Positions 1 through 64,000 of a DNA stretch of 64,000 bases are shown here, one piece after another. Under the pieces are notes generated by a model. It was not told where the DNA came from. It did no database searches and was given only the letters and a program-made list of their open reading frames with translations. The translations under genes were made by a program, and so were the position numbers. How positions within the stretch are numbered: the stretch's first letter is position 1; the number at the start of each line of letters is the position of its first letter. The stretch is from positions 512,001-576,000 of the forward strand of contig CBDDEL010000017.1 of assembly GCA_965226885.1 (NCBI GenBank), written 5' to 3'. This DNA comes from Opitutales bacterium (GTDB lineage: Bacteria > Verrucomicrobiota > Verrucomicrobiia > Opitutales > UBA2987).

Positions 1-240
1 AAGAAAAATACCACAAAACCAGATTTATTAAGTGAAATGACAAAATTAGCTGAAACGTTATATGAAAGTTTTTTTTATGTTCGGGTTGATTTATACTTAG
101 TCGACAATAAGATATATTTTGGTGAATTGACATTTAAACCTCAAAGTGGTTATATCCGATTTGTACCAGAATCATTTGATAAATTTCTTGGAGATAAATT
201 GAAATTACCAATAAATTCAATGAATGTTTCAAAATGTTAA
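1..240 (+). CDS. TupA-like ATP-grasp protein, C-terminal part (polysaccharide-locus type; 5' end outside window)
   Basis: YVRVDLY...KIYFGELTFxPxSG is the typical TupA-like ATP-grasp C-terminus; very AT-rich compared with the rest of the window. Confidence 0.75.
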   Translation, partial: KKNTTKPDLLSEMTKLAETLYESFFYVRVDLYLVDNKIYFGELTFKPQSGYIRFVPESFDKFLGDKLKLPINSMNVSKC

Positions 241-297
241 GATCCAACGGAAATAAAACGGATCATTTCGATCTTTTTGTAATGAAATTGGCAATCC

Positions 298-1662
298 TCA
301 ATCGCTGAGGAGGAGGCGGACGTCTCCTTTGGCTCGGGCCAGGGAGAGGCGGCTGAGTTTGTATTGGTAGCGGATTTCGATCATTTCATCGCTGGCGTCG
401 GCCAGGGCCGCCAGGGCGTCGATGATTTCCCGGTTGTCGGCCACTCCTTCTGTAAATCGGGTGCGTGCCAGGTCGAGTTCCTCTTCGCTCAGTTCCACCC
501 TTTTTCGGGTGATGCCGATTTGCTCGTAGCGTGAGCGGGCGTCTTGCAGGGCCAGTTTATAATCGGCCCCCACCTGGTTTTCAATGTTTTGAACGACCAG
601 TTCCTGGGCGTGTATGATGGCTTCGGCCCGGCGTTTGTTGGAGCGGATGCGATGTCCCTCGAATATGGGCAGACTCATGGATATACCGGTCAGCCAGGTA
701 TTCCTTGAGCCTCCGTCGAAAGCTTGCTCAGTGGCATATCCCCACTCGCCGAAAAGGTTGATGCTAGGCAGTCTCTCCAGCCCCGCACATTTGCGCGCGG
801 CCAGATTTCGCTCCAGCTCCTCAATGGCAATAAGGTAGTTGGGGCGAGCCTCCAGCAGAGCCGCCAGGTTGTATTCCTGGCGATGAAACTGGATCGGTTT
901 TAATTGTTCCGTGGATTGGAGGGCCAGTTTCGCATCCAGATCAAGATCGAGCAGTAGCTGGAACCGGAGGGCGCTTTCCATAACCACGGTATCTTGCTGC
1001 AGGCGCTGCTTTTGATCGGTGGCCAAGGCGCTTTCGGCCCGTGTCACATCGATCCTCGTGGCCACCCCTGCATTGAGCTGGTTGATGGCCAGATCGAGGA
1101 GGGCTTCATCGCGTTCGATATTGGCATCGAGCACCTCGATGCGTTTGAGGTTGCGCAAATGGCTGTAGAAAGCATTGGCGGCATTGTTCAAGCTGTCTTG
1201 CAGCACACTCTCCAGGGTCAGCTCGGAAATTTGATGGTTGAAGCGCGACAATCGCCAGGTAGCGTAATTGACCACATTGATCAAAGGCACGCTACCGACC
1301 ATTTTTCCATCGAACCGGTTGACCGGCGGCGGGTTGGGAAAATCGAATCCAAATCCGACCGGGGCGATCTTGGTGCGTATCTGGGCAGCATCGAAGGAAA
1401 GCCGGGGAATCAGTTCCGAGCGGTCCCTCCTGGCAATTTGAAAAGCCTCCTCGACCGCCTGTCTCTGGATGAGCACTTCGAGGTTTTGTTTTTCAATCCA
1501 GGTAAAAGTCTCCGCCAGGTTAAGGCTGACCACTTCGCCCGAAAGAGGATTGAGCAAAGGCCCGAAAACCATCGCCAAAAGAGAAGCCGATAAAAACTTG
1601 AGCTTGCCTCGAAAGGAAAATTGGGGTCTTAAAGCTCTGGAAATTTTAGTTATTTGTTTCAT
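298..1662 (-). CDS. TolC-family outer membrane efflux protein
   Basis: Signal-like N-terminus and OEP repeats ([38 protein letters not shown]); start chosen at MKQIT (1662), the longer ORF overlaps nadE. Confidence 0.85.
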
Positions 1663-1713
1663 AATTATGTTCGCTATTTTAGCCATAAAAACCTTTCGAT
1701 TCAGGGCAGAGCA

Positions 1714-3354
1714 ATGAAAATCGGCCTGGCCCAGATAAACACCATCGTCGGCGATCTGCCCGGGAACCGGCGCAAGATAATCGATGCCTACCGCCAACTC
1801 TGCGAGAAAGGAGCGGAGCTGGTTGTGTTCCCCGAGCTGGCCGTCTGCGGCTATCCCCCCAGGGACCTGCTGAGCAAGAGCCGTTTCGTCCCCGACAACG
1901 AAGCCTCGTTACAGGAAATTGCGGCCCAGTGCGGGCAGACGCCCCTCCTGGCAGGATTCGTCGAGCAAAATCACTCCGGCAAAGGCAGAGACTACTACAA
2001 CGCCGCCGCCTGGTGCGCCGATGGTGCCGTGGTGAAAACTTTTCAAAAATGCCTTTTGCCCACCTATGATGTTTTTGACGAAGTGCGGCATTTTCACGAG
2101 GCCGCCGATCCGCGTTTCATGGAATTTAAAGGATGCCGCATTGGCATCACCATTTGCGAAGACATCTGGACGGCCCAGTTTGTGGACACGCGCCAAAGGT
2201 ATGATTTCGACCCGGTGGAAGCGCTTTCCAGGATGGGGCTCGACTTGCTGGTGAATTTATCGGCCAGCCCCTGGCAATACGATAAAAATGCTTTCCGTCA
2301 AAATTTGGTCGTCAGCGCAGCCGAACGCTGCCGCTGCCCTGTCGTTTTCTGCAACGCGGTGGGGGGAAACGACGAACTCATTTTCGACGGGCACAGCATG
2401 GCCGTGAACGCCGAGGGTAAAGTGTTTGCCGGGCTGTCCGGCTTCCAGGAAGAAAACCTCGTAGTCGATACCGAATCCGGCCAGGAGTACATTTCCCCCA
2501 CTTTTCAACAGGAACCGATGGCCGATATACACGACGCCCTCGTCCTCGGCTTGAGGGATTACGCTCACAAATGTGGATTTCGAAAAGCCCTCCTCGGTTT
2601 AAGCGGGGGCATCGATTCGGCCGTCACAGCGGCACTGGCGGCGGACGCCCTGGGTCCAGAGAATGTCATCGGTATCAGCCTCCCCTCCTCCATTTCCAGC
2701 CGGCACAGCCGGGATGACGCCGCCGCCCTGGCCGCCAACCTGGGCATCGAATACCAAACGCTCCCCATCGCGGAACTGGTCTCGGCGGCCGATAAAACCC
2801 TCTCGTCGATTTTCGAGGGCCGCTCCGCGGACGTAACGGAGGAGAATGTGCAGGCCCGCAGCCGAGGCCTCCTGCTCATGGCGGTTTCCAACAAATTCGG
2901 GGCCCTCCTCCTATCCACCGGCAACAAAAGTGAATTGGCGGTAGGCTACTGCACGCTCTACGGGGACATGTGCGGCGGGTTGGCCGTGATTTCAGACCTG
3001 CCCAAGATCAAAGTTTACGAACTGGCCCGGTGGATGAATCGCAACGGCGAGATCATCCCCGTGAACACCATCGAAAAAGCGCCTTCGGCAGAACTGCGCC
3101 CCGACCAAAAAGACGAGGACTCACTGCCACCCTACGATATCCTGGACGCCATCCTGGCCCTTTATGTGGAGGAGGGAAAATCCTCACAAGAAATCACCGA
3201 AGCCGGTTTTGACCCTGAAGTTGTCCGGGACATCATCCGCAAGGTCGATCTCAACGAATACAAACGCCAACAGGCCGCCCCTGGATTGAAAATCACACCC
3301 TTGGCCTTCGGGGTAGGAAGGCGCATTCCCATCGTGCAAAAATACATCGGCTAA
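1714..3354 (+). CDS. nadE: Glutamine-dependent NAD+ synthetase
   Basis: Nitrilase domain ([20 protein letters not shown]) plus NAD synthase domain ([27 protein letters not shown]). Confidence 0.96.
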
Positions 3355-3390
3355 ATGGGATGTAGCATCCATTCGAGCAATATTGAATTT

Positions 3391-4677
3391 ATGATGAAAT
3401 CCACGATTTCAGAAAATCTGTTTGCTAAGGCGAAGGAACTGATGCCGGGCGGGGTTAATTCCCCGGTGCGCGCATTCCGTTCCGTCAATGGGTCTCCTTT
3501 TTTTACGGAACGGGCGGACGGGGCCACTTTAACTACCGCCGACGGCGAGACATTGATCGATTACGTTTGCACCTGGGGCCCGGCCATTCATGGGCACAAC
3601 CATCCGGCCATTCGCGCCGCCCTGGCCGACGCCCTGGAAAAAGGCACCAGTTTCGGCACCCCCAACCCCTACGAAGTGGAAATGGCGGAACGCATCCACG
3701 AGATGGTCCCCTCGGTGCAAAAAGTGCGCATGGTCAACAGCGGGACCGAGGCCACCATGTCTTGCATACGGCTGGCCCGGGGATACACGGGACGGGATAA
3801 AATCATCAAATTCGCCGGCTGTTACCACGGGCATGTCGATTCCCTTTTGGTCAAAGCCGGTTCGGGGGCACTGACATTCGGGCATCCCGACAGCGCCGGG
3901 ATTCCCACCGGTTTTGCTCGTGAAACCATCGTTTTGCCATTCAACGATGAGGCGGCCCTGGAGGAAACCTTTAAAACTCGAGGCGGTGAAATAGCGAGCC
4001 TCATAGTGGAACCCTATCCGGCCAACAACTGCCTCATCCTGCCCAACGAAGGGTATTTACAAAAACTAAGAGACGTTTGCACAAGGCACGGCAGCGTGCT
4101 CATATTCGATGAGGTGATGACCGGGTTTCGGGTCGCCCCAGGCGGGGTTCAGGAAAAAGAAGGCATCGTGCCCGACTTGACCGCACTGGGCAAAATCATT
4201 GGCGGTGGTCTGCCCGTGGGAGCGTTCGGCGGCAAAGCCGAAATTATGGATTGCCTGGCTCCCGACGGACCCGTTTACCAAGCAGGCACTTTAAGCGGCA
4301 ACCCGTTGGCCATGACCGCCGGAATTACCGCATTAAAGCTGTTGAAAAAAGAAAATCCCTATCAAAAGCTGGACCGGATGGGTAAAAGCCTGGGCCGGGC
4401 TTTGCTCAATGCGGCCGAGGCAAAGGGCATTGCGTTACAGTTTCCACAAACCGGCTCTATGTTCTCGCCCATATTTTCGGAAGAACCGGTGACCAATTTC
4501 GAGCAAGCCCTCAAGGTGGATGCCGCTAAATTCGGGAAACTCTTTCACTACGCGCTGGAACACGGGATCTACCTGCCGCCGTCGGCATACGAAACCTGCT
4601 TCATCAGCACCGCCCATACCGATCTCGACCTCGAAAAAACCGCCGACGTTCTGTCCGCTGGCCTGAAAAGCTTCTGA
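3391..4677 (+). CDS. hemL: Glutamate-1-semialdehyde 2,1-aminomutase
   Basis: [47 protein letters not shown]. Confidence 0.97.
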
Positions 4678-4702
4678 CAACCTCTGCCGATCATAGGATG
4701 AC

Positions 4703-5431
4703 GTGAACTGGCTGCCTCCACCGGAGAATATTTGCGCAACCGAAAATACGGTCGATGTTTGGCGCCTGCCACTTCTCCCCGACAGCGAAAATTTGCGCGA
4801 TTGCTATACCTGGCTCTCCCCCGATGAAAAAGTAAGGTCCGGGCGGTTTATCAGAGAAATACACAGCCAGCGGTTTATTCTGGGCCGCGGCGGTTTGCGC
4901 AATATTCTCTCTCGCTACGAGCAGACCCATCCCTCCAGAATCAAGTTCCACTATAACCCTCAGGGCAAGCCAGAGTTGGCCTGCAATGAGAGCTTGCGCT
5001 TCAATCTCTCACACTCCAAGGACCTCGCCCTGGCCGCCGTTACGGCAAACAAGTTGGTCGGGATCGATGTCGAATATATGCGCGGAAATGTGGATTACCT
5101 CGGACTGTCCGATCGTTTTTTTGCCCAAAATGAGGCCGAGGCCCTGAAAAAAATGCCAGCCTCATTGCAAAAAGAATCCTTTTTCCGCATCTGGACACGC
5201 AAGGAGGCTTACATTAAAGCGCATGGCAAGGGTCTATCCCTCCCTCTGGATCAATTCGAGGTTTCAACCGCAAAGGATGATCCGCCGCGACTGCTTTCCA
5301 CCCGGCACGACCCAAAGGATAAGGACCGATGGAGTTTTTTTGAAATCGAGACCTGGGAAAACTACACCGGCACACTGGTTTGGGAGAGCCCCGGAGGTGA
5401 CATCCGATATTGGGAAGACCCCTGGGATTAA
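4703..5431 (+). CDS. Sfp-type 4'-phosphopantetheinyl transferase
   Basis: GKP, FNLSHS, VGIDVE and WTRKEAYIKAxG motifs. Confidence 0.92.
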   Translation: MNWLPPPENICATENTVDVWRLPLLPDSENLRDCYTWLSPDEKVRSGRFIREIHSQRFILGRGGLRNILSRYEQTHPSRIKFHYNPQGKPELACNESLRFNLSHSKDLALAAVTANKLVGIDVEYMRGNVDYLGLSDRFFAQNEAEALKKMPASLQKESFFRIWTRKEAYIKAHGKGLSLPLDQFEVSTAKDDPPRLLSTRHDPKDKDRWSFFEIETWENYTGTLVWESPGGDIRYWEDPWD

Positions 5432-5445
5432 AAGAGTTGGGGAAA

Positions 5446-5862
5446 TTACATTCTGAATTCCCGCATCTGCCTCTGCACATCGGGAGTGAAATAGGTGCCG
5501 CCCTCAATGATGGTTTCCACCGCCTTCTTCAATTGGTCCAGCCCGCATGATTTTTCAACAAACCCATCCGCTTTGCCATGCAGCGCAATGCGGTTGGATT
5601 CTGGATTAACCGTGGCCGTGAATATAAGCACCTTGATGTCGGGGATCTTGTTCTTCAATATATGAAGAATCTCCAATCCGTTGATTTCGGGCAGCCGAAT
5701 GTCGATGATGGCAAGCTCGGGTTTTAATTCGAGGCATTCACGCAAAGCCTCTTTGCCATTGCCGCTATAACCGATAACTTCGATTTCGGGCATGGTGGCC
5801 TTAAAAAACTCCACACATAGATCCCGTAAAACAACCTCGTCCTCGATAAAGTAAACTTTCAT
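5446..5862 (-). CDS. Receiver-only response regulator (NarL-like REC, no HTH)
   Basis: IEDE, IDIRLPEING, GFVEK; ends after GGTYFTP without an HTH. Confidence 0.85.
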   Translation of the reverse strand: MKVYFIEDEVVLRDLCVEFFKATMPEIEVIGYSGNGKEALRECLELKPELAIIDIRLPEINGLEILHILKNKIPDIKVLIFTATVNPESNRIALHGKADGFVEKSCGLDQLKKAVETIIEGGTYFTPDVQRQMREFRM

Positions 5863-5953
5863 TAATCAATCCCTGTTCAAAAATAATTTACAACCGTCAG
5901 CAGGCTGTCAACGGAACATATTGCCACGCCCTCTTAATCGCCTGTCGTCTTCA

Positions 5954-6403
5954 TCAGGCTGGAGCCGCGGCAAGCGAATCGGAAGCATTGTAAATCTTCA
6001 CCTGCCTGAGTACGTTGGGACTGAAATACTTTTCTCCCGAAAAAATAGAACACAAGGCTGTCTTCAATTGTTCCAACCCGCCCGCTTTTTCTATAAATCC
6101 GTCAGCACCCCCACGGACGGCTTCGTTGATGGTATCCGGGCAAACGGAACCGGTCAGGAACCCGACTTTGGCAGCCGGGTTCTGCTCTTTGATTATTTTG
6201 AGCAGTTCCAGTCCGCTGATTTCGGGCAGCATGATGTCCAGCAAAACAAGATCGGGCTGCAGGTCTCGGCAATCCCGCAAGACCCGGCAGCCATCTTCAG
6301 CCATTCCCACCAGCTCGAACTCCGGTAGAGCCAGAGCAAAATAATCGCTGTACAAATCGCGCAAGACGGATTCGGCCTCAACAATATAGACCTTATTCAT
6401 CAC
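5954..6403 (-). CDS. Receiver-only response regulator (paralog of neighbour)
   Basis: LDIMLPEISG, GFIEK, GEKYFSP; no HTH. Confidence 0.85.
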   Translation of the reverse strand: MMNKVYIVEAESVLRDLYSDYFALALPEFELVGMAEDGCRVLRDCRDLQPDLVLLDIMLPEISGLELLKIIKEQNPAAKVGFLTGSVCPDTINEAVRGGADGFIEKAGGLEQLKTALCSIFSGEKYFSPNVLRQVKIYNASDSLAAAPA

Positions 6404-6514
6404 GATAAACCGGAAACAACTCCGTAATGAAAAAGTCGGCCCGTTTTTTCGCTTCTTTACCGGGATTTCATATTTTCCAAGGGATTAAGCGATCCGGGAG
6501 GTCCCTTGGCCCTT

Positions 6515-7839
6515 TGATGTGCACTGGAAAAAGTGGACACGAGATTCTCCTAAATGGAGAATCGAAGCATGGGAAGAAGACGCAGTATAGAGTTCAAAAA
6601 TGAGGCAGTTCAACTGATGATACTCGATGGTCTGAGCGCCACCGAGGTATCGACCAAACTTGGGGTCAACACCAACCAATTGTATAGGTGGAAGAGGCTC
6701 TATCTGGACGATCAGCAGGGCGAAGCCACCTCAAAGCGACAGAGCAGTCCGAAGGAGATGGCGGCCGAGATAGATCGTCTTCGCAAAGAGCTGCGCCGCT
6801 CGGAGCGGATCAACCAGATACTAAAAAAAACGGTGGGCTACTTTGCCAAGGACGAACAATGAAGTACCAGTTTGTCAAAGACAACGAGGGGCGCTTCAAG
6901 ATCGAGGAAATATGCTCGGCGATGGGGATTTGTCGCAGTGGCTATTACTGCTGGAGGCACCGAGCGCCCTCGGCCCGGCGGATCGAGGACGAGGGAATCA
7001 AGGGGGCGATCCTGAAGGTACACAAAGAGGCCAAGGGCCGCTATGGGCATCGGCCAATGCACCGCCATCTGAAGGATGATGAGGGCATCGATTGCGGCCG
7101 TGACCGGGCTCTGCGTCTGATGCGTGAAATGGGAATCAAAAGCACCCAGAGTAAACGCTTTAAGCCATTAAAAACCAACAGTAACCATCCCTATGGTTAC
7201 AGCCCCAATGTGCTTAAAAAGCATGGCCAGCCGACCCATATCGACGAGGTCTGGGTGGCGGACACGACCTACCTACGGACCCTGGCCGGTTGGATGTACT
7301 TGGCCACGGTGATGGACCTGTTCAGCCGACGCCTGCTGGGCTGGAGCGTTTCCAACCACAACGACGCGAAGCTGGTTGGCAAGGCCCTCAAAGCCGCGGC
7401 CATGACCCGCGGCACACTGCGCACCGGGATTATTCATCACAGCGATCGGGGCAGCCCCTACGCCAGCGACGACTATCAGAGGCTGGTCTCTGAACTAGGC
7501 ATGAAGCCGAGCATGAGCGCCCAAGGCAACTGCTACGACAACGCGGCCATGGAATCGTTCTACGGCCGCTTCAAGACCAGCACGATTCGAGGCCGCCACT
7601 TTGCCGACGAGCGCGAACTGCGATCAACTGTCTTCGAATACGTGGAAATCTTCTACAACCGATATCGCAAACATTCCTCTCTGAGTTACCAAAGCCCAGT
7701 CCAATTCGAGGAAAATATTTGCCCCCCATGGGGGGCAACGAGAAAACAAAACCCTTTACCAAAACAAGCCGCCTGACACACTAATCAATAAACAATGAAT
7801 ATAAGAGAATCCCGTGTCCAACAAATCCAGTACACGTCA
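6515..7839 (+). mobile_element. IS3-family element, copy 1 (1325 bp variant)
   Basis: IRL TGATGTGCACTGGAAAAAGTGGACAC, IRR GTGTCCAACAAATCCAGTACACGTCA; orfA 6554-6862, orfB to 7776 (WVADTTY, HHSDRGS, DNAAMESF); A8 -1 frameshift window; 4-bp TSD CCTT; intergenic. Confidence 0.97.
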
Positions 7840-7907
7840 CCTTGGCCTTTGACGAACTGGAATCTGCCATCAATCAGGAAACGGGGGGAACAGGCCCTTG
7901 AACCAAA

Positions 7908-8983
7908 CTAGGAGCGGCCGTCCGCTTCCTGCAAGGATTCGAGAGTCGAAAGATAGGTCGTCATAACCCCCTTGCCTTTTACCTCGATAATCCCTCTGGG
8001 CATAAAGCCGTTCTGGCCCGGTAGACGTTTTAAGGTTTCTTCCGCTACCTGGATGTTGCCGGGTAGGCCGAGAGACTCCATGCGGCTTGCCAAATTAACG
8101 GTTTCGCCCCATAAATCGTAAGCAAATCTGGTCTGGCCGATGACCCCCGCCACGACAGGGCCAGAATGCATGCCGATACGTAGTTTCAGGCTCATATTAT
8201 GATCCTCATTGAACTGGTTCATATAGCGGAGGCAGGCATAAGCAAATTCGAGGCAGTTTTTCTCATGATTTTCAACATTTGGCGCAATGCCCACCACCAC
8301 CATGTAGGAGTCGCCGATGGTCTTGATTTTTTCCAATTGAAAATCGACCACCATTTTATCGAAGGCGCTGAATATGTGGTTGAGTAGGTAAAGCAGGGTA
8401 TCGGGGCTGATTTGGGAAGATAATTTCGTAAACCCGACCAGGTCGGCGAAAAGGACGGTGGCGTCTGCTATATCTTCCGCGATGTTGTCCTCTCCTTTTT
8501 TCAATCTTTCGGCAATGCTCCGGGGCAATACGTTATATAGAACCGTTTCCGATTTTCTTTTTTCTCTCTCTACCTGCTGAAAGAGGCGTCTTTCCTGGTC
8601 CCGCAGGTATTTGCGTTCAAGGCTGGCTCCCACACGGGCCCGCAGGAGCGTTTCCTCCACCGGTTTGGTCAGATAATCCTCGGCCCCGCTCTCGATACAA
8701 CGAATGACGCTGTCCAACTGGTCCAAAGCGGTAACCATTATGACCGGTATGATGCGAAGGTTCTCTTTGACCTGCATATATTCGAGGACTTCATAACCGT
8801 TCATAACCGGCATATTGATGTCCAGCAGCACCAAGTCTATATGCCTGTGGTCTTCGATCAATTGGATGGGATGGCTTTTTTCCCATCCATGGCCGTATGC
8901 AGGCTCTCGTAGCCGTGATCTTCGAGCAGAGCCAAGACCAGATCCAGATTATCCTCATGATCGTCCACCACGAGGATATTCAT
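7908..8983 (-). pseudogene. Response regulator-adenylate/guanylate cyclase (REC-class III cyclase), frameshifted
   Basis: N-terminus MNILVVDDHEDN from 8983 stops after a 5-bp duplication at 8865-8874; the rest (LFADLVGFT, KTIGDSYM, YDLWGETVNLASRME) is in another frame. Confidence 0.88.
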
Positions 8984-9120
8984 TTTATGGAGATTTTCCT
9001 GTAGCTCTTTTTCCAATCATTTTCCCCCTGTTGACAAAGTTCAATTCATGAACTTGAAATTATCTTTATAGCGTTTGATGTCAAAAATCGTAGTCGAAGG
9101 AAAGAAGAAATGGCGGAACT

Positions 9121-11673
9121 TCAATCGATTACCGGTTCGTTAAACATTTCTTCCCCTTTCACCATGATTTTTTCCGCCCGCGATTCAAGCCATTTGCGCT
9201 CTGCCATGGACAGGCTCTTGGCCGTAATCACAATGACCGGGATTTCGGCAAATTTATCCATACTCCGAAATTCCTGCAGAAAAGTTAATCCATCCATGAC
9301 CGGCATCATGAGGTCCAGAAACACCACATCAGGGGTAAAGGTTTTTAGAACCTCGAGGGCTTCCTTGCCGTTGCCGGCGGTCTGGATTTCATTTAGGTTG
9401 TCATCCAGCCAAAGTCTCATCAGTTCCTGGTACTCGACCAAATCGTCCACGATGAGAATTTTCCGGTTGGCGATTTTATCCGCATTGAGGGTCCGGCGGA
9501 TGCAGGCCAGGAAATCTTTTTGCACAACCGGTTTGGGCAGCGCATCGACCGCCCCGAAGGTGACCGCTTTCTGCCGATCGGCCACCATGCTGACGATGAC
9601 CACCGGCACATCGGCCGTTTCCGGGTCGGCTTTCAATACGCCGAGGACTTCCCAGCCGTTGCTTTCGGGCATCATAATGTCCAATGTGATCAAATCGGGT
9701 TTGTGCTCTTTAACCAAGGCCGGCACTTTGAGGGGCTCGCCGCACTCAATCGCAACAGCGCCAAGGTCTTTTACATACTGCACGATAAACTCTCTGGCGT
9801 CGGGATCGTCGTCCACCACCAGGATGCGCTTTCCTGGGGCAATGGGCAAAATTTTCTTCAAATCATCCCCGGTGCCTGCCTCTTCCACCCGTTTGGCGGT
9901 TACAACCGGAGCCGCCGGGGCAGACGGCTTTTCTTTAACAACCGGTTTTTCCGCTGGTTTCTTTTCCGTTTTTTCGGAGGGGGCGGGCTTGCTTTCGTCC
10001 GCCGGGGCGGAAACTTTAATCAAGGGCAGCTCTACCGTAAAGGTCGCCCCTTTGTTGACTCCTTCGCTCGTCACGGTCAAAGTTCCGCCCAGCAGTTCGA
10101 TAATGGAGCGGGAAATGGTCAGGCCCAAACCGGTGCCCCCAAAATCACGCGAGGTGCTGCTATCCTGCTGGCTGAAGGCACGGAAAATCAGCTCCATGCT
10201 GTCGGCCCTTATACCGACGCCGGTATCGATCACCTGCAACCGGATTTTTTTCTTCCTTCCATCCAAAAGAGCCGCCTTTAATCGCACCGAGCCTTCCTTC
10301 GTGAATTTAATGGCGTTGCCCACCAGATTGATGATCACCTGTTTCAATTTATAACCATCGGTCTGCGTCCGCAGGGAATCCTCCGAACATTCATAAACCA
10401 GATTCACTTGCTTGGCGTCGGCCTGGGGCTGGAGCATTTCCACCACATCGCGCAAAAACGGAATCAGGTCGGTGTCTTCATTGATGATGTCCATGCGACC
10501 CGATTCGATTTTGGATAGATCGAGAATATCATTGATCAAACTGAGCAAATGTTTGCCGTTGCGATTGATTTTCTCCACCCGGCTCAGTTCGCCCTCACCC
10601 AATATCCCTTTGCGGTTTTTCAGCAATATGCCCGAAAACCCGATAATCGAATTGAGCGGTGTGCGCAATTCATGGCTCATATTGGCAACGAATTCGCTCT
10701 TGTGCTTGTGGGCGGCCAACAATTCCTGGTTGGCTTCCTCCAAAAGAATGGACTGTTTTTGCACCGACCGGTAGGTTTCGGCATTGAAGAGGGCGTTGCC
10801 GAGCGCCTCAATTTGGTTGGAAAGTACCTGGCGGGTGTTGGGATCGACCCGGCTGATTCCCGCCAGTATAATAACTCCCAATAATTTCTGCTGAAATTGT
10901 ATCGGAATGCCGTAGAAATTTCTGATCTTCGCTTTGGTGAAACCGAGATTGAGGTCGGGCAAAGCCTCCTCATCAATATCTTCCAGGGTGATCCATTTCT
11001 TGCGGCGCATAATTTCGCCGGGCAGTCCCTCCATGGCATTGGCGTCGGTGCCGGTGAAGTTTCTGAGAAAAGATTGGTCCAGACCCCGCTGGCTGATGGT
11101 ATGAAATTCACCTTTCTGCTTGTTGAAAAGGTAGAAAATGCCCACCTGGCAATTGGAAATTTCGATCGCCGAATCGAGGGTCGCATTGGCAATGACATTG
11201 ATTTCAATCGAGGATATACGGGACAAAAAATCGCCTAATTTTTTCCGTATCCACACACTGGCGGACAGTTCCCTGTTCTGTTCTTCCAGGTCCGCCTGCG
11301 ATTCCTCCAGCTTTCCCCGAGATTCTTCCAGTTCCATGATGATAGCGCCGCTTTTGGCCGCCATCAGGTTGGTGGCGTGCGCAAGCCGGCCGATGTGGTC
11401 GCTGCCCTTGACCATCGATTGAACCGTGTAATCTCCCCGGCCTATGGCATTGGCTACCTTCAAGACCTCCTTCAGCCGCTGGTTGGTGCGGTGGAATTGT
11501 ACCACGATTACAAGCATGGCCGACATAATGAGGGTGCCCACGGCCTGCTGCTGGCTGACAATCTCTGTCGATATGAGGTCAGGACGGATTACAATTATGA
11601 GCAAAAATACCAATATCCCCATGGGTAGAACCCAAAGGGTTAATCGCGGCATCCATTGAACCGGCCCCTTCAA
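9121..11673 (-). CDS. Hybrid sensor histidine kinase (TM-HAMP-GAF-HisKA-HATPase-REC-REC)
   Basis: [31 protein letters not shown], two receiver domains. Confidence 0.93.
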
Positions 11674-11679
11674 AATCTG

Positions 11680-12044
11680 CTATCCGCCTATTACTCTTGA
11701 TATTTCTCCCCTGAGCACATCTTCATCGACAATCGGCTTGCTCACATAGCCATCAAATCCGGATTGAATGAAACGCCTCTTGTCATCCTTCATGGCGTGC
11801 GCGGTGAGGGCAATCATGGGAACATACTGGAAAGTTTGCTCATCCTTTATTTTATTCATAAGGGTGACCCCGTCCATTCCCGGGTGACCCCGTCCATTCC
11901 CGGCAAACTGATGTCCAGAATAAATATATCCGGTTTTTCAATTTCCGGTTTATAAAGATAAGTGAGCAGCTCAACGGCGCTGGAAAACCGTTTGATATCG
12001 TATAGATCAGAGAGCATGTCCACCACCAGGTATATTTTTTTCAT
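11680..12044 (-). pseudogene. Single-domain (DivK-like) response regulator, frameshifted
   Basis: LDISLPGMDG and IALTAHAM...KPI in different frames, joined by removing a 20-bp duplication (11862-11901); the N-terminus also appears to lack the acidic pocket. Confidence 0.85.
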
Positions 12045-12232
12045 AAATCGTTTATCTATTGGATTGAACCCTATGGCCGGAACCGCGGGCCACGCGGAGT
12101 TTTGACCGAACCCATTTTGGCAGGCTCATAAACTTAACAGATGCGCAGTAAAGCGCAGTAAATGAAAAGACTTTTTATCCATTCCATGGAAATCATGGAA
12201 ATGACCCTCCCGCGCCAGCAAAGACCAGCATT

Positions 12233-13237
12233 TCACTCCCCCTCGGACTGGGCAATATATTCGACAAGCAAGCCGCCTACAACGAGTTGCAGAAAATGAT
12301 AACAGATCAGCGGAAGCAGGAAAATCCCCAAATCGATGGAAACCGTTCCGGTCTCGTTACCGGCCTGGGCGACAAAAATGGAACCGGCTATGGGCACTCC
12401 GGCCGCCAGGGACTTTTGGGAACCGCAAAAAAATGCCGCTATCCGGTTCGCCCGGTTAAGCCGGCATAAGCGGGCTCCGTACCATAATACCCCTTTGACC
12501 AATAACAAAAGCAACAGCGAATAACCCATGACCGTAAGAGCGAAACTCAGTCCCCCCTGCTCCCATACCCCGCTCTTGATGGAATCGCAGGAAACCGCAT
12601 AAAAAATAAAATATACGAGTCCCGCGTTAAGCCGCAAAAACAACATTTTTCGCTTCGACGCAAAATTTTTCAGATGCGGGCGCAAGATTTGACCAACCGC
12701 CAATGGCGCCAGCACAAGCATGGCGATTTTTAAAAATTGGGGGACCAGGGGAATATTTTGCACATCTCCCACGGTTATGAGCAATGCCGTCAGCAAGGGG
12801 ACTAAAATTACCGCCAGGACATTAGAAAGGATTGTATTGAAAAGGGCCCCTCCCATATTGCCCCCCGACAAACCGGTAAATATTATGGCCGTTGCAAAGG
12901 TGGATGGAAGGACGGCCAGGAATATGAACCCGAGGCGAAGTTGCTGGCTCATCATCAGGACCCCTATCATGTCCAGAAAAATTACCATCGCCGGCATGAG
13001 AACGTATCCGAACGTCTGGATAGATAAATGCAGCTTCCAGTTCAGAATCTCGGCCCTCAGATTTTCGGTCGGCAGTTGCAATCCTTGAATCAGGAACATC
13101 AGCATGACGGCAAGTTGGATTGTCACTTCAGGGTGGAGCGTTCCCCCTGCGGCTCCGGCTTCCGGAAAAATCATGGCTACGACCAAAATGACCAGAAAAC
13201 CTGCCGCAAATCCGCGGGTGGATACCTTTTTGCTCAT
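12233..13237 (-). CDS. Bile acid:sodium symporter family (SBF-like) protein
   Basis: Multi-TM; LPST...GGN, FCGSQKSLAAG, YHxxQL. Confidence 0.88.
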   Translation of the reverse strand: MSKKVSTRGFAAGFLVILVVAMIFPEAGAAGGTLHPEVTIQLAVMLMFLIQGLQLPTENLRAEILNWKLHLSIQTFGYVLMPAMVIFLDMIGVLMMSQQLRLGFIFLAVLPSTFATAIIFTGLSGGNMGGALFNTILSNVLAVILVPLLTALLITVGDVQNIPLVPQFLKIAMLVLAPLAVGQILRPHLKNFASKRKMLFLRLNAGLVYFIFYAVSCDSIKSGVWEQGGLSFALTVMGYSLLLLLLVKGVLWYGARLCRLNRANRIAAFFCGSQKSLAAGVPIAGSIFVAQAGNETGTVSIDLGIFLLPLICYHFLQLVVGGLLVEYIAQSEGE

Positions 13238-13274
13238 AGCATTATTACGATATTCCCAATCCAACCTCAGACCT

Positions 13275-14843
13275 TCAATTCCGCCTGCCCAAGCGTCGCA
13301 ACAGAGTATTGAGAAGCTCTCGTCCCCCCGCTATTTCCTCAAAACGCAATAGTCGCAATATAACCACATAGACAACAACCGCCAGCGGAATGATTATGCC
13401 TATAACCAGGAGCCCTTCTATTTTTGACGGCGCCAAGAGCGACCCGGCCCCATTCCAAAGCATCCAGGTAAAACCCCCCATTCCCGCCGTGGCCACGATG
13501 ATTTTCAAAAGAGGCAGGTTGTGGAATCGCTCCTTTTGCCAAATACCTTTGTGCAGGGGAAGAAGATACATCATAAGAATACTGTGTATGACGATGGCCA
13601 GCACGTTGGCCAGGGCCAGGCCGAGCATTCCCAAAAACTGCATCAAAAAAAGGCTGAATCCGATATTCAAAATAAAGTTCAGCAGGGCCAGGCGCATCGG
13701 GGTGCGAGTGTTCTTTTGGGCGTGAAAGCCCCGTGTGCAATAGGTCGCAATACCGTAAAAGGGAAGTCCGCAGGCATATATGCTGAGAATGGCATCGGCG
13801 CTCTCGACATCTTCCCGGCCAAACGCCCCCCAGGCAAAAAATAGCTCCAGGACTGGCTTGCCCACAATGATCAGGCCGACGGCTGCCGGAATCGTAATGG
13901 CCAATATGAGGCGCATGCCTTGGCCAAAGGTATCCGCAAATTCCTCCTCCCGCCCGGCGGCGGCATGTCTGGACAGGCTGGGAAAAGTGACCGTTGTCAC
14001 GGCAATGGCAAATACCCCCAGGGGCAGCTCGATGAGCCGGTTGGCCAAATACAGTAAGGCCACCGCGGTTTCATCCACCCATAGGGCCAACAGGCGGGAA
14101 ACCGCGACATTCACCTGGATGACGGCTGCCCCGGCCAAACCCGGCAATAAAAGGGCCCATAACTCTTTCAGGCGAGACGATCCGTCCAGTGAAAACCTTG
14201 GATTCCATCCTTTTTTTCGTAAGGCAAAGCCGGGGACGGCCATTTGCAGCAATCCTCCCCCCAACACACCCAGGCAGAGGTAGCCGACCAGCGTCACCGG
14301 CGAATGCGCGAACCAGCCGCCAGATAGCAGCAGGGCCGATATGATGGCTAAATTCAACCAAACCTGGGAGAGGGCAACCACGGCAAATCGGTTCAATACA
14401 TTGAGCCCCGCCCCGATAACCGCCGCCAGACAGACAAATATCATATAAGGCAGCAGAAGGATTCCGAATCCGGCCCCCATATGCCAGCGTTCCTCCAATT
14501 CGGGGATATAAAGCAATGCCCAAAGGATCAGCGATCCGGCAATTACAATTCCTAACAAAACAAGGAAAGTTCTCGACAATACCCGGTTGAGCAACTCAAA
14601 GGCTGCCGAGCGCCGATCCTTTTCCATCTCGTCGGCCAGGATGGGAACCAGAGCGGATGTCAATGCCCCTTCCCCCAGCAATCGCCGAAACAGGTTGGGC
14701 AAGGTGAAGGCAAAGATAAAGGCCGAATTAATCGACCCGGCCCCCAAAAAGGCAAAGAGCAGAATATCCCGCAAAAGCCCCAAAATACGCGACAGCACGG
14801 TGGCGATGGCCACGATGGATATGTTTTCCAGAAATTTAGCCAT
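13275..14843 (-). CDS. murJ: Lipid II flippase MurJ
   Basis: SRILGLLRD, LPNLFRRLLGEGAL, ANRLIELPLG. Confidence 0.95.
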   Translation of the reverse strand: MAKFLENISIVAIATVLSRILGLLRDILLFAFLGAGSINSAFIFAFTLPNLFRRLLGEGALTSALVPILADEMEKDRRSAAFELLNRVLSRTFLVLLGIVIAGSLILWALLYIPELEERWHMGAGFGILLLPYMIFVCLAAVIGAGLNVLNRFAVVALSQVWLNLAIISALLLSGGWFAHSPVTLVGYLCLGVLGGGLLQMAVPGFALRKKGWNPRFSLDGSSRLKELWALLLPGLAGAAVIQVNVAVSRLLALWVDETAVALLYLANRLIELPLGVFAIAVTTVTFPSLSRHAAAGREEEFADTFGQGMRLILAITIPAAVGLIIVGKPVLELFFAWGAFGREDVESADAILSIYACGLPFYGIATYCTRGFHAQKNTRTPMRLALLNFILNIGFSLFLMQFLGMLGLALANVLAIVIHSILMMYLLPLHKGIWQKERFHNLPLLKIIVATAGMGGFTWMLWNGAGSLLAPSKIEGLLVIGIIIPLAVVVYVVILRLLRFEEIAGGRELLNTLLRRLGRRN

Positions 14844-14855
14844 TACGGGGCCGCA

Positions 14856-15682
14856 TCAGGTCATTCCGGGAGGATCGAAGCGACCGTCCACCGCCGTCCA
14901 GCCACCATCCACATAAAGGACCGTCGCGGTGATATAACTGGCCGCATCGGATGAGAGAAAGACGGCCGGGGCGGCAATCTCCTCGGGCCGGCCCAACGGT
15001 TGAAAACGCATTTGGCCGCATAGGCATCGTGCCAGTCCTTGTTTTCTTTAATCTGTTGAGTCAGTGGCGTGTCCACCACCCCGGGAGCAATGGCATTGAC
15101 GCGGACCCCGCTGGGGCCCAATTCAGCCGCGGCTGTCCGCACCATCTGAACGATTCCCGCCTTGGTGGCCGCATAAACCCCTTGTCCGGGCTCAACCACC
15201 TTCCCCCGGATCGATGAAAACAATAGGATGCTTCCCCCTCTCTGGGCGGTCATAATGGCCCCCGCCGCCTGCAAAACGTGCAACCCCCCCTTCAGGTTCA
15301 AGTCGATGACTTTGTAAAACTCCTCCTCTGCATAGGCGGCCAGCGTTTTGCGGAAATTAACCGCCGGAGTGGAAATCACGATGTCGAGCCGGCCATCGGA
15401 ACCGCGACTCGCCTCCAGGGCCGTTTGGACCGCCTTAAAATCGCGCACATCGAGAGCGGCGGCCTCTGCCCTGCCTCCATCGGACTGGATTTCCTGGACT
15501 GTCATTTGAGCCATCTTCAAGTTAATATCCAGGCAGGTCACCGAGGCGCCCTGAGAAGAACAGGCCTTGGCCACGGCTTTACCAATTCCGGCTCCGGCCC
15601 CGATGATGGCGGCAGTTTTATTTTCCAGACTGAATGGGGAAATTGGGGAAATGGTTTTTTTCATAAACAGATTTTCCTTCAA
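14856..15682 (-). pseudogene. SDR oxidoreductase with a 1-bp frameshift near the C-terminus
   Basis: GAGAGIG, YAATK, VNAIAPG; the conserved tail [20 protein letters not shown]...VDGGW lies in a different frame from about 14990 to a stop at 14856 (could be a sequencing error). Confidence 0.75.
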
Positions 15683-17091
15683 GTTTTATTTTCTGGTGCA
15701 ACATCGTTTCGCCAACGCATAAACAAATGAACCACCAGAAAAGCAACTGCGGCCCCGATCAAGCCAACCATGAATGGCCGCAACAGGCCGATTCCGCCGC
15801 CGTCAGTCAAAAGATGGGACCCAAGCAGGAAAAGAATTCCGCCGCCGATAGCGGCCAGGGCCTCCGGCGTTCCCGCCCGTTGCAGGTAAAGTCCCGCGAT
15901 CACCGGAACAAAAAGACTGACACTCAAGAGGGCGTAAAAGATTCCCAAAGATCCGATGACGGAGGGCAGCGCAATGGCCAGGGCCACACCCAGAACGCCT
16001 CCCGCCACCGCTGCCAGACGGGCCGCCTTGAGTATCTCACGGTCGGTTGCCGCCGGGTTGAAAAATCGGCCGTAAAGGTCCTTTGAAAGCGAGGTCGCCA
16101 GCATGAAAAGAATGGCGTCGGCGGAGCTGATTTCGGCCGAAAATATGGCCGCCAAAGCCAGACTGCCCACGTAAACCGGCAGGGAATCCTTCAACAATGT
16201 CGGCAGCGCAAGCTCTTGACCGGCCAGTTCCGGATAAAGAATCTTTGCTGCCATGCCGAAAAAAACCGGCACGAAGGCGAAAAGCAAAAGAACCACTCCC
16301 TGGCCGGTCACGGCTATTTGCACCGTCCGTCGATCCCGTGCCCCATAGATTTTTTGCAGAAGCCCCGGTGAGATGATAAAGGCGGGCCCAAGCAGGAGCA
16401 GGTAAACCCAGCCAGAGCTTCCATGACCCCAGAAATTCAGGGCTCTGGGATCGGCGACCGATGCCATTAAGCCGCCGAAACCTCCCACCTCAGTCAAAAT
16501 CAGGGGAATGGCCAGAGCGAATCCGATGAACAGGACGGCCAGTTGCAGAATGTTAATCCAGGCCGAAGCGAGCAAACCGCCGGCCGTAAAATAAACCGTC
16601 ATGACCACTCCGCCGGCCAGGCATCCGGCATATTTGGGCAAACCGGCCACCACATGGAGCACCCAGGCAAGGGCAATCAACTGGCCCGCCAAAATGGCCA
16701 GCGTGCCGACCCAGAGCAGGGCCGCCACTATTCCCCGCACGGTTTTATTGTAGCGGCGTTCCAGATAATCTCCAACCGTGTATAAATTATTTCGCGCAGC
16801 CGCTTCCCACATTTTCGGCCCCACCCACAATCCGAGCACGATGGACCCGATTCCGGCCGATCCAACCCACCACCATGCGCTCAAACCATCCCCATAACCG
16901 AGACCGGCCGCACCCACCGTGGAACCGGCCCCGATGTTGGCCGCCAGCAAGGTGGAAAAAATCAGGACCGGCCCCAGTTTTCGACCCGCCACAAAAAAGG
17001 TCCCGGAAGATTTGACCATCCGCCCGATGCCCAAACCGAGGAGCGTCAGCAAGGCCGAATAGGCCAACAGGAAAACGAGGTGGATATTCAT
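15679..17091 (-). CDS. Sodium:solute symporter family protein
   Basis: FFVAGR, LAANIGAGS, YFTAGG; many TM segments. Confidence 0.9.
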   Translation of the reverse strand: MNIHLVFLLAYSALLTLLGLGIGRMVKSSGTFFVAGRKLGPVLIFSTLLAANIGAGSTVGAAGLGYGDGLSAWWWVGSAGIGSIVLGLWVGPKMWEAAARNNLYTVGDYLERRYNKTVRGIVAALLWVGTLAILAGQLIALAWVLHVVAGLPKYAGCLAGGVVMTVYFTAGGLLASAWINILQLAVLFIGFALAIPLILTEVGGFGGLMASVADPRALNFWGHGSSGWVYLLLLGPAFIISPGLLQKIYGARDRRTVQIAVTGQGVVLLLFAFVPVFFGMAAKILYPELAGQELALPTLLKDSLPVYVGSLALAAIFSAEISSADAILFMLATSLSKDLYGRFFNPAATDREILKAARLAAVAGGVLGVALAIALPSVIGSLGIFYALLSVSLFVPVIAGLYLQRAGTPEALAAIGGGILFLLGSHLLTDGGGIGLLRPFMVGLIGAAVAFLVVHLFMRWRNDVAPENKT

Positions 17092-18164
17092 TCCTGCCCG
17101 CTTCTCAATTCGTTGGCAGAAGGAATTCCGGGAAGCCCTTCGGCCTGGCGAATGCTTCGCAGAACGGCCTCCGCCATCACATCGGCGGCCAATGCGCCTA
17201 ATACCAGCAGGTTGGTTTTTTTCTCATAGCCGCTGGTGCTCAGGGCAAAAATAGTGTCTCCATCTATTGGCGTGTGGGCCGGGTAAATGGTTCGGGCCAA
17301 TCCGTCATGGGCCATTTGGGCCAGCTTGGTGGCCTCGGCCTGGGTCAGGGCTGCATTGGTGGCGATGACCCCCAGGGTGGTATTTTCGCCGCGGGCTCCG
17401 GTCGCCTGAAATCCCGAGCGAATCAACTTGCGAACATCGGCCAGGGACTTGCCGTCCGGGCTGCGCATACCGGCCAGAACCCGCCCGGTCGCTGGATCAA
17501 TCACGTCTCCCACCGCGTTGACCACCACCAGGGCAGCCACCACCAAGCCATCCGGCATGACCAGAGCAAAACTGCCCACTCCGGATTTCATGGGCAAAAC
17601 CGGGTCACCTAGTTTGCCTACGGTCGCCCCGGCTCCGGCCCCCACGCTGCCTTCTTCCACGCGACCACGAGTGGCGCTTTGGGCCGCCCGGTAGCCGCTG
17701 GCGGCATCGGGACGTGGGGTACCCTCCCCAATCCCCAGGTCGAATAAAATGGCCGCCGGCACGATCGGAACGGGTCCGGCATGAGTGGGGAAACCAATCC
17801 CCTTTTCTTCCAGATAACGGACCACCCCGCCGGCCGCGTCCAGACCGAAAGCACTCCCCCCGGCCAGAACGATGGCATGCACTTTTTGCACCATGTTGAC
17901 AGGATTGAGCAGGTCGGTCTCGCGTGTGCCGGGGGCCCCGCCCCGCACATCGACACCGGCTACGGCGCCCCCCTCGACCAGAATAACCGTACATCCGGTA
18001 GGGCGTTCCGCCAAGGTGTCATGCCCCACTTTAAGTCCTTCCACGGCAGTCAATGTAAGCGGCGCCCGGCTCTCCGCCAGCAATCCCGGTTTCTCCATCG
18101 GGCAAAGGAAGCAGCCAACGGAAAAAAATGTCAGGGCAATGAAGCGGATATATTTCATGGTCAC
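17088..18164 (-). CDS. DmpA-like P1/S58 family peptidase (L-aminopeptidase/D-esterase), with signal peptide
   Basis: GVDVRGGAPGTRETDLL, GENTT autoproteolysis motif, PAHTPIDGD. Confidence 0.9.
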   Translation of the reverse strand: MTMKYIRFIALTFFSVGCFLCPMEKPGLLAESRAPLTLTAVEGLKVGHDTLAERPTGCTVILVEGGAVAGVDVRGGAPGTRETDLLNPVNMVQKVHAIVLAGGSAFGLDAAGGVVRYLEEKGIGFPTHAGPVPIVPAAILFDLGIGEGTPRPDAASGYRAAQSATRGRVEEGSVGAGAGATVGKLGDPVLPMKSGVGSFALVMPDGLVVAALVVVNAVGDVIDPATGRVLAGMRSPDGKSLADVRKLIRSGFQATGARGENTTLGVIATNAALTQAEATKLAQMAHDGLARTIYPAHTPIDGDTIFALSTSGYEKKTNLLVLGALAADVMAEAVLRSIRQAEGLPGIPSANELRSGQE

Positions 18165-18249
18165 ATTTATCTTTTACTGGCGAGTCGGAAAAGGTACACT
18201 TTTGCGGTCGTTATAAATCCTGTCAACACTGCTCAACCATTGCCCGCTC

Positions 18250-19531
18250 ATGCCTTCTTTAGAAGACAGCCTCTTTCGCCGAATCGAAGATATGACGGAT
18301 GAAATGGCCCGCTTCGCATCCGATCTGATTAAGATTCCGACCATAAATCCGCCCGGAGAAAACTATCGCCAGTGCGCCGAAATTATCGGCTCGCGCCTTC
18401 AGGAGTTCGGGTTTGCGGTGGATTATTTGACAGCCAGTGACAGGCCCGAACACTCCGCCGATTTTCCCCGTATCAATTATCAATGTTGTGGGGACCCGGC
18501 CCGGAAGACGGGAAAGACCGTCCCTGCACCTCAACGGCCATTTCGACGTGGTGCCTCCGGGGGACGGCTGGACCTTCGACCCCTTTTCCGGAAAAATCGA
18601 AAACGGACGCGTTTACGGCCGTGGCAGCGCCGATATGAAGGCAGGCCTGGCCGCCGCCATTTTTACCGCCGAGGCCATCCGGCGCGAGGGCATCGAGCTG
18701 GGCGGGAATCTTCAAATCAGCGGCTCCGTGGACGAGGAAAGCGGTGGATATGCCGGTGTCGGCTGGCTGGCTGAAAACGGCATTATTTGTTCAAAAAACA
18801 CCGATTACGTCATCATACCCGAACCATTCGGGAAGGATCGTGTATGCCTGGGCCACCGGGGAGTTTACTGGTTCAAAGTAACTGCCCTGGGGAAAATCGC
18901 CCACGGCTCGATGCCTTTTCTGGTAGAAAATGCCATTCAAGGCATGGGGCGTCTGCTCGAATCCATGCGCCACGACCTCCTGCCCGCCCTCCACAAAAGA
19001 AAAACGGTTATGCCGGTTGTGCCCCCCGAGGCGCGAAAACCAACCTTGAATATTAATTCCATTACCGGGGGTCAAAACGAGGGGATGGGGCAAACGCCCT
19101 GTGTGGCCGACCGCTGCGAAGCTATTTTCGACCGGCGTTTTCTGTTAGAAGAAAATTTCGATGAAGTGCGCCACGAAATTAAACTCATTCTAGCCGCAAC
19201 GGAAAAAAAGGAGTCATCCCTCAAATTCGATTTGGAAGATTTGATGATGGTTCCGCCCGTCAGCGCTCCGGAGGACTGCCGCCTGGTCCAGGTTTTGGAT
19301 CACGCAGCGGTCAAGGTTTTGGGCCAAAAACTGGATAAAGTGGCCAGTCCCGGGACTTACGACCATAAACATGTTTATCTCCGCGGCGGCATCGACCAAT
19401 GCGTGGCCTTCGGACCGGGCAAGCTTGAGCTGGCTCACCAGCCGGATGAATATTGCTCTATCGACGATATGGTCGCTTACGCCAAAATACTGGCCCTGGC
19501 CCTTTTGGACCTAACGAATTCAACTCCCTGA
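18250..19531 (+). pseudogene. ArgE/DapE-family M20 deacylase, frameshifted
   Basis: IPTINPPGENY in one frame, NGHFDVV, GRGSADMK, DEESGG, AHQPDE in another; removing a 7-bp duplication at 18471-18484 restores FPRINVVGTR. Confidence 0.88.
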
Positions 19532-19732
19532 ACGCACGTCTGCCGATGTTGTCGCAAATGAAACACCCTGCAAAAGGCAGTTTTCTCACCATTGCGGTTT
19601 GTAAATTAAATCTTTTTCTAAGATTCGCTTAATGGTCATTGAATTTATCGGGATATTCGCTTATATATTAGGCTAAACAGGAGACGCATTTATCTACTTG
19701 CCGATCTTTGGTCTCTCGATTCTAATTCTGCA

Positions 19733-20548
19733 ATGGCACGAAAAATCACTTTCGTAAATTACAAAGGCGGGGTTAGCAAAACCTCGCTCATTGTCAACAC
19801 AGCAGCCTGTTTGGCCCAAAAAGGCTTTCGGGTTCTTCTCTTTGATTTTGACACCCAGTCCAATGCCAGCATTTGGCTCATGCGTTTGGACCGGTGGAAC
19901 AAGATAAACATCTCAGGAGAAGGCTCCGTCTACTCCATTTTCAATCCCGGAAAAGTCCACGTCAAGGACCTCATCATCAAGGATGTGGTAAAAAACAAAA
20001 CGGGGGAAATTCTCCTCCCCGGTCTGGATCTGGTGCCCACCACCTTCAACCTGGTCGATCTGGAAAGCGATTACGAGGGCGACCCAAAAACACCCCCCTA
20101 CCTGCTCTTTCACCAGCAAGTAGCGGAACTCGAATCCGAATACGACTACATCCTGTTCGACTGCCCGCCCAACATCCTACGGGCCTCCCAATGCGCCGTT
20201 TTCACCAGCAATGAAATCCTCGTGCCGTCCAATCCGGATGCCTTGAGCCTGATCGGCTTTACCCTCTTGGTGGAAAAACTGATGCTCTTACACCGCCGTT
20301 CGGCAAGTTTTAGGGTCAGCGGCATGAGTACGGCGGCCCAGATCAAGGGCATCATATTTAATTCAATCAAGGCCAATGTCGATATAGAGGTGCCGAAAAT
20401 GCGGATGCAACTGCGCCTGAATCAGTTTCGAAACCAAAAAAGGGTTTCCCCCAAAGCCAAAATTTACCAGACAACGATTCGAGACGCCACCGTTGTGCGA
20501 AGAGCCGTAACGCTCGGTTTGCCGGTCAACCTGGTCGTAAAAGATTGA
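19733..20548 (+). pseudogene. ParA/Soj-family ATPase, C-terminally truncated by IS3
   Basis: NYKGGVSKT, DFDTQSN, FDCPP; the stop codon is the first TGA of the IS; the remainder is not found after the IS. Confidence 0.8.
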
Positions 20549-21873
20549 TGTGCACTGGAAAAAGTGGACACGAGATTCTCCTAAATGGAGAATCGAAGCA
20601 TGGGAAGAAGACGCTTTAGTATAGAGTTCAAAAATGAGGCAGTTCAACTGATGATACTCGATGGTCTGAGCGCCACCGAGGTATCGACCAAACTTGGGGT
20701 CAACACCAACCAATTGTATAGGTGGAAGAGGCTCTATCTGGACGATCAGCAGGGCGAAGCCACCTCAAAGCGACAGAGCAGTCCGAAGGAGATGGCGGCC
20801 GAGATAGATCGTCTTCGCAAAGAGCTGCGCCGCTCGGAGCGGATCAACCAGATACTAAAAAAAACGGTGGGCTACTTTGCCAAGGACGAACAATGAAGTA
20901 CCAGTTTGTCAAAGACAACGAGGGGCGCTTCAAGATCGAGGAAATATGCTCGGCGATGGGGATTTGTCGCAGTGGCTATTACTGCTGGAGGCCCCGAGCG
21001 CCCTCGGCCCGGCGGATCGAGGACGAGGGAATCAAGGGGGCGATCCTGAAGGTACACAAAGAGGCCAAGGGCCGCTATGGGCATCGGCCAATGCACCGCC
21101 ATCTGAAGGATGATGAGGGCATCGATTGCGGCCGTGACCGGGCTCTGCGTCTGATGCGTGAAATGGGAATCAAAAGCACCCAGAGTAAACGCTTTAAGCC
21201 ATTAAAAACCAACAGTAACCATCCCTATGGTTACAGCCCCAATGTGCTTAAAAAGCATGGCCAGCCGACCCATATCGACGAGGTCTGGGTGGCGGACACG
21301 ACCTACCTACGGACCCTGGCCGGTTGGATGTACTTGGCCACGGTGATGGACCTGTTCAGCCGACGCCTGCTGGGCTGGAGCGTTTCCAACCACAACGACG
21401 CGAAGCTGGTTGGCAAGGCCCTCAAAGCCGCGGCCATGACCCGCGGCACACTGCGCACCGGGATTATTCATCACAGCGATCGGGGCAGCCCCTACGGCAG
21501 CGACGACTATCAGAGGCTGGTCTCTGAACTAGGCATGAAGCCGAGCATGAGCGCCCAAGGCAACTGCTACGACAACGCGGCCATGGAATCGTTCTACGGC
21601 CGCTTCAAGACCAGCACGATTCGAGGCCGCCACTTTGCCGACGAGCGCGAACTGCGATCAACTGTCTTCGAATACGTGGAAATCTTCTACAACCGATATC
21701 GCAAACATTCCTCTCTGAGTTACCAAAGCCCAGTCCAATTCGAGGAAAATATTTGCCCCCCATGGGGGGCAACGAGAAAACAAAACCCTTTACCAAAACA
21801 AGCCGCCTGACACACTAATCAATAAACAATGAATATAAGAGAATCCCGTGTCCAACAAATCCAGTACACGTCA
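20546..21873 (+). mobile_element. IS3-family element, copy 2 (no TSD; joins parA 3' to ffh)
   Basis: Same IRs and ORFs as copy 1; flanks AGAT / TTAA do not match. Confidence 0.97.
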
Positions 21874-23217
21874 TTAACAGATCGATTGGGCAAGGCCTTG
21901 CGCAACTTGCGGGGGGTGGGCAAATTGTCCGAGGAGAATATGGCGGAGGCCCTGAAGGAGGTCCGCACGGCTTTGCTGGGGGCGGATGTGCACTTCCGGG
22001 TGGCGCGGGAATTTGTCGATCGGGTGAAAAAGGAGTGCATCGGCCAGGAGGTGACCAAGTCGGTTACGCCGGGGCAGATGGTGGTCAATATCATCAATAA
22101 GGAGCTGATCCGGCTGCTGGGCGAGGGAACCGCCGCATTGGTCGATAAAAAGCCTCTGCGGATTCTGTTGGTGGGCTTGCATGGTTCGGGAAAAACGACC
22201 ACCGCGGTAAAGCTGGCGCGGCGGCTGCGCTCCCAGGGATACCGACCGCTGGTGGCGGCTTGCGATGTTTACCGCCCGGCCGCCATCGACCAGTTGGAAA
22301 CTCTGGCCGCGCAGGAATCGATTCAATTTTACGCCAACCGGGATTCAAAGAATGTCCCGGCGATCGCCAGGGAAGCGGTCGAATACGCCAAAAAGAATGA
22401 TGCCGACGCGGTTATTTTCGACACCGCGGGCCGGTTGCAGATTGATGAGGAGTTGATCGAGGAGATCAAGAAGGTGCGCCAAAAGACGTTGCCCCATGAA
22501 GTTCTGCTGGTGGCCGACAGCGCCTTGGGGCAGGAGGCGGTCAACGTGGCAAAGTCGTTTCATGAGGCGGTCGAGCTGAGCGGGATCATTTTGACCAAAC
22601 TGGACGGGGATGCCCGGGGGGGGGCGGCCCTGTCCATGAAAACCGTCACCGGGGTGCCCATAAAATTTGCCGGTGCTGGTGAGAAAATGGACGATCTGGA
22701 GGTATTTCACCCGGACCGGATGGCTTCGCGGATTCTTGGCATGGGGGATGTTGTCTCGTTGGTGGAGAAGGTCCAGGAGACGGTGGATAAGGAAGAAGCC
22801 GAGGTGCTGGCTAAAAAGCTGCGGAGTGCGGATTTTAACCTGGAGGATTTTCTGAATCAGTTGAAACAGGTTAAAAAAATGGGTTCAATGGGCAGTTTGA
22901 TGAAGATGATCCCGGGAGCGGGCGACATCGAATTTGGCGACAAGGAAGAAAAACAAATGAAGCGGACGGAGTCCATTATTCTGTCCATGACACCCGGGGA
23001 ACGGCAAAATCCGCGTATCCTGAGCGGCAGCCGGCGCAAACGGATCGCCGACGGCTCCGGGGTGCAGGTGCGCGAAGTCAACGCCCTCCTCAAGCAGTTC
23101 ACCCAGATGCGTAAAATGATGAAAAAAATGAAAGGCACGGGTGGGAAAAAAATGATGCGAAAAATGCAGGCCATGACTGGCGGGCGCAACCGTATGCCCG
23201 GTTTGGGCGGGATGTGA
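21829..23217 (+). CDS. ffh: Signal recognition particle protein Ffh (first 15 codons IS-derived)
   Basis: [43 protein letters not shown]-domain RIAxGSG. Confidence 0.95.
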
Positions 23218-23252
23218 TTCGATACAGGATGCTCGATGCTGGAAAACTAGTT

Positions 23253-24005
23253 ATGAAAAATAATTTTCGAAAACGATTGCTGGATGGAGAATTGCTCATC
23301 GGCACGGTGGTATCGATAGCCAGTTCGGAGGTGGTGGAAATTTTGGTCGAGGCCGGCTTTGACTGGCTTTTTATCGATGGCGAACACTCGTCCATGGGCC
23401 CTCCCGAAATACAACGCCTTTTGCAGGCCATCGATCCCGTTTGTCCCGGAATCGTGCGAGTGCCTTCTTTCCGGGAAGCAGACATTAAAAAGGCCCTCGA
23501 TGCGGGAGCCGCAGGCATTCTCGTTCCGCAGATAAATACGGCGGAAGAGGCGGCCAGGGTGGTTCGTTATAGTAAATTCGAGCCTATGGGCAACCGGGGG
23601 GTCGGGCTGACGCGGGCGCATCGTTACGGTTTTGAGTTTCAACGCTACATGGATCATGCCAATGAGGAAACGGCCGTTATCCTGCAAGCCGAAAGCGCGG
23701 AGGCGGTTCGGAATATCGAGGCCATTACTGAGGTCGAAGGTGTCGATGCGATTTTGATAGGGCCGTTCGATCTCTCGGCCAGCCTCGGCAAAATGGGTAA
23801 GCTGGGCGATCCCGAAGTAATTGCCGCCATGGAAAAAATCGAGGAAGCTTGCCGGAAAAAGAAAATCCCGCTCGGCATCTTCGGCATGAACGCCGAGGCG
23901 GTTAAACCATTTATCGAACGCGGATTCAACCTCATCGCAGCCGGAGTGGACGCCCACTTTATTGCCATGGAAGCAAGCAAAACGCTATCCGGTCTGGGCA
24001 GGTAG
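23253..24005 (+). CDS. HpcH/HpaI aldolase family protein
   Basis: GFDWLFIDGEH, ALDAGA, GNRG, IGPFDLS. Confidence 0.9.
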   Translation: MKNNFRKRLLDGELLIGTVVSIASSEVVEILVEAGFDWLFIDGEHSSMGPPEIQRLLQAIDPVCPGIVRVPSFREADIKKALDAGAAGILVPQINTAEEAARVVRYSKFEPMGNRGVGLTRAHRYGFEFQRYMDHANEETAVILQAESAEAVRNIEAITEVEGVDAILIGPFDLSASLGKMGKLGDPEVIAAMEKIEEACRKKKIPLGIFGMNAEAVKPFIERGFNLIAAGVDAHFIAMEASKTLSGLGR

Positions 24006-24038
24006 AAATGGCAGGCTCCCGTAACATGTCACAGCCGC

Positions 24039-26602
24039 ATGCCAATTATTGAGCATTCCAACTATTCGCCGCCCTTCGGTTTTAAAAACAAGCACCTGCA
24101 AACCATTTTACCTACCTTGACCCGAAAGGTGCGCGGGATTTGCTATGAGAGAGAGCGTATAACCACTCCGGATGAGGATTTCATCGACCTTGATTGGTCG
24201 AAAATCGGGTCGCGGAAGGTTACGATATTATGCCATGGACTGGAATCCGGCTCCGGGGAGCCCTACATGATGGGAATGGTCAAAGCCTTGAACCGGAGAG
24301 GCTGGGATGCCGCCGCCATGAATTTCCGGGGCTGCAGCGGCGAGCCCAACAAGCGAATGCGCTCCTATCACAGTGGGGCATCGGACGATCTGCAGTCCGT
24401 CCTGAAATATATCCAAAGCCGTAATCGTTATGAAAAGGTTTCTCTGATCGGATTTAGCCCGGATATTTCGTAAAAAAGTATCGTTGATATGCTTAACTGC
24501 TGATATACAGCAGGATAGATCAATAATTAAAGCAATATCAGCGATGACAAAAGGTAAACAATTAAAGCTACAGTTGACAAGGGTAAAAGGCCGCCGTGTG
24601 CGGGTTGATTTCAAGGGCGGAGAGGTTACTTCGGATGCCGGACTGCTTTTGATCCGGGAAGTGGATCGGCAGTTGGGCTTGACCGAACGAGCGGCCCGAC
24701 AGTTAGTGGACAAACGGCAGAAGGGCAAAGTACGCCATGAGGTATTGGGGATGCTGCGGCAGCGCGTTTACGGGCTGGTGGCGGGCTATGAGGATTTGAA
24801 CGACTTTGATACCCTGCGCCACGATCCATTGTTGCAAACGGTAACGGGGCGCATTGAAACGTTGGCCAGCGCGCCGACTTTGTGTCGTTTTGAAAACGGG
24901 CAGGATCGGCGGGCGGCCTTTGCGGTAAACGAGCTGTTGGTCGAACAGTTCATGGGCTCCTTTGCCGAGGAACCCGAAGAGATCATCCTGGACTTTGACG
25001 GCACCGACAATCCGGTGCACGGGCTCCAGGAGGGACGTTTTTTCCACGGTTATTATGATCATTACTGTTTTCTGCCGCTATATGTTTTTTGCGGTGATCA
25101 GCTGCTGGTGGCCTACCTGCGGCCGAGCAAGATCGATGCCAGCAAGCATGCCGGGGCCATCCTCAAATTGCTGGTTAGACGGATTCGCCAAAGCTGGCCC
25201 CGTACGCGGATTATTTGGCGCGCCGACAGTGGATTTTGTCGAGACCGGATACTCTCTTGGTGCGACCGCAACGAAGTTAGTTACATCGTGGGGATGGCTC
25301 GCAATGCACGCTTGCAGCAAGACGCCCAGCAGTTGCAAAAGCAGGCCAAAGAATGGTTCGAACTAAGGGGTAAAAAACAACGGTTATTCCAGGACTTCGT
25401 CTATGCTGCCGATTCGTGGCGATGGCTGCGGTTGGTCATCCATAAAGCCGAACACACCGCACAGGGGTCCAACCCGCGCTTCGTGGTGACGAACCTGCCG
25501 GGCGATCCCCAGGAGCTTTACGACAAGGTATACTGTGGCCGCGGTGAAATGGAGAACCGCATCAAGGAACAGATGCAATTGTTCAGCGAGCGCACCAGCG
25601 CCCATCAATGGTGGGCCAATCAGTGGCGATTGCTCTTGTCGGCGCTGGCCTACACCTTGATGGAAGCCATGCGCCGGTTAGCCTTAAAAGGGACGAAGTG
25701 GGCGCGGGCCCAATGCCACACCCTGCGGCTCAAATTAATCAAGATCGGAGCGGTCATCGTGCGCAACACCCGAACGATTCACTTTCACCTAAGTGAGAGT
25801 TATCCTTGGGCCAGTCTTTTCAACCATGCGGCCCGCCGATTGGTGCCAACCTAAAGGGTGCATTGGTGCTGCCCCCGGCACTACCGAACCAATGGGGGAA
25901 AGGGGGCAGTGTCTCTACACCCTGAAAAACACCTAAAAATCAAGACGATCTGCTCAAAATACAAAGAAATCCATCTCCAATAGCAATAACGAGCCAAACT
26001 TTACCCTTCATGAAATATCCGGGTTAGTCTGGGAGGCAATCTGGTTCTCAAATACATTGGGGAAAGAGGAGCAGAGGGAAAGAGGAGCAGACATATCCCG
26101 ACAGATTGTTGCCGCCGCCGCCATCTCAGTTCCGTGTGATCTTGAATCCTGCTCCCGGCAAATGGCCCAAACCGGAAACAGATTCTATATGCGAAGGTTT
26201 ATCAAAAAACTGATTCGTAAAATGGAACCTAAATGCGCCATGCCGGGCGCGCCGTTCTGCCTGGAGGATTTTCTGCCCATGAAAACATTCGAGGAGTTCG
26301 ACGATCTTTATACGGGCCCCGTTCACGGATTTCGGGACGTGGTGGACTATTGGACTCAATGCAGCTCCCGCCAATTCCTGCCTAACATCCAAATACCGAC
26401 CTTGCTCATCAATGCGCGGGACGACCCATTTCTTTCCCCTAAATGCTACCCGGTTGAGGAAGCGAAAAAGAGCCGATACCTTTACCTGGAAATCCCGCAG
26501 CACGGCGGCCATGTCGGATTCATAACCTTTGGCGGCAAATGCGAATATTGGCATGAGGCCAAAGTATGCGATTTTTTAAGCAGCGGCAAAATGAGTGATT
26601 GA
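24039..26602 (+). pseudogene. YheT-like alpha/beta hydrolase, interrupted by IS1380 and frameshifted
   Basis: HLQT, HGLES, FRGCSG...YHSG; IS inserted in the catalytic Ser codon of GFSLGGN; 16-bp duplication 26060-26091; C-terminal DDPF, GGHVGF. Confidence 0.9.
24458..26023 (+). mobile_element. IS1380-family element, copy A (intact)
   Basis: IRs CCCGGATATTTC / GAAATATCCGGG; TSD TTAG; transposase ending 25854 (TSDAG, RADSGF, RGEMENRIKE). Confidence 0.96.
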
Positions 26603-26619
26603 AAAGCTGAAAAACCATT

Positions 26620-29600
26620 TTAAACCCGATTGATAATATCGTGCGCCTTGGCCAGGGCATTTTTCAATTCACCCAGGACGACCGGTTTTGGAATATGGCC
26701 GTTCATGGATGCGGCGATGCATTTATCGCGATCTTCTTTCTGCGCAAATGCCGTGACCGCAATAATGTAGGTGTCTCTGCGGTCGATACCCCCTTCCCCG
26801 GAACGAATCCGCCTGGTAATTTCCCATCCATTCATGGCCGGCATTTGCAAATCCAACAGCAGAACTTCATACCGGCCGGCCCGAATTTTTTCCAAGACAT
26901 CGAGACTGCTTTCAACGAGGTCTGCCCGGTAACCTAATCTGGCCAGAATTTCGAGCATGAGGCGCTGGTTGGTCGGATCGTCCTCTGCGACAAGAATATT
27001 CGGTAGTGTATAAAAAAAGAATGTTATTTTGTATTTTTAGCTGTACAAATAGCGTTAGGCAGTTTATTTTTAGTGCATGGTTACTAAAATTATTAATTGT
27101 CGGCACTGTGGAAGTGAAAATATCATTAAATTTGGCAAGACGCCCAACCATAAACAGCGCTACCGCTGCCATGATTGTGGTAAACAAAGCCGCGAAAACC
27201 CCACAGTGAAATACACCGAAGAGCAAAAAGAAATGATCCTGCGAGTCTATCAGGAACGCAGCAGTCTACGCGGTTTACAGCGCGCCTTCGGGGTGAGTCC
27301 CAACACCGTTTTGAGTTGGTTAAAAAAAACGACAATCGCTGCGACCGCTCAAAAGCACGATTCTTGCGGCCCGCCGCCATGATGTCATTGAACTGGACGA
27401 ACTGTGGTCTTTTGTGGGGCGCAAGAGCGATGCCCAATGGGTTTGGATCGCTCTTTGCCGACGCACCCGTCAAATCCTCTCCTATGCCATTGGGCCTCGG
27501 GATTGGTATCGTTGCCGGGAACTTTACGAGCGTCTGCCACGGGCCTACAAAAGATGTGCCACCTACAGCGACTTTTGGAGCACTTATGATGAAGTCTTTC
27601 CTCATAACCGATCCGTGGGAAAAGAAACCGGTGAAACGGCCCATGTGGAACGATGGAACAATACCCTGCGCCAACGACTGGGTCGTTTCACACGCAAAAC
27701 CCTCTCCTTTTCCAAGCTTAAGAGTATGCATGAAACCTGTCTGAGACTTTTCATTCATCAATATAATCAAGAATTAGCCACCATTCCTACTTAATACACT
27801 ACCGAATATTCAAAGGCTTTTCGACCGAAAAACTTATGTCCGCCTGGTTGTCCGTAGTTGGCATAGGTTTTTTCACCAACGCTTCCTCCACTTCAGAAAC
27901 TACGATCGTAAAATGAAAGGTGGAGCCTTTGCCCATTTGACTTTCGACCCAAATCCGGCCTCCCATTTTTTTGCATAAGCGCTTGCAAATGACCAAGCCC
28001 AATCCGGTGCCGCCATACTGCCGGGTGGTGGAGGAATCAACTTGGGAAAATGGTAAGAACAGTTGCTCTATCTTATCTTCGGGAATCCCGATTCCGGAGT
28101 CTCTGACCGCAAAATGGATATTCCATTGGGAATCCTCCAATTTGCTTGTGGCAACTTCAACCGACACATCTCCCTCTGCAGTGAACTTTACAGCATTGTT
28201 GACAAGGTTTAACAGGATCTGCCGCAAGCGATGGAAATCTCCTATGAAATAACTGCTGGAATCGTCATCCAGGTTGTATTTCAAACCAATATTCTTCTCC
28301 CGCGCTTTGATATTAACCAGTTCCAGCGCTTCCCGGACAGCGTCCTCCAGTTTAAATGGCGCCTCTTCCAGCTCAATGGCGCGGGATTCGATTTTGGAAA
28401 AATCAAGAACGTTATTAATCAACTCGAGCAGAGCCTTGCCGCTGCGGTTGATGATATTCACATATTCTTCCTGATCGGGTTTGATATCCGTTTGCGCCAG
28501 CAAGTCGGCAAACCCCAAAATGGCATTCATGGGGGTGCGGATTTCATGGCTCATCACGGCCAGAAATTCACCCTTGGCCAAACTCGCCGTATCGGCAATA
28601 TTTTTGGCTTTGACCAACTCGATTTCATTACGCTTGCTTTCAATAAATCCGCCGATGCTGGCGGCAACAGCGGTTAAAACAGCGACTTCGCTCTCCTCCC
28701 AAGTGCGTGACTGGGTATAGCCGGCAAATCCGATAATGCCCCAAAATTCCTTTTCCCGGAAAATGGGAACAAAAAGAGCCGAAACGTCTTCCGGCCACAT
28801 AAACAAACGGCGGGTGTCATCAGAAATTTCTCTTCCATGACCCTGAATGGCGCCGCCTACGGACAGCCTTTCGAACCATTCAGGCAATTGCTTGTGGTAG
28901 GAGAGATTCTGCAATTGAGAGTGATCTCGATCTTTGGTCGAAACCCCTTCCGGCCATTGGAATCTGAGACTCAGCTCCGTGATCTTGTTATCCGGGCTTT
29001 GACGATTTTCAAAAACATAAACCTTGTCAACGCCAGATGATTTTCCGAGATCGTCGATAGCATGGCCGATCGCTTGCTCAAAGTCCCGTATGGTTAAGAG
29101 ACTCGTTTTGGCTTTTGCCACTCCGCCCAACAGTTTGTCTCTTGCTTCCAGGGTACTAAGGGTTTCCTTTCTCTGCGTGATGTCATGAGCCAGTAAAATG
29201 ACGCTCAGTTGGCCGGAAATTACATCGGGATCCATGGGTGCCAGGCGTCCCTCGAACCAATAGTTTTTCCCTTCATGGGAAAGCGTGTATTCAATCACCT
29301 GGAGCTGCCCGGTCTCAATGGTTTTGGTGACCGCTTGATGGAGTTTATCGGCCATTTCAGAGGAGTAAAGTTCGAAATGGGTTTTGCCCCGGATTTCCAA
29401 CGCATGTTCGACTAGATGATCGTAATTGCTGCTCTCCGAAGCAAAGACTTCGAGATAACGCCCTTCGGCCGAAATAATAAAAGCGATATCAGGCATAGCA
29501 TTGAGAAAGGCCCTTAAACGCTGTTCGTTTTTGCTGATGGTTTCTTCCCGGATCTTATACTCGGTCAAAATGGAAGCCAGACTCAGGCCGGTCAGGCTGA

Positions 29601-30480
29601 GAACCCCTAAAAACACCCAGAGGTAGGCTGGAGGCTGGGAGTGTATCTTGGTAGCTTCAGGTCCTATGACTTCCTTTAATTCCCAGACGGCCATGATAGC
29701 TAAAATTAATATGCCGAGAGTGGCGCCGCGCTGGCCGTAGCGAATGCCCGCCCAGGCTAACAAGGGAAATATGGTCAACTCCAAAGGATAGCGAAGCGTA
29801 TCAGAGGGTGCCCAATTGCTGAATGCCATCCAACCGAAAAAAATGAGTGTGCACAACCAGAGGAATACCTCAATCAGTTGCCGGTTGGTGAAATTTATGC
29901 GGGTTTGGGAATACCAAACCAAAATAAACGGGCCCAGAACGACCATGCCCAAAAACTGCCCCAGCCAGCGAATCGACCAAATGTTATTGAAATCAGGTTT
30001 GAATTCAGGATGCTGCCAGACAAATGCTACGGTCGTGATGGAGGCATGGATCAGTGTGCTGAGCAGCGCGGCAATGAATATGAACCCCAGCACATCCTTC
30101 AACCGCTCAAGCGCGTTGTTGAAATTTACCAGCTTGCGAAGAGCGAATACCGCTCCGGCCATGGTTAATGAAAAAGAGGCCGCCGAAATTAGAGAGTAGG
30201 TCAAACCGCTTCCCTGCCAATAATCGGTAATCGCCGTGCCTAGGGCAAAGGCGCCCAGATACCGATAACCGAACAATAGTAAAACGGCTATGGCAAACCC
30301 GGATGGGGGCCACATAAGCGGGGCCGTTTTCTCCAATAGAGCCATTTCCAGGCCCAGGCCACCCGCAGACCCACAGTATATCAGGACCACCCCAAGATGT
30401 TTTGTAATACTCAGAGCCCATCCTCGGGCATCTCCGGGCAAATACTTGAAAAGGTCTGCTTTTCGGATCATAATAACCAC
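26620..30480 (-). pseudogene. MASE1-PAS-GAF hybrid histidine kinase with its REC domain split off by IS1
   Basis: MASE1-like TMs, FLAVMSHEIRTPMN, GGTGLGL; removing the IS1 restores KPLNILVAEDDPTNQRL. Confidence 0.9.
27002..27803 (+). mobile_element. IS1-family element type 1, copy A
   Basis: Ends GGTAGTGT / ACACTACC; 8-bp TSD GAATATTC; InsA zinc ribbon (CxxC...CxxC); InsB LDELWSF, ERWNNTLRQRL. Confidence 0.95.
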
Positions 30481-30646
30481 ACGGACTGGTTAGAAAAGTA
30501 AACCGGACCGATTAACACAATTATTCATCACTCGATAAAAATTTACAAGAAAACAGTTGCCCCAAACTGCTTTAGGCGCCCACAAAAGAAAATAATCATT
30601 CGCGATGCGCATCGCATCGGTTTAATAATTGCTTTCCTTTCACTAG

Positions 30647-31971
30647 TGACGTGTACTGGATTTGTTGGACACGGGATTCTCTTATATTCATTGTTTATTG
30701 ATTAGTGTGTCAGGCGGCTTGTTTTGGTAAAGGGTTTTGTTTTCTCGTTGCCCCCCATGGGGGGCAAATATTTTCCTCGAATTGGACTGGGCTTTGGTAA
30801 CTCAGAGAGGAATGTTTGCGATATCGGTTGTAGAAGATTTCCACGTATTCGAAGACAGTTGATCGCAGTTCGCGCTCGTCGGCAAAGTGGCGGCCTCGAA
30901 TCGTGCTGGTCTTGAAGCGGCCGTAGAACGATTCCATGGCCGCGTTGTCGTAGCAGTTGCCTTGGGCGCTCATGCTCGGCTTCATGCCTAGTTCAGAGAC
31001 CAGCCTCTGATAGTCGTCGCTGGCGTAGGGGCTGCCCCGATCGCTGTGATGAATAATCCCGGTGCGCAGTGTGCCGCGGGTCATGGCCGCGGCTTTGAGG
31101 GCCTTGCCAACCAGCTTCGCGTCGTTGTGGTTGGAAACGCTCCAGCCTAGCAGGCGTCGGCTGAACAGGTCCATCACCGTGGCCAAGTACATCCAACCGG
31201 CCAGGGTCCGTAGGTAGGTCGTGTCCGCCACCCAGACCTCGTCGATATGGGTCGGCTGGCCATGCTTTTTAAGCACATTGGGGCTGTAACCATAGGGATG
31301 GTTACTGTTGGTTTTTAATGGCTTAAAGCGTTTACTCTGGGTGCTTTTGATTCCCATTTCACGCATCAGACGCAGAGCCCGGTCACGGCCGCAATCGATG
31401 CCCTCATCATCCTTCAGATGGCGGTGCATTGGCCGATGCCCATAGCGGCCCTTGGCCTCTTTGTGTACCTTCAGGATCGCCCCCTTGATTCCCTCGTCCT
31501 CGATCCGCCGGGCCGAGGGCGCTCGGTGCCTCCAGCAGTAATAGCCACTGCGACAAATCCCCATCGCCGAGCATATTTCCTCGATCTTGAAGCGCCCCTC
31601 GTTGTCTTTGACAAACTGGTACTTCATTGTTCGTCCTTGGCAAAGTAGCCCACCGTTTTTTTTAGTATCTGGTTGATCCGCTCCGAGCGGCGCAGCTCTT
31701 TGCGAAGACGATCTATCTCGGCCGCCATCTCCTTCGGACTGCTCTGTCGCTTTGAGGTGGCTTCGCCCTGCTGATCGTCCAGATAGAGCCTCTTCCACCT
31801 ATACAATTGGTTGGTGTTGACCCCAAGTTTGGTCGATACCTCGGTGGCGCTCAGACCATCGAGTATCATCAGTTGAACTGCCTCATTTTTGAACTCTATA
31901 CTGCGTCTTCTTCCCATGCTTCGATTCTCCATTTAGGAGAATCTCGTGTCCACTTTTTCCAGTGCACATCA
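30647..31971 (-). mobile_element. IS3-family element, copy 3 (1325 bp variant)
   Basis: Same element; 4-bp TSD CTAG; intergenic. Confidence 0.97.
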
Positions 31972-32037
31972 CTAGACAGAAAATTATGATTAATTATTTT
32001 AACCTTAACCTATAGCAGGAAGCAGGAACAAGAAAAA

Positions 32038-32337
32038 ATGCCCATATATGTTTACCAGGTAGTCACCACAGACGGCAGCGAAGGGGAAACTTTCGAGTTG
32101 GATCAAAGCATGAAAGAAGCTGTCCTGACCCGGCATCCGGTAACCGGACAGCCCGTAAAGAAAGTTTATCTGCCCCCAAACATATCTACCAAACACACGC
32201 CCGGCAAAACAAAAAGTCTCATTGAAACCAAGAATGTTGAAAAGGCTGGGTTTACAAAATACGAGAGGGATAAATTAACCGGAAGATATCACAAAGTGGC
32301 CGGAAAAGAAGGCCCCAGCACTTTTACCCGGCAATAA
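32038..32337 (+). CDS. FmdB-like putative regulatory protein
   Basis: MPIYVY...FE..QSM..HP.TG.PV...GFTKY, FmdB-like but lacking the cysteines. Confidence 0.75.
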   Translation: MPIYVYQVVTTDGSEGETFELDQSMKEAVLTRHPVTGQPVKKVYLPPNISTKHTPGKTKSLIETKNVEKAGFTKYERDKLTGRYHKVAGKEGPSTFTRQ

Positions 32338-32360
32338 GGATTTTCCGAATTCCCGTGTCC

Positions 32361-32738
32361 TTATTTCTGAGTCCATTCGCCTGCTTTGCTTTGCAGCCAG
32401 ACTCCCTTTACGGATCGTTCCGCCAACATGCCAGCCCGATGCTGGCCAACCAGTTCTGCCGTGGTGTAGGTTTTGATCGCAATAATTGAATAAATGGTTT
32501 TTCGGTCACCATTTTCAGCCGCAACCAGGACAGCCTGTGCGGGGGTCAGATCCTTTCTAACCATCAGGTAGCCGATATTGTTTTCTCCCACATGTCCCGA
32601 TAACTTGAGGGCATCCAGGGTCGGTAAACGCTCGCTCATGCGCCTGCGGACAGTTATATCCTCCGTTGCCGTTAAGGAAAGCGAGAGCAAAATCAAACCG
32701 GCCAGGAAAAAGACCGCCGTTTTAAAAGATTTTTTCAT
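32361..32738 (-). CDS. YdbL/DUF1318 family protein
   Basis: Signal peptide; LKxxGxVGENNxGYL, ENxDRxxIY, GxWxQ. Confidence 0.85.
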   Translation of the reverse strand: MKKSFKTAVFFLAGLILLSLSLTATEDITVRRRMSERLPTLDALKLSGHVGENNIGYLMVRKDLTPAQAVLVAAENGDRKTIYSIIAIKTYTTAELVGQHRAGMLAERSVKGVWLQSKAGEWTQK

Positions 32739-32746
32739 GACTTGTT

Positions 32747-32941
32747 TTACTCCAATTCGCTGGTCGTATGCAGGGTAATCGATTCCTCATCCAACGGGTT
32801 GAAAAATTCTTCCAGGAAACCATCTATATAACCGGATAAATCGGCTTGTTTATTCTTTTTACCTCCCAAAATCGGAAAGCAACCTGTAAAAATCAAAATG
32901 GCGCCTAGCAAGGCCCACACCGCAAATTTCCGTAATTTCAT
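32747..32941 (-). CDS. Small lipoprotein in YnbE-like position
   Basis: Lipobox-like FTGC; lies between ydbH-like and ydbL-like genes. Confidence 0.55.
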   Translation of the reverse strand: MKLRKFAVWALLGAILIFTGCFPILGGKKNKQADLSGYIDGFLEEFFNPLDEESITLHTTSELE

Positions 32942-33009
32942 AACTCAAACAATATTTAAACGTTCCGAATTTCTTTTATTTAATGGCGGCTTTGGCAAGC
33001 ACAAGTGTA

Positions 33010-34197
33010 TCATAAAGTCGATTTTTGAATTTGGGGTAGGAAAAGGGCTTCGATTTGATGGACCCACCTGCGTAGGATTTTCACATTCTCTGACTGTGGC
33101 AAAGCAAGCTCAAAATCGACTTGGCCATCTCCCGATGCGGGTTTTCCCGCCACCCGCACTACTATTGTTTTGAGATTTTTTTGCGGATCTGAAAGCTCAA
33201 TTTCCAGGGACTGTAGTAAAATATCCGCCAGGTAATCTTGAGCCTGTTTCATTTCCAGAAATTCGGCCGAATCCAGGGCTAGGCCCTCTGACAGCCCGTC
33301 ACCCGGAGAATATCGGAGTCTTGCCACCTGTTCGCCATCCAATTCAAAATATCCTTTCAACAAATGCACGTCTTCCCTCACAATTTGAAACTCCAGAATT
33401 CCCTCCAGGAATCCCTCCGCCTCTCCCTCAAATCTAGATAATTCCCGCGCTGCCTCTTGCAACGGAAGCCCAGAAAATTTCAAGGACAGGATGAAATCAG
33501 GATTTCCCGGTACATAAGCAAAGGGTTCGCATTCAAACCTGCCGCCCAGGATATTTCCCGATAGGCGACTCACCTCAAAAATGCCACTTTGTTCAACTGC
33601 AAACTCGACCTCCACATCTTCTATTTGTAAATCGCCTAGATTGAAAATGCTGATAATTACACTTTGGGCCGGACCAATCTCGGCCATTCCACCTGCGGCT
33701 GGCCCCCTTATCTCCCCGTAAACCTGTTCCAATACAATCCCCTCCGTTGAATCTTCTGATAATTTCAGGTAGGGTATCGCAAATTCCAATTGATCCAAAG
33801 CCCCCAGCACTTCGACATCGAAAGGTTCAACCCGGTGTCCCAGAAAATTCACCTCCTCCAAATTAAGCGAGACTTGAACCGATACCTCATCGGAATCTTC
33901 TCTCCCGACATCCAATTCCATCAAGGCCCCGGCCCGCCCGTGCAGCCATTCCCCGTGGGAAAAAGCCGCTTCAGAGACCTCGCCGCGCAAGATTTCATCC
34001 TGTCCCCGGTGAAAGACATAATCAAAAGGCCCCAGTGACCATGACCGCCAATCCAACAATTCGGCATGGCCCGAAAGGGCGGCCTCGAAATGATCCGTCT
34101 TGAAATTTTTGCGCAACCCAATGTTCATCTCCTCGTTGATGAAAAGCCCGTCTGACGTGTACTGGATTTGTTGGACACGGGATTCTCTTATATTCAT
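33010..34197 (-). pseudogene. YdbH-like intermembrane lipid transport protein, C-terminal part fused to an IS-derived start
   Basis: Beta-rich repeats, GNILGG..., LRYS; upstream of ynbE/ydbL-like genes; 5' part replaced by IS3 copy 4. Confidence 0.65.
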
Positions 34198-35480
34198 TGT
34201 TTATTGATTAGTGTGTCAGGCGGCTTGTTTTGGTAAAGGGTTTTGTTTTCTCGTTGCCCCCCATGGGGGGCAAATATTTTCCTCGAATTGGACTGGGCTT
34301 TGGTAACTCAGAGAGGAATGTTTGCGATATCGGTTGTAGAAGATTTCCACGTATTCGAAGACAGTTGATCGCAGTTCGCGCTCGTCGGCAAAGTGGCGGC
34401 CTCGAATCGTGCTGGTCTTGAAGCGGCCGTAGAACGATTCCATGGCCGCGTTGTCGTAGCAGTTGCCTTGGGCGCTCATGCTCGGCTTCATGCCTAGTTC
34501 AGAGACCAGCCTCTGATAGTCGTCGCTGCCGTAGGGGCTGCCCCGATCGCTGTGATGAATAATCCCGGTGCGCAGTGTGCCGCGGGTCATGGCCGCGGCT
34601 TTGAGGGCCTTGCCAACCAGCTTCGCGTCGTTGTGGTTGGAAACGCTCCAGCCCAGCAGGCGTCGGCTGAACAGGTCCATCACCGTGGCCAAGTACATCC
34701 AACCGGCCAGGGTCCGTAGGTAGGTCGTGTCCGCCACCCAGACCTCGTCGATATGGGTCGGCTGGCCATGCTTTTTAAGCACATTGGGGCTGTAACCATA
34801 GGGATGGTTACTGTTGGTTTTTAATGGCTTAAAGCGTTTACTCTGGGTGCTTTTGATTCCCATTTCACGCATCAGACGCAGAGCCCGGTCACGGCCGCAA
34901 TCGATGCCCTCATCATCCTTCAGATGGCGGTGCATTGGCCGATGCCCATAGCGGCCCTTGGCCTCTTTGTGTACCTTCAGGATCGCCCCCTTGATTCCCT
35001 CGTCCTCGATCCGCCGGGCCGAGGGCGCTCGGTGCCTCCAGCAGTAATAGCCACTGCGACAAATCCCCATCGCCGAGCATATTTCCTCGATCTTGAAGCG
35101 CCCCTCGTTGTCTTTGACAAACTGGTACTTCATTGTTCGTCCTTGGCAAAGTAGCCCACCGTTTTTTTTAGTATCTGGTTGATCCGCTCCGAGCGGCGCA
35201 GCTCTTTGCGAAGACGATCTATCTCGGCCGCCATCTCCTTCGGACTGCTCTGTCGCTTTGAGGTGGCTTCGCCCTGCTGATCGTCCAGATAGAGCCTCTT
35301 CCACCTATACAATTGGTTGGTGTTGACCCCAAGTTTGGTCGATACCTCGGTGGCGCTCAGACCATCGAGTATCATCAGTTGAACTGCCTCATTTTTGAAC
35401 TCTATACTAAAGCGTCTTCTTCCCATGCTTCGATTCTCCATTTAGGAGAATCTCGTGTCCACTTTTTCCAGTGCACATCA
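34153..35480 (-). mobile_element. IS3-family element, copy 4 (no TSD)
   Basis: Same element; flanks CGTC / GCTA; left end abuts an IS1380 fragment. Confidence 0.97.
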
Positions 35481-37910
35481 GCTACAGTTGACAAGGGTAA
35501 AAGGCCGCCGTGTGCGGGTTGATTTCAAGGGCGGAGAGGTTACTTCGGATGCCGGACTGCTTTTGATCCGGGAAGTGGATCGGCAGTTGGGCTTGACCGA
35601 ACGAGCGGCCCGACAGTTAGTGGACAAACGGCAGAAGGGCAAAGTACGCCATGAGGTATTGGGGATGCTGCGGCAGCGCGTTTACGGGCTGGTGGCGGGC
35701 TATGAGGATTTGAACGACTTTGATACCCTGTTTGAACGACTTTGATACCCTGCGCCACGATCCATTGTTGCAAACGGTAACGGGGCGCATTGAAACGTTG
35801 GCCAGCGCGCCGACTTTGTGTCGTTTTGAAAACGGGCAGGATCGGCGGGCGGCCTTTGCGGTAAACGAGCTGTTGGTCGAACAGTTCATGGGCTCCTTTG
35901 CCGAGGAACCCGAAGAGATCATCCTGGACTTTGACGCCACCGACAATCCGGTGCACGGGCTCCAGGAGGGACGTTTTTTCCACGGTTATTATGATCATTA
36001 CTGTTTTCTGCCGCTATATGTTTTTTGCGGTGATCAGCTGCTGGTGGCCTACCTGCGGCCGAGCAAGATCGATGCCAGCAAGCATGCCGGGGCCATCCTC
36101 AAATTGCTGGTTAAACGGATTCGCCAAAGCTGGCCCCGTACGCGGATTATTTGGCGCGCCGACAGTGGATTTTGTCGAGACCGGATACTCTCTTGGTGCG
36201 ACCGCAACGAAGTTAGTTATTAATCCGGCAAATAAATAGTGACATATCAATAACTTATGCTAAAGTAGGTTCATGAATAGGAATGATGCGCGTTCACTAA
36301 GCGAAGAGACTATATATGAGCTGAGGTGTCGGGCGGTGGATCTGAAAAGAGAGGGTTGCACTTATGAAGAGGTTTCCGTGGTTTTAAAGGTATCGATCAG
36401 CGCTGTGCGCAAATGGTGGGCCCTTTACCGAAATGGAGGGCCAAAAGCCCTGCGGCTTGGACAACGGGGTCGTCGGCAGGGCCAATGTCGAAGATTGAGC
36501 TCCCAACAAGAGCGCATGGTGTGCCGAATGATTACCGATAAGAGACCCGACCAGCTTAAGATGCCCTTTGCCCTGTGGACGCGCCAAGCGGTGCAAGAGT
36601 TGATTGAAAGGCAGTTTGCTTTGAAGATGCCGATCCGCACGGTGGGCGAGTATCTTCGCCGTTGGGGTTTCACTCCACAAAAACCTCGAAGACAAGCCTA
36701 TGAGCAGCAGCCTGAGGCGATTAAGAAGTGGCTTGATCAAACTTACCCGGCCATCGAAGCCAGAGCCAAAGCGCAACAGGCCCAAATCCACTGGGGAGAT
36801 GAAACCGGCATCAGTAGCGAAGATCATCGGGGAAGAGGTTATGCTCCGCGCGGTAAAACGCCAGTTGCCAAACGCAGTGCGCGTCGTTTTAGCACGAGCA
36901 TGATCTCGACTATAACCAACCGTGGAAAGCTGCGTTTCATGGTTTACAAGGGAGCCTTGAATGTGGAACTGTTTATCAAATTTCTGCGCCAGTTAATCAA
37001 AGGAGCCAAACGGAAAATCTTTCTCATTGTGGACAATCTGAGAGTGCATCATGCTAAAAAAGTAACCGGTTGGATTGAAGCCCACCGCGATAGGATCGGG
37101 ATTTTTTATCTACCATCTTACAGTCCCGAATTGAACCCCGATGAGTATTTGAATAACACGGTCAAAGCCAACTTGAAGAACCTGCCGGCCCCGCGCAGCC
37201 AAATTGAGTTGCAGGGAAGTCTGCGAACCCACCTGCGCAGCAGGCAACGAAAACCAATTTTGATTAAAAAACTCTTCCATCATCGGGATGTTCAATACGC
37301 CGCTTAACTGTTACTATTCAATTGCCGGATTAATACATCGTGGGGATGGCTCGCAATGCACGCTTGCAGCAAGACGCCCAGCAGTTGCAAAAGCAGGCCA
37401 AAGAATGGTTCGAACTAAGGGGTAAAAAACAACGGTTATTCCAGGACTTCGTCTATGCTGCCGATTCGTGGCGATGGCTGCGGTTGGTCATCCATAAAGC
37501 CGAACACACCGCACAGGGGTCCAACCCGCGCTTCGTGGTGACGAACCTGCCGGGCGATCCCCAGGAGCTTTACGACAAGGTATACTGTGGCCGCGGTGAA
37601 ATGGAGAACCGAATCAAGGAACAGATGCAATTGTTCAGCGAGCGCACCAGCGCCCATCAATGGTGGGCCAATCAGTGGCGATTGCTCTTGTCGGCGCTGG
37701 CCTACACCTTGATGGAAGCCATGCGCCGGTTAGCCTTAAAAGGGACGAAGTGGGCGCGGGCCCAATGCCACACCCTGCGGCTCAAATTAATCAAGATCGG
37801 AGCGGTCATCGTGCGCAACACCCGAACGATTCACTTTCACCTAAGTGAGAGTTATCCTTGGGCCAGTCTTTTCAACCATGCGGCCCGCCGATTGGTGCCA
37901 ACCTAAAGGG
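35481..37910 (+). mobile_element. IS1380-family copy B, lacking both ends, frameshifted and interrupted by IS630
   Basis: Near-identical to copy A from GCTACAGTTG to CCTAAAGGG; 22-bp duplication 35709-35752. Confidence 0.93.
36220..37333 (+). mobile_element. IS630-family element
   Basis: IRs TTAATCCGGCAA / TTGCCGGATTAA; TA duplication; single 344-aa transposase 36273-37307 (WGDET, VDNLRVH, PSYSPELNPDE). Confidence 0.95.
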
Positions 37911-39238
37911 TGATGTGCACTGGAAAAAGTGGACACGAGATTCTCCTAAATGGAGAATCGAAGCATGGGAAGAAGACGCTTTAGTATAGAGTTCAAAAAT
38001 GAGGCAGTTCAACTGATGATACTCGATGGTCTGAGCGCCACCGAGGTATCGACCAAACTTGGGGTCAACACCAACCAATTGTATAGGTGGAAGAGGCTCT
38101 ATCTGGACGATCAGCAGGGCGAAGCCACCTCAAAGCGACAGAGCAGTCCGAAGGAGATGGCGGCCGAGATAGATCGTCTTCGCAAAGAGCTGCGCCGCTC
38201 GGAGCGGATCAACCAGATACTAAAAAAAACGGTGGGCTACTTTGCCAAGGACGAACAATGAAGTACCAGTTTGTCAAAGACAACGAGGGGCGCTTCAAGA
38301 TCGAGGAAATATGCTCGGCGATGGGGATTTGTCGCAGTGGCTATTACTGCTGGAGGCACCGAGCGCCCTCGGCCCGGCGGATCGAGGACGAGGGAATCAA
38401 GGGGGCGATCCTGAAGGTACACAAAGAGGCCAAGGGCCGCTATGGGCATCGGCCAATGCACCGCCATCTGAAGGATGATGAGGGCATCGATTGCGGCCGT
38501 GACCGGGCTCTGCGTCTGATGCGTGAAATGGGAATCAAAAGCACCCAGAGTAAACGCTTTAAGCCATTAAAAACCAACAGTAACCATCCCTATGGTTACA
38601 GCCCCAATGTGCTTAAAAAGCATGGCCAGCCGACCCATATCGACGAGGTCTGGGTGGCGGACACGACCTACCTACGGACCCTGGCCGGTTGGATGTACTT
38701 GGCCACGGTGATGGACCTGTTCAGCCGACGCCTGCTGGGCTGGAGCGTTTCCAACCACAACGACGCGAAGCTGGTTGGCAAGGCCCTCAAAGCCGCGGCC
38801 ATGACCCGCGGCACACTGCGCACCGGGATTATTCATCACAGCGATCGGGGCAGCCCCTACGCCAGCGACGACTATCAGAGGCTGGTCTCTGAACTAGGCA
38901 TGAAGCCGAGCATGAGCGGCCAAGGCAACTGCTACGACAACGCGGCCATGGAATCGTTCTACGGCCGCTTCAAGACCAGCACGATTCGAGGCCGCCACTT
39001 TGCCGACGAGCGCGAACTGCGATCAACTGTCTTCGAATACGTGGAAATCTTCTACAACCGATATCGCAAACATTCCTCTCTGAGTTACCAAAGCCCAGTC
39101 CAATTCGAGGAAAATATTTGCCCCCCATGGGGGGCAACGAGAAAACAAAACCCTTTACCAAAACAAGCCGCCTGACACACTAATCAATAAACAATGAATA
39201 TAAGAGAATCCCGTGTCCAACAAATCCAGTGCACATCA
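37911..39238 (+). mobile_element. IS3-family element, copy 5 (no TSD, chimeric right end)
   Basis: Right tip reads CCAGTGCACATCA (the IRL tip) instead of CCAGTACACGTCA; flanks AGGG / TTCG. Confidence 0.96.
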
Positions 39239-39586
39239 TTCGCGTTTTACCCAGGCATCGAAACTAAAATCAATATCGCCAAACTGCAACAGTGACTCGC
39301 TTACCCTCGACAACCACTCCGTATTGCCAATTTCAATATCCGCCGCCAGACCATACACCTTGCCTGTTGCGCTAGGCACCGTGTCGTTGTCCGTAAGGGT
39401 CAAACCATTGGTATGACTATCAGCCCTGTTTCCACTGGACTCATCCAGCTTCCAATGGGCAATCAAGTTGTTAAGCAACCCATTACCAACACTTTCTTCC
39501 ACGGCTTTCTTCCTTCTCAGAAACCCCATCCCATAATGGGGTGAAGAAACCGGAATAACCGTTCGACTGGCAAGACCTCCAAGCAT
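39236..39586 (-). pseudogene. LamG/concanavalin-like phage-associated protein, truncated by IS3
   Basis: LIAHWKLDESSG...DFSFDAWVK starts a LamG-like domain; the stop is supplied by the IS end. Confidence 0.65.
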
Positions 39587-39588
39587 GA

Positions 39589-40008
39589 TTAGAAATCCTC
39601 TCCCAGGGCCACTGCGTAAAGTGTTTTAGCGGCCGTAACCGCCGCCAATGCCGCAACTTTAAGAGAGTGCCCCGTTTTCAACATAATATACGGATTTCCC
39701 GCGCTATCTATAGGCAAGTGAGGCAAATCTGTTGCGTTCATCCCATTCACTCCGGGTATGCTCGCCGCAAACCCAGATGTAATAGGGACATTGACGATTC
39801 CAATAACGGTATCGTTGCTTCCATCGTTAAGGATAACCTGCACATTGACGGCTGCGCTGTCATCGGTAGTCAGCGCAATGCCCGTTATTTTCGTATCGTC
39901 GGCGCCAGCCGAAATGAGTGATTTTGCCGTTGTGCCATCCGCGTTGACAATCGTCGCCCGTGCGATGTTGGCATTTTGTGTAAATACAGCTTCGTTAGTT
40001 TTAGCCAT
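39589..40008 (-). CDS. Hypothetical phage-associated protein
   Basis: 139-aa ORF tightly packed in a tail-fibre-like gene run; Ala/Thr-rich beta-type composition. Confidence 0.6.
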   Translation of the reverse strand: MAKTNEAVFTQNANIARATIVNADGTTAKSLISAGADDTKITGIALTTDDSAAVNVQVILNDGSNDTVIGIVNVPITSGFAASIPGVNGMNATDLPHLPIDSAGNPYIMLKTGHSLKVAALAAVTAAKTLYAVALGEDF

Positions 40009-40015
40009 GATTTTT

Positions 40016-41821
40016 CTATATTGCTCCAGTTAGTGTTAAATGATAAGCAGACCGTAGCTTTCGGCCTTGGGCCGCGGTTAATTCCGTCCCCTGGGCAGTG
40101 ATCGCCTGCGCCACCCGCAGTGCCGTCCAGATCCGTTCATCGGTGGCCGTGCCCGCTTCCGCATCCGCCTGCGAGACCACCGCAGGATTTACCTCCGCGC
40201 CCGTCGCAATGCCGTCCAGTTTGGTTATCTGCGTAGCGGTTGCTAAACCCTTTTGAGCCGCCGTCGCGTCCTGAATGTCGGTAGTGTATAAAAAAAGAAT
40301 GTTATTTTGTATTTTTAGCTGTACAAATAGCGTTAGGCAGTTTATTCTTAGTGCATGGTTACTAAAATTATTAATTGGCGGCACTGTGGAAGTGAAAATA
40401 TCATTAAATTTGGCAAGACGCCCAACCATAAACAGCGCTACCGCTGCCATGATTGTGGTAAACAAAGCCGCGAAAACCCCACAGTGAAATACACCGAAGA
40501 GCAAAAAGAAATGATCCTTCGAGTCTATCAGGAACGCAGCAGTCTACGCGGTTTACAGCGCGCCTTCGGGGTGAGTCCCAACACCGGTTTGAGTTGGTTA
40601 AAAAAAACGACAATCGCTGCGACCGCTCAAAAGCACGATTCTTGCGGCCCGCCGCCATGATGTCATTGAACTGGACGAACTGTGGTCTTTTGTGGGGCGC
40701 AAGAGCGATGCCCAATGGGTTTGGATCGCTCTTTGCCGACGCACCCGTCAAATCCTCTCCTATGCCATTGGGCCTCGGGATTGGTATCGTTGCCGGGAAC
40801 TTTACGAGCGTCTGCCACGGGCCTACAAAAGATGTGCCACCTACAGCGACTTTTGGAGCACTTATGATGAAGTCTTTCCTCATAACCGATCCGTGGGAAA
40901 AGAAACCGGTGAAACGGCCCATGTGGAACGATGGAACAATACCCTGCGCCAACGACTGGGTCGTTTCACACGCAAAACCCTCTCCTTTTCCAAGCTTAAG
41001 AGTATGCATGAAACCTGTCTGAGACTTCTCATTCATCAATATAATCAAGAATTAGCCACCATTCCTACTTAATACACTACCTGAATGTCATCCGATCCAT
41101 CGGTATGGCTGGCGGCATGGGCGCTCGGCGCAAAAGCCGGGATGACGGCCACATCCAAATCCCCACTACCATCCAGCACGGGAATATCACCCGCCGAAGT
41201 CCCCGTATTCAGGGTTGCCGCCGTGCCCAGCCCCAGGTTCGTCCGAGCCGTGGCTGCGCTACCCAGATCGGACAGGTTTAAGGCTGCCTGGGCATAACGC
41301 GCATCGCTCTCAGCCGCCGTATAATAAACCTCCTGCGGCGGTGAAGGCGTCGTTGACAACCCCACCCCGTCCTCGGCCGCCACGATAGGGCCAGCCGCCA
41401 GGTTGATTGACCTGCCGGGTGAGTCACTCGTCGTCGCCCATAAACCCAACCACAAATTACCCGCTGCCACATTGGCCTCAGCGCCCGTAAAAGCGATAAC
41501 CCCATGCTGGTCGCTGCCAGCATTCCAGTCATCCAGGACAAGCCCGTTATTAAGCGCCCCGGAACTGATCGTTTTCGACATCAAGGCGGTATCGGCCGGG
41601 TCCGGCGGAGCCCCGTTTGCCCCCTCCGCCTTAATCTCCAGCGTTAAACTGGCAAAGTTCGATACCTCCATCAAGACGCCGTTGTTAAAAACCGCTATCT
41701 CGAATTGCAAGTCGTTCCCCCGCCAGAAAACCGGGGTAGCATTACTCTGTAAATCGCGCGGCCCGTCAAAACGGGCGGCGTCCCCCGCGATGCGAATTCT
41801 CTGTCGTGCCAGTGTCGTCAT
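40016..41821 (-). pseudogene. Phage tail-fibre-like protein interrupted by IS1
   Basis: NLSDL..AATARTNLGLG, HAASH.DGSD, TKLDGIA.GA, SQADAEAGT fibre-type motifs; removing the IS1 restores DDIQDATAAQKG. Confidence 0.72.
40280..41081 (+). mobile_element. IS1-family element type 1, copy B
   Basis: Near-identical to 27002-27803; 8-bp TSD TGAATGTC; first zinc-ribbon Cys changed to Trp. Confidence 0.95.
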
Positions 41822-41917
41822 AATAAATTCAATTTTAAGATTTATTCGTAAGTTAAATTAAATTTTATCAATACAATCAGTGTTTAAAAAAATCCCCCAT
41901 CCAGCATCTTGCATCCA

Positions 41918-42388
41918 TCATCCCAGGTCGGTTAATGCAGGCAAAGTGCCCGAAGTAATAAACGTTAACTCGAACTCGTTGCGATTGCCCTCGTCCAGAT
42001 CTTGATCGACATCCCACGGGCTCGTTGCATCCAAAGCCAGCGCTGTCTCTATCTCCGGCAGCAATGGCGTCCACTGGTGCAATTGCCGCGAGACAATCTC
42101 CGCCAAACCCAATGCGCTTTGCCCCGACTCATTGACCAGAACATTCTCCACAATGCGCACTGGCACCTCGATTTCCGAAAAAGACAACCCCGGCGTGGCC
42201 ACCGCCACCTTCGAAGGCAGCGGCGGCAAAACAACCACGCAAATCCCCAAACCGGTAGTCACATTCTCCTCCAGCCGGCTCTCGAAATCGCTCGCCTGCC
42301 TCAGCAAAAGCGGAATCCCCCGCAGCTCAAGCTTGCGATTCAAACGATCCGCCACCGCCGCCTGTAAAGTCGTAAAAAACAAATTCAT
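41918..42388 (-). CDS. Hypothetical phage protein, possible tail terminator/neck component
   Basis: 156 aa directly downstream of a gp36-like gene; size and position fit tail-completion proteins (inference). Confidence 0.45.
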   Translation of the reverse strand: MNLFFTTLQAAVADRLNRKLELRGIPLLLRQASDFESRLEENVTTGLGICVVVLPPLPSKVAVATPGLSFSEIEVPVRIVENVLVNESGQSALGLAEIVSRQLHQWTPLLPEIETALALDATSPWDVDQDLDEGNRNEFELTFITSGTLPALTDLG

Positions 42389-42503
42389 AATATCACCTAC
42401 AAAGAGTCGTTAATTGATTTTCAAATATTAATTCCAATGTTTTATGAAACAGGAAACTATCCCAATAAATTCATGTTTAAAAATTTCCCAATCCAGCATC
42501 CAG

Positions 42504-42892
42504 TCAAAGCCCTCGCAAACTTTTCCCACTCAATGGATTGCTCCGTGAGGCCACCACCTCGATTCGCCGCCCCTCTGCTCCGTGGGTGGCTCCTGCGGAT
42601 TATCCGGCGCGCTCACCGGCACCTCGCAACGGGCGATGCGCTGAAGATAGCTCCGCGCATGATCGGCCGCCCACTTCTGCCCCTCGGACAGTTTTAAGCC
42701 CGGCAGTCGCGTCTGCGCGGCCTTCACGATAAGGGCGATAGCCGTGCTCTTCAGCTCCGGCGGAAGGGCCCCCTCGGTGGCGCTCACCCGGTTGCTCGGG
42801 CAGCCCCGAATCTCCGTCCGGATGGCATCGACCTGCGCCGCAGCCAAATAATCATTCAAATCAACAGGTAATAAGGTAATCCAAGCAGTCAT
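42504..42892 (-). pseudogene. Mu gp36-like (DUF1320-type) head-tail connector, frameshifted
   Basis: MTAWI..., LPPELKS.AIALI, A.SYLQRIA; the tail IEVVASRSNPLSGKSLRGL* is in a shifted frame from about 42563. Confidence 0.55.
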
Positions 42893-43263
42893 GTCGGAGC
42901 CACCATAACATAAAATCCAAAAACATGCAATGGATAGGTTGGCTCCGTTTGATGCGTTTGATTAAACTTCAATATTTCACGTATTTTTTCTCAAAAAACA
43001 CCAAATTCCCTCCAAAAAAACCTGTTTTTTATTAAAAAACCGCAAAATTCACAAAAAAAAAGGCATTACGTCCACAAACGTAAGTAAAAAAGCGCCTTCC
43101 GCCCATTACATAACCAATTACCCTAGCCTAACCAGAGTTTCCGTGATATAAATACGCTGCATCCAGCATCCCTCTTCCGGCTTGTCTTTGTTTACCCAAC
43201 AGCTATTTTGGATTCCTCTAAATGGCAAAAGCTGGGTGACAAATAGATTAAGGAGGATGGTTT

Positions 43264-46089
<2,826 letters not shown>

Positions 46090-46144
46090 GACTAAGTGGG
46101 TCGGTTGAAAAACCAGGTTTGTTAAAAAAATAGCACAGATCGCT

Positions 46145-48391
46145 ATGAATATAATCATAGACTCCAAAGAACTGAAAAGACTTCTTTCCACAACGCCGGA
46201 TTTAATAATCATCGATGTGCGCCTTGCCTCCGACTTTGAAAATGCCCATTTACCGGGAGCGCTCAACAATTGCGTTTATGAAATGGCATTTGCCGAACGC
46301 CTTTCGGCAATCGCTCCGGAAAAAAATAGACCCCTATGTGTTTACGGAGCAGGCCCAAAATGATGTGCACTGGAAAAAGTGGACACGAGATTCTCCTAAA
46401 TGGAGAATCGAAGCATGGGAAGAAGACGCTTTAGTATAGAGTTCAAAAATGAGGCAGTTCAACTGATGATACTCGATGGTCTGAGCGCCACCGAGGTATC
46501 GACCAAACTTGGGGTCAACACCAACCAATTGTATAGGTGGAAGAGGCTCTATCTGGACGATCAGCAGGGCGAAGCCACCTCAAAGCGACAGAGCAGTCCG
46601 AAGGAGATGGCGGCCGAGATAGATCGTCTTCGCAAAGAGCTGCGCCGCTCGGAGCGGATCAACCAGATACTAAAAAAAACGGTGGGCTACTTTGCCAAGG
46701 ACGAACAATGAAGTACCAGTTTGTCAAAGACAACGAGGGGCGCTTCAAGATCGAGGAAATATGCTCGGCGATGGGGATTTGTCGCAGTGGCTATTACTGC
46801 TGGAGGCCCCGAGCGCCCTCGGCCCGGCGGATCGAGGACGAGGGAATCAAGGGGGCGATTCTGAAGGTACACAAAGAGGCCAAGGGCCGCTATGGGCATC
46901 GGCCAATGCACCGCCATCTGAAGGATGATGAGGGCATCGATTGCGGCCGTGACCGGGCTCTGCGTCTGATGCGTGAAATGGGAATCAAAAGCACCCAGAG
47001 TAAACGCTTTAAGCCATTAAAAACCAACAGTAACCATCCCTATGGTTACAGCCCCAATGTGCTTAAAAAGCATGGCCAGCCGACCCATATCGACGAGGTC
47101 TGGGTGGCGGACACGACCTACCTACGGACCCTGGCCGGTTGGATGTACTTGGCCACGGTGATGGACCTGTTCAGCCGACGCCTGCTGGGCTGGAGCGTTT
47201 CCAACCACAACGACGCGAAGCTGGTTGGCAAGGCCCTCAAAGCCGCGGCCATGACCCGCGGCACACTGCGCACCGGGATTATTCATCACAGCGATCGGGG
47301 CAGCCCCTACGCCAGCGACGACTATCAGAGGCTGGTCTCTGAACTAGGCATGAAGCCGAGCATGAGCGCCCAAGGCAACTGCTACGACAACGCGGCCATG
47401 GAATCGTTCTACGGCCGCTTCAAGACCAGCACGATTCGAGGCCGCCACTTTGCCGACGAGCGCGAACTGCGATCAACTGTCTTCGAATACGTGGAAATCT
47501 TCTACAACCGATATCGCAAACATTCCTCTCTGAGTTACCAAAGCCCAGTCCAATTCGAGGAAAATATTTGCCCCCCATGGGGGGCAACGAGAAAACAAAA
47601 CCCTTTACCAAAACAAGCCGCCTGACACACTAATCAACAAACAATGAATATAAGAGAATCCCGTGTCCAACAAATCCAGTACACGTCAAAAAGCTTTGAA
47701 TCCAGAATGGCCGCGGAAAAGCTCCACCGGGCTGGTTACACCGCAGTCTATGACCTTCAAGCGGGCCTCGAGTCCTGAGTCCTGGAAGAAAGAAGGATTA
47801 AGCATCGAAAAAATCAAAACTCCGCCTTCCTCTGGCCAACCGCCGCCTCCTCTTCAAGGCAAACGTCCCATCGATCTGATCATTAGCAAAATTGAGTGGG
47901 TCGGCAGGAATTTAGCCAGCAAACACCACGGCACGCTTAATTTTCAATCCGGTTTCATGAATTTTCAGGATGGAAACCCGATCGGCGGTTCCCTCGTCAT
48001 CGACATGAACTCCATCACCAATCAAAACCTGGCAGAACAAGAAGGGCGAAAAATCCTCGAAGAACACCTCAAGAGCGATGACTTTTTCGACGTGCGGAAA
48101 TACCCACACGCCAGCCTCCAATTAAAATCACTCGCACCCATCGAAAATACCACCAACGGCATGCCCAACTTCAAAATCACCGCACAACTGACCCTCAAAG
48201 GAATTGCCAACAGCCTGGAATTCATAGCCACAGCCCGGATCAATGAAAATGGACAATGGGTTGCCCAAGCCAATTTCGATTTTGACCGAACCCAATGGAA
48301 TATCATCTACGGCTCCGGAAAATTCTTCCAAAACCTCGGCATGCACCTCGTCAACGACCTCATCTCCCTGCAAATCAAAATTGTAGCATGA
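46145..48391 (+). pseudogene. Rhodanese-YceI fusion protein, interrupted by IS3 and a 7-bp duplication
   Basis: IIDVR...HLPGA N-terminus; after the IS, SFESRMAAEKLHRAGY...GLESW; YceI domain (HLKSDDFFDV, FDRTQW). Confidence 0.88.
46361..47688 (+). mobile_element. IS3-family element, copy 6
   Basis: Same element in an A-run; a 3-bp TSD AAA restores the host frame. Confidence 0.97.
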
Positions 48392-50823
48392 ATGACGCTC
48401 CGAAATTCCGCAGTGACGCCAAAATCAAATGGTACCGTAGCAAGGTTGACCCAACCTTGATGAGCGAGCTCTTGCAGAAAAACGACTTTCAAGGATTCCG
48501 CCATTCGCTGGGGCACCTGGCCCTCTTCTTCACCACTGGCATGCTGGCTTACTTTACCTTCCGCCAGATCCATGTGAGCAACTGGATATGGACCGTGCCC
48601 CTGCTACTCTTGGCATTATTTATTCACGGAACATTCACCACCTTCCTGGGCGGCCACACCTGCCATGAACTCGGCCATCGGACACCTTTCAAAACCAAGG
48701 CCTGGAACGACTTCTTTTTAAAGATTTTCGCCTTCATAGGCTGGTGGGACTACGTCTGGTTCCGTCCCAGCCTGACGTGTACTGGATTTGTTGGACACGG
48801 GATTCTCTTATATTCATTGTTTATTGATTAGTGTGTCAGGCGGCTTGTTTTGGTAAAGGGTTTTGTTTTCTCGTTGCCCCCCATGGGGGGCAAATATTTT
48901 CCTCGAATTGGACTGGGCTTTGGTAACTCAGAGAGGAATGTTTGCGATATCGGTTGTAGAAGATTTCCACGTATTCGAAGACAGTTGATCGCAGTTCGCG
49001 CTCGTCGGCAAAGTGGCGGCCTCGAATCGTGCTGGTCTTGAAGCGGCCGTAGAACGATTCCATGGCCGCGTTGTCGTAGCAGTTGCCTTGGGCGCTCATG
49101 CTCGGCTTCATGCCTAGTTCAGAGACCAGCCTCTGATAGTCGTCGCTGGCGTAGGGGCTGCCCCGATCGCTGTGATGAATAATCCCGGTGCGCAGTGTGC
49201 CGCGGGTCATGGCCGCGGCTTTGAGGGCCTTGCCAACCAGCTTCGCGTCGTTGTGGTTGGAAACGCTCCAGCCCAGCAGGCGTCGGCTGAACAGGTCCAT
49301 CACCGTGGCCAAGTACATCCAACCGGCCAGGGTCCGTAGGTAGGTCGTGTCCGCCACCCAGACCTCGTCGATATGGGTCGGCTGGCCATGCTTTTTAAGC
49401 ACATTGGGGCTGTAACCATAGGGATGGTTACTGTTGGTTTTTAATGGCTTAAAGCGTTTACTCTGGGTGCTTTTGATTCCCATTTCACGCATCAGACGCA
49501 GAGCCCGGTCACGGCCGCAATCGATGCCCTCATCATCCTTCAGATGGCGGTGCATTGGCCGATGCCCATAGCGGCCCTTGGCCTCTTTGTGTACCTTCAG
49601 GATCGCCCCCTTGATTCCCTCGTCCTCGATCCGCCGGGCCGAGGGCGCTCGGGGCCTCCAGCAGTAATAGCCACTGCGACAAATCCCCATCGCCGAGCAT
49701 ATTTCCTCGATCTTGAAGCGCCCCTCGTTGTCTTTGACAAACTGGTACTTCATTGTTCGTCCTTGGCAAAGTAGCCCACCGTTTTTTTTAGTATCTGGTT
49801 GATCCGCTCCGAGCGGCGCAGCTCTTTGCGAAGACGATCTATCTCGGCCGCCATCTCCTTCGGACTGCTCTGTCGCTTTGAGGTGGCTTCGCCCTGCTGA
49901 TCGTCCAGATAGAGCCTCTTCCACCTATACAATTGGTTGGTGTTGACCCCAAGTTTGGTCGATACCTCGGTGGCGCTCAGACCATCGAGTATCATCAGTT
50001 GAACTGCCTCATTTTTGAACTCTATACTAAAGCGTCTTCTTCCCATGCTTCGATTCTCCATTTAGGAGAATCTCGTGTCCACTTTTTCCAGTGCACATCA
50101 AGCCACATCAAACACCATCAACTCACCGTCCATCACGATTACGACGGCGAGGTTGTCCTCCCATTAAAGTTCAGTTTAAAGGACTGGAAGTTCTGGCTCA
50201 CCCTGTTTGCCTGGAATCCATTGGATACATGGAACACCTTGAAACTCTACTACAAACGTGCAACCGGCCGAATGGACAACGAGTGGTACGAATTCCTGAT
50301 ACCCGAAAATAACCGGAAACTGCGGTATGAACATCGGGACTGGGCGCGGTTCACCCTGATCGGCCATGCCGCCCTCGCCACGCTTTTCATCGCCACCGGA
50401 CACTGGTTCCTGATCGTGGTGTTCACTTTCGGAAAACATTACTGCAATTGGCTTAGTTTTATGTGTGGTATGCCCCAACATATCGGTCTCCCTCCCAATA
50501 CGCCAGATTTTCGGCTTTGCTGCCGGACATTCACCTGTTCATGGTTCCCGGCCTTCCTCTACTGGAACATGCAGTACCACATCGAACATCACATGTTCCC
50601 CGCGGTTCCTTTCTTCAACCTGCCAAAGCTGCGTGAGGCCATTGCCCACGACCTCCCCCCCGCGCCTCACGGTTTGTTCGCCACCTGGAAGGAGATTCTC
50701 GTGATCCATCGTCAGCAGATCACCGATCCCGACTATGTTTTCGTGCCCAATTTGCCCCAATCCAAAGGCGATCAAGTTCAGGACGAAGTGCTCGAACGCG
50801 AAGCGGCGCACTCCCTCGACTAA
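48388..50823 (+). pseudogene. Membrane fatty acid desaturase-family protein interrupted by IS3
   Basis: His boxes HELGH, HIKHH (split by the IS) and YHIEHH; ATGA overlap with the upstream gene. Confidence 0.9.
48773..50100 (-). mobile_element. IS3-family element, copy 7
   Basis: Same element; 4-bp TSD AGCC. Confidence 0.97.
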
Positions 50824-50960
50824 ACCAAAACGGCAAACCACAATCAAAAGACCTCAATGTTCATAATACATATTTATCGGGGACAATAACGTTTTCTAAC
50901 CTGTCAATTCGTCGTAAATCCCAATTTTTCACCTCAATAGGTAAATAAAAAACACTTACC

Positions 50961-51035
50961 ACCTACCCCGGACACTATACCAACGCGAATACCAACGCGA
51001 ACACCACCGCAGGAGTCCTCACTCTCCACAAACTT
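50961..51035 (+). repeat. Degenerate copy of the sucA 3' segment 45979-46041
   Basis: After removing a 12-bp duplication it translates TYPGHYTNANTTAGVLTLHKL versus sucA TYAGRDASASTAVGVLTLHKL. Confidence 0.75.
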
Positions 51036-51086
51036 ATTCCCCTTGTCCTGCCGCTACTACGACCTCGGCATTCGCCATACCATTAG

Positions 51087-54000
51087 CCCGGATATTTCAT
51101 GAAGGGTAAAGTTTGGCTCGTTATTGCTATTGGAGATGGATTTCTTTGTATTTTGAGCAGATCGTCTTGATTTTTAGGTGTTTTTCAGGGTGTAGAGACA
51201 CTGCCCCCTTTCCCCCATTGGTTCGGTAGTGCCGGGGGCAGCACCAATGCACCCTTTAGGTTGGCACCAATCGGCGGGGCGCATGGTTGAAAAGACTGGC
51301 CCAAGGATAACTCTCACTTAGGTGAAAGTGAATCGTTCGGGTGTTGCGCACGATGACCGCTCCGATCTTGATTAATTTGAGCCGCAGGGTGTGGCATTGG
51401 GCCCGCGCCCACTTCGTCCCTTTTAAGGCTAACCGGCGCATGGCTTCCATCAAGGTGTAGGCCAGCGCCGACAAGAGCAATCGCCACTGATTGGCCCACC
51501 ATTGATGGGCGCTGGTGCGCTCGCTGAACAATTGCATCTGTTCCTTGATTCGGTTCTCCATTTCACCGCGGCCACAGTATACCTTGTCGTAAAGCTCCTG
51601 GGGATCGCCCGGCAGGTTCGTCACCACGAAGCGCGGGTTGGACCCCTGTGCGGTGTGTTCGGCTTTATGGATGACCAACCGCAGCCATCGCCACGAATCG
51701 GCAGCATAGACGAAGTCCTGGAATAACCGTTGTTTTTTACCCCTTAGTTCGAACCATTCTTTGGCCTGCTTTTGCAACTGCTGGGCGTCTTGCTGCAAGC
51801 GTGCATTGCGAGCCATCCCCACGATGTAACTAACCCGGATATTTCATGAAGGGTAAAGTTTGGCTCGTTATTGCTATTGGAGATGGATTTCTTTGTATTT
51901 TGAGCAGATCGTCTTGATTTTTAGGTGTTTTTCAGGGTGTAGAGACACTGCCCCCTTTCCCCCATTGGTTCGGTAGTGCCGGGGGCAGCACCAATGCACC
52001 CTTTAGGTTGGCACCAATCGGCGGGCCGCATGGTTGAAAAGACTGGCCCAAGGATAACTCTCACTTAGGTGAAAGTGAATCGTTCGGGTGTTGCGCACGA
52101 TGACCGCTCCGATCTTGATTAATTTGAGCCGCAGGGTGTGGCATTGGGCCCGCGCCCACTTCGTCCCTTTTAAGGCTAACCGGCGCATGGCTTCCATCAA
52201 GGTGTAGGCCAGCGCCGACAAGAGCAATCGCCACTGATTGGCCCACCATTGATGGGCGCTGGTGCGCTCGCTGAACAATTGCATCTGTTCCTTGATTCGG
52301 TTCTCCATTTCACCGCGGCCACAGTATACCTTGTCGTAAAGCTCCTGGGGATCGCCCGGCAGGTTCGTCACCACGAAGCGCGGGTTGGACCCCTGTGCGG
52401 TGTGTTCGGCTTTATGGATGACCAACCGCAGCCATCGCCACGAATCGGCAGCATAGACGAAGTCCTGGAATAACCGTTGTTTTTTACCCCTTAGTTCGAA
52501 CCATTCTTTGGCCTGCTTTTGCAACTGCTGGGCGTCTTGCTGCAAGCGTGCATTGCGAGCCATCCCCACGATGTAACTAACTTCGTTGCGGTCGCACCAA
52601 GAGAGTATCCGGTCTCGACAAAATCCACTGTCGGCGCGCCAAATAATCCGCGTACGGGGCCAGCTTTGGCGAATCCGTTTAACCAGCAATTTGAGGATGG
52701 CCCCGGCATGCTTGCTGGCATCGATCTTGCTCGGCCGCAGGTAGGCCACCAGCAGCTGATCACCGCAAAAAACATATAGCGGCAGAAAACAGTAATGATC
52801 ATAATAACCGTGGAAAAAACGTCCCTCCTGGAGCCCGTGCACCGGATTGTCGGTGGCGTCAAAGTCCAGGATGATCTCTTCGGGTTCCTCGGCAAAGGAG
52901 CCCATGAACTGTTCGACCAACAGCTCGTTTACCGCAAAGGCCGCCCGCCGATCCTGCCCGTTTTCAAAACGACACAAAGTCGGCGCGCTGGCCAACGTTT
53001 CAATGCGCCCCGTTACCGTTTGCAACAATGGATCGTGGCGCAGGGTATCAAAGTCGTTCAAATCCTCATAGCCCGCCACCAGCCCGTAAACGCGCTGCCG
53101 CAGCATCCCCAATACCTCATGGCGTACTTTGCCCTTCTGCCGTTTGTCCACTAACTGTCGGGCCGCTCGTTCGGTCAAGCCCAACTGCCGATCCACTTCC
53201 CGGATCAAAAGCAGTCCGGCATCCGAAGTAACCTCTCCGCCCTTGAAATCAACCCGCACACGGCGGCCTTTTACCCTTGTCAACTGTAGCTTTAATTGTT
53301 TACCTTTTGTCATCGCTGATATTGCTTTAATTATTGATCTATCCTGCTGTATATCAGCAGTTAAGCATATCAACGATACTTTTTTTACGAAATATCCGGG
53401 CTAACTTCGTTGCGGTCGCACCAAGAGAGTATCCGGTCTCGACAAAATCCACTGTCGGCGCGCCAAATAATCCGCGTACGGGGCCAGCTTTGGCGAATCC
53501 GTTTAACCAGCAATTTGAGGATGGCCCCGGCATGCTTGCTGGCATCGATCTTGCTCGGCCGCAGGTAGGCCACCAGCAGCTGATCACCGCAAAAAACATA
53601 TAGCGGCAGAAAACAGTAATGATCATAATAACCGTGGAAAAAACGTCCCTCCTGGAGCCCGTGCACCGGATTGTCGGTGGCGTCAAAGTCCAGGATGATC
53701 TCTTCGGGTTCCTCGGCAAAGGAGCCCATGAACTGTTCGACCAACAGCTCGTTTACCGCAAAGGCCGCCCGCCGATCCTGCCCGTTTTCAAAACGACACA
53801 AAGTCGGCGCGCTGGCCAACGTTTCAATGCGCCCCGTTACCGTTTGCAACAATGGATCGTGGCGCAGGGTATCAAAGTCGTTCAAATCCTCATAGCCCGC
53901 CACCAGCCCGTAAACGCGCTGCCGCAGCATCCCCAATACCTCATGGCGTACTTTGCCCTTCTGCCGTTTGTCCACTAACTGTCGGGCCGCTCGTTCGGTC

Positions 54001-54224
54001 AAGCCCAACTGCCGATCCACTTCCCGGATCAAAAGCAGTCCGGCATCCGAAGTAACCTCTCCGCCCTTGAAATCAACCCGCACACGGCGGCCTTTTACCC
54101 TTGTCAACTGTAGCTTTAATTGTTTACCTTTTGTCATCGCTGATATTGCTTTAATTATTGATCTATCCTGCTGTATATCAGCAGTTAAGCATATCAACGA
54201 TACTTTTTTTACGAAATATCCGGG
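51087..54224 (-). mobile_element. IS1380-family copy C (outer), interrupted by another copy of itself
   Basis: IRs at both ends, TSD TTAG; transposase split into 53401-54197 and 51256-51833. Confidence 0.95.
51834..53400 (-). mobile_element. IS1380-family copy C (inner, intact)
   Basis: IRs, TSD CTAA; full transposase 52003-53373. Confidence 0.96.
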
Positions 54225-54329
54225 TTAGGGTCGTTCCATAGGGCAAGCCAGAACAGTTCGCCATTGAGTAAAATTTTCGAGTAATCTTGATAACTGCCCT
54301 GGTACCCCCCTCGGCTACTATTTTCAAGT

Positions 54330-54776
54330 TCAAATTTGGGCTGCCTTATGCTCAAGAGCTTTAAGGGCATATTTCCAGGCGTTTTCCTGCCACACACGAT
54401 GCTCTTCCCACTCCGGCGAACTTCGCCAGCCCACATGCAATACATGAACGTCAGTGCCTTCACCAGTTGGCACAAAAAAAACCATTCCATGAGTCAGTGG
54501 GTCGGCATCGTTGGCAAAGTGTTTAAATTGCTTTGGCCCCCGCCACTCGAAGGAAAGAAGATTCGGTTTTTTCAAAGCCGTTATGCGGCAACCCAATGTG
54601 CTGTTGTTTTCACGGTCATCCGGATCCCAAAACAAAAAATAACGGCCTCCATTCTCCGCATCCACCTCTGCCTTCAGACATAACCAGCTCTCCAGCAAAG
54701 TTTCATCCGTAAAATAGGCAAAAGCTCTATCCGGGGAACAGTTGAGCCTGGCCTGGCAATGAATAATTTTGTCCAT
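54330..54776 (-). CDS. SRPBCC/AHSA1 domain protein
   Basis: AFAYFTD..LLESW, GGRY, LSFEW, W...L..LE. Confidence 0.85.
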   Translation of the reverse strand: MDKIIHCQARLNCSPDRAFAYFTDETLLESWLCLKAEVDAENGGRYFLFWDPDDRENNSTLGCRITALKKPNLLSFEWRGPKQFKHFANDADPLTHGMVFFVPTGEGTDVHVLHVGWRSSPEWEEHRVWQENAWKYALKALEHKAAQI

Positions 54777-54931
54777 CTTGCTCTCTTTGGTATAAGTTTT
54801 GAAAATAGGTTCTAATCAAATCGGTAGTTTTATAAATTTATCCGTGCAATTCGTGGTCGAATAAAGGGGGGACAAATAAATCTTAACATTCAATAGCAAT
54901 TGCAATTTTAAATCAACCGAACCTCAACCCT

Positions 54932-56683
54932 CTAAATTTTCAGCCAGATATATTTGAAAGGCTTGAAAGTTATCGTATTTTGGTTTTTCAACTTCAGGTC
55001 TCTTGACGTTATCACCGACAGGCAAGATTCCAGACCGGCAAACGGTGCGTAAATTTCAGGCAAAGACCTCTTGATCGCCTTAGAAGTAAAATTGTAGAGA
55101 CAAACTATGCATTCATTCCCGTTAGTAGATTTGCGGATCAAGCCGAAAAGTTCTGGGCCTATTTCCAAAATTTCCTGCTCTCCATCGGGATGAAAAGCCG
55201 TTTGCTGGTTGCGCCGGTTGAGCATTTTCAGATAATGCCGATAAACATAAGATGCGGTCAATTCAGAGTCGTTAAGCAACCCCCTCAATTCCTCCAGGTC
55301 CCACTTCTTCCGATTGATAGCTCGATTTTCCCCCGTAGCTTCTACACCTTCAAGATTATTTTCCGCACCCACCAAGCTGTTGAAATAGACGGCTGGGATT
55401 CCCTTCAAGGAGAGGGCCACGGCCTGGGAGCAAAGAAATCGGGCGGCCACGGCCTCATGATCCGGCTTTTCCTTCATGCGCAGGGCGTCGAAATAAGATA
55501 TGTTCAATTCGTAAGGACTCTTGGAGCCGTCGGGATTCTTTTTTTCCGAAAGGCGGCCGCCCTGTTTTTTGGTTTCTTTTATGAGCCACTTTATTTCCTT
55601 GGACGGCAAGAGATTTTCCACCGGACGCAACCCGATGCCATCATGAGAAGCCGTGAAATTGAGAAAAGTGCAACCTCTGGGAGGCGGTTCCATGGTTTTT
55701 GCCCAATGGGTAAGGTAGCTGGAATCTTCCTTCAACAATGCATGCAGAAGCAATGGCGGCAAAGCGAACTGATAAACCATATGGGCTTCGTCACCCTTTC
55801 CGAAATAATTGATGTTGTCCTCGTGAGGCACATTGGTCTCCGTCAGTAGGATGACATCCGGGGCTGCCACCGTTAGAATATCCCGGAGCAATTTTACAAC
55901 CTCATGGGTCTGGGGCTGGTGAAGGCAATCCGTGCCTAGGTTTTTCCATAAAAACGCCACCGCATCAAGCCGGATATAACGCGCTCCTTTTGATATGAAA
56001 TGGAAAAGAATATCCAGAAACTCAAAAAAAAGATCCGGATTCTGCCAATTTAGGTCCACCTGATCGGCGCTGAAAGTAGTCCACAAATGAACTTCCCCCT
56101 CACGCGTCATGGTCGGCGTCAAAAGGGGCGAAGTGCGCGGCCGCGCCACCGTGCTTAAATCCGTATCGGGGTCGATGGGCAGAAAATAATAACGAGCCGG
56201 TGCGATCCCGATAACGAAATCCTTAAACCAGCTATTCCCCACCGAACAATGATTCAGCACAAGGTCGAACATAAGGTGGAAATTCCCCCCCATAGCCTCC
56301 AAATCCTTCCACTTTCCATAATCGGGAGAAACCTCACGGTAATCGATAACGGAAAAACCATCATCCGAGGACCAGGGAAAAAATGGCAGCAGGTGCACCG
56401 TGCGGATGGCCCCCCGCAGCCGGCGGTAGAGAAACCGGTTGAGTGTGTCGAGCGGTCGCACCCCTTCACTTGTCAGCATATCGGGATAGGTAATTAGGAC
56501 GGTATCTTGTTCATTCCAGCGATGGGTCGCCGATTTGGTTCTGGTCCTCAGCCCCACCCCATAACGGCCCAGGCACATGAGCAAACGCTCAAAAAGGCGT
56601 TCCGCCTCTCCACCATAAAGTTTTCGCAACCGGCGGTGAATCTGATCCGCCCGGTTTCTACGTATGAATTTATAACTCGGCAC
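54932..56683 (-). CDS. GH13_18 sugar phosphorylase, glucosylglycerate phosphorylase-like
   Basis: SSDDGFSVID, WTTFSADQVDLN, IRLDAV, TETN, ASHDGIG, YELN. Confidence 0.88.
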   Translation of the reverse strand: MPSYKFIRRNRADQIHRRLRKLYGGEAERLFERLLMCLGRYGVGLRTRTKSATHRWNEQDTVLITYPDMLTSEGVRPLDTLNRFLYRRLRGAIRTVHLLPFFPWSSDDGFSVIDYREVSPDYGKWKDLEAMGGNFHLMFDLVLNHCSVGNSWFKDFVIGIAPARYYFLPIDPDTDLSTVARPRTSPLLTPTMTREGEVHLWTTFSADQVDLNWQNPDLFFEFLDILFHFISKGARYIRLDAVAFLWKNLGTDCLHQPQTHEVVKLLRDILTVAAPDVILLTETNVPHEDNINYFGKGDEAHMVYQFALPPLLLHALLKEDSSYLTHWAKTMEPPPRGCTFLNFTASHDGIGLRPVENLLPSKEIKWLIKETKKQGGRLSEKKNPDGSKSPYELNISYFDALRMKEKPDHEAVAARFLCSQAVALSLKGIPAVYFNSLVGAENNLEGVEATGENRAINRKKWDLEELRGLLNDSELTASYVYRHYLKMLNRRNQQTAFHPDGEQEILEIGPELFGLIRKSTNGNECIVCLYNFTSKAIKRSLPEIYAPFAGLESCLSVITSRDLKLKNQNTITFKPFKYIWLKI

Positions 56684-56841
56684 CGTTCTCGTTATTAATG
56701 AATAATCCGCACACTTTTAATTTAACTATAAAAAATAATTAAGATAACAATCACGTTTGTAAATTATCATCCATATAATCCATGCATAAAATTCCCTCAT
56801 CCAGCTCCTACGAATATATTTTCATGATACATCAAAGTTAA

Positions 56842-58107
56842 TTAAGGCTGATAACCAGTCACGTTGGTCAAAACAGAGCGCAGGCACCGCCGCAAAAGTC
56901 TATAACTATAATATTGTCGCGCCACCCGGTAGTTGTGGTCCACCATTTTCTGGCATATTTTGGAATCGTCGAGAACACGCCGCACATCGCTCACCGTCTC
57001 CTTGGTTATAATGCCATCCATCACCACCAGCTTGAATCCCTTGGGCTCGATGTCTTGAATGAAGATCGAATAACGGTTAACGACCAAAGGAACCTTAAAG
57101 TAGATAGCCTCCAGCAACGCGTTTCCAAAGCCTTCGTAGGTGCTCGGATAAGTGACCAGATCGGCATGCGGATAAAGGTCCCAAAGAGTATAAATCTTTT
57201 TCCCCTCCGCATCGAATTGACGAACATCGCCAATCCGGTCCGAAATGAGTCGCAAATCCACATTTTCCTCCCGCGCCAATTCCTCCATAAGGTGCCGGTA
57301 CTCAAAACCCTCGTCCCCCGCGTCATGGGAAATAATCAACTTGTATTTGTCCGGATCGCCCAACATGCCAACCAACTTTATAGCATGTTCGATACCCTTG
57401 CGCGGGACAATCCGCGTAGGCTGCAGGATAAAAACATCTTCCGGGCGCAGCCCAATCTGCTCCCGCACATCGCGAGAATACTCATCCGGCTTGGGCGGAG
57501 GATTGGCAAAATCGAAAACATTGGGTATCAGCATCGAACTCACCCCCTTGCGCAGTGAAAGCTGCTCCTGGGCCGCCCGGTTGATAACGGTGTGCTGGAT
57601 ATTCGGTAAAATCGGAGGAAAAGCCATCTCCAGGTAATCCGTCACCGCATTGATCGCATAACGGGTGCGCTCCCAATGGAAATCATGGTGGTGGGCGATG
57701 GCCGGCATCTGTGTTTCCGCCAAAAACTCCGTTATGGCCAAAGCCAGCGGTATATGCATCGGTATAGCCAAGGCGTTTTCCGGCACCAGGATATCGATAT
57801 CGAAATGATCCACATAATCATAGAGCGTCTTTTTCAAATAGGCGGAAATCTCCTGGATACGCTCGCTTACCAAACTGCTGCGGCGCTTTTGCTTCCAGAT
57901 CTTATCCATCAGCCAAAGATTTTCCAGATGCCCGAAATAGGCCTCCGGAATGCAATAGCTGACATCGGGATGCCGGTCGCTCCGCCCGCTGTACCAAAAA
58001 CTGACATGATTATCATCCCACAACATCTGGGCCCACTTGGCACTCTCCAAAGAGACCCCATCAGTGCCCGCGAAACGCGTAGAGACAAAACCGATATTTT
58101 TAGCCAT
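56842..58107 (-). CDS. GT4 glycosyltransferase (MggA-like)
   Basis: DGVSLE..KW, HHHDFHWER, QPTRIVPRKGIE, YEGFGNALLEA. Confidence 0.82.
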   Translation of the reverse strand: MAKNIGFVSTRFAGTDGVSLESAKWAQMLWDDNHVSFWYSGRSDRHPDVSYCIPEAYFGHLENLWLMDKIWKQKRRSSLVSERIQEISAYLKKTLYDYVDHFDIDILVPENALAIPMHIPLALAITEFLAETQMPAIAHHHDFHWERTRYAINAVTDYLEMAFPPILPNIQHTVINRAAQEQLSLRKGVSSMLIPNVFDFANPPPKPDEYSRDVREQIGLRPEDVFILQPTRIVPRKGIEHAIKLVGMLGDPDKYKLIISHDAGDEGFEYRHLMEELAREENVDLRLISDRIGDVRQFDAEGKKIYTLWDLYPHADLVTYPSTYEGFGNALLEAIYFKVPLVVNRYSIFIQDIEPKGFKLVVMDGIITKETVSDVRRVLDDSKICQKMVDHNYRVARQYYSYRLLRRCLRSVLTNVTGYQP

Positions 58108-58325
58108 CAAGACCAATCAGGGCCACTGCCGGAAACTCTCAAAATGAAAGCCCCAACAAACAACCCAGAAATAATGAATATATAAAATTTAAAAGACATT
58201 ATCTATGAACAACTTCCACGCAAAAGCAAGACCAATATCCTCCAAAAAAAAGCAACCCGAAAAATTATAAAATTAAGACCCCTACCGGAAATCGTATCTT
58301 TATCACCCATCCGGCATCCACCATC

Positions 58326-59653
58326 TGACGTGTACTGGATTTGTTGGACACGGGATTCTCTTATATTCATTGTTTATTGATTAGTGTGTCAGGCGGCTTG
58401 TTTTGGTAAAGGGTTTTGTTTTCTCGTTGCCCCCCATGGGGGGCAAATATTTTCCTCGAATTGGACTGGGCTTTGGTAACTCAGAGAGGAATGTTTGCGA
58501 TATCGGTTGTAGAAGATTTCCACGTATTCGAAGACAGTTGATCGCAGTTCGCGCTCGTCGGCAAAGTGGCGGCCTCGAATCGTGCTGGTCTTGAAGCGGC
58601 CGTAGAACGATTCCATGGCCGCGTTGTCGTAGCAGTTGCCTTGGGCGCTCATGCTCGGCTTCATGCCTAGTTCAGAGACCAGCCTCTGATAGTCGTCGCT
58701 GGCGTAGGGGCTGCCCCGATCGCTGTGATGAATAATCCCGGTGCGCAGTGTGCCGCGGGTCATGGCCGCGGCTTTGAGGGCCTTGCCAACCAGCTTCGCG
58801 TCGTTGTGGTTGGAAACGCTCCAGCCCAGCAGGCGTCGGCTGAACAGGTCCATCACCGTGGCCAAGTACATCCAACCGGCCAGGGTCCGTAGGTAGGTCG
58901 TGTCCGCCACCCAGACCTCGTCGATATGGGTCGGCTGGCCATGCTTTTTAAGCACATTGGGGCTGTAACCATAGGGATGGTTACTGTTGGTTTTTAATGG
59001 CTTAAAGCGTTTACTCTGGGTGCTTTTGATTCCCATTTCACGCATCAGACGCAGAGCCCGGTCACGGCCGCAATCGATGCCCTCATCATCCTTCAGATGG
59101 CGGTGCATTGGCCGATGCCCATAGCGGCCCTTGGCCTCTTTGTGTACCTTCAGGATCGCCCCCTTGATTCCCTCGTCCTCGATCCGCCGGGCCGAGGGCG
59201 CTCGGGGCCTCCAGCAGTAATAGCCACTGCGACAAATCCCCATCGCCGAGCATATTTCCTCGATCTTGAAGCGCCCCTCGTTGTCTTTGACAAACTGGTA
59301 CTTCATTGTTCGTCCTTGGCAAAGTAGCCCACCGTTTTTTTTAGTATCTGGTTGATCCGCTCCGAGCGGCGCAGCTCTTTGCGAAGACGATCTATCTCGG
59401 CCGCCATCTCCTTCGGACTGCTCTGTCGCTTTGAGGTGGCTTCGCCCTGCTGATCGTCCAGATAGAGCCTCTTCCACCTATACAATTGGTTGGTGTTGAC
59501 CCCAAGTTTGGTCGATACCTCGGTGGCGCTCAGACCATCGAGTATCATCAGTTGAACTGCCTCATTTTTGAACTCTATACTAAAGCGTCTTCTTCCCATG
59601 CTTCGATTCTCCATTTAGGAGAATCTCGTGTCCACTTTTTCCAGTGCACATCA
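58326..59653 (-). mobile_element. IS3-family element, copy 8
   Basis: Same element; 3-bp TSD ATC; intergenic. Confidence 0.97.
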
Positions 59654-59686
59654 ATCCGTATCAATCGACAGTTAATGTTGCATTAG

Positions 59687-61888
59687 CCCGGATATTTCGT
59701 AAAAGAAGTATCGTTGATATGCTTAACTGCTGATATACAGCAGGATAGATCAATAATTAAAGCAATATCAGCGATGACAAAAGGTAAACAATTAAAGCGA
59801 CAGTTGACAAGGGTAAAAGGCCGCCGTGTGCGGGTTGATTTCAAGGGCGGAGAGGTTACTTCGGATGCCGGACTGCTTTTGATCCGGGAAGTGGATCGGC
59901 AGTTGGGCTTGACCGAACGAGCGGCCCGACAGTTAGTGGACAAACGGCAGAAGGGCAAAGTACGCCATGAGGTATTGGGGATGCTGCGGCAGCGCGTTTA
60001 CGGGCTGGTGGCGGGCTATGAGGATTTGAACGACTTTGATACCCTGCGCCACGATCCATTGTTGCAAACGGTAACGGGGCGCATTGAAACGTTGGCCAGC
60101 GCGCCGACTTTGTGTCGTTTTGAAAACGGGCAGGATCGGCGGGCGGCCTTTGCGGTAAACGAGCTGTTGGTCGAACAGTTCATGGGCTCCTTTGCCGAGG
60201 AACCCGAAGAGATCATCCTGGACTTTGACGCCACCGACAATCCGGTGCACGGGCTCCAGGAGGGACGTTTTTTCCACGGTTATTATGATCATTACTGTTT
60301 TCTGCCGCTGGTAGTGTTAACATGACGAATGTTTGATATTGCTGTTGTATTCCCAGATGAACAAGCACAGGACGCGAAAATGCATGACCAAAGACTTCGA
60401 GAATGACAGCGTTTTACGCACATAGCGTGACAGGGACTGTCGCAAGGTATTGTTCCAGCGTTCGATATGGGCGGTTTGGCCGGATTGTTTCCCGCTGGCG
60501 CTGTTGTGAGGGAAAACCTTGTCGTAGCTTTCCCAGTAATCGCTTACGGTGGCACAGTCGCGATAGGGCTGGGCGATGTTGTGATACAACTGCCAGCACG
60601 TTTGATCGCTACGATCACCCAGAGAAAACCCGACGACCTGTCGGGTACGTCGACACAAGGCTACCCATAGCCATACCTGCCCCGAACGCTTATCGCCCCA
60701 GAATGACCACACCTCGTCCAGTTCCAGCACATCACTACACTGGCGGGCAAGCAGAGTGGACTCCAGCTTCGGCAAACTCAGGACTTTTTTTTAATCCATT
60801 CGATGACCGTCTTTGGGGCTACCCCGAAGGTACGGTAAATGGCACGCAGGCTCATCCGGTTTTGGTGCGCACGGAGCACCTGCTTGACCAGCGCCGGAGG
60901 ATGCTCACGACTTTTGGGGTGAAGCCGAAACTGATAACCACACCCCTTGCATCGATACTTCTGAACCCCTTTCGGATCCTTGCCGTGCTTGATGATGTGA
61001 TCGCTTCCGCATTGAGGACATTTTACTGTGATATGGACCATTCCCAGTTCACAACATAATCACGCTAAAAAGTACAGCTTAAACATTCAAAATGTTAACA
61101 CTACCCTGCCGCTATATGTTTTTTGCGGTGATCAGCTGCTGGTGGCCTACCTGCGGCCGAGCAAGATCGATGCCAGCAAGCATGCCGGGGCCATCCTCAA
61201 ATTGCTGGTTAAACGGATTCGCCAAAGCTGGCCCCGTACGCGGATTATTTGGCGCGCCGACAGTGGATTTTGTCGAGACCGGATACTCTCTTGGTGCGAC
61301 CGCAACGAAGTTAGTTACATCGTGGGGATGGCTCGCAATGCACGCTTGCAGCAAGACGCCCAGCAGTTGCAAAAGCAGGCCAAAGAATGGTTCGAACTAA
61401 GGGGTAAAAAACAACGGTTATTCCAGGACTTCGTCTATGCTGCCGATTCGTGGCGATGGCTGCGGTTGGTCATCCATAAAGCCGAACACACCGCACAGGG
61501 GTCCAACCCGCGCTTCGTGGTGACGAACCTGCCGGGCGATCCCCAGGAGCTTTACGACAAGGTATACTGTGGCCGCGGTGAAATGGAGAACCGAATCAAG
61601 GAACAGATGCAATTGTTCAGCGAGCGCACCAGCGCCCATCAATGGTGGGCCAATCAGTGGCGATTGCTCTTGTCGGCGCTGGCCTACACCTTGATGGAAG
61701 CCATGCGCCGGTTAGCCTTAAAAGGGACGAAGTGGGCGCGGGCCCAATGCCACACCCTGCGGCTCAAATTAATCAAGATCGGAGCGGTCATCGTGCGCAA
61801 CACCCGAACGATTCACTTTCACCTAAGTGAGAGTTATCCTTGGGCCAGTCTTTTCAACGATGCGCCCCGCCGATTGGTGCCAACCTAA
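59687..61888 (+). mobile_element. IS1380-family copy D, interrupted by IS1 and lacking its own right end
   Basis: Left IR after TTAG; transposase split at 60309/61106; ends at stop CTAA where copy E begins. Confidence 0.93.
60310..61105 (-). mobile_element. IS1-family element type 2
   Basis: IRs GGTAGTGTTAACAT / ATGTTAACACTACC; 8-bp TSD CTGCCGCT; InsA 60778-61041, InsB 60317-60775 in the -1 frame. Confidence 0.95.
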
Positions 61889-63455
61889 CCCGGATATTTC
61901 GTAAAAAAAGTATCGTTGATATGCTTAACTGCTGATATACAGCAGGATAGATCAATAATTAAAGCAATATCAGCGATGACAAAAGGTAAACAATTAAAGC
62001 TACAGTTGACAAGGGTAAAAGGCCGCCGTGTGCGGGTTGATTTCAAGGGCGGAGAGGTTACTTCGGATGCCGGACTGCTTTTGATCCGGGAAGTGGATCG
62101 GCAGTTGGGCTTGACCGAACGAGCGGCCCGACAGTTAGTGGACAAACGGCAGAAGGGCAAAGTACGCCATGAGGTATTGGGGATGCTGCGGCAGCGCGTT
62201 TACGGGCTGGTGGCGGGCTATGAGGATTTGAACGACTTTGATACCCTGCGCCACGATCCATTGTTGCAAACGGTAACGGGGCGCATTGAAACGTTGGCCA
62301 GCGCGCCGACTTTGTGTCGTTTTGAAAACGGGCAGGATCGGCGGGCGGCCTTTGCGGTAAACGAGCTGTTGGTCGAACAGTTCATGGGCTCCTTTGCCGA
62401 GGAACCCGAAGAGATCATCCTGGACTTTGACGCCACCGACAATCCGGTGCACGGGCTCCAGGAGGGACGTTTTTTCCACGGTTATTATGATCATTACTGT
62501 TTTCTGCCGCTATATGTTTTTTGCGGTGATCAGCTGCTGGTGGCCTACCTGCGGCCGAGCAAGATCGATGCCAGCAAGCATGCCGGGGCCATCCTCAAAT
62601 TGCTGGTTAAACGGATTCGCCAAAGCTGGCCCCGTACGCGGATTATTTGGCGCGCCGACAGTGGATTTTGTCGAGACCGGATACTCTCTTGGTGCGACCG
62701 CAACGAAGTTAGTTACATCGTGGGGATGGCTCGCAATGCACGCTTGCAGCAAGACGCCCAGCAGTTGCAAAAGCAGGCCAAAGAATGGTTCGAACTAAGG
62801 GGTAAAAAACAACGGTTATTCCAGGACTTCGTCTATGCTGCCGATTCGTGGCGATGGCTGCGGTTGGTCATCCATAAAGCCGAACACACCGCACAGGGGT
62901 CCAACCCGCGCTTCGTGGTGACGAACCTGCCGGGCGATCCCCAGGAGCTTTACGACAAGGTATACTGTGGCCGCGGTGAAATGGAGAACCGAATCAAGGA
63001 ACAGATGCAATTGTTCAGCGAGCGCACCAGCGCCCATCAATGGTGGGCCAATCAGTGGCGATTGCTCTTGTCGGCGCTGGCCTACACCTTGATGGAAGCC
63101 ATGCGCCGGTTAGCCTTAAAAGGGACGAAGTGGGCGCGGGCCCAATGCCACACCCTGCGGCTCAAATTAATCAAGATCGGAGCGGTCATCGTGCGCAACA
63201 CCCGAACGATTCACTTTCACCTAAGTGAGAGTTATCCTTGGGCCAGTCTTTTCAACCATGCGGCCCGCCGATTGGTGCCAACCTAAAGGGTGCATTGGTG
63301 CTGCCCCCGGCACTACCGAACCAATGGGGGAAAGGGGGCAGTGTCTCTACACCCTGAAAAACACCTAAAAATCAAGACGATCTGCTCAAAATACAAAGAA
63401 ATCCATCTCCAATAGCAATAACGAGCCAAACTTTACCCTTCATGAAATATCCGGG
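61889..63455 (+). mobile_element. IS1380-family copy E (intact)
   Basis: Both IRs; full transposase to 63286; flanks CTAA / TTAG. Confidence 0.96.
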
Positions 63456-63574
63456 TTAGTGCAGTTATCGACAACGGATGTGTGAATATTTTTATTATGG
63501 GCCTTTACGGGAAAATAAATTAATTAAAGCTTAACTTTTGATATCTTTGGATACATTAAACTTTAACCATAAAA

Positions 63575-64000
63575 ATGTGTGCCTCTGAACCAAGTGGTTT
63601 AAAAAGAGCTGGGGAACTTGTAGAGACCTTGGGTCTGAAGCATTTGAATCTGGAGTCGGGCCTTTTCAATGTGCTTTCCGTGTCGGACATCGAAGTGAAG
63701 ACCGGCGATGGAATGTCCCCGGCCAGCAATGTTATTTATTTAATGCTGACCAAGGAAGTTTCGCAGAATTTCCTCCAATGGCTGTATTCCGACGATTACC
63801 ATGTATTGATTGAGGGGGGGCCGGCCGATTATTACTTGTTCTACGAGGATGGCCGGGCCGAAAAAATTACCATGGGCAGAGACTTGCAGGCGGGGCAGCA
63901 ATTGATCGTTCCCAGCCCTGGCGGGACGGCCAAGGCGATAGTGCTTCATGATTCAACCGATTTTTTGCTGGCTGGTTCCATAGTGACCCCCGCGTGGAGT
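63575..64000 (+). CDS. Cupin (DUF985/Cupin_5-like) protein, runs off the window end
   Basis: Own translation MCASEPSG...LESGLF...NVIYLML...EGGP...MGRDLQAGQQ...IVTPAWS; open for 142 codons. Confidence 0.75.
   Translation, partial: MCASEPSGLKRAGELVETLGLKHLNLESGLFNVLSVSDIEVKTGDGMSPASNVIYLMLTKEVSQNFLQWLYSDDYHVLIEGGPADYYLFYEDGRAEKITMGRDLQAGQQLIVPSPGGTAKAIVLHDSTDFLLAGSIVTPAWS

Follow-up and report, generated by a model that had tools for sequence, protein, structure and literature searches.

An ffh gene joined in frame to the start codon of an IS3-family insertion sequence in a marine Opitutales bacterium

In the window, the 64,000-nt stretch of a marine Opitutales genome analysed here, the ffh gene lacks its native start and is fused in frame to a start codon carried by an IS3-family insertion sequence (IS). 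The right terminus of the IS abuts ffh codon 5; an ATG within the element is in frame with the gene, and no stop codon intervenes before the junction. The fused ORF (21829–23217, + strand) encodes 462 aa, first the IS-encoded residues and then Ffh. Its IS part, the ATG with its 15 codons at 21829–21873 (+), is read directly from the sequence and the ORF list and is alike at 148 of 152 IS right ends in the genome, and its native part runs from codon 5 (Leu) to the stop codon at 21874–23217 (+), with the N, G, and M parts intact. Since the frame is closed upstream by TAA at 21823–21825 and by the orfB TGA at 21808–21810, 21829 is the only ATG that opens it before position 21940. The IS boundary at 21873 (...ACGTCA) is fixed by the 152 right ends, and the in-frame fusion proposed in the initial annotation is real in the assembly. 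Given the fusion at ATG 21829, the lack of a second ffh, the intact remainder of the gene, and the presence of SRP RNA and FtsY, the most economical reading is that the ffh start codon and ffh transcription would both depend on this IS copy.

The extent of the loss can be gauged from the relatives. Ffh of the closest relative, G004 (93% at the amino acid level for Ffh), begins with ATGTTTGAGTCATTGACAGAT (MFESLTD), and the N-terminus M-[FL]-E-x before L-[TS] is found at all of the 11 relatives' loci examined. M-[FL]-E-x also occurs in 21/21 ORFs with at least 55% identity, a count that leaves out L004 and L015, the former of which was read by hand. The native M-[FL]-E-x-L-[ST] is absent from the window Ffh, where IS-encoded residues stand in its place, and the relatives' start indicates that four native codons and the leader are gone, which bears out the earlier estimate of about four lost codons. 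The native start sequence of ffh is ATGTTTGAG. The last four IS bases, GTCA (21870–21873), coincide with the native gene, which reads GAGTCA, and a relative's contig aligns to the window ffh from 21870 on. Ser4 is thus restored by the IS, so that only ATGTTTGA and everything upstream of it are unambiguously missing. The missing N-terminal motif leaves the membership in the Ffh family standing.

The rest of the gene is undamaged, as the initial annotation had held. The product matches TIGR00959 at 572.8 bits (cut-off 473.2), with residues 15–433 aligned to profile positions 3–428 of 428, which is full length, and carries the GTPase motifs (P-loop GxxGxGKT, DTAGR, and TKxD); all residues invariant in a 40-sequence alignment at these sites (G116, G119, G121, K122, T123, D198, G201, R202, K257, and D259) are kept. 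The alignment with the G004 gene is gap-free (448 vs. 448 codons), with a dN/dS of 0.10 at a dS of 0.28, a ratio that is uninformative on selection after the insertion, because IS copies only 0–3 bases off their consensus make the insertion far younger than the split from G004; over so short a time, ffh should have gained about one mutation. In an AlphaFold2 model of the fused protein, residues 1–12 have a pLDDT below 50, the NG core is confident, and helices N1 and N2 span residues 14–25 and 35–51. The search for a second ffh that had been suggested found none in the 5.48 Mb assembly, which is 96.33% complete, with possibly 3.7% of the genome unassembled. The partners of Ffh are encoded in the same genome, namely an SRP RNA (RF00169, 72 bits vs. 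a gathering score of 40, model positions 1–97) and a stop-free FtsY (TIGR00064, 299.5 bits vs. 260.7). A look-up of the identical 462-aa protein gave the contig of the window alone, and the junction is seen in this one assembly.

The IS (20546–21873, +) is 1328 bp long with the ends TGA...TCA, as defined by profile matches and by its genome copies, and its left inverted repeat (20546–20580, +) matches the right one (21839–21873, +) at 27 of 35 positions. It encodes orfA (20585–20896, +; 103 aa, positions 1–86 of the IS3 transposase profile) and, in the overlapping −1 frame, the open frame of orfB (20722–21810, +), the DDE transposase part, which covers positions 90–369 of 369 and whose product matches NF033516 (IS3 transposase) at 313.2 bits (cut-off 160). 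Frameshifting in IS3 elements takes place at A-runs, and a run of eight A residues in the orfA/orfB overlap (20857–20864, +) is the presumed −1 frameshift site. The orfB frame is also that of the ffh fusion. A candidate sigma-70-like promoter of the transposase (TGGACA, 17 nt, GAGAAT; 20565–20593, +) matches by consensus, where two such sites were found against 1.1 expected in shuffled sequences. The transcript of the left end is predicted to fold into two hairpins (MFE −20.7 kcal/mol, z −3.97), the second of which covers the GGAG ahead of ATG 20600. The genome is swamped by transposons, and this IS accounts for 115 nearly identical full-length copies, 152 right ends, and 146 left ends, with 0–3 base differences from the consensus per copy; no full-length copy was present in any of the five relatives checked. 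Elsewhere in the window, a hydrolase gene is cut by an IS1380 element and an ArgE/DapE deacylase gene is split.

The copy beside ffh was earlier described as undergoing incipient domestication, a description that the comparison does not uphold. Both of its differences from the consensus lie in the transposase gene and recur in other copies (12 and 5), neither transposase frame is damaged, and its right end is identical to that of 148 of the 152. No copy-specific changes or loss of mobility were seen, and the junction is not conserved in the three congeners checked (G004, G002, and G001), which keep native ffh starts. The copy is an ordinary, still intact IS that has been neither modified nor domesticated.

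On the other side of the IS lies a ParA-like ATPase gene (19733–20548, +; ParA family hits), which is 3'-truncated by about 26 codons, as had been noticed, and encodes 271 aa here vs. 297 aa in G004 and G002. Its stop codon, TGA at 20546–20548, consists of the first three bases of the IS. The missing 3' tail of parA is nowhere in the assembly, and in 3/3 congeners the parA and ffh orthologues are on different contigs. The IS copy is flanked by GAT/AGAT on the left and TTA/TTAA on the right and has no target duplication; 72 of the 115 full copies have a 3–4 bp duplication (35 of 3 bp and 37 of 4 bp) and 43 do not. The suggested search for the missing 5' region of ffh beside another IS3 copy with a TTA(A) flank found no such place: none of the 146 left ends adjoins an ffh 5' end, and the only one with a TTA flank has a CTTA duplication of its own. 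The 365-nt region upstream of ffh in G004 matched only IS1-like and short repeats in this genome, none of which covers its last 60 nt, and no ATGTTTGAGTCA-like site (at most one mismatch) adjoining an IS was found in the assembly. Two candidates for an orphan ffh start were dismissed as chance matches without an adjoining IS, a MFESLT inside another ORF of contig C4 and, at C17:567050, a weak resemblance to the leader.

Several routes to this junction were considered. An inversion was rejected because neither reciprocal product exists in the assembly. A microhomology-mediated deletion is not needed for the GTCA overlap, given that 8 of 72 ordinary insertions of this IS have TCA ahead of the duplication and that the overlap at ffh thus fits normal targeting. 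The likeliest history has two steps, a normal insertion into ffh and a later deletion between two copies of the IS. The element would have inserted between codons 4 and 5 of the sole ffh, at a site that fits its own target preference; a second copy in the same orientation would have sat in the parA-like gene, and recombination between the two may then have removed the intervening DNA, and with it the promoter, leader, and first four codons of ffh.

Translation of Ffh would start at ATG 21829 inside the IS right end. The product would carry, instead of MFE, a 14-residue and probably floppy IS-encoded leader before an otherwise intact N1 helix. Shine-Dalgarno-like 4-mers are no more frequent before 1286 unique long ORFs (13.1%) than inside genes (13.1%), and Shine-Dalgarno sites are, judged by this comparison, unused in this genome. 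The regions upstream of its ORFs are about 61% A+T, and the 25 nt ahead of the IS ATG are A+T-rich. For the 60 nt around the start, the predicted folding energy is −3.4 kcal/mol at the IS ATG, −5.0 kcal/mol at the native start of G004, and −17.4 kcal/mol at ATG 21940. ATG 21829 may also serve for re-initiation by ribosomes coming from orfB, which ends 18 nt before it and shares its frame. The right end has reading frames of at least 200 aa continuing from it in 11 instances, six in frame 0 and two and three in the other frames. A systematic use of the IS-borne ATG was discarded, since the other long frame-0 fusions are mid-gene remnants and give no sign that this ATG works elsewhere. Neither is there a bias in the co-orientation of IS ends with adjacent gene starts (9/152 right ends vs. 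6/146 left ends). The IS-supplied start at ffh, seen once among 152 right ends, is apparently an accident.

Transcription of ffh would come from read-through, from the transposase promoter on the same strand and/or from the upstream parA-like gene. The parA, orfA, orfB, and ffh genes are all on the + strand, and no +-strand terminator was predicted between them. A G+C-rich 8-bp hairpin near the 3' end of orfB (21753–21772; fold and terminator prediction) is terminator-like on the minus strand only, where a T run follows it, and rightward transcripts should pass because no U tract follows it on the plus strand. No outward sigma-70-like promoter was found at the IS right end. The RNA run X20 covers the IS and yielded no contig of this organism's ffh; pieces from this run at 22420–22552 were rejected as RNA of the window ffh, as they belong to a 13.8-kb contig of another organism. 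In an RNA library, one low-depth contig leads out of the right end of a different IS copy into its flank (C14:402400), for which DNA carry-over is possible. In Bordetella pertussis, according to the available part of one report, transcripts from transposase promoters run beyond the IS in 101 cases, 46 of which enter a co-oriented downstream gene (PMC6161684). We consider it fairly probable that read-through transcripts are translated into Ffh from the IS-borne ATG.

Three other explanations have to be weighed against this. The junction may be real while Ffh starts internally, at the in-frame ATG 21940–21942 (+; Met38) or at a TTG/GTG between 21883 and 21930, in which case the leader is not made. 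GAGGAG stands ahead of ATG 21940, the predicted fold leaves the stretch that holds this ATG unpaired, and in vitro the GTPase activity of SRP GTPases can outlast the removal of their N-terminal helices. In its available part, a paper on these helices concerns FtsY only (PMC1904258). However, starts in this genome show no Shine-Dalgarno enrichment, the GAGGAG is conserved coding sequence that is also found in G004, Met38 is not conserved in the consensus of the 40-sequence alignment, and the RNA around ATG 21940 is far more structured than that around the IS start. In the model, a start at Met38 would cost the four-helix N domain its helix N1 and the first turn of N2, and an internal start is considered quite improbable. 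It is somewhat less improbable, though still unlikely, that the fused gene is real and not vital, whether as a very recent knockout in the sequenced lineage, which would then be a dead end or a variant of low fitness, because an intact allele persists in part of the population, because a second copy is unassembled, or because SRP has become dispensable as the genome decays. A few bacteria, among them Streptococcus mutans, can do without ffh. The IS burst is so recent that an inactivated ffh would as yet lack secondary damage; the genome is riddled with disrupted genes; and a closely related strain with the native ffh start co-occurs in the same runs. The alleles of the present strain can be told by G at 21943, 21954, and 21984. 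Against this explanation, ffh is kept in 21/21 genomes of the order, even in those of 0.8–0.9 Mb, SRP RNA and FtsY are intact, neither a second ffh nor an orphan 5' end was found in 5.48 Mb, and an in-frame fusion with an ATG would have a 1-in-3 chance at best if unselected. In addition, of the words sampled from the ffh stretch, fractions of 0.95 and 0.89 are present in runs that come from two different studies, which indicates that the lineage is not a one-off cell.

An assembly artefact, in which wrong flanks were joined across the 1.3-kb repeat and the real ffh keeps its 5' end left of the IS or is uninterrupted, is the least probable of the three and very unlikely. The 115 nearly identical copies, the lack of a target duplication at this one, and the lack of a contig bridging 21873/21874 among the assembled pieces listed for runs X1 and X3 would be in keeping with it, although gaps in the cover of these runs carry no weight as evidence; X1 is possibly the sample from which the genome came. 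A metagenome contig collection, which seems to be without this genus, gave no match to the ffh 5' sequence. Nevertheless, misjoining may exchange left flanks, yet it has no means of producing a unique ffh that begins exactly at the IS terminus, and the right junction therefore needs real reads. An artefact confined to the left flank would leave ffh 1.3 kb from its own start, and the ffh 5' end would then be expected at another left end, whereas 0/146 have it. Copies without duplication, of which there are 43 among the 115, are expected from real recombination in such a genome. Translation of a real fusion from the IS-borne ATG is still the preferred reading; with only four codons lost from a single-copy gene that every relative keeps, the ffh chimera is probably a working gene.

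Related arrangements are on record, and the statements on them here refer to the available parts of the reports. In Acinetobacter baumannii, ISAba1 lies inside adeS and the remainder of the gene is expressed from IS-borne signals, like the case proposed for ffh (PMC3498117). There, an outward promoter, Pout, has been demonstrated, the product is a truncated, deregulated sensor kinase, and the gene is non-essential and antibiotic-selected; in the window, no such promoter was found in the IS, the fusion is known from sequence, the gene is a nearly full-length and universally conserved housekeeping gene, and the ATG and 15 codons lie inside the IS (PMC3498117). Bordetella pertussis is similarly swamped by IS481 and other elements, with transposase promoters (Pin) reading into co-oriented neighbours, as is proposed here, and IS–IS recombination reshuffles flanks, as would have happened at ffh; the report concerns transcription only, and its available part describes no translational fusion to an essential gene (PMC6161684). 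The same geometry, a transposon ATG in frame with the 3' part of a disrupted gene, occurs in haloarchaeal chimeric ORFs, which are treated as annotation artefacts of dead genes, whereas the ffh chimera loses only four codons (PMC4500146). IS-driven hybrid genes are thus already known as a kind, of which the putative ffh fusion is a single instance. A literature search on IS-supplied start codons of essential genes, with subscription journals and supplements outside its scope, found no case of ffh, and PMC7002104 contained nothing on the subject.

If the fused ORF works, a protein-targeting gene that is essential and universally conserved has survived although a mobile element replaced its entire 5' expression region, and Ffh tolerates a foreign leader of 14 residues at its N-terminus. 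The locus would then show concretely how lethal hits are escaped in a genome with more than 115 copies of one IS, and how a host may come to be bound to one of these copies. For annotation, caution is advised, as pipelines may call the fused ffh a pseudogene or misplace its start. A more speculative idea, which we regard as doubtful, is that the IS right end acts as a portable translation-initiation module, with an A+T-rich unstructured leader and an ATG in a frame open to the last base. Were this true, the IS could insert into the opening codons of an indispensable gene and leave alive a cell that does not depend on Shine-Dalgarno sites, the sole ffh would irreversibly owe its promoter, 5' UTR, start codon, and first 15 residues to a selfish element that is still mobile, and the locus would provide a natural snapshot of the survival of an IS burst and of the onset of host–element dependence.

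The Ffh open reading frame of 462 codons (21829–23217, plus strand) scores 572.8 bits against the Ffh profile TIGR00959 (cut-off 473.2), with residues 15–433 covering profile positions 3–428 of 428. Its initial 15 codons lie inside an insertion sequence (IS) of 1328 bp (20546–21873, plus strand) that carries two overlapping transposase frames and adjoins codon 5 of ffh. By sequence reading and the ORF list, the account of the IS-ffh fusion in the initial annotation is accurate to the base. Two stops precede ATG 21829 in frame, TAA (21823–21825) and the orfB stop TGA (21808–21810). On the other side of the element lies a ParA-like ATPase gene (19733–20548, plus strand; sequence reading of 20200–23600 and ORF list), and an HpaI-like aldolase gene is the fourth in the row after ffh on the same strand (sequence reading and ORF list). 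The genome comprises 5.48 Mb in 17 contigs (completeness 96.33%, contamination 1.8%), and the named genomes nearest to it are MAGs of uncultured Opitutales (Verrucomicrobiota). Two neighboring genes are also broken. An ArgE/DapE-family deacylase gene upstream of parA (18250–19531) is split into two overlapping frames of 174 and 364 aa, being a single ORF of 413–421 aa in the congeneric genome G002 and also split in G004, the closest congener (126 + 267 aa). At 24039–25854, an alpha/beta hydrolase gene is cut after 144 aa (profile positions 2–140 of 326) by an IS1380-family element (transposase, 415.8 bits). In G004, 217 aa or more of the hydrolase remain, and the order ffh-aldolase-hydrolase is the same.

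The Ffh of G004 is 93% identical and begins with ATGTTTGAGTCATTGACAGAT (MFESLTD). This native start, M-[FL]-E-x before L-[TS], occurs at all 11 relatives' loci examined and in 21/21 ORFs from a wider set with identities of 55% or more, a count that leaves out the mis-called rows L004 and L015. In the window, the junction reads ...ACGTCA followed directly by TTAACAGAT. Compared with G004 and the relatives' starts, the gene has lost its first four native codons and all that preceded them, in agreement with the loss of about four codons proposed initially. Because the IS end GTCA matches the native gene at these four bases, Ser4 is regenerated, and the net change at the Ffh N-terminus is 14 foreign residues in place of MFE. 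TCA stands ahead of the target duplication in 8 of 72 ordinary insertions, and the GTCA overlap fits the target preference of the element itself.

The affected gene is the only ffh of this genome; the search for a second copy, suggested in the initial annotation, returned FtsY as the other SRP-GTPase match. FtsY is intact (299.5 bits, without stops), as is the SRP RNA (72 bits, full length), and ffh is present in 21/21 genomes of the order, including those of 0.8–0.9 Mb. The remainder of ffh is undamaged as claimed, aligning gap-free with G004 across 447 codons from codon 5 (dN/dS 0.10, dS 0.28), and it keeps every GTPase column that is invariant in a 40-sequence alignment. The split from G004 (dS 0.28) long predates the IS burst; therefore, the low dN/dS reflects the history before the insertion, since which about one mutation is expected in ffh. 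That the fused gene is non-functional or compensated is unlikely in our estimate, and the IS-borne ATG 21829 seems reasonably likely to be the working start. Translation in this genome does not depend on Shine-Dalgarno pairing: SD-like 4-mers are as frequent before 1286 unique long ORFs (13.1%) as at internal control sites (13.1%), and for 5-mers the two rates are 8.6% and 5.1%. The sequence upstream of starts is about 61% A+T, and the IS-borne ATG lies within a similarly A+T-rich stretch. Sixty-nucleotide folds reach −3.4 kcal/mol around this ATG and −5.0 around the native start of G004. Initiation at an internal codon is rather doubtful, since the surroundings of the internal ATG 21940 fold to −17.4 kcal/mol and a start at Met38 would remove helix N1 and the beginning of N2. 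The AlphaFold2 model of the fused Ffh (mean pLDDT 79.5) places N1 from residue 14, with residues 1–12 below 50 and a confident NG core.

An assembly artefact at the junction is very improbable. No piece bridging 21873/21874 was present among the pieces listed for the sequencing runs X1 and X3, whose contigs are fragmentary, and two scans of JGI metagenome contigs gave 0 matches. The unique sequence of ffh begins precisely at the IS terminus, so the right junction cannot be an invention of the assembler. Sampled words of 21780–22780 are present at fractions of 0.95 and 0.89 in runs of two studies, and the exact fused protein is recorded from the window's contig only. In a third run, X6, a 267-nt contig joins a native leader (...GAAGTAGAAGTATGTTTGA) to position 21870, and its 6 differences over 179 nt assign it to a G004-like relative. 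G004-like alleles (21870–22500) are the sole form in X6 and a minority in X1 (3.5 of 9.2) and X3 (2 of 6). A native-start relative thus co-occurs with the window's strain.

The element is, by its sequence, an IS3-family insertion sequence: its orfB product scores 313.2 bits against the transposase profile NF033516 (cut-off 160), orfA matches the first 86 profile positions, an A8 run lies in the orfA/orfB overlap, and the termini TGA...TCA carry inverted repeats matching at 27/35 positions. There are 115 full-length and about 40 partial copies in the genome (146 left and 152 right ends). The 59 copies of exactly 1328 bp all deviate from the consensus by 0–3 bases, with both frames intact in 58. 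No full-length copy was found in the five relatives searched, which hold merely fragments, 75–91% identical kin, or end pieces of 24–35 nt at 100%. The burst is recent and lineage-specific. A 3- or 4-bp target duplication flanks 72 of the 115 full copies; its absence from the other 43 suggests that recombination between IS copies, or deletion, is very frequent. The target preference over the 72 ordinary insertions is weakly palindromic (35 have C at −2 and 36 have G at +2), and GAT and CAT are the commonest duplications. Elsewhere, at C16:109156–110500, a right end lies 8 bases before another left end, a tandem joint also present in X1 at depth 8.3, and a minus-strand tandem array encoding repeated SSMEQKLVSLRWNKNWCLFDGTKTGV (C16:about 57700–58618), with all three frames open for 212–296 codons, adjoins another right end. 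A transcript read into 20546–20615 from the left is predicted to form two hairpins (MFE −20.7 kcal/mol, z −3.97, 0/200 shuffles as stable), the second of which (GAUUCUCC/GGAGAAUC) covers the GGAG ahead of ATG 20600. The predicted fold is reminiscent of IS10 and IS50, in which read-in transcripts fold back and so inhibit transposase translation.

The ffh copy is flanked by GAT/AGAT on the left and TTA/TTAA on the right and therefore lacks a target duplication. The ParA-like gene, initially described as truncated, indeed lacks about 26 codons relative to its orthologues of 297 aa, and its missing tail was not found elsewhere in the genome. The proposed search for the lost ffh 5' region near a TTA(A)-flanked IS returned none in the assembly; the sole left end with a TTA flank among the 146 carries its own CTTA duplication, the G004 upstream region matched repeats alone, and no ffh start-motif match adjoins an IS. 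The parA and ffh orthologues lie on separate contigs in 3/3 congeners. In the simplest history, the element would first have inserted into ffh in the ordinary way; recombination of this copy with another in parA, in the same orientation, may then have deleted the intervening DNA. An origin by inversion was rejected, as the expected reciprocal products were not found in the genome.

Read-through is the likely source of ffh transcription, since ffh shares its orientation with parA and the transposase frames. Consensus scans revealed no outward promoter at the IS right end and a candidate transposase promoter at 20565–20593; no plus-strand terminator was predicted, and the hairpin at 21753–21772 has a T run on the minus strand only. 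Termination-reinitiation could occur at the IS-borne ATG, which shares the frame of orfB and lies 18 nt past the orfB stop. The metatranscriptome X20 covers parts of the IS and leaves the window's ffh without coverage. One X20 contig (343 nt, depth 3.8) spans the terminal 87 nt of the IS and 256 nt flanking the copy at C14:401075–402400, a hint that transcription reads out of the right end at C14:402400, with DNA carry-over possible. Elements that drive or re-start neighboring genes are already well known. Examples are ISAba1-AdeS (PMC3498117) and IS481, for which read-through is documented in B. pertussis (PMC6161684), and chimeric ORFs beginning within a transposon have been described as an annotation hazard (PMC4500146). 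Searches of open-access text turned up no IS-fusion case involving ffh.

The ATG and 15 codons are present at 148 of the 152 right ends. A full-length HtpG-like ORF (625 aa, starting MTTVSKDKEE; C17:about 112750–114630, minus strand, outside the window) begins 2 nt past the right end of another copy, with the htpG leader and promoter region wholly replaced. The long in-frame continuations from IS ends other than ffh are mid-gene remnants (TonB-type receptor, HAD hydrolase, glycosyltransferase and others), and IS ends beside gene starts display no orientation bias (9/152 right versus 6/146 left). The start-supplying property looks fortuitous. The incipient domestication suggested in the initial annotation is therefore not upheld: relatives have native starts, and the ffh copy is generic, its two differences from the consensus being transposase-coding and common to 12 and 5 other copies. 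At this locus a single-copy core gene carries a clean, natural and probably functional fusion of IS and Ffh, and "dependence" rather than "domestication" would be the right word for the relation of ffh to the element.
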